From IMG/VR virus record IMGVR_UViG_3300045988_056976: a DNA stretch of 34,360 nt; one strand, given 5' to 3'. This document shows positions 1 to 34,360 of the stretch, piece by piece. The position numbers were made by a program, and so were the translations under genes. The notes beneath the pieces are model-generated. The model did not search any database. It was given only the letters and a program-made list of their open reading frames with translations, and was not told the DNA's origin. How positions within the stretch are numbered: the stretch's first letter is position 1; each line of letters starts with the position of its first letter. Source of the DNA: a virus.

Positions 1-113
1 CCTTCAAGTCATCATTCTCTGCGGAAAAGCAGTTGTGTGTCTCTTGTGCGGAGAGGGTTTGCAGATTTGTGGATGATAGCGCGAAAACACAAATTATGAA
101 GAAGGGGGGGTAG
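1..113 (+). CDS. 3' fragment of the small zinc-ribbon ORF 34129..34332, duplicated by the terminal overlap
   Basis: Same nucleotides as 34220..34332. Reads ...SFKSSFSAEKQLCVSCAERVCRFVDDSAKTQIMKKGG then TAG at 111..113. Confidence 0.8.
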   Translation, partial: FKSSFSAEKQLCVSCAERVCRFVDDSAKTQIMKKGG

Positions 114-141
114 TGAAGGGTGAGTAAGTTTATTATATATC
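1..141. repeat. 141-bp terminal direct repeat identical to 34220..34360 (circular-closure overlap of a complete phage genome)
   Basis: Read directly: bases 1..141 (ccttcaagtcatcattctct...tattatatatc) recur exactly at 34220..34360. It duplicates the 3' end of ORF 34129..34332 and the 5' end of ORF 120..326. Confidence 0.95.
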
Positions 142-326
142 TGAAGTCGGGGCAGTGCTTAGATGTTGTCGCCGATAATATCTCATGCAAATACAGTCAA
201 CTATCGGGCGAACTTCTATCTATTAAGTGGTCTGGCGCAACACAAAATGCTCCGTTATTTATCGACGTCGCGCAGGTCGCTGCCGTTGTTCAACTGTTCG
301 GAGGGAGTGCTGGCAATGACGGATAA
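120..326 (+). CDS. hypothetical small protein (68 aa)
   Basis: ORF track. GTG start preceded by GAAGGG. Lies in a lower-GC segment. No recognisable motif. Confidence 0.5.
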   Translation: MSKFIIYLKSGQCLDVVADNISCKYSQLSGELLSIKWSGATQNAPLFIDVAQVAAVVQLFGGSAGNDG

Positions 327-513
327 GGAACTAATCTCCGTGCTGCGGCGGCTGCGTGTGCAGACCGGAAATTTCGCCTGTCTTGGCTGTGGCTATGAGC
401 ACAACTGCGGCATCCACGGCTGCCGCATCCTCCGCGATACGGCGGACAGGCTCGAACGGCTTACCGGAGATCACGGCAGCCAGAAGGTGATGGAGTACCG
501 TGATGGCAGCTAA
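316..513 (+). CDS. small Cys-rich protein (65 aa, MTDKELISVLRRLRV...)
   Basis: Internal ATG at 316 of track ORF 163..513, overlapping the stop of the preceding ORF. Contains CLGCGYEHNCGIHGC, a zinc-binding-like cluster. Confidence 0.55.
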   Translation: MTDKELISVLRRLRVQTGNFACLGCGYEHNCGIHGCRILRDTADRLERLTGDHGSQKVMEYRDGS

Positions 514-772
514 GGTGAACCCTCGCCGCATCCCACGCACCCAGCGGGACGTGGACGCCGCCTTTGACCGCGGTATTGCCGAGGGACTGAACCGCGGCAT
601 TGAACTGATGCTCTATGTGCTGATCGACAAGCACGACGCGCCCATGGAGGACGTGCAGCAGCTGTCTGGCGAACTGAACCACGCCGCCGAGTGTGTGGCT
701 GGCGGCTATATCACGTGGGCGGACATCCGGCAGATCTTGAAGGAATACGATGTGGAGGTGGAACTGACATGA
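503..772 (+). CDS. hypothetical protein (89 aa)
   Basis: ORF track 500..772. ATG at 503 lies 7 nt after GGAG. Its end overlaps the next start (ATGA). Confidence 0.6.
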   Translation: MAAKVNPRRIPRTQRDVDAAFDRGIAEGLNRGIELMLYVLIDKHDAPMEDVQQLSGELNHAAECVAGGYITWADIRQILKEYDVEVELT

Positions 773-924
773 CGCCCAGCGAACGACCTATTGACGTCAT
801 CCGCGATTATCTGGCAGACCCTGACGTCCAGCTTCCGGCGAAGGTGTACAGCGCGATCCTGCTGGCAGTTGAGCTGGTGGAGGCGAAGGAGCGGGCGGCG
901 GAGCTGATGGAGGAGCTGACGTGA
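769..924 (+). CDS. hypothetical small protein (51 aa, MTPSERPIDVIRDYL...)
   Basis: ATG at 769 overlaps the previous stop (ATGA). Its stop overlaps the GTG start of the next gene, indicating translational coupling. Confidence 0.55.
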   Translation: MTPSERPIDVIRDYLADPDVQLPAKVYSAILLAVELVEAKERAAELMEELT

Positions 925-1655
925 CGGATTCTGACGGCAGACGCTATGTGATCGTCAGGCAGCGCGCCGGCTACATGGTCAAGGCATTTGTTACGGACAA
1001 TTATTCCTACCTTGAGCGGTGCGGCAGGCGGGCGGCGGCAAAACGCTGCCGTCCCGCCTTCAGCCGCACCAGTGTGGACAGGCTGGAGCTGCGCCTCGCA
1101 CTGTTCGGCTTTGACGGCATATTCTACACGCTGACCTTTGACGAGGACAACGTTCCACCGGATTGGGCAGGCGTCAAGAAGGCGTGGGAGCGATTCCTGA
1201 AGCGGCTGAAACGCTGCCGCGGCTCTCCGGTAGACTACTACGTCTACCGCATCGAGGGTCTCCACGGGGAGCACCGCTGGCACCTCCACGTTTTCCTGCG
1301 GCAGCAGGATTTCAGCTTCGCGGAGGTGCAGCAGGCGTGGGACGGTCAAGGCGAGATCTGGGCGGAGACATGGAACCGCGCCCGTGTGCTGGCGACCTCC
1401 GACGTGGACTGCCGCGGATACCGGGGACTGGCGACCTATATCACGAAGGAAGTCCCGGAGGTGGGGCGTCACCCGTGGGGTTGTTCTCGGGCATTGAGCA
1501 AATATATACCGCCGCCCACTGTCACGCCGTCCAGCACCGGCGCGATTCGTCCGCCTCCCGGCGCGGTGCCCATGCTGTCGGAGGAGAAGTCCTGCCCGCG
1601 CCTCGGAAGCTGGGGCGTCTACGGCTACAGCCGCTATCTCTTGCCGGAAAGTTAG
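921..1655 (+). CDS. HUH-superfamily rolling-circle replication initiator-like protein (244 aa)
   Basis: Three ordered motifs are visible in the translation: FYTLTFD (motif 1), HRWHLHVFL (HUH motif 2) and LATYITKE (catalytic Tyr, YxxK motif 3). Confidence 0.7.
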   Translation: MTDSDGRRYVIVRQRAGYMVKAFVTDNYSYLERCGRRAAAKRCRPAFSRTSVDRLELRLALFGFDGIFYTLTFDEDNVPPDWAGVKKAWERFLKRLKRCRGSPVDYYVYRIEGLHGEHRWHLHVFLRQQDFSFAEVQQAWDGQGEIWAETWNRARVLATSDVDCRGYRGLATYITKEVPEVGRHPWGCSRALSKYIPPPTVTPSSTGAIRPPPGAVPMLSEEKSCPRLGSWGVYGYSRYLLPES

Positions 1656-1771
1656 TGCTTTTATTTTAAATCTAAGGTAGATATATATACTATACTCTTG
1701 TAATAGAATTACCACTTATCTTGAAATCTAATGATTATTTACGGACAAAACAGCAAATGAGGTGAAAACGC
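1656..1771. promoter_or_regulatory. AT-rich non-coding island (candidate promoter and/or Rep-associated origin)
   Basis: A ~115-bp AT-rich stretch (ttttattttaaatctaaggtagatatatatactatactcttgtaatagaatt...) sits in otherwise GC-rich DNA. It lies directly 3' of the Rep-like gene and 5' of the KTR gene. Contains weak -35/-10 candidates (tttaaa N17 tactat). Confidence 0.5.
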
Positions 1772-1981
1772 TTGCGAATTACAACGGAATACGGTAAAAT
1801 AGTCCAAAGGAACGATGGCTGGCTGACATGTCCCAGGTGTAACCGGAATCGTCATTTCCTGCGAGTGTTGCCCGGCACGGCTGCTGAAGAGCTGCCGGTG
1901 TACTGCCGGGACTGCAAAACGGAGATCATCCTGCATATCGAGCAAGAGGCCAGAGCGTTGAACGCCGGAGCCCATGAGTAG
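1772..1981 (+). CDS. Cysteine-rich KTR-type zinc-ribbon protein (69 aa)
   Basis: TTG start 7 nt after GAGGTG. Pattern CPRCNRNRH...LPVYCRDCKTEIIL matches the CxxC...KTR...CxxC layout of small KTR-domain proteins of Clostridia mobile elements (recognised by eye). Confidence 0.7.
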   Translation: MRITTEYGKIVQRNDGWLTCPRCNRNRHFLRVLPGTAAEELPVYCRDCKTEIILHIEQEARALNAGAHE

Positions 1982-2027
1982 ACACCACACGTTGGTGCTG
2001 CGTCATGGTCTCCGGCGTTTTTGTTTT
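1961..2027 (+). terminator. long imperfect hairpin plus T-run after the KTR gene
   Basis: AACGCCGGAG (1961..1970) pairs with CTCCGGCGTT (2010..2019). Inner pairs are CCATGA/TCATGG and CACCA/TGGTG. Followed by TTTTGTTTT. Confidence 0.55.
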
Positions 2028-2083
2028 GCCGCGAGGTGATAGCCGCGAGCCGGAACGCCGGAGCCAGAGACGGGAGGGGGCGC

Positions 2084-2431
2084 ATGGGTATTTCAGCAGG
2101 CAGGCTCGCGGAGCTGCGCGGGCTTCTTGAGGCGGGAGCGGAGCACGAGTTCTACTCCTGGCCGGAGTGGCGTCGGCTGCGCCGGGAGGTGCTGACGGTG
2201 GACAACTGCGAGTGCCAGGAGTGCAAGCGGCGCGGCGTGTACTCCAAAGCCAGCATTGTCCACCACATCCGCCACCTGCGGGATCGTCCTGACCTGGCAC
2301 TGTCAGTCTACGATGGCGATTCCCGGCAGCTGGAGGCTGTCTGCAAGCGTTGTCACGAGGAGCTGCATCCGGATAGCCAGCGGCAATACGCGCCGTCTGC
2401 GCCGCCGCTGACGCCGGAGCGGTGGGATTGA
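2084..2431 (+). CDS. HNH endonuclease (packaging-associated)
   Basis: ATG at 2084 follows GGGAGGGGG. Motifs CECQECKRRG...VHHIRHL...AVCKRCHEELH are typical HNH. It sits immediately upstream of terS/terL. Confidence 0.85.
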   Translation: MGISAGRLAELRGLLEAGAEHEFYSWPEWRRLRREVLTVDNCECQECKRRGVYSKASIVHHIRHLRDRPDLALSVYDGDSRQLEAVCKRCHEELHPDSQRQYAPSAPPLTPERWD

Positions 2432-2697
2432 CCCCCCCCCTCGGAAAAACGCCCCTTGCGCCCTCGTTGCTACTCGCGGGGGTGGTTTCCATTCCCGAGA
2501 TTCTCGCATCTGCGCGTCGCCGCGCTGCGCGTGGGCGCGAGGATCGCCGGGCAATTTCAGAATAAACTGCGGTTTTGCGGGGCGGGCAGCTCCGGAAGTA
2601 CTCTTTTCCTTTTCCCACGGTTCGGGCGGCATGTCCGCCCGTCCCGCAAAGCCGCAGACGTCGGTGCCCGAATCGGGCACAGGAGGAGGTGCTGAGT
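2432..2697. other. non-coding region between HNH and terS; candidate cos region
   Basis: 266 bp without a credible ORF. Contains a C9 run (2432..2440), the GGGCGGcatgtCCGCCC hairpin (~2624..2640) and palindrome copy 1. Placement between HNH and terS is typical for cos phages of this packaging type. Confidence 0.4.
2664..2680. repeat. 17-bp palindrome GTGCCCGAATCGGGCAC, copy 1
   Basis: Exact match read in the sequence. The terS RBS AGGAGGAGG follows immediately. Confidence 0.9.
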
Positions 2698-3039
2698 GTG
2701 GCAGAGGAAAAGCGTCCGAACTACGAGCGGCGAAAGGACTACCGCGAGCTCCGGCAGTCGATGCTACAGAACCTGATCGAAAGGGATCTCGACGGGGATG
2801 TGTACCGGGACAAGGTGCAGGAGTATATGGACTTCTGGGTGCGGCGGCAGGAGCTGCGGGACGACATCGCCCGGCGCGGACTGACCGTCACGGATGACCG
2901 GGGGCGGCTGATGGAGAACCGCAGCGTGTCGCTGGAGATTCAGGTCTCCCGTCAGATGCTGGCGATCTTCACCACGCTGGGCTTTAAGGAGGACGCTCTG
3001 GCGGCTGCCGCCCGGGGCGATGATGACGATGAGCTGTGA
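2698..3039 (+). CDS. terS: terminase small subunit (P27-family-like)
   Basis: GTG at 2698 lies 8-11 nt after AGGAGGAGG. The ~113 aa protein (VAEEKRPNYERRKDYRELRQSML...YMDFWVRRQELRDDIARRGL) resembles P27-type TerS. Sits directly before terL. Confidence 0.75.
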   Translation: MAEEKRPNYERRKDYRELRQSMLQNLIERDLDGDVYRDKVQEYMDFWVRRQELRDDIARRGLTVTDDRGRLMENRSVSLEIQVSRQMLAIFTTLGFKEDALAAAARGDDDDEL

Positions 3040-4705
3040 GATCCCCGGGGAAGTTCTGCGCTATATCGAGATCGTCGAGTCCAACAATCCCCGCGCCTGT
3101 CCTGAGCAGCACGCACTGGTGGCGATGATCCGCCGCGTGTTCGACACGGAGGACATCTATGTGGATACGGAGCAGCTGCGCCGGTACCTGAGCCTGCTGC
3201 GCTACTTCCCTTATGAGCGGCTGTTCCCGTGGGAGGAATTCCTCCTCGCGCTGTGGGACTGCACCTATCGCGCCGACGGGCGTCCGCGGTGGAAAAAGCT
3301 GCTCTGCATGGTGGGGCGCGGTGCAGGCAAGGACGGCTTCATCGCCTTTGATGGCGCGTGCTCCATATCCCCCTACAACCCCGTGAAGAACTACAACGTG
3401 GACGTGTGCGCCAACAACGAGGAGCAAGCGGTCACGCCGGTGAAGGATCTTTCCGAAGTCCTCGAATCCCCCAAGTGGGAGTCGAAGCTCAACCGGCACT
3501 ATTACCACACCAAGGAGATGGTGCAGGGCCGGAAGAACAAGGGCGTGATGAAGGGGCGCACCAACAACCCGAAGGGGCGGGACGGTATGCGCTCCGGCAA
3601 GGTCGTCTTTAACGAAGTCCACGCCTTTGAGAACTACAACAACTACAAGGTTTTCGTCACCGGCTTGGGAAAGGTCGGGCAGTCGCGCATCGGTATGTTC
3701 ACATCCAACGGCGACGTGTCTGATGGCCCGCTGGACGACTTCATAGCCCAGGGGCGGCGGATCCTCTTCGAGAACGAGGCGGAGCCGGAGGGCGGCTATC
3801 TCCCGTTCATCTGCTGCCTTGAGAACCGGGAGCAGGTCAACGACCCGGAGAACTGGTTCATGGCGAATCCGTCGCTATCCTATGTCCCCCACCTGCGGCA
3901 AGAGATCGAGGAGGAATATGCGGACTGGCTGGTCAACCCGGAGCAGAACGGAGACTTCTTGACAAAGCGGATGGGGATCCGCGCCGGCCAGCTGGAGATC
4001 AGCGTGACGGACTATGCCAAGGTCAAGGCGACCAACCGGCCGCTGCCGGATCTCCGCGGGAAGTCCTGCGTGGCCGGCATCGACTACGCGGAGATCAACG
4101 ACTGGGCGAGCGTCAATCTGCACTTCCGTGTGGGTGCGCAGCGGTTTGACATCAGCCATTCGTGGGTCTGCCTGCAGAGCCGGTCTCTCTCGCGCATCGT
4201 CGCCCCGTGGCGAGCATGGGCGGAGGCGGGAAGGCTGACGGTGGTGGACGATGTGAGCATCGACCCCAACCTCCTGGCGGACTACCTGAAGGAGATGGGC
4301 TTGAAGTACAACATCGTCAAGCTGGCGATGGATCACTTCCGCTGGACGCTGGTGAGCGACGCCATGCGGCGCATCGGCTTTGACGCCAGGGACAGGAACC
4401 GCGTGAAGCTGGTTCGACCCAGCGACATCATGCAGGTTGACCCGGTGATTCAGGAGTGCTTTGACCGCGACCAGTTCACATGGGGCGACAACCCGCCCCT
4501 GCGCTGGGCGGTGAACAATACCAAGCGAGTACGCAGCGGCCAACGTGCCGGTACGAATACAGGAAATTTCTATTACGCCAAGATCGAACCGAAGAGCCGG
4601 AAGACAGACCCGTTCATGGCTCTGGTGGCATCTATGACCGAGGAGGCGGTGCTTGGCACCGGCGAGCCGGTGAAGCTGCCGCCCATCGGTGCGATCCGGC
4701 TATAG
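3020..4705 (+). CDS. terL: terminase large subunit
   Basis: 561 aa with a Walker A-like GRGAGKDG and the overall Terminase_1-like layout. Sits between terS and portal. The exact start (3020, 3023 or 3029) is uncertain. Confidence 0.9.
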   Translation: MMTMSCEIPGEVLRYIEIVESNNPRACPEQHALVAMIRRVFDTEDIYVDTEQLRRYLSLLRYFPYERLFPWEEFLLALWDCTYRADGRPRWKKLLCMVGRGAGKDGFIAFDGACSISPYNPVKNYNVDVCANNEEQAVTPVKDLSEVLESPKWESKLNRHYYHTKEMVQGRKNKGVMKGRTNNPKGRDGMRSGKVVFNEVHAFENYNNYKVFVTGLGKVGQSRIGMFTSNGDVSDGPLDDFIAQGRRILFENEAEPEGGYLPFICCLENREQVNDPENWFMANPSLSYVPHLRQEIEEEYADWLVNPEQNGDFLTKRMGIRAGQLEISVTDYAKVKATNRPLPDLRGKSCVAGIDYAEINDWASVNLHFRVGAQRFDISHSWVCLQSRSLSRIVAPWRAWAEAGRLTVVDDVSIDPNLLADYLKEMGLKYNIVKLAMDHFRWTLVSDAMRRIGFDARDRNRVKLVRPSDIMQVDPVIQECFDRDQFTWGDNPPLRWAVNNTKRVRSGQRAGTNTGNFYYAKIEPKSRKTDPFMALVASMTEEAVLGTGEPVKLPPIGAIRL

Positions 4706-4715
4706 GAGGTGGGCA

Positions 4716-5900
4716 ATGGCACTTAATTTTTGGAAGTGGCTCGCCGGAGGCAAGGCTCGTTCTCCCACCACGGCGGAGATCACGTGCCGCGATCTTCTGG
4801 CAGCGGCGCAGGAATTCCAGCTGCGGGACACCTGCTTCTGGATCTGCGCGAACATGATCGCCAACGCCGTCGGGCGTTGCGAATTCCGGACGTTCCGGGA
4901 TGGCAGGGAAGTTCGAGAGCGCGAACACTATCTCTGGAATGTGGAGCCGAACGCGAACCAGAACTCCACGGCGTTCCTGCACAAGCTGGTGGCGAAGCTG
5001 CTGGTGGACAACGAGGTGTTGGTCATCAGCACCCGGCAGCGGGAGGGCTATGACGCGTTGGTCGTGGCGGACAGCTATATGACCGGCGGCAGCTACCCCA
5101 GCAAGCAAAACGAGTACACAAACGTGCAGGTGGGCGACGTGTCCTACGAGAAGACCTTCCGCGAGCGGGAAGTCCTGCATCTTACGCTGAACCACGTGAA
5201 CATCAAGCCGGTGCTGGATGGCCTGTACGGCTCTTATGTTCGGCTCATCAATGCCGCCATGCGGCGGTATGCGTGGGACAAGGGGCAGCACTGGAAAGTC
5301 CACGTGAGTCAGCTGGCCTCCGGCGCGGATGACTTCACGCAGAAGTTCTCGCAGATGATTGAGGAGCAGGTGAAAACCTTCCTCGACTCTGATGGAGCAG
5401 TCTTGCCGGAGTTTGAAGGCTACGCCTATACGAACGAGGGCGGCAAGGCTGCCGTAGAGCTGTCGGACATCCAAAGCCAGATGAAGGACATCTTCGCGTT
5501 TACGGCGAAGGCGTTCCAGATCCCGGCGGTGCTGGTGGATGGCAGTATCCAAGGCACGGAGGACGCGCAGGGCAGATTCCTGACCGGCTGCATCGATCCC
5601 ATCTGCGATCAGCTGCAGGAGGAGATCAACCGCAAACGGTACGGCTACGACCGGATCCAGCGCGGCGACTATCTCCGCATTGACACCAGCAGCATCCGCC
5701 ACTTCGATATGTTCGCCAACGCGGCGAATGTGGAGAAGCTGGTAGGCTCCGGCGTGTTCTCCATCAACGAGGTCTTGCGGGCGGCGGGTCTGCCCGCCAT
5801 TCCGGAGGACTGGGCGGACAAGCACTATCTCACAAAGAATATTGCAACGCTGGGCGCGGAGACCTCCGTGCTCGGCGGCGCGGAAGGAGGAAACGCATGA
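4716..5900 (+). CDS. portal protein (HK97-family-like)
   Basis: ATG at 4716 lies 6 nt after AGGAGG. 394 aa, positioned between TerL and the prohead protease. Confidence 0.9.
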   Translation: MALNFWKWLAGGKARSPTTAEITCRDLLAAAQEFQLRDTCFWICANMIANAVGRCEFRTFRDGREVREREHYLWNVEPNANQNSTAFLHKLVAKLLVDNEVLVISTRQREGYDALVVADSYMTGGSYPSKQNEYTNVQVGDVSYEKTFREREVLHLTLNHVNIKPVLDGLYGSYVRLINAAMRRYAWDKGQHWKVHVSQLASGADDFTQKFSQMIEEQVKTFLDSDGAVLPEFEGYAYTNEGGKAAVELSDIQSQMKDIFAFTAKAFQIPAVLVDGSIQGTEDAQGRFLTGCIDPICDQLQEEINRKRYGYDRIQRGDYLRIDTSSIRHFDMFANAANVEKLVGSGVFSINEVLRAAGLPAIPEDWADKHYLTKNIATLGAETSVLGGAEGGNA

Positions 5901-6667
5901 AGAAACCCCTTTGGGAAATCAAGCAGGCCGCGGAGGGCGTCCTGCAGCTCTACATCTACGGTGACGTAGAAGGCGAGGAGTTCGATTGGGAGAACTGGCG
6001 GTATGTCCAGAGCGACAACAGCGCGGAGCACTTTCGCGAAGAGCTGGCGAAGCATCCCGATGTGTCGCGCATCGAGATCTACATCAACAGCTACGGTGGC
6101 AGCGTCTTTGAAGGCACGGCGATCTACAACCAGCTGAAGCGTCATCCGGCGCGGAAGGTGGTGCACGTGGACGGCTTCGCCTGCTCCATCGCCTCCGTGA
6201 TCGCCATGGCGGGCGACGAGGTGATCATGCCGCGTAACACCCTGATGATGATCCACAACATGTGGATGTGCGCCTGCGGCAATGCCGCGGAGCTGCGGAA
6301 GGCGGCGGATGATCTTGATGTCATCAATGCCGCGGGGCGGCAGGCGTATCTGCAGAAGGCCGGCGACAAGCTGACGGAGGGGCGTCTGTCGGAGATGATG
6401 GACGCGGAAACGTGGCTGACCGCTGAGCAGTGTGTTGAGCTCGGTCTCGCGGATCGCCTTGCCGACACCGACGCTGACATGAGCGGCGCGTCCACCATCC
6501 TGCAGAAGATGAACGCCGGCATGGAGCAGCATCTCCGGTATCAGAAGTCGCTGGCGGCGCAGCTCCGCGACCTGGCAGCGGAACCCTCGGTGCCTGCGCC
6601 CAACAAGGATCCCCAGGGCGGCGGAAGCCCTGAAAAAATCAACAAAGTTCTCGGACTGTTTTCTTGA
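5897..6667 (+). CDS. ClpP-like prohead (head maturation) serine protease
   Basis: IYINSYGGSVFEGTAIYNQL...GFACSIASVIAMAGDEVIMP...MMIHN is the ClpP/S14 signature. ATGA overlap with the portal gene. Confidence 0.9.
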   Translation: MKKPLWEIKQAAEGVLQLYIYGDVEGEEFDWENWRYVQSDNSAEHFREELAKHPDVSRIEIYINSYGGSVFEGTAIYNQLKRHPARKVVHVDGFACSIASVIAMAGDEVIMPRNTLMMIHNMWMCACGNAAELRKAADDLDVINAAGRQAYLQKAGDKLTEGRLSEMMDAETWLTAEQCVELGLADRLADTDADMSGASTILQKMNAGMEQHLRYQKSLAAQLRDLAAEPSVPAPNKDPQGGGSPEKINKVLGLFS

Positions 6668-6688
6668 GAACCGAAAGGAGAAAAAAGA

Positions 6689-8164
6689 ATGAAAAACAAT
6701 GACATTCGTACCCGCGAGGAGCTGCGGCAGGCTCTCCAGCAGGCTGCCGTCTCCGGCGACACCGGCGCGTTCTCTTCCGTTCTGGACGAGATGATGCAGC
6801 GCATCGGTCTGGACATTCAGGCCGAGTACGAGCAGCGATTTGACGATCTGCGGCAGGAGGTCGATTCCCGCATCCTTGCACAGCGGGGCGTCCACCAGCT
6901 GACCAGCGAGGAGCGCAGCTATTACCAGAAGCTGGCCGCAGCCATGCTCTCTCCCGACCCTCGGCAGGCAGTCACCGGTCTGGACGAGACGCTGCCCAAG
7001 ACGGTGATTGACTCCGTCTTTGATGAGCTGCAGACGGCGCATCCCCTGCTGAGCCGCATCAACTTCCGCGCTACCGGCGGTGCGGTCGAGATCATGGTGA
7101 ACACCAACGGCTACGAGGAGGCCGTGTGGGGCGAGCTGTGCGACGACATCGTCAAGGAGCTGACCGCTGGCATTAAGAAGATCCCCACCACGCTGCTGAA
7201 GCTGTCCGCCTTCCTGCCTGTCTGTAAGGCGATGCTGGAGCTGGGCGCGGAGTGGCTGGATAACTTCATCCGTCAGACGCTCTATGAGGCTCTGAGCAAT
7301 GGTCTTGAGGCGGGTATCGTCGCCGGCGACGGCAACAAGAAGCCTATCGGCATGATCCGTCAGGTGGGCGACGGCGTCACCGTCACCGGTGGCGCATACC
7401 CCGAGAAGGCTGCCGTCAAGGTGGATGATCTGTCCCCCCACACTGTGGGCAATCTTCTGTCCATCGTGGCAGCCGATCCTAACGGCAAGCCTCGCCGTGT
7501 TCGTGATGTGATCCTGCTGGTCAACTCCCAGGACTATCTGCAGAAGGTCATGCCCGCCACCACGCTGATGGCTCCGGACGGCACTTACCGGAACGACGTC
7601 CTGCCCTATCCCATGGACATCATCCAGACCCACGCGCTGCCCCGCGGCAAGGCTGTCATCGGCATCGCCTATCGCTATCTGGCGATGGCGGGCACCTCCC
7701 CCGAGGGGCGCATCGAGTACAGCGACCACTACCGCTTCCTGGAGGACGAGCGCGTCTATCTGATCAAGGCGTATGCCAACGGTATGCCGCTGGACAACAA
7801 CGCCTTCCTGGTGCTGGACATCTCCGGTCTGACGCCTGCCACCTACAAGGTGACGCAGGTGGATCCTCCCGCAGCGTCTACCGACGCCACGCTGACCGCT
7901 CTGACTGTGGGCGATCTGGCTCTGACCCCCGCGTTCGCGTCCGGCACGCTGACCTACACCGCGACCACTGCCAGCGCGTCTGATGTGGTAACCGCCGTGC
8001 CCGGCAACGCTGCGGCTGCCATGAAGCTGACCGTGAACGGCACCGAGATCGACAACGGCACCGCCGCTACGTGGAAGACCGGCAGCAACACCCTGCAGGT
8101 CGCTGTGACTGCCGCTGACGGCACCACCACCAAGACCTACAAGGTCACCGTCACCAAGTCTTAA
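6689..8164 (+). CDS. major capsid protein, HK97 fold family, with a C-terminal cadherin-like beta-sandwich extension
   Basis: 491 aa following the protease. The last ~100 aa (DATLTALTVGDLALTPAFASGTLTYTATTAS...NTLQVAVTAADGTTTKTYKVTVTKS) match the cadherin-like beta-sandwich repeat pattern. Confidence 0.9.
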   Translation: MKNNDIRTREELRQALQQAAVSGDTGAFSSVLDEMMQRIGLDIQAEYEQRFDDLRQEVDSRILAQRGVHQLTSEERSYYQKLAAAMLSPDPRQAVTGLDETLPKTVIDSVFDELQTAHPLLSRINFRATGGAVEIMVNTNGYEEAVWGELCDDIVKELTAGIKKIPTTLLKLSAFLPVCKAMLELGAEWLDNFIRQTLYEALSNGLEAGIVAGDGNKKPIGMIRQVGDGVTVTGGAYPEKAAVKVDDLSPHTVGNLLSIVAADPNGKPRRVRDVILLVNSQDYLQKVMPATTLMAPDGTYRNDVLPYPMDIIQTHALPRGKAVIGIAYRYLAMAGTSPEGRIEYSDHYRFLEDERVYLIKAYANGMPLDNNAFLVLDISGLTPATYKVTQVDPPAASTDATLTALTVGDLALTPAFASGTLTYTATTASASDVVTAVPGNAAAAMKLTVNGTEIDNGTAATWKTGSNTLQVAVTAADGTTTKTYKVTVTKS

Positions 8165-8166
8165 CG

Positions 8167-8478
8167 GTGGCGGGCGCGGTGAATGCCGCCCTGCTGTCGT
8201 CCGTCAAGCTCGCCTGCAACATCACCTGGAACGATGAGGCTACGGACACCAAGGTGTCCGACCTCATCGCCTCCGGGGAGGCTTACATTGACGGGAAGCT
8301 CGGCGAGGCTGGCGACTACGAGAACCCCGGGGAGCCGTTGACGCTGCTGAAGGAATACGTCCGTTACGGCTTGAGCGACGCGCTGGATGTGTTCGAGACG
8401 AACTATCTGAACCGGCTGCTGGCTATGCAGAACGACAGGCAGGTGAAGAACTATGCGGAAGCTACCGTTTCGCCCTGA
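8167..8478 (+). CDS. head-tail connector protein (gp6-like)
   Basis: 103 aa with a GTG start, directly after the capsid gene. Size and position are typical. Sequence is reminiscent of the Phage_connect_1 family. Confidence 0.6.
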   Translation: MAGAVNAALLSSVKLACNITWNDEATDTKVSDLIASGEAYIDGKLGEAGDYENPGEPLTLLKEYVRYGLSDALDVFETNYLNRLLAMQNDRQVKNYAEATVSP

Positions 8479-8836
8479 CGACCGGCAGATCACGCAGCCC
8501 TACCGGGACGGCGTGGTTAAAATCTACACCATAACGGACACCGCCCAGCCCGGATACCAGCCCAAGCCCACGCCTACGCTGGTGGAAACGCTGTTCTATG
8601 CGGAGCGGCGGGTCGGTCTGCAGCGGTATTACAGCGGTAAGCAGGCGCAGGTGCAGGTGGAGCGCGTGATCCGGACGCAGACGCGCCCGGCGGTGAATCC
8701 CCAGTGCATCGCCGTCACGGAGGACGGCACGCAGTACGGCATCGAGCTGGTGCAGCAGCTGCAGGACGTCTATCCGCCGTCCATGGACTTGACGCTCGTC
8801 CGGATCGAACAGAAGTATGAGGTGTCCCATGAGTAG
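8453..8836 (+). CDS. head closure / head-tail adaptor protein
   Basis: 127 aa, overlapping the previous gene. Position and size fit the head-tail joining family. Confidence 0.6.
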   Translation: MRKLPFRPDDRQITQPYRDGVVKIYTITDTAQPGYQPKPTPTLVETLFYAERRVGLQRYYSGKQAQVQVERVIRTQTRPAVNPQCIAVTEDGTQYGIELVQQLQDVYPPSMDLTLVRIEQKYEVSHE

Positions 8837-9191
8837 TAAACGAAATGTGCCCGAATCGGGCACCGACAGGACACCCCTGTGGGCGCAGCGAATCATCGCG
8901 GCGCATCTCGCCGTGACCGACGCCGTCAGCCACGGCGGGCGCATCCAGTCTGACCGCTACCTTGTCTGGCAAGAAGACGGCGCGAACGACTTCGAGGCCG
9001 GTGGCATCCACGCGGAAAAGGCGGTTACAGGCTCCACAGATCTGTTCACGAAGCAGGAGTTTGACCCCTGGCGGGATGAGCTGGAAGCCGCCTTTGACGC
9101 GGCGGAGATCGTCTGGAGCTTGAACAGCTGCCAGTTCGAGGAGGAGACCGGCTTCTGGCACTACGAGTGGGACTGGGAGGTGTTTGCCTGA
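8829..9191 (+). CDS. structural-module protein of unknown function (120 aa)
   Basis: ATG at 8829 (alternative 8817), coupled to neighbours on both sides. Contains palindrome copy 2 in frame, read as VPESGT. Confidence 0.5.
   Translation: MSSKRNVPESGTDRTPLWAQRIIAAHLAVTDAVSHGGRIQSDRYLVWQEDGANDFEAGGIHAEKAVTGSTDLFTKQEFDPWRDELEAAFDAAEIVWSLNSCQFEEETGFWHYEWDWEVFA
8847..8863. repeat. 17-bp palindrome GTGCCCGAATCGGGCAC, copy 2
   Basis: Exact match, inside ORF 8829..9191. Confidence 0.9.
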
Positions 9192-9676
9192 TGGCTACGT
9201 TCCAGTTCGGCGGCATCGACAACTACATCAAACAGCTGAACAAGCTGCAGCAGTCCACCAAGGATGGCGTGGTGGGTAAGACGGTCTATGCCGGTGCGGC
9301 GGTCGTGGCGGATTCGGTGCGGCGTGCGATAGAGGCTTTGCCTGTGGGCGACGGACGCGCCCGGGACGGCGGTTTGGTTGACACCGTCACCTTGCCGCAG
9401 AAGGCGGGGCTTCTGGACGGCTTTGGCATCAGTCGCTTGAAGGACGATAACGGGTTTATCAACGTCAAGGTTGGCTTTGATGGGTACAACTCCACCCGGA
9501 CGGAGAAGTACCCACGAGGGCAGCCTAACGCACTGATTGCCAGAGCAGTCAATAGCGGCACCACCTTCCGCAAAAAGACGAAGTTTGTGGACAAGGCGGT
9601 GAACTCCGCCAAGAAGGCGGCGGAAGCGGCAATGGACGCGGCGTGCAGCCGCGAAATTGAAAAAATCATGAAATAG
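9191..9676 (+). CDS. tail completion protein (HK97 gp10-like)
   Basis: ATG at 9191 overlaps the previous stop (TGATG). 161 aa, just before the major tail gene. Confidence 0.65.
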   Translation: MATFQFGGIDNYIKQLNKLQQSTKDGVVGKTVYAGAAVVADSVRRAIEALPVGDGRARDGGLVDTVTLPQKAGLLDGFGISRLKDDNGFINVKVGFDGYNSTRTEKYPRGQPNALIARAVNSGTTFRKKTKFVDKAVNSAKKAAEAAMDAACSREIEKIMK

Positions 9677-9687
9677 GAGGTGCTGCT

Positions 9688-10296
9688 ATGAGCGCAGCAG
9701 GAAAGGTCTGTACGGGCTTCAGCAAGCCCTACGTGGCTAAGTATTCCAACGATGGCGGCGCGGTCACCTACAGCGGCGTCATGCTGCTGGCGCGGGGCGT
9801 CAGCGTGTCCCTGTCCCTGAATACCACGGACGACAACACGTTCTACGCCGACAACATCGCCGCAGAGACCGCAGCGGCTGTATTCGCAGACGGCACCGCC
9901 ACGCTGACCGTTGACGGGCTTCTGGCGTCGGCTGAGAAGTTCATCCTTGGTCTGCCTGAGTCCACCGAGATCCAGGCGGGCGGCAGCGCGGTGCAGGTCT
10001 CCCACTACGGCGACGGCATGGAGATCCCCTACGTGGGCATCGGCTTCGTCGTCCGCTACCAGAGCGGCGGCGTGGCGACCTACGCGCCCGTTGTGCTGAC
10101 GAAGGCGCGATTCCAGCAGCCTGGTCTGGACGCCGCCACGCAGGAAGAGTCCATCGACTGGCAGACGCAGGAGCTGACCGCCACGCTGATGCGCGACGAC
10201 ACCGCCAACCATGACTGGAAGCTGGTGGGTGCGGATCAGTCCACCGAGGCGGCTGCCGAGGCTGTCCTCAAGGCGATTCTGGGCGGCGCGGCATAA
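9688..10296 (+). CDS. major tail protein
   Basis: AGGAGG RBS. 202 aa, immediately upstream of the chaperone/tape-measure genes. Resembles phi13-type major tail proteins. Confidence 0.75.
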   Translation: MSAAGKVCTGFSKPYVAKYSNDGGAVTYSGVMLLARGVSVSLSLNTTDDNTFYADNIAAETAAAVFADGTATLTVDGLLASAEKFILGLPESTEIQAGGSAVQVSHYGDGMEIPYVGIGFVVRYQSGGVATYAPVVLTKARFQQPGLDAATQEESIDWQTQELTATLMRDDTANHDWKLVGADQSTEAAAEAVLKAILGGAA

Positions 10297-10307
10297 AGGA
10301 GGCGGCT

Positions 10308-10676
10308 ATGCAGATCTACGGCAGAGAAGTGGGCTTCCGCTTCACGGTGGGTGCCTCCGCCAAGATCTCCGACCTCTGCCCAGGCGGCGACATCAGCCGT
10401 CTGGGGGAGGTTCTGGAGGGGCAGTACGGTAAGGTGGCGCGGGATTCTGCGTCCATCATCGCCGCGCTGAGCGAGGGGTATGAGGAGGCGTGTGCCTTTG
10501 AGATCCCCGGCTATAAGCCCCAGCCCCTGACGGTGGAGGAAGTTCTGAGCCTGCGGATGGACGAGTTCGCCCAGCTGCAGCAGGCGGCGTTGACCGCTTG
10601 GATGGAGGACAGCAAGCCCACGGTGGAGGTGGAGCCCGAAAAAAAAGAAAGCCGCAAGGCGCAGGCGTCCAGCTGA
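10308..10676 (+). CDS. tail assembly chaperone (gpG analogue)
   Basis: 122 aa with an acidic C-terminus, between the major tail and tape measure genes. Contains the slippery A-run near its 3' end. Confidence 0.75.
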   Translation: MQIYGREVGFRFTVGASAKISDLCPGGDISRLGEVLEGQYGKVARDSASIIAALSEGYEEACAFEIPGYKPQPLTVEEVLSLRMDEFAQLQQAALTAWMEDSKPTVEVEPEKKESRKAQASS

Positions 10677-10852
10677 ACCTTGCTTGGCTCCTGTTCTACG
10701 GGCGAAAGCTGAATATGGGGAGGCAGGAGATCATGTGCGCGAGATACGGTGAAATGCTGGACATGATCGCCTGCCTTGCCATTTACAACGGCGCGACGCC
10801 CAAGAAGAAGCGAAAACACTGGACATTTGACGAAGCTATGAAGGTGAGGTGA
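10308..10852 (+). CDS. tail assembly chaperone frameshift product (gpGT analogue, -1 shift at 10640..10646)
   Basis: An A8 run at 10639..10646 gives the zero-frame heptamer A_AAA_AAA. The -1 frame (track ORF 10598..10852) stays open to 10852, just before the tape measure start. Confidence 0.65.
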
Positions 10853-10856
10853 GCCT

Positions 10857-12923
10857 ATGGCTGTAAATATCGGCCCCAAGATCGGAGTGGACGGCGAGGC
10901 GGAATATCGTCGGCAGATCAACCAGATCATCCAGCAGTCCAAGACGTTGGAGAGCCAGATGAAGCTGGTGGCATCGCAGTTTACCGCCACCACGACGGCG
11001 GAGGAGAAGAATGCTAAGACCGCCTCCGTGCTGACCAAGCAGATCGAAGTGCAGCGTGACCGCGTGAAGCTTCTGGCGGAGCAGACCGGCAAGGCTGCCG
11101 CCAAATACGGCGAGGCGGACATCCGTACTCAGAAGTACCAAGAGCAGCTGAACAAGGCGACCGCATCGCTGAACAAGATGCAGAACGAGCTCCGCGACAC
11201 CTCCCGCGGCGTGGAAGATCTGGGCGAGGATATGGACGTTGGAAAGTCGAAGGCGTTGTCCTTCGGCGATGTCCTGAAGGCGAATATTTTGGCTGAGCTC
11301 GTGGTGGATGGGCTCAAAAAAATGGCTGGTGCGGTAAAAGACTTTGCATCCGGTATGATTGATGCTGCAGCCGAGGTCAAAGCAACGAATGCGCAGTTCG
11401 CGCAGACCTTCGGAGACCTTGCATCCAGTGCCACCAAGGAGCTGAATACTATTGGTGATGCGGCAGGTATCCTGCCCTCGCGTTTGAAGTCGGCTTATAC
11501 CCAGCTATATGCCTACGCAAAGTCCAGCGGCATGAATAGCGCGGCAGCTTTGAAGTTTGCCACCGAAGCGACCTATGCGGCCGCTGATGCAGCCGCATAC
11601 TACGACAGGAGCCTCGAAGAGGCCACTGAACAGGTGTTGGCATATACCAAGGGAAACTATGCAAACGACGCCGCTTTGGGCTTCGCAAGTACGGAAGCAA
11701 CCCGAAACGCGCAGGCAATGAAAAGCCTGGGTAAAGAGTATAAAGACCTTGATGTTACGGCAGGCGAGACTACACAGGTACTGCTTGATCAGATTGTTGC
11801 GTCGCAAAAGCTGTCCGGAGCCTATGGCCAGGCAAGCCGAGAGATGGACGGCTGGGAAAATGTTACGGGTAACGCCAAAGAGGCATGGAAGCAATTCAAG
11901 GCCGCAGTTGGTGAGCCGTTTCTCGAGGCAATTACCCCTGTTCTCCAGGATATTACGACCGAGTTCGTGGCATGGACGGAAAGCGTAGACTGGGAATCGT
12001 TTTCGGCGACCATTGCAAGCTTTGTCTCCAGCATCTTGGAGAATGGCGAATACATCGTCTCTCTGATTGCGGGAATCGGTGCCGGATTCATCACCTGGAA
12101 TGTTGCGTCTCTCATAAACGCGGCGGTTACATCCATAAACGCTTTTAAGGCGGCAAACGAGGGGGCTACAGTTGCTCAGTGGGCTATTAATGCCGCTATG
12201 AACGCCAACCCTATAGGGATAATCATCACTCTCGTGGCAGGGCTGGTTACGGCAATTATCACACTTTGGAACACCAGCGAGGACTTCCGCAATGGCGTTA
12301 TTGAGATTTGGACCAGCGTCAAAGACTGGATAGCCGGTGCCGTGGAAAGCATTGTAACCTGGTTCACCACTGCCGGCGAGAACATACGGTCTTTCTTTGC
12401 CAGTGTAGGTACAGCTGTTTCGGATAAAGCTCGCGATATAGCCAGAGCTGTCCGCGATGGCGTGCAGTCTGCCATAGACTGGCTGCGGGAGCTTCCCGGT
12501 CGTGCAATCAGCCTGGGTTCAAATATTGTTAAAGGCATTTTCAACGGCATAAAGAATGCCGGAGAATGGCTTTACAATAAGCTCCGGGGCTGGGTTGATG
12601 GTGTGGTCGGCTGGATCAAGGACTTCTTCGGCATCCACTCCCCCTCAAAGGTTTTTGCCGATGAGGTCGGTAAATTCATCCCGCCCGGCATCACGCTGGG
12701 CGTAGAGCAGGCAATGCCCCGCGCCATGCGCGCTATGGGTGACGAGCTGGCCGCACTGACGGACATCCCCTTGCCGGGGGCCGGCAGCACAACGACTACC
12801 AACATGGGCGGCGTAGTGCTGAACGTCTACGGCGCGGAGGGACAGGACGTCAACGCTCTGGCGGACGCCGTCATGTACAGGCTGCAGAGCGCGGTGGAGA
12901 GAAGGGAGGCGGTGTTCGCGTGA
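10857..12923 (+). CDS. tape measure protein
   Basis: 688 aa, coiled-coil/Ala-rich with hydrophobic stretches, in the canonical position after G/GT. Confidence 0.9.
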   Translation: MAVNIGPKIGVDGEAEYRRQINQIIQQSKTLESQMKLVASQFTATTTAEEKNAKTASVLTKQIEVQRDRVKLLAEQTGKAAAKYGEADIRTQKYQEQLNKATASLNKMQNELRDTSRGVEDLGEDMDVGKSKALSFGDVLKANILAELVVDGLKKMAGAVKDFASGMIDAAAEVKATNAQFAQTFGDLASSATKELNTIGDAAGILPSRLKSAYTQLYAYAKSSGMNSAAALKFATEATYAAADAAAYYDRSLEEATEQVLAYTKGNYANDAALGFASTEATRNAQAMKSLGKEYKDLDVTAGETTQVLLDQIVASQKLSGAYGQASREMDGWENVTGNAKEAWKQFKAAVGEPFLEAITPVLQDITTEFVAWTESVDWESFSATIASFVSSILENGEYIVSLIAGIGAGFITWNVASLINAAVTSINAFKAANEGATVAQWAINAAMNANPIGIIITLVAGLVTAIITLWNTSEDFRNGVIEIWTSVKDWIAGAVESIVTWFTTAGENIRSFFASVGTAVSDKARDIARAVRDGVQSAIDWLRELPGRAISLGSNIVKGIFNGIKNAGEWLYNKLRGWVDGVVGWIKDFFGIHSPSKVFADEVGKFIPPGITLGVEQAMPRAMRAMGDELAALTDIPLPGAGSTTTTNMGGVVLNVYGAEGQDVNALADAVMYRLQSAVERREAVFA

Positions 12924-13630
12924 TTTTCTGGGCTGGCAAATCCTCCGATGATGTTCACGTTGTCGTCGAACGCTATCCCTCCATGCCGCTGGCGGCGCGG
13001 AAGCTGGACGTGCAGTCCGTCCCCGGGCGCAGCGGAGACCTGATCTTCCCCCAGGACGCCTACGAGAACTACGTCCAGCAATACGAGGTCTACATCAGCG
13101 CGGAGCGCATCCGCCTGCCCCGCGCCATGCGCGAGGTGGCGCAGTGGCTCTGTGCCCCGAAGGGCTACCAGCGTCTGGAGGACAGCTACGACCTTGAGGC
13201 GTTCCGGAACGCCTATTTCGTGGGGCCGCTGGACGTGGAGAGCATCATGCACCGCTTCGGGCGGGCGACCATCGAGTTCAGCTGCCAACCGCAGCGTTGG
13301 CTGCGCTCCGGCGAGATAGAATCCCGCCTGCTCAGCGGTCAGAGCCTGCTGAATCCCACGGCGTTTGCAGCGAAGCCGCTGATCACCGTCACCGGGTCTG
13401 GCTCCGGCACTCTGACGGTGGGCGGCCGCGCCGTGGAGATCAAGAGCTTCCCGGACGGTTACGTGGTGCTGGACTGCGAGGCACAGAACGCCTACGGCGC
13501 GCAGGGTGCGAATCGCAACGCGACCATCCTCGCGCCGGAGTTCCCGGAGCTGGCGGCAGGGGAGACCCCCGTCAGCTGGAGCGGCGGCATCACCGCCGTG
13601 ACGATTAAATCGAGGTGGTGGACGCTGTGA
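12920..13630 (+). CDS. distal tail protein (Dit)
   Basis: 236 aa. GTG start overlaps the tape measure stop. Canonical position after the tape measure gene. Confidence 0.75.
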   Translation: MIFWAGKSSDDVHVVVERYPSMPLAARKLDVQSVPGRSGDLIFPQDAYENYVQQYEVYISAERIRLPRAMREVAQWLCAPKGYQRLEDSYDLEAFRNAYFVGPLDVESIMHRFGRATIEFSCQPQRWLRSGEIESRLLSGQSLLNPTAFAAKPLITVTGSGSGTLTVGGRAVEIKSFPDGYVVLDCEAQNAYGAQGANRNATILAPEFPELAAGETPVSWSGGITAVTIKSRWWTL

Positions 13631-15486
13631 ACCCTATCCTTTATAGCCCCGCAGAGCGGGCATTTGCCGATAACGGCGTGGGCGTCCTGTCTGACGCAGC
13701 GTCCTGCATCGTGACGGAGGAACGGAACGGCAGCTTCGAGTTGGAGTTGCAGTACCCGGTCGCCGGCATCCACTACGCCGACATCACCTACCGCTCTGTC
13801 ATCCTCGCAAGACCGCGTCCGGACGCCGCGGCGCAGCCGTTCCGTGTATACCGCATCACCCGCCCCATGGGCGGACTGGTGACTGTCTACGCCCAGCACA
13901 TCAGCTATGACCTCTCCGGCGTTGCCATGCCGCCCTTCACGGCGCAGGGCATCACCGGGGCGTTCGCTGCCATCAATGCCAGTGCACTCCCGTCTGACAG
14001 CGGCTTCGCCTACTGGACGGATAAGACGGGGACGCAGGGCATCTCCAGCACGCTGCCGCTATCCGTCCGCTCGCTTCTGGGCGGCGTCCGCGGCAGCATC
14101 CTGGATGTCTACGGCGGCGAGTACGAGTTCGACCGTTTCACCGTCCGGCTCTGGGCGAAGCGCGGGGAGGATCGCGGCGTGACGATCCGCTACGGAAAGG
14201 ATCTGACGTCCCTGGAGCAGGAAGCCAGCTGCGCGGCGGTCTATACCGCCGTCTACCCCTATTGGACGAGCGGGGAGGCGACTGTAGAGCTGCCGGAAAA
14301 GACGGTGTCCGTTCCGGGCACATTTGACTTCACGCGGATCCTGCCACTGGATTTGTCGTCCTCGTTTGACGACGCACCGTCCGTGGACAGGCTGCGGACG
14401 GCCGCGCAGTACTACATCACCGACAACAAGCTGGGCGTGCCCCGCGTGTCCCTGAACCTGTCCTTCACCCAGCTGGACGGCGAGCGCGTTGACCTTTGCG
14501 ACACCGTCTCCGTCGTTTTCCCCGCCATGGGCGTCACCGCCCGGGCGAAGGTGATACGAACGACCTTCGACGTCCTGCGTGACCGCTACAAGGGCGTGGA
14601 CGTGGGCGACATTCGCGCCAACGTCGCCGACACCATCGCGGCGCAGGCGCAGGATCTTGACGCCATGCCCACCACGCAGGCGATGCAGAAGGCGATCCTT
14701 AACGCCACCGGCTGGATCACCGGCACCGGGGGCGGCTACGTGGTCTTTAAGCGCAACGACAGCGGACAGGCGACGGAGCTGTTGATCATGGATTCCCCGG
14801 AGATGTCCACCGCCAAGAACGTCTGGCGTTGGAATCTCGGCGGGCTGGGCTTCTCGAGAAACGGCGTCAGCGGCCCCTATGAGACCGCCATCACGCAGGA
14901 TGGATCCATCGTGGGCAAGTTCGTCACTGCCGACGGCCTGCACGTATACGCCGCCAACGTGGACGGTGTGCTGCAGGCGAACCAGATCAACGCCGCGAGC
15001 CTGCACGTGAACGCCGCCAACGTGGACGGTGTGCTGCAGGCGAACCAGATCAACGCCGCGAGCCTGCACGTGAACGCCGCCAACGTGGACGGCACATTCT
15101 CCGCCGACAAGATAGTGGGCGGCACCATCGACGCCGACCAGATCAACGTCACGAATCTGAACGCGGACAACATCAATTCCGGCTCGTTGAAGGGCGCATA
15201 TCTGGCGGATGCGGCGGTCACCGTGGACAAGATCGGCAGCGGCGCGGTGACAAACCCGAAGATCCAATACGGCGCGGTCGGCAAAGCAGAGTGCACGACC
15301 TCCCTGCAGAACCTAATTGCCGAGGGCATCACCGCCAACAGCATTTTGGCAGGCACCGGCTTCGCCACCGACCTGACGGCTGATGTGTTCCGAGTGCGGA
15401 CGCAGTTCAGATTCCAGAATTTCAGCAGCCCACTGACGCTACACAACAAGAGCAGCCTGCCAACCTATGTGTTGGGGGCGAACTAA
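13615..15486 (+). CDS. tail-associated protein (Tal, prophage-tail N-terminal domain) with internal 21-aa repeats
   Basis: 623 aa. The N-terminus (NPILYSPAERAFADNGVGVLSDAASCIVTEERNGSFELELQYP) is typical of phage minor structural / Tal proteins. Follows Dit. Confidence 0.8.
   Translation: MVDAVNPILYSPAERAFADNGVGVLSDAASCIVTEERNGSFELELQYPVAGIHYADITYRSVILARPRPDAAAQPFRVYRITRPMGGLVTVYAQHISYDLSGVAMPPFTAQGITGAFAAINASALPSDSGFAYWTDKTGTQGISSTLPLSVRSLLGGVRGSILDVYGGEYEFDRFTVRLWAKRGEDRGVTIRYGKDLTSLEQEASCAAVYTAVYPYWTSGEATVELPEKTVSVPGTFDFTRILPLDLSSSFDDAPSVDRLRTAAQYYITDNKLGVPRVSLNLSFTQLDGERVDLCDTVSVVFPAMGVTARAKVIRTTFDVLRDRYKGVDVGDIRANVADTIAAQAQDLDAMPTTQAMQKAILNATGWITGTGGGYVVFKRNDSGQATELLIMDSPEMSTAKNVWRWNLGGLGFSRNGVSGPYETAITQDGSIVGKFVTADGLHVYAANVDGVLQANQINAASLHVNAANVDGVLQANQINAASLHVNAANVDGTFSADKIVGGTIDADQINVTNLNADNINSGSLKGAYLADAAVTVDKIGSGAVTNPKIQYGAVGKAECTTSLQNLIAEGITANSILAGTGFATDLTADVFRVRTQFRFQNFSSPLTLHNKSSLPTYVLGAN
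14938..15093 (+). repeat. 63-bp in-frame tandem repeat, about 2.5 copies, inside Tal
   Basis: Units at 14938..15000, 15001..15063 and partial 15064..15093 are nearly identical. They encode LHV(Y/N)AANVDGVLQANQINAAS. Confidence 0.9.
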
Positions 15487-15497
15487 AGGAGGTTCCC

Positions 15498-15863
15498 ATG
15501 GACAAAGATAGACCGACGATCACCATGGCGGACGAGACGACACTGCCCTGCGAGTTCTTCGGCTACGCCGAGAGTCTGGGCGTCCAGTATATCGACATTC
15601 CCGGCAGCACCCTGTCCGAGCTGGCGCAGATCTTCAGCAACGCGGAAAAAACGTCCGCCATCAAGTTCGTCAACTCATCGGAGACGGTTATCCGCGAGGG
15701 ATTCACCGTCCTCGTCTCCCTGCAGCGGGCGTCTGTGGACAACGACACGATCCGCGTAGCTCTTCGGCGTCCCTATGCCGACGCTGCCGCTACGGCGGAG
15801 GCAGCGGAGTACAAAGCCGCGCTGGACATTCTCGGAATCAAGACGGAGGAGGTTATACCATGA
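15498..15863 (+). CDS. hypothetical tail-module protein (121 aa)
   Basis: AGGAGG RBS. The C-terminal motif EYKAALDILGIKTEE is shared with ORF 17827..18192. Confidence 0.55.
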   Translation: MDKDRPTITMADETTLPCEFFGYAESLGVQYIDIPGSTLSELAQIFSNAEKTSAIKFVNSSETVIREGFTVLVSLQRASVDNDTIRVALRRPYADAAATAEAAEYKAALDILGIKTEEVIP

Positions 15864-17815
15864 ACATCAACCAGGAATTGACCCTCAACCTGTCCGCGGA
15901 CGGGATTCCGCCTCGCCTGCACATGGTACAGGGCGACGCCAACACCCGCACCGTCGTGGCGACGCTATGGGACGGCGCGCAGCCCTACACCGTCCCCGCC
16001 GCCTCTGCGGTCATGATCCGCTTCCGAAAGCCGGACGGTACCGGGGGTCTCTACGACACGACAGAATCCGGCGCGCGGGTCACCGTCTCCGGCAATACCG
16101 TCACCGCCCCCGTTGCCACCCAGATGCTGGCCGTGGCGGGCGTGGTGCAGGCACAGGTGGACATCTACGGCACCGCCACCGGCAAGGCGGCGGAAAAGCT
16201 GGCAACGTTCCGCTTCGCCGTGGAGGTCGCGCCCAGCGTCTACCCGGACGCCGAGATCATCAGCAGCGATTATTTCAATATCATCGCCGCCGACATCGGC
16301 AAGGCGGTGGAAGCGGCAGCCAGAGCGGAGGCGGCGCAGGCGGCGGCCTCTGCCGCCCAGCAGGGAGCGGAGTCCGCCCGCGACGACGCCGTGAATGCCA
16401 GGACCGCTGCGGAATCCGCCAAGACGGCTGCCATTGCCGCCCAGAAGAAATCCGAGGCGGCGCAGATAAAGGCGGAGACGGCGCAGACCGCAGCCGAGCA
16501 GTCCGCCGCTGCCGCCCAGACAGCCAAGGAGGGCGCAGAGACGGCGCAGACCGGCGCACAGGCAGCCCAGGCCGCAGCCGAATCGGCTAAGGCTGCCGCT
16601 CAGGCGGCGCAGACCGGCGCGGAGACTGCCCGCACTGGCGCAGAGACCGCCAAGGGCGCGGCGGAGGATTCCGCTGAGGATGCGGAGGCATGGGCTGTCG
16701 GTCAGCGTAACGGGGTGGACGTCCCCTCCACCGACCCCGCCTACCACAATAACGCCAAGTATTACAAGGACCAGGCGCAGACCATTGCCGGCGGCGAGTT
16801 TGTCAGCTACGGTGCCCCCCAGTCCCTGACCGACGAGCAGAAGGCGCAGGCACGTGAGAACATCGGTGCTACTGCCCCATACGAAGCGGGCGACAACATC
16901 TCCATCACCGGCAGGATCATCACCACCAAGGCGTTCCCGTGTAACCCCAACCTGCTGGACAACTGGTACTTCGGGAATCCGGTCAATCAGCGGGGACAGA
17001 CGAGCTATACGGGGGCGGGGTATACGATTGACCGGTGGAAGCTTTATACATGGAATATTGATTCTGCGGCGGCGAGTGTTGTGGCGGATGGAGTACGTCT
17101 TGTTGGTACTTCGGATTCTCCGAACTCTTGCAAGCTGCTTGAGGTCGTGCAACTGCCACATATTCAAGCAGGGACAGTAGTAACCGCATCAATCTTAATT
17201 ACCGCGATTGCGGCGAATGCCGGTTCACCTGCTTTACGTCTCTGTAAGAGTAACGGTGACGTCATAGCGAAAGTTGATGTCCGTAGCGTGGGGTTACACA
17301 CGCTTACAACGGCAATCCCAGCTGATATTAGCGATTCTGTGGAGATCCAGTTTGGCCAAGACTCCAGTTACGGCGGCAATGGCAACACAGACGTGACCGC
17401 TAAGGCCGTCAAGCTGGAACCCGGCTCCCAGCAGACCCTCGCCCACAAGGAATATGGCGATTGGGTGCTGAACGAGATCCCGAAGTTCGGCGATCAGCTG
17501 GCGGAGTGCCAGAGATATTACTATAAGAATCATTATGTCCAGTATCAAACAATCAACATGGCGTATGAAGATACAGCCTATGCGTTCATCATGTTACCGC
17601 TCCCCGTTGCAATGCGTATTGATAACCCCGTGTTGACGCAAAGTAAGCCGATAGCACTGGGGACCAGCGAAAAAATAATGGCGACGGCAGAGGCGAAGGG
17701 GTGTATGGCGAAGCTGGGCGTCAACTATGCAGCGATAAGCAACGCGCAGAAGGCGGTATACTCGTACTGCGCCGACCCCGAAGGCGTCACCTTTGAACTT
17801 TCCGCCGATCTGTAG
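15860..17815 (+). CDS. tail fibre / receptor-binding protein (BppU-like N-terminus, Ala-rich coiled coil, low-GC C-terminal domain)
   Basis: The N-terminus (LHMVQGDANTRTVVATLWDGAQPYTVPAASAVMIRFRKPDGT) resembles the BppU N-terminal domain. It has a long AAQAAxSA-type helical repeat. The C-terminal third is clearly lower in GC. Confidence 0.8.
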   Translation: MNINQELTLNLSADGIPPRLHMVQGDANTRTVVATLWDGAQPYTVPAASAVMIRFRKPDGTGGLYDTTESGARVTVSGNTVTAPVATQMLAVAGVVQAQVDIYGTATGKAAEKLATFRFAVEVAPSVYPDAEIISSDYFNIIAADIGKAVEAAARAEAAQAAASAAQQGAESARDDAVNARTAAESAKTAAIAAQKKSEAAQIKAETAQTAAEQSAAAAQTAKEGAETAQTGAQAAQAAAESAKAAAQAAQTGAETARTGAETAKGAAEDSAEDAEAWAVGQRNGVDVPSTDPAYHNNAKYYKDQAQTIAGGEFVSYGAPQSLTDEQKAQARENIGATAPYEAGDNISITGRIITTKAFPCNPNLLDNWYFGNPVNQRGQTSYTGAGYTIDRWKLYTWNIDSAAASVVADGVRLVGTSDSPNSCKLLEVVQLPHIQAGTVVTASILITAIAANAGSPALRLCKSNGDVIAKVDVRSVGLHTLTTAIPADISDSVEIQFGQDSSYGGNGNTDVTAKAVKLEPGSQQTLAHKEYGDWVLNEIPKFGDQLAECQRYYYKNHYVQYQTINMAYEDTAYAFIMLPLPVAMRIDNPVLTQSKPIALGTSEKIMATAEAKGCMAKLGVNYAAISNAQKAVYSYCADPEGVTFELSADL

Positions 17816-17826
17816 GAGGTGCCAAA

Positions 17827-18192
17827 ATGGAATTCAAAATTCCGAAGAGCAGAGTTTACATTCTGCTGGACGAAAAAGAGCGCATCGTGAGAATCGAGGG
17901 CGAGTATAGCTTGCCCACCGACCTGACGGGGTGGGTGCAGATTGATGAGGGCTACGGCGATAGATATTCGCTGGCGCAGAGCCACTACCTCGACGGTGGG
18001 CTGTACACCATGCAGGGCATTCCCCGGTATAAGTACGAGGGCGGCGTATGCGTGCTGCGTAGCGAGGCGGAGATCGCAGAGGACGTGGCGGCACTGCCTA
18101 AGCCGGAGCCGTCGCAGTTAGAGCAGACACAGGCGGAGGCGGTGCAGTATAAAGCCGCCTTGAAAATTCTGGGCATCGAAACGGAGGGCTGA
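17827..18192 (+). CDS. hypothetical protein (121 aa), possible fibre assembly factor
   Basis: AGGAGG RBS. The C-terminal QYKAALKILGIETEG parallels ORF 15498..15863. Lies directly after the fibre gene. Confidence 0.55.
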   Translation: MEFKIPKSRVYILLDEKERIVRIEGEYSLPTDLTGWVQIDEGYGDRYSLAQSHYLDGGLYTMQGIPRYKYEGGVCVLRSEAEIAEDVAALPKPEPSQLEQTQAEAVQYKAALKILGIETEG

Positions 18193-18194
18193 AC

Positions 18195-18542
18195 ATGAGG
18201 ACGGACATCTTAGAGCAGGCGAAAGCCCTGAAAGCCAAGATCGACGAGAACCAGCAGATCGTGGACACGGTGGACGCGGCGGGCGGCATTACCGTGACGG
18301 TGGAGCAGAGCGACAAGCTGGGCTTCGACTGGCGTGTCTACGCAGTCAACAGCGTGGTGGTGCGGCGGGAGTACGAGCAGCAGGCAAACCCTGCGGGCAC
18401 GGCGGACAACCCCCTCACGTGGACGGCGACGGCGAAGCTGATCCCCAACGGGCATTACATCCACGAGGGGGTGACGAAGGTGTGGACGGGAGAGAGCGGC
18501 GTGACGGCATCGTGGGACGATGCGGGATGGGAGGTGGTCTGA
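18195..18542 (+). CDS. hypothetical protein (115 aa)
   Basis: ORF track with GGAGGG upstream. No recognisable motif. Confidence 0.55.
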   Translation: MRTDILEQAKALKAKIDENQQIVDTVDAAGGITVTVEQSDKLGFDWRVYAVNSVVVRREYEQQANPAGTADNPLTWTATAKLIPNGHYIHEGVTKVWTGESGVTASWDDAGWEVV

Positions 18543-18543
18543 T

Positions 18544-18852
18544 ATGTGGCAGCATCTCATCCCTGCCATCAGTGCCATCGTTGTGGCGGCTCTGACCAGC
18601 GGGGGCTTATGGGCTCTGGTGGGTAGACGGGCAGATAAGAACGACGCGGAGCGGAAAATGCTGGTCGGGCTGGCGCATGACAGAATCATACACCTTGGCA
18701 TGGTGTACGTGACACGAGGGTACATCACGCAGGATGAATATGAAAACCTAAATGACTATCTGTATCAGCCGTATGAGAAGATGGGCGGCAACGGCAGCGC
18801 AAAACGGGTCATGGAGGAAGTAAGGAAACTGCCCATCAAGCGAGAGGCGTAA
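18544..18852 (+). CDS. N-terminally membrane-anchored protein (102 aa), possible lysis accessory
   Basis: ATG at 18544. One hydrophobic helix (IPAISAIVVAALTSGGLWALV). Lies immediately before the holin. Confidence 0.55.
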   Translation: MWQHLIPAISAIVVAALTSGGLWALVGRRADKNDAERKMLVGLAHDRIIHLGMVYVTRGYITQDEYENLNDYLYQPYEKMGGNGSAKRVMEEVRKLPIKREA

Positions 18853-18870
18853 AGCCGGAAAGGAAGCATT

Positions 18871-19161
18871 ATGGATTTTGCAACTCTGGGTATCGTGAGC
18901 GTGGCGGCAATCACCGTCATCTGCTATCTGATCGGCATGGCTATCAAAGCCAGCGGTCTGGACAACAAGTGGATCCCCGTCATCATGGGCGTGTGCGGTC
19001 TGGTGCTGGGCATCGCGGGTATGTACATCATCCCCGACTACCCCGCCCACGACTACATCACCGCCGCTGCGGTGGGCATTGTAAGCGGTCTTGCCGCCAC
19101 CGGCGCAGACCAGATCGGGAAGCAGCTGAAATATTCCACGCGCCCCGAGGAGGCGGAGTAA
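18871..19161 (+). CDS. holin (phiLC3-like)
   Basis: 96 aa with hydrophobic helices and a charged C-terminus, directly upstream of the endolysin. Resembles the phiLC3 holin family. Confidence 0.75.
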   Translation: MDFATLGIVSVAAITVICYLIGMAIKASGLDNKWIPVIMGVCGLVLGIAGMYIIPDYPAHDYITAAAVGIVSGLAATGADQIGKQLKYSTRPEEAE

Positions 19162-19829
19162 TGGCCGCGCCGAAGGTCTACCTGTCCCCGGCTATGCACA
19201 GGGCAAACCCCTGTGTATATCACCGGCCGGACGGGAAACAGTGCTACGAGGCATTGGAAAACAACGAGTATATCGACATTCTGGAGCCGATCCTGAACCG
19301 CTGCGGCATTGCCACCAAGCGGGGCTATCGCCGCACCCCCATGAACGGGGACAACGGCGACGCCATTATGAAGCAGAACGTCCGGGAGAGTGACGAGTGG
19401 CACGCGGACGTGCACTACGTCAGCCACACTAACGCCAGCGCGGCGGGCAACGCCAAGGGCTGCCGCCCCATGTACTACACGTACTCCAAAGAGGGCAAGA
19501 AGCTGGGGGAGATCATGGTGAAGCACCGGAGGCAGATCTACCCCGGCACGGTGACGCTGAACGCCAGCACCAAATGGTATGAGCTGCGGGTGCCGAAGGC
19601 GGTGAGCTACTACGAGGAGCACGTGTTCCATGACAATCTGGAGGATGCCACGTGGTTCCACACCCACATGAAGGAGATCGCCGAGAGCGCGGCCAAGGGG
19701 CTGTGCGAGTATTTCGGGAGACCGTATGTGGAGAAGGAGGAGCCGGAGGAGCCTATGACCCCCGGCGAGCTGCTGGTGAAGATTATGAACAGCGCAGGAA
19801 CGTGCGGCACGTGGGAGCTGGTGAAGTAA
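19161..19829 (+). CDS. endolysin, N-acetylmuramoyl-L-alanine amidase-like
   Basis: ATG at 19161 overlaps the holin stop (TAATG). The pattern KVYLSPAMH...ADVHYVSHTNAS...YYEEHVFHDN is consistent with the Amidase_3 layout. No obvious cell-wall-binding domain. Confidence 0.7.
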   Translation: MAAPKVYLSPAMHRANPCVYHRPDGKQCYEALENNEYIDILEPILNRCGIATKRGYRRTPMNGDNGDAIMKQNVRESDEWHADVHYVSHTNASAAGNAKGCRPMYYTYSKEGKKLGEIMVKHRRQIYPGTVTLNASTKWYELRVPKAVSYYEEHVFHDNLEDATWFHTHMKEIAESAAKGLCEYFGRPYVEKEEPEEPMTPGELLVKIMNSAGTCGTWELVK

Positions 19830-19833
19830 GGAG

Positions 19834-19874
19834 AAAGATGCACCGAAACGGTGCATCTTTTTTATTCTTTTTTT
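19834..19874 (+). terminator. intrinsic terminator after the lysis genes
   Basis: A 12-bp stem AAAGATGCACCG / CGGTGCATCTTT with a 3-nt loop, followed by a T-rich run. Confidence 0.85.
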
Positions 19875-19884
19875 GAAAAAAGGC

Positions 19885-19913
19885 TTGACAAACCACGCAA
19901 TGCGTGGTAATAT
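19885..19913 (+). promoter_or_regulatory. sigma70-type promoter P1 with a palindromic operator in the spacer
   Basis: TTGACA (19885..19890), 17-nt spacer, TAATAT (19908..19913). The spacer holds the perfect palindrome CCACGCAATGCGTGG (19893..19907). Confidence 0.75.
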
Positions 19914-19988
19914 ATAAGCAGATCAAGAGAGTGAAAGCCGCACAGCGGCAGAGCTGACATGAGAATTATTTAACAGGAGGAACATAAC

Positions 19989-20525
19989 ATGAACGCACAG
20001 GAATTGATTTTGCGGTACAGAATCGCCCTTCAAATCGACGGACACGGCCAGCCCACCGGAAATCTGGTTGTGTACCGCGCCGACAAAGCGGCTCTTGCTG
20101 CTATCAAAGCCGCAAAGCCAGAAATCGTGTCCATGCTGCTGGAGCAGCGCGAAGCCGGTATCCGCGCAGAGCAGGAGCGGCAGAAGAAAATCGCCGCCAT
20201 CCCCGGCCTGCGGGAGATCGAAGCCGCCCGTGCCGATCTGGTAAATTGGAAACTGGAATTTGACGCCAGTTTTGACAGCGAGAACGGCGGCGGCGTGGGC
20301 GTCCGCCCCAAACCGAAGTATGACATGGACGCCATGTACGCCCAGTACCCCCGCGCCAAGGCGTATTTGGACGCGCAGGCGTTCGCGGCATCCGAAAACG
20401 TCGCAAAATCCGCAGCCGGAATAAAAGCGATGGAGTGCATCATCAACGGCGAAAACCATGAACAGGCCATCGACACTATGAACAGCGAGTGGGCGACACA
20501 CTGCGAATCCCACCTTTGGGACTGA
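19989..20525 (+). CDS. hypothetical protein (178 aa), accessory cassette 1
   Basis: AGGAGG RBS. No recognisable domain. Confidence 0.65.
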   Translation: MNAQELILRYRIALQIDGHGQPTGNLVVYRADKAALAAIKAAKPEIVSMLLEQREAGIRAEQERQKKIAAIPGLREIEAARADLVNWKLEFDASFDSENGGGVGVRPKPKYDMDAMYAQYPRAKAYLDAQAFAASENVAKSAAGIKAMECIINGENHEQAIDTMNSEWATHCESHLWD

Positions 20526-20537
20526 AGAGGAGTTGCC

Positions 20538-20861
20538 ATGAAAAACATTGAGATCAAGACCTACGGCAGAAAAATCAACAAGGAGACATTGGCCAACGCC
20601 TCCAACTCCACCAAGGGACTTGGCTCCCGCACGGGGGAGTACATGGAGATTTTTTACGACAAGTCTACCGGCGATGTCTGGTGCAAGTACCACTGGGACC
20701 GCGAGGAATGGACGGTCTACCACGACGATGACGTCACGAAGGTCGGTATTGCGGTACGATACAAGACCCAGCAGCAGATCGCGGACATGATCGCGGCAAC
20801 CCTGACGATGGAAGAACGCTGGGAGCGCGAGAACGCCGCATATCTGGCGGGAGGAACATGA
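20538..20861 (+). CDS. hypothetical protein (107 aa), accessory cassette 1
   Basis: GAGGAG RBS. No recognisable domain. Confidence 0.65.
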   Translation: MKNIEIKTYGRKINKETLANASNSTKGLGSRTGEYMEIFYDKSTGDVWCKYHWDREEWTVYHDDDVTKVGIAVRYKTQQQIADMIAATLTMEERWERENAAYLAGGT

Positions 20862-20873
20862 TCATGATGGTGC

Positions 20874-20902
20874 TTGACATTTCCTGCGCAGCGTGGTAAA
20901 CT
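20874..20902 (+). promoter_or_regulatory. candidate promoter P3
   Basis: TTGACA (20874..20879), 17-nt spacer, TAAACT (20897..20902). The spacer keeps only the right half (GCGTGG) of the P1/P2 operator. Confidence 0.45.
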
Positions 20903-20908
20903 GTTTCT

Positions 20909-21040
20909 GTCGGATGCAAGAGGCGCTTGCATCTGGTGCGGCGCGATCCTGCCGCCGTGGATTGAAAAGGTAAGAAGGACAAACACTTCAAACGCAGGAA
21001 AAGCACCGACAGATTGTCGGTGCTTTTCCTTTTTATTTTT
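20909..21040 (+). ncRNA. candidate ~130-nt structured small RNA or 3' UTR element
   Basis: Lies between P3 and a strong terminator. Contains the 8-bp hairpin GATGCAAG-aggcg-CTTGCATC (20913..20933) and the GC hairpin GCGGC...GCCGC. No ORF with an RBS is present. Confidence 0.3.
20997..21040 (+). terminator. intrinsic terminator ending cassette 1
   Basis: A 14-bp stem GGAAAAGCACCGAC / GTCGGTGCTTTTCC followed by TTTTTATTTTT. Confidence 0.85.
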
Positions 21041-21050
21041 GGAAAAAGGC

Positions 21051-21079
21051 TTGACAAACCACGCATTGCGTGGTAATAT
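21051..21079 (+). promoter_or_regulatory. sigma70-type promoter P2, a duplicate of P1 with the same operator
   Basis: TTGACA (21051..21056), 17-nt spacer, TAATAT (21074..21079). Palindrome CCACGCATTGCGTGG at 21059..21073. Block 21041..21120 is about 90% identical to 19875..19952. Confidence 0.75.
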
Positions 21080-21135
21080 ATAGACAGATCAAGAGAGTGA
21101 CAGCCGCTCCCAGCGGCAGAAAAGGAGAACAAACA

Positions 21136-21462
21136 ATGAATAACATTAAGGTAAACGTATATGAGAATAACGCCGGCGGGATCGCCTGCATCGTGCGCGA
21201 GGGTGACAAGATCTCTAACGTAGTCTTGAACTGCGAGATGTGGGAAGATAGCCCCGAGGAAATCAAGTCCGCATTGATGGCTGGTCTGCCCTACTGCAGA
21301 GACTACGACCCGGATAGCTGCTGCGGAGTAAGCATGGACGAGATCGCCTCCGAGATCGAGTGCAACCATGAGTGGATCGCGACCGTCACGTCGGAGGGCG
21401 TGGAAACTTACCCCGACTGCATGGGGCTCGCTGGGTGCAGAATGTTTGGCGAGCGTCGCTGA
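21136..21462 (+). CDS. hypothetical Cys-rich protein (108 aa), accessory cassette 2
   Basis: ATG at 21136 follows AAGGAG. No recognisable domain. Confidence 0.65.
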   Translation: MNNIKVNVYENNAGGIACIVREGDKISNVVLNCEMWEDSPEEIKSALMAGLPYCRDYDPDSCCGVSMDEIASEIECNHEWIATVTSEGVETYPDCMGLAGCRMFGERR

Positions 21463-21490
21463 CCCCGGCAGGCAAGGAAAGGAGAAAATC

Positions 21491-21871
21491 GTGAAAAAGA
21501 TTGAGCACAAAGTCATCCGCACCACCGGATATATCGCCGACAAGCTGTTCCACGGCTTGTGGGTCGAGGCTATCGCCTCCGTAGACCGGGACGCATTCAT
21601 CTCCGACTGGTCTCTGTCCTTCGTCTGGGATGACGCCCCAGACGCGGGCATCCCCGCAGACCGCATCGATGCGCTGACACGGCTTTGGGACGCCGCCCAC
21701 CTAACGATACGCGACATCCGCGCCCATACGGGACTTTCGCAGGCAGCCTTTGCCACCCGCTACTGTATCCCCACACGCACGGTGGAGGACTGGGAGCGTG
21801 GTGTCCGCACTTGTCCCGACTATCTGCGCCTGCTGCTGGCAGAGAGCGCAGGTCTGTATAAACGACCATGA
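21491..21871 (+). CDS. protein with a C-terminal XRE-type helix-turn-helix (126 aa), accessory cassette 2
   Basis: GTG at 21491 follows GGAAAGGAG. The C-terminus (IRDIRAHTGLSQAAFATRYCIPTRTVEDWERGVRTCPDYLRLLL) is a typical HTH followed by the WE-G-R-P motif. Confidence 0.65.
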   Translation: MKKIEHKVIRTTGYIADKLFHGLWVEAIASVDRDAFISDWSLSFVWDDAPDAGIPADRIDALTRLWDAAHLTIRDIRAHTGLSQAAFATRYCIPTRTVEDWERGVRTCPDYLRLLLAESAGLYKRP

Positions 21872-22056
21872 TCCGCAAGTGCGTCATCTGCGGTACCGAG
21901 TTCCGGACATCTCCATCCAACAACAAGCACACCTGCCCTACTGATCACCCGCGTCGATGGCGCAGCAAGCAGCACACCGGCGTGCCCAATCCGTTGTCAT
22001 TCCGTTGTCATTATGCGTCTCTTGATGCCTATTTATTGTCCGGATTCTCGTACTAA
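21868..22056 (+). CDS. small zinc-ribbon-like ORF, possibly truncated at the att region
   Basis: MIRKCVICGTEFRTSPSNNKHTCP... begins like small zinc-ribbon phage proteins. Its C-terminal tail is encoded by the 11-bp att-arm repeats. Confidence 0.45.
   Translation: MIRKCVICGTEFRTSPSNNKHTCPTDHPRRWRSKQHTGVPNPLSFRCHYASLDAYLLSGFSY
21991..22012. repeat. tandem 11-bp direct repeat CCGTTGTCATT x2 (candidate integrase arm-type sites)
   Basis: Exact tandem copies at 21991..22001 and 22002..22012. The GTTGTCA core recurs at 22223 and 22234. Confidence 0.6.
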
Positions 22057-22107
22057 TTTCGGTGCAACTCGGACTTTCGAAGCGGGTGAAGCCCTTGCAA
22101 ATAAAGG

Positions 22108-22147
22108 GAAACCGCCTGATTGTTGCAATCAGGCGGTTTCTGGTTTT
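22108..22147. terminator. bidirectional intrinsic terminator
   Basis: A 15-bp stem GAAACCGCCTGATTG / CAATCAGGCGGTTTC, T-rich on both sides. Confidence 0.7.
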
Positions 22148-22174
22148 GGAGCAGGGTACGGGAGTCGAACCCGT
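22147..22174 (-). other. 3' fragment of a tRNA gene (T-arm, acceptor 3' strand, CCA); candidate attP core
   Basis: The reverse complement reads ACGGG-TTCGACT-CCCGT-ACCCTGC-T-CCA, that is T stem, canonical T loop, acceptor 3' strand, discriminator U and CCA. No matching 5' half (GCAGGGT) lies downstream; the integrase stop is there instead. Confidence 0.65.
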
Positions 22175-22197
22175 TGAGAAAACAGGTATACACGGCT

Positions 22198-23355
22198 TCA
22201 ACACTCATTTTTTTGAACTGTCGTTGTCATTTTGTTGTCAAAATAGTCGTCGATGGATCTGTCGATCTCTATCATTCTGTCGGTCATCGTGTAGGCGTAA
22301 ACCTGCTTATACATCCAGTCATCGGACCAGCCGTTGCGCTCCTGCGCATACCTCGACTCCACGCCGAGCCGCACCATGATGGCGGCGTTGGCGTGGCGCA
22401 GATCGTGGAAGCGGCAGCGAGGAATGCCGGCGGCATCGAGTCCGCGGATGAAGCGATTATAGATCGTCTGGCCAGAGATGGGGATGATGTAGCCCTCGCT
22501 GCGGCCGGTGGCGTCTATCAGCGTCTGAATGTGGACGGGGACGGATACCCAGCGATCGCCGGAGAAGGTCTTTGGCGGCTTCACCTCGTCGCCGTTTTCT
22601 CCGGAGACAATGGCGCGACAGATGTGCAGCCTACCCCCAGAGATGTCCTCGAATCTGGCACCGCGGATCTCCGACATACGCATCCCCATCCACAATGCCA
22701 TAAGTACGGGCAGCTCCATGTCTGTGCCGGAGAATGCCGCGATGATCTTGCCGATCTCGTTGTCCTCGATCTTGCGCAGCTCCACCTTCCGCTTCTGCGG
22801 GAGGATGACGGAGATCCTTGAATCTGGCGCGAACTGTTTCAGGACGGAGACGAGAAGCCCTTCAACGTTCCGGATATACTTGGGGCTTTTCCCGTTTTTC
22901 ACCATCTTCCCGATCTCCCGCTGGATCTGCTCGGAGGTGATGGAGGAAGCCGACAGCTCCATCAGGCTCTGGAAGGATGTCTTCTGGAGACGCTTGTACT
23001 CCGCCGCGGTGGAGGGCGAGATCACCCCGTCTCGCGATTCGATATATTTCCGGTACGCCTCCTTCAGCGTCATAGTCGAGACGGCCTTGTCGGGTGCCTT
23101 CAGGCCGTGCTTGATGGCGGACGCCTCCGCCACCGCCTCCGCCTTTGTGGGGCGCGTGATGGACACGTCTCGCCCATCCACGCGGACGCGGCACGTCCAC
23201 GACCCGCTGGGCAGCTGCCGCGCTGTAGGTGCGTCGCTCCTGGTACGCTTCTCCCGCACCTGCCGGGTGCCGCACCACTTGCAGTAGACGCTGTCGCCGT
23301 CTATCTCACGACCGCAGCCTTTGTTCTTGCAGATCACACTACCACCCCTTTGCAT
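22198..23355 (-). CDS. int: tyrosine recombinase / phage integrase with an N-terminal zinc ribbon
   Basis: CKNKGCG...CKWCG at the N-terminus. Catalytic signature RMSEIRG ... FHDLRHANA ... VYAYT. A GTG at 23337 after AAGGGGTGG is a possible alternative start. Confidence 0.9.
   Translation of the reverse strand: MQRGGSVICKNKGCGREIDGDSVYCKWCGTRQVREKRTRSDAPTARQLPSGSWTCRVRVDGRDVSITRPTKAEAVAEASAIKHGLKAPDKAVSTMTLKEAYRKYIESRDGVISPSTAAEYKRLQKTSFQSLMELSASSITSEQIQREIGKMVKNGKSPKYIRNVEGLLVSVLKQFAPDSRISVILPQKRKVELRKIEDNEIGKIIAAFSGTDMELPVLMALWMGMRMSEIRGARFEDISGGRLHICRAIVSGENGDEVKPPKTFSGDRWVSVPVHIQTLIDATGRSEGYIIPISGQTIYNRFIRGLDAAGIPRCRFHDLRHANAAIMVRLGVESRYAQERNGWSDDWMYKQVYAYTMTDRMIEIDRSIDDYFDNKMTTTVQKNEC
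22221..22242. repeat. second pair of GTTGTCA repeats (TCGTTGTCATT TTGTTGTCAAA), candidate arm-type sites
   Basis: Read in the sequence with the same 11-bp phasing as 21991..22012. Lies within the integrase 3' coding end. Confidence 0.5.
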
Positions 23356-23361
23356 AAAGCC

Positions 23362-23378
23362 GTGCCCGAATCGGGCAC
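23362..23378. repeat. 17-bp palindrome GTGCCCGAATCGGGCAC, copy 3 (extended to 23357..23383 by AAGCC/GGCTT)
   Basis: Exact match. Lies between the lipoprotein stop and the integrase start. Confidence 0.9.
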
Positions 23379-23391
23379 GGCTTCTGTCTAT

Positions 23392-23835
23392 TTATCCGAC
23401 CTTCTCCATGCGGATGGTCATAGTGGAACCGAGGGCACTGGCTTCGTAGCTCAGCTGACCGTCGGCATAGGTGAACGTCTTGGCGTCATCACCGCTGGCA
23501 AGAAGTGCGAGGGAGGTCTGCTCCTTGTCGTTCTGAGAATCCCATGAATACGGTTCGTCCGCCGTGGTGGGGGCAACGAATGTCCCTGCCCAGTACAGGC
23601 TCTTAGTGTCGCCATTGTCGGAAACCCAGTTTACGACAATTTCGCTGCCGGAGATCGTGGCGGCCTGCCAAGCGTCCTCAGAGTTGCTGTTGACTTGTTT
23701 CCACTCGCCGGTCAGGTCGGGAGGAGATGCAGGCTCTTTAGTCTGCTCGCCGCCACTGTTGGCGGGTGTGTTGCCGCAGGCACAGATGGACAGTACCATA
23801 ACGGCGACCATCAGGAACACAGTAATTTTCTTCAT
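23392..23835 (-). CDS. putative lipoprotein (147 aa)
   Basis: Signal peptide MKKITVFLMVAVMVLSICACGN with a lipobox-like Cys. Low-complexity linker followed by a beta-rich domain. Confidence 0.75.
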   Translation of the reverse strand: MKKITVFLMVAVMVLSICACGNTPANSGGEQTKEPASPPDLTGEWKQVNSNSEDAWQAATISGSEIVVNWVSDNGDTKSLYWAGTFVAPTTADEPYSWDSQNDKEQTSLALLASGDDAKTFTYADGQLSYEASALGSTMTIRMEKVG

Positions 23836-23958
23836 CTTTTTCCTCTTTCCGCGACAAATCTGCCGCTTTTATATATTTTCTGTAAAGAATTTGCATTTCA
23901 CTGGATATATCCTGCCGAAGTGGTACGATAAAGGTACTATTTTGAGGAGGGAAGTACC

Positions 23959-24069
23959 ATGAATGAGCAGGAGGAGGCATTATTGCAGCTATTTGACAGC
24001 TTAGACCCGTCGGCGCAGCTGGACGCGCTGGAGGCGGCGCGGTCAATCAAGAACAGCGGTTGCCTTTAG
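23959..24069 (+). CDS. small ORF (36 aa, MNEQEEALLQLFDSLDPSAQLDALEAARSIKNSGCL)
   Basis: Not in the ORF track because it is under 60 aa. ATG lies 7 nt after GAGGAGGG. Followed at once by palindrome copy 4. Confidence 0.4.
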   Translation: MNEQEEALLQLFDSLDPSAQLDALEAARSIKNSGCL

Positions 24070-24074
24070 GAGCG

Positions 24075-24091
24075 GTGCCCGAATCGGGCAC
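24075..24091. repeat. 17-bp palindrome GTGCCCGAATCGGGCAC, copy 4 (extended to 24072..24094 by GCG/CGC)
   Basis: Exact match. Lies between convergent ORFs 23959..24069 (+) and 24099..24749 (-). Confidence 0.9.
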
Positions 24092-24098
24092 CGCGTGT

Positions 24099-24749
24099 TT
24101 ATCCTCCGCACACCTTGCAGGCGCGCCGTCCGCTGGCTATGGCGTCGCTGATGCTCATGGGGTACTTGGAGCCCTTCAGCGGCCTGCAATACTCGCTATG
24201 ATAACATTCTCCCGTTTCGCCCACGTAGACAGTGCGCTCCTGCGGCTCCGTCTGGGCAGGAGGTTCGACGTAAACAGGCTCGTTCCCCTCCGCCACCGGC
24301 TCTGACACAGGCTCCTGCCATGTCTTTGGTTCCGTCTCCGGCGTTTCCTCCACGGGATCCACCGCGTCCGGCTCGGGTGCCGAGGTCGCCTCGTCCTCCT
24401 GCGTCGTGGGCGCGGACTTGCTCACATCCACATCCAGCTTGTCGGTAGGCGTGAACTGAGCAGAGACATTCTGCTGCGGCGATCCGCTTACGGTGTTGTC
24501 CGCCACATCCGTTGACGGAGTGACCAGCGCACTGGCGATGAATACCGCCACAACAAGACCGATCCGCCACCCCGCCTTCACGTGCAACTTCTCCCGCAGG
24601 AATGCCCCCAGTGCGGGGATAGGCGCGGCAAGGATTGCCGTGGCGAAAAGTAATCCGCTGCCCACAGAGGGGAACTGTTCCAGCCCCAGCATGACGCAGC
24701 CCACCACAAACAGCCATTGCAGCACCAGCAAAACAACTTTCTTTTTCAT
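24099..24749 (-). CDS. multi-pass membrane protein with an acidic Pro/Glu-rich linker and a C-terminal Cys/His-rich domain
   Basis: Start MKKKVV at 24749 follows GGGGGTG. Three hydrophobic helices. C-terminus YVGETGECYHSEYCRPLKGSKYPMSISDAIASGRRACKVCGG. Co-oriented directly downstream of the XRE repressor. Confidence 0.7.
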   Translation of the reverse strand: MKKKVVLLVLQWLFVVGCVMLGLEQFPSVGSGLLFATAILAAPIPALGAFLREKLHVKAGWRIGLVVAVFIASALVTPSTDVADNTVSGSPQQNVSAQFTPTDKLDVDVSKSAPTTQEDEATSAPEPDAVDPVEETPETEPKTWQEPVSEPVAEGNEPVYVEPPAQTEPQERTVYVGETGECYHSEYCRPLKGSKYPMSISDAIASGRRACKVCGG

Positions 24750-24785
24750 AGTCACCCCCATCGTGCCCATCCGGGCACTCTTTTT

Positions 24786-25106
24786 TTATTTCTCCTGCTC
24801 ACGCTTTTGGCGGAGCATGAAGGCAAACAGTTCGTTCCGCTGCTCGGCGGTCATGCCGTCCAGCAGGCGTATAAATTCCTGCCGCACCGGGTCGGGCGGC
24901 GTAGGATCCTCGCCCAGCAGGTCGCTGACGGTGCAGCCCAGATACTGCGCCAGCATCTGCACCTTTGCCACGGATGGCGTTTGACCCTTGTTTATGTCCG
25001 TAATAAAGCTGGTGCCGACGCCGGCTTCGCGGCAGGCCACGGTGGGCTTGACCCCTTTTGCGCGGCAACGCTCTTTGATATTCTGCACAAAAAGTTCTCG
25101 TTCCAT
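24786..25106 (-). CDS. XRE-family HTH repressor (CI-like)
   Basis: KERCRAKGVKPTVACREAGVGTSFITDINKGQTPSVAKVQMLAQYLGCTVSDLLG is a classic Cro/CI HTH. Divergent from an operator-containing promoter. Confidence 0.85.
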   Translation of the reverse strand: MERELFVQNIKERCRAKGVKPTVACREAGVGTSFITDINKGQTPSVAKVQMLAQYLGCTVSDLLGEDPTPPDPVRQEFIRLLDGMTAEQRNELFAFMLRQKREQEK

Positions 25107-25136
25107 GGTGACCTCATACTATATGGGAATTATGCA

Positions 25137-25199
25137 ATATTACGAAAATTAGGTAATTACCCAAAAACGCTTGACAATGAGTAATTACTCATTTATGCT
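25137..25199. promoter_or_regulatory. genetic switch 1: divergent promoters with GTAATTAC-core palindromic operators
   Basis: Rightward promoter: TTGACA (25171..25176), 17 nt, TATGCT (25194..25199), with the perfect 16-bp palindrome ATGAGTAATTACTCAT (25177..25192) in the spacer. A second palindrome GGTAATTACC (25152..25161) overlaps a weaker leftward -35 (ACCCAA on plus, with -10 at 25137..25142). Confidence 0.6.
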
Positions 25200-25239
25200 T
25201 AACTTGTCCCTCAGGTACGAGCGAGAGGGAGGTGAGAAG

Positions 25240-25401
25240 ATGGAAGACCTTCGCACGGCTTTGACGGCAGACATCGAATCGTTTGCCCGTCGTGTGTTGT
25301 CCGGGAACGGGACACCTCAGGAGGTGGCAGCACTGCCCAGCCTGCTGATGTGGCACAGCGGAGTCAATCCTCCGCAAGAGCTTCCGCAAGGGCAGCCTTG
25401 A
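25240..25401 (+). CDS. small ORF (53 aa) downstream of the rightward switch promoter
   Basis: ATG at 25240 follows GAGGGAGGTGAG. No motif. Its 3' end overlaps the convergent ORF 25364..25573. Confidence 0.45.
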   Translation: MEDLRTALTADIESFARRVLSGNGTPQEVAALPSLLMWHSGVNPPQELPQGQP

Positions 25402-25573
25402 CAGCCTGCCGGATGGCGGCGTTGTTCAGGTCGATGGCGCGTTTGACGCGGAGCCAGCCGTACTCGTCCGCGAGAGCGTTCGGGAACAGCTCACGCTCCA
25501 GTCGCGGCTGGATTGCCTTCAAAGCGGCGTCAAATGCGTTGTCTACGGCGGCATTTATCTGTTCGTTTTTCAT
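25364..25573 (-). CDS. small helical ORF (69 aa, MKNEQINAAVDNAFDAALKAIQ...)
   Basis: Internal ATG of track ORF 25364..25645. Protein-like composition. Weak RBS. Confidence 0.45.
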   Translation of the reverse strand: MKNEQINAAVDNAFDAALKAIQPRLERELFPNALADEYGWLRVKRAIDLNNAAIRQAVKAALAEALAED

Positions 25574-25592
25574 CCTGTTGCCCCTATCTCTC

Positions 25593-25609
25593 GTGCCCGA
25601 GTCGGACAC
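25593..25609. repeat. palindrome variant GTGCCCGAGTCGGACAC, copy 5
   Basis: Differs from the consensus at the central base and at one right-arm position. Lies 20 nt upstream of minus-strand start 25573. Confidence 0.8.
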
Positions 25610-25659
25610 ATCTGCCTTATCCCCGGCATGATTTCCCCCTGTCATTGTCAGACGTGCGG

Positions 25660-25735
25660 GAAAGCGGGTGGTGTGTAGTTTTAGTCATCACTATCATACC
25701 ACCCGTTTTCACCGGGGAAGCGGTGAAACTTCATC
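25660..25735 (+). promoter_or_regulatory. two-hairpin leader element, copy A
   Basis: Stem 1: CGGGTGGT(GTG) at 25665.. pairs with (CAT)ACCACCCG ending at 25705. Stem 2: TTTCACCG (25707..25714) pairs with CGGTGAAA (25721..25728). Shares TGTAGTTT, CTATCATACCACCC and GGTGAAA blocks with copy B. Confidence 0.45.
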
Positions 25736-25756
25736 GACTGGATGGGAGGTGAGAAG

Positions 25757-25954
25757 ATGGGTGCTATCAAATGGGTCGTCGCGATGGTAGTGTTCGCGGC
25801 GCTGACGCTGCTGCTGGGCTACCTGGCATGGAAGGCGAATCAGCGTTGCGAGAGTTACGACGGTTGCTTTGCCTGTTATGCGTTCGGCTTTGGGGCGGCG
25901 TTTACGGGCGTCCTCGCGCTGACAGCCGGCATTCGCTTCCTCGTCGGGATTTAA
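25757..25954 (+). CDS. small two-helix membrane protein (65 aa)
   Basis: ATG at 25757 follows GGGAGGTGAG. Two hydrophobic helices (WVVAMVVFAALTLLLGYLAW; FGFGAAFTGVLALTAGIRFLVGI). Confidence 0.6.
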   Translation: MGAIKWVVAMVVFAALTLLLGYLAWKANQRCESYDGCFACYAFGFGAAFTGVLALTAGIRFLVGI

Positions 25955-25957
25955 CGC

Positions 25958-26257
25958 CTAACGGCATATAGCGACGATTGAGACGATCAGAGCCGCCACC
26001 GAAATGAACGTGGTGAGTGCCCAACGGATAAGCTCTCCGCGGTTGCGCTTCAGCTCTCGCAGCCGGGCGTAGCCCTGCGGGCGCAACATGAGCCGGGAGT
26101 GGTGCACGGGATCCAGGGAGACATAGTCCTGCCGCAGCATGGCGCGCAGCAGTTCCTCGTCCTTCTTGCCGAAGATGTCGTCTTTCGTGGCGGTGTTGCC
26201 AGCCGCGGCGATCTTCTCCAGAGCGCAGCACTCTTTGCAGGCGTTCAATTCGGACAC
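25958..26257 (-). CDS. C-terminally membrane-anchored protein (about 96-99 aa)
   Basis: Soluble N-terminus with CKECC and a single C-terminal helix (WALTTFISVAALIVSIVAI). Lies 3 nt downstream of XRE gene 26261..26503. A TTG at 26248 after AGGAGGTG is a plausible alternative start. Confidence 0.6.
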   Translation of the reverse strand: MSELNACKECCALEKIAAAGNTATKDDIFGKKDEELLRAMLRQDYVSLDPVHHSRLMLRPQGYARLRELKRNRGELIRWALTTFISVAALIVSIVAICR

Positions 26258-26260
26258 CTC

Positions 26261-26503
26261 CTACCGGTTGATGGCGGGATTATCTGTCCGCCCCAGCAGG
26301 TAGTCCACGGAGCAGTCCAGCTCATCAGCGATGCGCGCAAGGCTGTCGCTGGCAAGTGCCCGACCGTGCAGCATGCTGGAAATGGTGTTTGAGCCAAGCT
26401 CACAACTGACAAGAACGTCTTTCAGGGAGCGTTTCAACTGTTTTGCGCGAGCTTTGATGCGGCCTGCTATACCGGGCGAATTGTACAACGGCAGGTCTTG
26501 CAT
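26261..26503 (-). CDS. XRE-family HTH regulator (80 aa)
   Basis: Start MQDLPLYNS at 26503. GRIKARAKQLKRSLKDVLVSCELGSNTISSMLHGR...IADELDCSVDYLLGRTD is a classic XRE HTH. Confidence 0.8.
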   Translation of the reverse strand: MQDLPLYNSPGIAGRIKARAKQLKRSLKDVLVSCELGSNTISSMLHGRALASDSLARIADELDCSVDYLLGRTDNPAINR

Positions 26504-26519
26504 ATTGTTCAAACCTCCA

Positions 26520-26576
26520 AAATCGCAAAAAAATGCGATTTTCATATTGACAATCGCTAAATATTGCGATAATATG
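26520..26576. promoter_or_regulatory. genetic switch 2: rightward promoter plus two ATCGC-N8-GCGAT operators
   Basis: TTGACA (26548..26553), 17 nt, TAATAT (26571..26576). The first inverted repeat is ATCGC (26523..26527) with GCGAT (26536..26540). The second is ATCGC (26554..26558) with GCGAT (26567..26571). Both have AT-rich 8-nt spacers. Confidence 0.65.
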
Positions 26577-26611
26577 CAACCATAGCAAGGCTGACACAGA
26601 AAGGTGGGCGT

Positions 26612-26688
26612 TGCAAAAGGGTGCGTATGTAGTTTCAGACATAGCTATCATACCACCCTTTACCCTGCCGCGCAAGGTGAAAATTCAA
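26612..26688 (+). promoter_or_regulatory. two-hairpin leader element, copy B
   Basis: Stem 1: AAAGGGTG-c-GTATG (26616..26629) pairs with CATAC-CACCCTTT (26649..26661). A second, weaker hairpin lies around 26662..26678. Sits in the 5' UTR between the switch-2 promoter and the XRE gene at 26711. Confidence 0.45.
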
Positions 26689-26710
26689 AAACTTACAGAA
26701 AGGACGTGAA

Positions 26711-26905
26711 ATGATGGCATTGAAGGAAATGCGTGAGCGTCGGGGGCTGACCCAGACGCAGATCGCTGACCGGCTGGAGGTGGACAAGTCCACGGTAAGC
26801 AAGTGGGAGAGCGGCGACAGCACGCCGCTGCGGAAGTACCGGCGGAAGCTGTGCGAGCTCCTCGGCTGCACCGAGGAGGAGCTGATAGCCCCGGCTTCTG
26901 CTTAA
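26711..26905 (+). CDS. XRE-family HTH regulator (Cro-like, 64 aa)
   Basis: LKEMRERRGLTQTQIADRLEVDKSTVSKWESG is a classic HTH. First gene of the rightward early operon. Confidence 0.85.
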   Translation: MMALKEMRERRGLTQTQIADRLEVDKSTVSKWESGDSTPLRKYRRKLCELLGCTEEELIAPASA

Positions 26906-26933
26906 ACCGTAACACGAAAGGAGGGCGTTGTCC

Positions 26934-27380
26934 ATGCCGAAGGGCAGCGAGAACATTTACCAGACCGCCCGACGTGCGGCGGGTCTGACGCAGGAAGCCG
27001 CAGCGGAGCGGCTGGCGGTCAGCGTCACGAGTATGAGAGCCTACGAGACGGGGCAGCGGATCCCCGGTGACGACATCGTGGCGATCATGTGTACCGTCTA
27101 CGATGCCCAGTATCTTGGGCTGCAGCACCTGCAACTGAAGTCCACGCTTCTGCCGGATTGCATTCAGGCGGCGCGGCCGGAGCCGCTGCCGGTGGCAGTC
27201 ATTAAGCTGGTGCGGCGGGTCATGCGCTTCGCCGAGGAGCACCGCAGCGACCAGCTGATGGAAATAGCGGAGGATGGGGTCATCAGCGACAGCGAGAGGG
27301 AACTGTTTGACGAGATCGCCTGCGAGCTGGGCGACATCGTGCAGGCGGCTCTGGCATTACAGTACGCGGAGGAGGTATAA
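26934..27380 (+). CDS. XRE-type HTH protein with a C-terminal extension (148 aa)
   Basis: ATG at 26934 follows AAGGAGGG. ARRAAGLTQEAAAERLAVSVTSMRAYETGQRIP is HTH-like. Confidence 0.75.
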   Translation: MPKGSENIYQTARRAAGLTQEAAAERLAVSVTSMRAYETGQRIPGDDIVAIMCTVYDAQYLGLQHLQLKSTLLPDCIQAARPEPLPVAVIKLVRRVMRFAEEHRSDQLMEIAEDGVISDSERELFDEIACELGDIVQAALALQYAEEV

Positions 27381-27382
27381 CC

Positions 27383-27631
27383 ATGCCGAGAACGAAGTTA
27401 AGCGCAAAATCTGACGCCGCCAAGGATATGGCGCAGCGCATCCGGGCGCAGGCGTATGCCATCCACGGCGGGCTGCCCGGTGCGGCGAAGGCGGCGGGCA
27501 TCAGCCGCAGCACCATCTACGGGCACTTGAAGGATCTGCCCAGCTGCTCGGGCAAGGAGATCGCCGCCATTGCCCGTGTGACGCGTATCCCGGTAGATGA
27601 GCTGTTCGCGCTCTGGGCGCGGGCTTGCTGA
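27383..27631 (+). CDS. small HTH-like DNA-binding protein (82 aa)
   Basis: GGAGG RBS. AAKAAGISRSTIYGHLKD resembles a short HTH. Confidence 0.65.
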   Translation: MPRTKLSAKSDAAKDMAQRIRAQAYAIHGGLPGAAKAAGISRSTIYGHLKDLPSCSGKEIAAIARVTRIPVDELFALWARAC

Positions 27632-27645
27632 GGGGAGGTGACATC

Positions 27646-27792
27646 ATGGAGTTATGGGCGTTGGCTGTGCAGTATATCTGTGCGGCGGCAGGTGCCGCGG
27701 CAGTCGTCCGCTGGGTGGACGGCTGCGGGCACAAAAAGAGAACGCCTCCGAGTGCGAATCGGAAGCGTTCAGGTGGTAGTACGAGGCATTGA
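27646..27792 (+). CDS. small hydrophobic ORF (48 aa, MELWALAVQYICAAAGAAAVVRWV...)
   Basis: Not in the ORF track. ATG lies 6 nt after GGGGAGGTG. Preferred over the RBS-less track ORF 27638..27829. Confidence 0.45.
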   Translation: MELWALAVQYICAAAGAAAVVRWVDGCGHKKRTPPSANRKRSGGSTRH

Positions 27793-27854
27793 CCTCGCGA
27801 GAACATCTTCAGTATACCACAGGTTCTGACGTTCGCAAGAGGGGAAGTGAAATT

Positions 27855-28637
27855 TTGTCAAAAAAATCTGAACAGCCCGGTTATTGGGCAGTGATCCCGG
27901 CACCGGTGCGCTACGACGACAGGATCCCGGCGAACGCCAAGCTGCTGTACGGCGAGATCAGCGCGCTGTGCGACATGAAGGGCTTCTGCTGGGCGAAGAA
28001 CGAATACTTCGCCCAGCTGTTCGGCTGGGCAGCCCCTACGGTCACGCGGCTGCTTGCCAGCCTGCGCGATGCGGGCTACCTGACGGTGGAGATGGTGCCC
28101 ACCAGCACCGGCAGCGAGCGGCGCATTTTTGCCGGTCTTTGCACAGGGGGTGTCCGCAAAATTGCGGAGACCCCTCTCCGCAAAAATGTTGGGGGGGTGT
28201 CCGCAAAAATGATTACCCCCCTACAATATAAAGGGAACAGTACATATGAACATACCCCCCTTACCCCCCACGGGGGGAAGACCCGGAAAAAGGCGGAATG
28301 GGAGCCGGAACGGTTCGAGGGGCTCTGGAAGTTCTACCCGGAGATCCGGAAGGCGGACGGCACGTCTACCAGCAAGGGCGACAAGAGCGAGGCCCGGCGC
28401 GCATGGAACGCGCTGAGGCCCTCCCCCGAGCTGATCGATACCATGGGTGTGTGGCTCAAGGCGAAACTGAAATACGACGATCAGTACGCCAGGGGCTACG
28501 GCGTCAAGACGGTCTCTGTCTGGCTCAACGGCATCCGCCGTAACGGCGGCGTGCTGGAAATGCCGGAGATTCCGCAGGAGACGCAGCCGCGCCCAGATAG
28601 CCGTGTGCAGGAAAGGAAGGGTGACTACGAGATATGA
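27855..28637 (+). CDS. replisome organizer / replication initiator with a winged-helix HTH
   Basis: TTG at 27855 (alternative 27789). YWAVIPAPVRYDDRIPANAKLLYGEISALCDMKGFCWAKNEYFAQLFGWAAPTVTRLLASLRDAGYL is the typical phage HTH replication-protein N-terminus. Directly upstream of DnaB. Confidence 0.7.
   Translation: MSKKSEQPGYWAVIPAPVRYDDRIPANAKLLYGEISALCDMKGFCWAKNEYFAQLFGWAAPTVTRLLASLRDAGYLTVEMVPTSTGSERRIFAGLCTGGVRKIAETPLRKNVGGVSAKMITPLQYKGNSTYEHTPLTPHGGKTRKKAEWEPERFEGLWKFYPEIRKADGTSTSKGDKSEARRAWNALRPSPELIDTMGVWLKAKLKYDDQYARGYGVKTVSVWLNGIRRNGGVLEMPEIPQETQPRPDSRVQERKGDYEI
28146..28280. other. candidate origin of replication (iterons, AT-rich core, GC hairpin) inside the organizer gene
   Basis: GGGGGTGTCCGCAAAA occurs at 28146..28161 and 28193..28208, with a partial CTCCGCAAAAATG at 28176..28188. 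Other elements are the inverted repeat TCCGCAA-aa-TTGCGGA (28153..28168), the AT-rich stretch ctacaatataaagggaacagtacatatgaacata, and CCCCCCACGGGGGG. Confidence 0.45.
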
Positions 28638-29968
28638 CAATTGACGCCCCGATCCAGTCCCAGAGGCTGGCGACGGCGCAGGCCGCCGTGCTGGGCGCGA
28701 TGCTGATCGACGCGGACTGCATTGCCGATGTGCTGGCAGATACGTCGGAGCCCATGTTCGTGTCGTCGGCCTACCGCACGGTGTACGGCTGCATCCGGCA
28801 GTTGTTTCAGGAAGCGCAGCCGGTCGACCCCGTGACGGTGGGCGCGGCGCTGAAGGAGCGCGCCGGGCAGGACTACGGTGAGCTGTTGGTGCAGCTGATG
28901 GACGTGACGCCCACCAGCGCCAACGTGGGCTCCTACGTGGAGATCCTTAAGCGGGAGAGCATCGTGTGGCGGCTGCGGAGCATCGGCGCGGAACTGGCGA
29001 AAACGGAAGATCTTCCGGCGGCGGAAAAGCTGATGGAGAAGGCCAACGCCGCCATGAGCCTGAAGTCCGGCGTGGAGGTCTGGGACATGACCCAGATGTG
29101 GGAGAACTTCTTCGCCCGCCATGAGGAGACGGAGAAGCCGGAGTACATCCGCTGGGGCTATGACTTTATCGACGAACGGGTATACACCACTCGGGGCGAC
29201 TACTGCGTCATCGGCGGATACCCCAGCGCCGGAAAAACATGCCTGGCGCTGGGCATGGCCATGAAGATGGCGGAGCGGTACCGGGTGGGCTTTTTCTCCT
29301 TCGAGACGGACAAGGCCAAACTGGCTGACCGCATCATGTCCGCCAAGGCCATGATCGACTTGAGCGACATCAAGCAGAACAAGCTGGGCGAAAAGGAGTG
29401 GGAGGAGCTGGCCTACGCGGCGTCCAGTCTGAGTAGGACGGGCCTGCAGATCATGCAGTGCAGCGGCTTCACCGTGGCAGACATCCAGTCCGTAGCTCTG
29501 TCCCGGCACTACGACGTGGTGTTTATCGACTACCTGCAGCTCATCGAGGCGGACGGACGGAAGGGCTGGAGCCGTCCGGAGGAGGTCAGCTCCATCAGCC
29601 GCGGCCTGCAGCGGATGAGCCATGAGCACGGCATCACGGCGGTGGTGCTGTCCCAGCTGACGCCGGACGCCGGGCGGAAGAAGACCGAGGCACCGACCAT
29701 GTATGACCTTCGCGAGAGTCGACAGATCACCATGGACGCGGACGCCATCTTCCTGCTGTATCTGGAGGATCCAGAGGACCGCTCCGGGGCGCGCGTCCTG
29801 AAATGCGACAAGAACAAGGACGGCCAGGCAGGCTGGTATAAGGTGATGCAGTTCCAGGGCCGCATCCAGAGCTTCCGCCCCGTGCCGAAGCCGGTGGCGA
29901 AGGCGGCGCCGCTTCCGGCGCAGATCAGCTTCCGCGAAATCAAAGACGACGGCGACGTGCCGTTCTGA
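28634..29968 (+). CDS. dnaB: replicative DNA helicase (DnaB-like)
   Basis: The N-terminal domain (QAAVLGAMLID...) is DnaB-like. Walker A GGYPSAGKT, DYLQLI, and the RESRQI...DADAI motifs are typical of DnaB. Confidence 0.9.
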   Translation: MTIDAPIQSQRLATAQAAVLGAMLIDADCIADVLADTSEPMFVSSAYRTVYGCIRQLFQEAQPVDPVTVGAALKERAGQDYGELLVQLMDVTPTSANVGSYVEILKRESIVWRLRSIGAELAKTEDLPAAEKLMEKANAAMSLKSGVEVWDMTQMWENFFARHEETEKPEYIRWGYDFIDERVYTTRGDYCVIGGYPSAGKTCLALGMAMKMAERYRVGFFSFETDKAKLADRIMSAKAMIDLSDIKQNKLGEKEWEELAYAASSLSRTGLQIMQCSGFTVADIQSVALSRHYDVVFIDYLQLIEADGRKGWSRPEEVSSISRGLQRMSHEHGITAVVLSQLTPDAGRKKTEAPTMYDLRESRQITMDADAIFLLYLEDPEDRSGARVLKCDKNKDGQAGWYKVMQFQGRIQSFRPVPKPVAKAAPLPAQISFREIKDDGDVPF

Positions 29969-29979
29969 GAGGAGGGCCT

Positions 29980-30303
29980 ATGCAGGTCGGAGACAAGATC
30001 ATGCACAAGCCGTTTGTGCTGCGCTACTCGTCGTCAGATCCTCGTTTTGAGGCGAGGACGCGGGCGGTGCCGTGCCGCGTGGTGTGGATCCATCCGTCGG
30101 GTCGATTCGCCGTCGTGGAGCGCGACAACGGTCTGTATAGCTACCGCGAATGCGTGTGGTGCAACGAAAACAACAGAAACGAGGTAAAGAGACGTGAGAA
30201 CAATAGCAATCATGAACCTGAAGGGCGGCGTGGGAAAAACCGTAACTGCCCTCACTTTGGCCGACGTGCTGCGCCGCGCCGGGAAGACTTCTGTGCTGGT
30301 TGA
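29980..30303 (+). CDS. small ORF whose 3' end overlaps parA by about 110 nt (true end uncertain)
   Basis: ATG at 29980 follows GAGGAGGG. The first ~70 aa look protein-like. The rest is Arg/Asn-rich and overlaps the well-supported parA start. Confidence 0.4.
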   Translation: MQVGDKIMHKPFVLRYSSSDPRFEARTRAVPCRVVWIHPSGRFAVVERDNGLYSYRECVWCNENNRNEVKRRENNSNHEPEGRRGKNRNCPHFGRRAAPRREDFCAG

Positions 30304-30973
30304 CTGCGACGGGCAGATGAGCTTGACGCGGTTCTACCTGCCGGAATTCGACCCCGACACGGCACCCAGCGTGGCGGACGTGCTGATGGGCTGCTCGGAG
30401 ACACTGTGGAGCGACAACACCATCCCGCAGGACGCGCTGGGTCGTGTGCAGCTTTTGCCCGGCTCCAGCTCTCTTTACGAGATGGACGTCAAGGCATTGA
30501 AGAGCAGCATCCACAGCATCAGCTCTCTGCGCGGATTCCGCGACGCTGCCGCAGAGGACGGCGTGGATTACATGATCTTCGACTGCCCGCCGGGCTTCAC
30601 CGCAGCAAGCTGCGCCGCGCTGATGGCGGCGGACGAGGTGGTGATCCCCACCGTTGTGGACGGCTTCTCCCTGCTGGGTGTGGGCGACATGATTGCCCAG
30701 GTCGCCAGTATGCGGCAGGCTAACGCTGCCATCAAGATTGCCGGTGTGCTGATTTGCCAGTGGCACAACAGCGAATCGGTGCGGCAGGGCGAGGAGCTGC
30801 TGCGCCGGAACTGGACAGTGTTCGACACGGTGATCCGCCGAACGGAGAAGATCCCCGAGAGCACGTTCATGCAGCAGCCGGTCATGGACTACAGCCCCCG
30901 CAGCGCGGCGGCGCAGGACTACCGTGCGTGGGTCTGGGAATATCTGCACGAGGAGGTGCGCGACGATGGCTAA
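30194..30973 (+). CDS. parA: ParA/Soj-type partition ATPase
   Basis: GTG start. MRTIAIMNLKGGVGKTVTA (deviant Walker A), VLVDCDGQ, and FDCPPG motifs. Confidence 0.85.
   Translation: MRTIAIMNLKGGVGKTVTALTLADVLRRAGKTSVLVDCDGQMSLTRFYLPEFDPDTAPSVADVLMGCSETLWSDNTIPQDALGRVQLLPGSSSLYEMDVKALKSSIHSISSLRGFRDAAAEDGVDYMIFDCPPGFTAASCAALMAADEVVIPTVVDGFSLLGVGDMIAQVASMRQANAAIKIAGVLICQWHNSESVRQGEELLRRNWTVFDTVIRRTEKIPESTFMQQPVMDYSPRSAAAQDYRAWVWEYLHEEVRDDG

Positions 30974-34360: not shown

What the first reader, a model, noticed from the sequence alone, without database searches (positions are those of the whole stretch)
19875..22056. Twin operator-controlled promoter cassettes between endolysin and attP: acr-aca-like anti-defence (or defence) locus of unknown genes
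Two ~80-bp blocks (19875..19952 and 21041..21120, about 90% identical by eye) each hold a near-consensus promoter (TTGACA, 17 nt, TAATAT). The spacer of each is filled by a perfect 15-bp palindrome, CCACGCA(A/T)TGCGTGG, which differs only at the central base. A conserved 5' UTR hairpin (GCCGC...GCGGC) follows.

Each block comes after a strong intrinsic terminator and drives unknown-function ORFs:
- Cassette 1 holds the 178-aa and 107-aa ORFs.
- Cassette 2 holds the 108-aa Cys-rich ORF, a 126-aa protein with a C-terminal HTH, and a small zinc-ribbon ORF.

A strong promoter with an embedded inverted repeat, small unknown ORFs and a terminal HTH gene is the layout of anti-CRISPR/aca operons, where Aca represses the acr promoter through inverted repeats. 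The position next to the lysin at the prophage end is also a known hotspot for anti-defence and lysogenic-conversion genes. None of the four non-HTH proteins has a motif I can recognise.
Basis: partly seen in the sequence, partly recalled or inferred. Interest (0 to 1): 0.8.

Follow-up and report, generated by a model that had tools for sequence, protein, structure and literature searches.

The report
Self-repressed accessory gene cassettes, gut phage
Two near-identical promoter-plus-operator switches at the end of a gut-bacterial virus drive small genes of unknown function. They are very probably shut off by the DNA-binding protein encoded in the second cassette, which is the layout viruses use for genes that disarm bacterial immunity, although no such activity has been shown here.

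Summary
Two 85-nt blocks (88% identical) each hold TTGACA-17-TAATAT with a perfect 17-bp palindrome in the spacer, then a 5'UTR hairpin, and each follows a strong terminator.

The block is the portable front end of a mobile accessory module found in over 100 human-gut phage contigs. The module is promoter/operator, leader hairpin, one to four fast-changing small cytoplasmic orphan proteins, then a two-domain XRE helix-turn-helix gene (ORF D, 21491-21871).

D is very likely the operator-binding autorepressor. In 96 non-redundant promoter/HTH pairs, a recognition-helix Asp goes with inner operator bases GC..GC (45/47). Asn never does (0/48).

Having two full copies is rare. It arose when a P-(F02 deleted)-A-B cassette recombined into a P-C-D phage through the shared block. 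One D gene should therefore control both operons.

No cargo protein matches any known anti-CRISPR, anti-defence, defence or toxin family by sequence. A and B also match none by predicted fold. The anti-defence reading stays plausible but unproven.

- A third, degenerate promoter (20874-20902) drives a conserved ~125-nt structured RNA.
- The "zinc-ribbon ORF" is a truncated remnant.

Verdict: a new candidate Aca-like module, of moderate interest.

The parts
19831..19863 (+). Intrinsic terminator that ends the lysis operon, just upstream of block 1
   Evidence: 15-pair stem followed by a T run. The same terminator precedes the single block of relative L005.
19885..19913 (+). Promoter P1 (TTGACA, 17 nt, TAATAT, with TG extended -10)
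   Evidence: Scores 10/12. It is conserved in 59 of 64 related loci.
19892..19908 (.). Operator O1, the perfect 17-bp palindrome ACCACGCAATGCGTGGT, filling the -35/-10 spacer
   Evidence: locate it. Its inner bases covary with the HTH recognition helix.
19937..19949 (+). 5'UTR hairpin GCCGC-ACA-GCGGC of cassette 1
   Evidence: Predicted by folding. A hairpin sits at the same place in nearly all relatives, and some have different stems: L153, L024, L058.
19989..20525 (+). ORF A (178 aa, cargo family F04), mostly helical, function unknown
   Evidence: 667 representative homologues. The AF2 model has pLDDT 96. There is no PDB fold match and no Pfam, PHROG or PADLOC hit.
20538..20861 (+). ORF B (107 aa, cargo family F01), the commonest cargo of the module, function unknown
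   Evidence: Present in 45 of 59 loci. It has 124 homologue clusters, all at least 67% identical. The AF2 model has pLDDT 88 and no PDB fold match.
20874..20902 (+). Promoter P3, a degenerate paralogue of the block (TTGACA, 17 nt, TAAACT). It keeps only the right operator half-site (GCGTGGT).
   Evidence: (family D2). It is conserved in 30 or more distinct loci.
20909..21034 (+). Conserved ~125-nt structured RNA (three hairpins plus terminator 20996-21030). It also serves as the terminator of cassette 1.
   Evidence: MFE -56.1 kcal/mol, z -5.9. 96% of cells are paired against about 47% when the partners are slid, and 11 pairs show compensatory change. There is no Rfam family. It lies within 300 nt upstream of the HTH gene in 34 of 41 contexts and stands alone in 5.
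21051..21079 (+). Promoter P2, identical in its hexamers to P1
   Evidence: It is nearly identical to the single block of L005/L006.
21058..21074 (.). Operator O2, ACCACGCATTGCGTGGT
21103..21117 (+). 5'UTR hairpin GCCGCU-CCC-AGCGGC of cassette 2
   Evidence: L005 has the same variant.
21136..21462 (+). ORF C (108 aa, cargo family F10), acidic (pI 4.2), 8 Cys, function unknown
   Evidence: Only 6 homologue clusters among 5.8 billion proteins. No family hit. pI.
21491..21871 (+). ORF D (126 aa), a two-domain XRE-type HTH protein and the inferred operator-binding autorepressor of both cassettes
   Evidence: HTH_3 at 26.2 bits against a cut-off of 23. phrog_25567 at 1e-13, function unknown. 259 homologues. 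It co-occurs with the operator, and its helix covaries with the operator.
21868..22056 (+). ORF E (62 aa), a truncated remnant of a ~170-aa Zn-ribbon protein. Its 3' half overlaps repeats next to attP.
   Evidence: 45% identity over its first 44 residues to the 171-aa protein that follows the HTH gene in L044.
22108..22140 (.). 15-pair hairpin between cassette 2 and the integrase gene, probably a two-way terminator
   Evidence: (I3).
22147..22173 (-). attP core, identical to the 3' end of tRNA-Gly(CCC)
   Evidence: In integrated copy L146 the same bases form the 3' end of the tRNA and the sequences diverge right after them.

Best explanation
**What it is.** The two blocks are two copies of the portable front end (promoter, operator, leader hairpin) of a mobile accessory-gene module carried by temperate phages of human-gut Clostridia.

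**How it works.**
- ORF D, the last intact gene of cassette 2, is a dimeric XRE-type helix-turn-helix protein.
- D binds the 17-bp palindrome ACCAC-NN-NNN-NN-GTGGT that fills the -35/-10 spacer, and so blocks RNA polymerase.
- Both operons carry the same operator, so the single D gene represses its own operon in cis and the A-B operon in trans.
- The expected result is a burst of expression when naive DNA enters a cell or is induced, then a low feedback-held level.

**The cargo.** The cargo genes are A, B and C here, and at least ten interchangeable families in relatives. They encode small soluble cytoplasmic proteins that most likely act on host immunity or on competing mobile elements. In other words this is an acr-aca-like anti-defence island.

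**Origin of the twin layout.** It arose by homologous recombination through the shared block.

**Shown versus inferred.**
- Shown: the sequence anatomy, conservation of the module, cargo turnover, and covariation between operator and recognition helix.
- Inferred: binding, repression, timing of expression, and cargo function.

**Sub-confidences.** D is the cognate operator-binding autoregulator of both promoters: about 0.85. The cargo is anti-defence: about 0.4.
For: **Anatomy.**

**The block and the HTH gene travel together.**
- 59 of 64 related loci have the block 155-1490 bp upstream of a D homologue on the same strand. The five exceptions are two loci with too little upstream DNA and three distant homologues.
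- An HTH-blind pattern scan found 64 D-like genes downstream of 91 sites that had enough DNA. The remainder are mostly non-palindromic chance hits.

**Specificity covaries.**
- Asp in the E-D-W motif of the recognition helix goes with inner operator GC..GC in 45 of 47 pairs.
- Asn goes with GC..GC in 0 of 48 pairs (CA..TG, CC..GA, CG..CG, TC..GA and others); Fisher p 4e-25, uncorrected for phylogeny.
- Divergent lineages L087 and L106 (52-61% identity) keep Asp and GC..GC.
- Changes affect both half-sites symmetrically, as expected for a dimer.

**Another regulator is unlikely.** The phage's CI/Cro-type operators are a different palindrome, AATGAGTAATTACTCATT at 25176-25193. No other copy of the cassette operator exists in the window.

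**The cargo turns over behind a constant block and HTH.** Families F01, F02, F04, F06, F07, F10, F11 and singletons.

**Cargo properties.** All cargo proteins lack membrane segments, and five families have pI 4.0-4.4.

**Neighbourhood.** In 35 of 59 loci the module sits within about 4 kb of ParB-N6/N4 methylase, Dam, C5 methylase or PAPS-reductase genes, a typical anti-restriction neighbourhood (PMC13551039).

**Recombinant origin.** The P1 leader is the block joined to the 3' end of the F02 gene. P2 and its upstream terminator match the P-C-D phage L005.

**Precedent.**
- Aca repressors bind inverted repeats in acr promoters (PMC6765145, PMC9410881).
- Aca1 and Aca2 also bind 5'UTR hairpins, and Aca proteins are predicted or shown to control neighbouring operons (PMC13551039).
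Against: - No binding, repression or phenotype data exist.
- None of the cargo families matches a known Acr, anti-defence, defence or toxin family by sequence. The confident A and B models also match no solved structure. C and the cargo of relatives were not modelled.
- D is not detectably a member of Aca1, Aca2 or Aca10. Its nearest solved relatives are Atu1735 and the antitoxin HigA2.
- The helix/operator association rests on a few clades, so the p-value overstates independence.
- The 5'UTR hairpin stem does not change when operator and helix change, so there is no sign that D reads it.
- In most relatives a terminator and a separate promoter (P3) lie between cargo and HTH gene. This is not the simple single-operon acr-aca layout.
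- The position at the prophage end, next to attP, is equally typical of lysogenic-conversion genes.
Confidence: 0.6

Rival explanations
1. These are lysogenic-conversion or defence 'morons'. On this reading the cassettes are autonomous transcription units expressed from the resident prophage for the benefit of the lysogen, for example by excluding other phages or altering host physiology. D merely sets their level.
For: - Each cassette has its own promoter and terminator, and is present or absent among close relatives.
- In this phage the locus is at the prophage end next to attP/tRNA-Gly and points outward. That is the classical place for conversion genes in siphophages of Firmicutes (my own knowledge; moron definition in PMC3594210).
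- Feedback repression gives a steady low level, which suits lysogeny.
Against: - There are no PADLOC hits for A, B, C or E.
- All cargo proteins are small, soluble and cytoplasmic, several are very acidic, and none has a signal peptide or membrane segment. This is unlike most exclusion or conversion factors.
- In most relatives the module is not at the prophage end but among orphan methylase and PAPS-reductase genes.
- A dedicated repressor sitting on a near-consensus promoter is the acr-aca signature.
Confidence: 0.25
2. This is a toxin-antitoxin or abortive-infection module. D would be a HigA2/MqsA-like antitoxin that represses the operon, and the gene upstream of it would be a toxin.
For: - D's HTH is nearest to HigA2 (E 0.005) and weakly matches the MqsA family (E 5.5e-4, far below its cut-off).
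- Gene order with the toxin first, and palindromes in the promoter, are typical of higBA and mqsRA (my own knowledge).
Against: - The gene before D changes (B, C, F07, F11, a 114-aa protein, or none), while D's N-terminal domain stays the same. A toxin-specific neutralising domain would not behave this way.
- No cargo protein matches any toxin family.
- In most loci a terminator and an RNA gene separate cargo from D.
- Cassette 1 has no antitoxin of its own.
Confidence: 0.05
3. The cassettes serve the phage's own development, for example anti-repressors, excision or lysis-lysogeny accessory factors. D would be a developmental regulator rather than a housekeeper of accessory genes.
For: - The locus sits next to the integrase gene and attP, and no excisionase was identified in the region.
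- B is present in 45 of 59 loci and is therefore fairly constant.
- A-family proteins occur in early and replication regions of unrelated phages.
Against: - Close relatives lack A, or B, or C altogether and still look like complete phages.
- The module moves between unrelated genome positions.
- There is no operator copy elsewhere in the genome that would tie D to the lysis-lysogeny switch.
Confidence: 0.1
4. The palindrome is read by something other than D (the phage CI/Cro pair or a host factor), or it is only a structural element of a duplicated promoter.
For: - There is no direct binding evidence for D.
- The main immunity promoter uses the same design, a palindrome in the spacer.
Against: - The CI-type operators have an unrelated sequence.
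- The operator is found with D-like genes across phages whose other genes differ.
- Its inner bases track one residue of D's recognition helix.
Confidence: 0.05

Closest known systems
acr-aca operons repressed by Aca1, Aca2 or Aca10, including Aca control of neighbouring operons and 5'UTR RNA motifs (PMC6765145, PMC9410881, PMC9410906, PMC13551039)
   Same: - A strong promoter has an inverted repeat overlapping the -35/-10 region.
- Variable small orphan genes come first and the HTH regulator gene comes last.
- A conserved hairpin lies in the 5'UTR shortly before the first start codon.
- The same DNA motif sits in front of a second adjacent operon that lacks its own regulator.
- Some loci have an auxiliary upstream copy of the motif (L153).
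   Different: - No cargo gene is a known or homologous Acr.
- The HTH is a new two-domain family, with an N-terminal domain of about 70 aa that has no relatives, and it is not detectably Aca1-14.
- A single palindrome lies wholly inside the spacer.
- In most loci a terminator, a separate promoter and a ~125-nt structured RNA lie between cargo and regulator.
- The hosts are gut Clostridia, where very few Acrs are known.
Listeria phage acrIIA loci autorepressed by AcrIIA1 (bioRxiv 10.1101/787200)
   Same: - It belongs to temperate phages of Firmicutes.
- A conserved palindrome lies in the acr promoter.
- The regulator has two domains (HTH plus a second domain).
- The partner genes are variable.
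   Different: - AcrIIA1 has its HTH at the N terminus and an anti-Cas9 C-terminal domain, whereas D has its HTH at the C terminus.
- There is no sequence similarity. AcrIIA1 is absent from D's PDB matches at E up to 10.
- No function is known for D's other domain.
Phage morons (independent transcription units added between conserved phage genes; PMC3594210)
   Same: - Each cassette has its own promoter and its own terminator.
- Cassettes are present or absent among close relatives.
- They spread horizontally between phage lineages.
   Different: - Morons are defined by layout, not by mechanism.
- Here the units share one dedicated repressor/operator pair and a conserved leader.
- Expression from the prophage has not been shown.
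HigA2 / MqsA-type HTH antitoxins of type II toxin-antitoxin systems
   Same: - They are the closest solved relatives of D's HTH domain (HigA2 E 0.005).
- The HTH is C-terminal and follows a non-HTH N-terminal part.
- They autoregulate through palindromes in the promoter.
   Different: - The upstream partner is not constant and matches no toxin family.
- The N-terminal domain does not vary with the partner.
- Scores are far below the family cut-offs (MqsA 19.7 bits against 61.8).

Membership tests
acr-aca operon (Aca-regulated anti-CRISPR locus) | A regulator gene (HTH or RHH) is encoded with, and downstream of, small variable genes | tested here: met
   D is the last intact gene of cassette 2. 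The same holds in 59 related loci with changing cargo.
acr-aca operon (Aca-regulated anti-CRISPR locus) | An inverted-repeat DNA motif overlaps the operon promoter | tested here: met
   A perfect 17-bp palindrome lies in the -35/-10 spacer of P1 and P2 and is conserved in relatives.
acr-aca operon (Aca-regulated anti-CRISPR locus) | The regulator binds that motif and represses the promoter | tested here: inconclusive
   Only comparative evidence is available: co-occurrence, and covariation of helix and operator (45/47 against 0/48). No binding or reporter assay is possible with these tools.
acr-aca operon (Aca-regulated anti-CRISPR locus) | At least one co-encoded gene is an anti-CRISPR, validated or homologous to one | tested here: not met
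   - A, B, C and E and eight cargo families of relatives have no functional hit in Pfam or PHROGs. A, B, C and E also have none in NCBIfam or PADLOC.
- The A family profile has no PDB sequence hit.
- The A and B models have no PDB fold match.
- A dedicated Acr/anti-defence HMM set (dbAPIS, AcrFinder) was not available.
acr-aca operon (Aca-regulated anti-CRISPR locus) | The regulator belongs to a described Aca family (Aca1-Aca14) | tested here: not met
   The profile of 20 D homologues against all PDB sequences gives Aca10 (7XI5) only at E 0.11. Aca1 and Aca2 do not appear at E up to 10. Families without solved structures could not be tested.
acr-aca operon (Aca-regulated anti-CRISPR locus) | A structured RNA motif in the 5'UTR is bound by the regulator (shown for Aca1 and Aca2) | tested here: inconclusive
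   A hairpin is present and its position is conserved, with different stems in L153, L024 and L058. It does not covary with the helix/operator class, and binding is untestable here.
Phage moron | An independent transcription unit with its own promoter and terminator, between conserved phage genes | tested here: met
   P1 runs to terminator 20996-21030 and P2 runs to hairpin 22108-22140. Both lie between the lysin terminator and attP.
Phage moron | Present or absent among otherwise related phages, with horizontal spread | tested here: met
   The four closest relatives differ in cargo. The same module occurs in two unrelated genome neighbourhoods.
Phage moron | Expressed from the repressed prophage | not testable with these tools
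   No transcript data are available.
Type II toxin-antitoxin system (HigBA / MqsRA type) | The antitoxin scores as a member of the HigA or MqsA family | tested here: not met
   MqsA family 19.7 bits against a cut-off of 61.8. HigA2 is matched over the HTH only, E 0.005.
Type II toxin-antitoxin system (HigBA / MqsRA type) | A cognate toxin gene is constantly paired with the antitoxin | tested here: not met
   The gene before D varies among at least five unrelated families or is replaced by an RNA gene. None of them matches a toxin family.
Known anti-phage defence systems (PADLOC-DB) | A protein matches a defence-system model | tested here: not met
   No hits for A, B, C or E. D matches only a generic HTH model at E 0.0025.
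XRE-family helix-turn-helix regulators (Pfam HTH_3) | The score exceeds the Pfam gathering threshold | tested here: met
   D residues 73-116 score 26.2 bits against a cut-off of 23.

The most novel reading that the evidence does not exclude
The locus may be a three-layer control system for a hypervariable anti-defence island of gut Clostridia phages.
- Layer one is a new two-domain Aca-type repressor with a readable specificity code (Asp or Asn against the inner operator bases). It may be bifunctional, like AcrIIA1, through its orphan N-terminal domain.
- Layer two is a conserved leader hairpin.
- Layer three is a dedicated ~125-nt phage RNA with its own promoter, which gates or accompanies the repressor gene. 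No such layer is known in acr loci.

On this reading the conserved block doubles as a homology patch through which cargo is swapped between unrelated phages. A (667 representative relatives), B and C would then be new inhibitors of host immunity.
Probability: 0.2. Interest if true: 0.75.

Novelty: new member of a known kind. Interest (0 to 1): 0.5.

Why it matters
Very few anti-defence genes are known for phages of the dominant human-gut Clostridia. Regulator-guided 'guilt by association' is the main route by which such genes have been found elsewhere.

This module offers three things:
- **A search handle.** The handle is a new HTH family plus a simple operator motif, TTGACA-N-ACCAC-N7-GTGGT-A. 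It already points to at least ten orphan protein families. One of them (A) has hundreds of relatives and a confident predicted fold with no match among solved structures.
- **A cheap test of specificity.** The match between one recognition-helix residue and the inner operator bases is a directly testable code.
- **A possible extra layer of control.** The associated structured RNA is a candidate for one.

If the cargo turns out not to be anti-defence, the locus is still a clean example of how a shared regulatory block lets phages shuffle accessory cassettes.

Tried and rejected
**Family searches.** A, B, C and E were scanned against Pfam, PHROGs, NCBIfam and PADLOC, and eight cargo families of relatives against Pfam and PHROGs. 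Nothing functional came up. The only hits are Zn-ribbon stretches of F07 and the full-length E homologue against part of a PHROG annotated as HNH endonuclease.

**Structure.** AF2 models of B (pLDDT 88) and A (pLDDT 96) were searched with Foldseek against the PDB. The best E values were 0.35 and 1.5. Against BFVD, A found only one uncharacterised relative.

**A family.** A profile of the A family against PDB sequences, and Pfam scans of longer A-family proteins in search of informative fusions, gave nothing.

**Rfam.** No family matched the window, the locus at E up to 1, or three relatives. The weak MicC and AgrB hits lie on the wrong strand over the terminator.

**Host genomes.** The genome-contig scan with D found only one distant locus, in an Oribacterium MAG. 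The host is therefore known only from the flank of an integrated copy.

**CI as the operator reader.** Rejected, because the immunity operators are a different palindrome.

**Toxin-antitoxin reading.** Rejected, because D's N-domain is constant while its upstream partner changes.

**Lysin/attP position as a defining feature.** Rejected, because only about 12 of 59 loci share it.

**A second operator-like site in L059.** It is an unrelated promoter of the immunity region.

**Composition.** There is no compositional anomaly across the cassettes.

**Targets of the RNA.** A duplex scan of its unpaired stretch against the window gave one candidate, 9166-9220 at -34 kcal/mol. I did not pursue it and draw no conclusion.

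Full report

Yes.
- The repeat finder returns one 85-nt direct repeat, 19857-19941 and 21023-21107, at 88% identity.
- Each copy holds TTGACA, a 17-nt spacer and TAATAT preceded by TG, scoring 10 of 12 (19885-19913 and 21051-21079).
- Inside each spacer is a perfect palindrome of 17 bp, ACCACGCA[A/T]TGCGTGGT. The window has exactly two copies against 0.13 expected, and no shuffle reached two. Relaxing to three mismatches adds only one weak site at 9257.
- Strong terminator hairpins (15 and 16 pairs, followed by T runs) end at 19863 and 21030, just before the blocks.
- Both predicted leaders fold into a short GC hairpin, at 19937-19949 and 21103-21117.

The window is a temperate phage genome.
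- The upstream gene is an amidase-type endolysin (PHROG endolysin 3e-9), preceded by a holin.
- The downstream gene is a tyrosine integrase on the other strand.
- A contig with the integrated form shows that bases 22147-22173 are the 3' end of tRNA-Gly(CCC), so this is attP.

**2.

- A third, degenerate copy of the promoter lies at 20874-20902 (TTGACA, 17 nt, TAAACT). It keeps only the right half of the operator.
- That promoter is followed by a ~125-nt structured RNA ending in the 20996-21030 terminator. Details are in section 8.
- ORF E is not an intact zinc ribbon. Its first 44 residues align at 45% identity with the start of a 171-aa protein that follows the HTH gene in relative L044. The rest is missing, and its 3' half runs into CGTTGTCAT repeats that flank attP.

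**3. The block belongs to a conserved module with changing cargo**

The nearest relatives show the pattern first. Two faecal phage records and two IMG/VR contigs each have one block and one D homologue, but different genes in between.

Sixty more loci found with D give the same picture.
- The block lies 155-1490 bp upstream of the HTH gene in 59 of 64 loci. The exceptions are two truncated loci and three distant homologues.
- Clustering the intervening ORFs gives these families:
  - F01 (= B), 45 loci.
  - F02 (68 aa), 37 loci.
  - F04 (= A), 13 loci.
  - F06, 9 loci.
  - F07 (multi-CxxC), 7 loci.
  - F10 (= C), 3 loci.
  - F11, 3 loci.
  - Several singletons.
- From the -35 box to the Shine-Dalgarno sequence the block stays the same, whatever gene comes first.

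**4. Who reads the palindrome?**

The comparative evidence points to D.

- **Operator variants.** D homologues of lower identity have variant operators. The outer ACCAC/GTGGT is kept, and the two inner positions of both half-sites change together, for example ACCACCCAATGGGTGGT and ACCACCGAATCGGTGGT.
- **HTH-blind scan.** Scanning IMG/VR for TTGACA-N-ACCAC-N7-GTGGTA without reference to the HTH gave at least 120 stretches. Of the 91 sites with enough downstream DNA, 64 had a D-like gene within 3.5 kb on the same strand. Most of the rest were non-palindromic chance matches.
- **Covariation.** Over 96 non-redundant promoter/HTH pairs, proteins with Asp in the E-D-W motif of the recognition helix (IPTRTLEDWERG type) have inner bases GC..GC in 45 of 47 cases.
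  - Proteins with Asn (IPxRTxENWESG type) never do, 0 of 48. They have CA..TG (23), CC..GA (10), CG..CG (3), TC..GA (3) and others.
  - The Fisher p-value is 4e-25. It is not corrected for shared ancestry and rests on a few clades.
  - Two divergent lineages (52-61% identity) that keep Asp also keep GC..GC.
  - A 45%-identical homologue in an Oribacterium MAG has yet another palindrome in the same promoter position, and a second copy in its leader.
- **Not CI.** The phage's own CI/Cro-type switch uses a different palindrome in the spacer of its promoter, AATGAGTAATTACTCATT at 25176-25193. CI is therefore unlikely to read the cassette operator.

I take D as the cognate, dimeric operator-binding protein with about 0.85 confidence. 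Repression rather than activation is inferred from the site filling the spacer of a near-consensus promoter.

**5. Why two copies here?**

- The P2 block, with its unusual hairpin loop, and the lysin terminator before P1 are nearly identical to those of L005/L006. Those phages have the simple layout lysin, terminator, P, C, D.
- The P1 leader is a hybrid. It is L005-like up to the hairpin, then the last 10 bases of the F02 gene, then the F02-A spacer.
- The window phage is therefore an L005-like backbone into which a P-(F02 deleted)-A-B-P3-RNA cassette was recombined through the shared block.
- The twin layout is found unchanged in contigs from at least five samples, both free and integrated. 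Otherwise it is rare: only L051 has a comparable second full block directly before the HTH gene.
- Functionally, cassette 1 has no regulator of its own and should be controlled in trans by D from cassette 2.

**6. What are the proteins?**

*ORF D*
- It passes the Pfam HTH_3 threshold and belongs to a PHROG of unknown function.
- Its HTH is nearest to Atu1735 (E 1e-4), the antitoxin HigA2 (5e-3) and, weakly, Aca10 (7XI5; 0.11).
- Its N-terminal ~70 residues carry the motif DRDAF[VI]SDW[SA]LSSVWGD. They are conserved whatever the cargo and have no detectable relatives.

*ORF A*
- It belongs to a large family with 667 representative clusters.
- The family is found in many gut phages, often next to a D-like HTH.
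- Its model is very confident (pLDDT 96) but matches nothing in the PDB.

*ORF B*
- It has a narrow family of 124 clusters.
- Its model is confident (pLDDT 88) but has no fold match.

*ORF C*
- It has six relatives among 5.8 billion proteins.

*Cargo as a whole*
- None of these, and none of eight cargo families from relatives, hits a functional family, a defence model or a toxin.
- All lack membrane segments, and five families have pI 4.0-4.4.

**7. Context in relatives**

- Only about 12 of 59 loci sit between a recognisable lysin and integrase.
- In 35 of 59 loci the module lies within about 4 kb of a ParB_N-N6/N4 DNA methylase, Dam, C5 methylase or PAPS-reductase gene.
- Those are the orphan modification genes that mark anti-restriction hotspots (PMC13551039).
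- This is guilt by association, not proof.

**8. The RNA**

- The sequence from P3 to the terminator folds at -56.1 kcal/mol, z -5.9.
- Across 15 diverse copies a four-helix structure pairs 96% of cells, against about 47% for slid controls. Eleven pairs show compensatory change. Most of that change traces to one divergent, free-standing variant.
- Single-sided changes are mostly A-U to G-U, which fits transcription of the + strand.
- Hairpin 2 keeps its loop, CGAUCC, while its stem is replaced.
- The element lies within 300 nt upstream of the HTH gene in 34 of 41 distinct contexts. In five it stands alone, with its own promoter and terminator and no HTH gene. In the window it is separated from D by P2 and C.
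- No Rfam family matches.
- It may be a leader or attenuator that meters D, a 3'UTR-type small RNA, or both. I could not decide.

**9. Mechanism and rivals**

The best-supported reading is an Aca-like, self-repressed accessory module.
- The literature on acr-aca loci describes all of its regulatory features: inverted repeats in the promoter (PMC6765145, PMC9410881), 5'UTR hairpins bound by Aca1 and Aca2, and one Aca serving several adjacent operons (PMC13551039).
- Listeria AcrIIA1 shows that such regulators can have two domains and two functions (10.1101/787200).

Whether the cargo is anti-defence is open, at about 0.4.
- The main rival is a prophage-expressed moron or defence locus (0.25).
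- A toxin-antitoxin reading is unlikely, because the partner gene changes while D's N-domain does not (0.05).
- A role in phage development cannot be excluded (0.1).

**10. Membership and novelty**

- The locus works like an acr-aca system but cannot be filed as one. No Acr is present by homology, and the HTH is not a described Aca.
- It meets the layout definition of morons (PMC3594210).
- I rate it a new member of a known kind: a new candidate regulator family with new candidate cargo.
- It has one unusual addition, the RNA, that could raise its novelty if shown to be functional.
- Interest is 0.5. It is a useful, testable lead for anti-defence discovery in gut Clostridia phages, not a surprise in principle.

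Noticed in passing
window 20874-21034: A degenerate third copy of the promoter drives a conserved ~125-nt four-helix RNA with its own terminator. No Rfam family matches. In relatives it usually sits directly before the HTH gene.
   Followed up: yes
L278, L279, L281, L290, L299 (e.g. L281 1345-1500): A free-standing variant of the same RNA has its own TTGACA promoter and terminator, and no HTH gene downstream. The hairpin-2 stem is replaced but its loop CGAUCC is kept, which argues for an independent small RNA gene.
   Followed up: partly
window 25153-25203: The main immunity promoter (TTGACA, 17 nt, TATGCT at 25171-25199) also carries a perfect palindrome in its spacer, AATGAGTAATTACTCATT (25176-25193). 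A related half-site lies at 25153-25163. The design is the same as the cassette promoters but the sequence is different.
   Followed up: partly
window 21981-22010 and 22222-22240: CGTTGTCAT(T) direct repeats lie on both sides of the attP core. They are probably arm-type integrase binding sites, and the left pair lies inside the ORF E remnant.
   Followed up: no
L146 6381-12381: This is an integrated copy of the same phage. The cassettes point outward into tRNA-Gly(CCC). Host genes follow: a PBP5-type carboxypeptidase, PGI, SpoVAC, HemN-like radical SAM and Ile-tRNA synthetase. The host is therefore a spore-forming member of the Clostridia.
   Followed up: yes
window 23392-23835 (-) and 24099-24770 (-): A lipoprotein-like gene and a membrane protein with a Cys-rich C terminus lie between the integrase and the CI-like repressor. 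The membrane protein weakly hits PADLOC PD-T4-6 (E 7e-4). These are candidates for lysogen-expressed exclusion or conversion genes.
   Followed up: no
L032 1398-2798, 6617-8214; L021 1246-2475, 7295-7966; L013 6773-8335: In another phage lineage the same module lies between a divergent ParB_N-N6/N4 methylase gene and a block holding PAPS reductase, Dam and C5 methylase genes.
   Followed up: partly
L099 3476-4537; L117 3965-5197; L087 1617-2525; L153 318-1846: Distant relatives of protein A (35-53% identity) in unrelated gut phages are again next to a D-like HTH. Depending on the locus, that HTH is a 78-aa stand-alone protein, the C terminus of a 220-aa protein, or a full D homologue.
   Followed up: partly
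L001 about 2620-2800; L049 and L019 upstream of the block; L281 1510-1610: A conserved ~90-nt sequence ending ...GGGGCACCTATGCCGCATA lies upstream of the promoter block in many loci and downstream of the free-standing RNA. It has no Rfam match and its nature is unknown.
   Followed up: no
L153 170-260: An auxiliary second copy of the operator (CACCACTAAATTGGTGGA) lies about 40 bp upstream of the promoter-embedded ACCACTAATTTAGTGGT. This resembles the extra upstream Aca1 site described in the literature.
   Followed up: no
window 9166-9220: This is the best complement in the window to the unpaired conserved stretch of the P3 RNA (-34 kcal/mol, about 5 sd below the mean). It overlaps the start of ORF 9167-9676. 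Its significance is unknown.
   Followed up: no
window 22198-23355 (-): The integrase has an N-terminal CxxC...CxxC zinc-ribbon extension, with weak DUF7575 and DZR hits, ahead of the SAM-like and catalytic domains.
   Followed up: no
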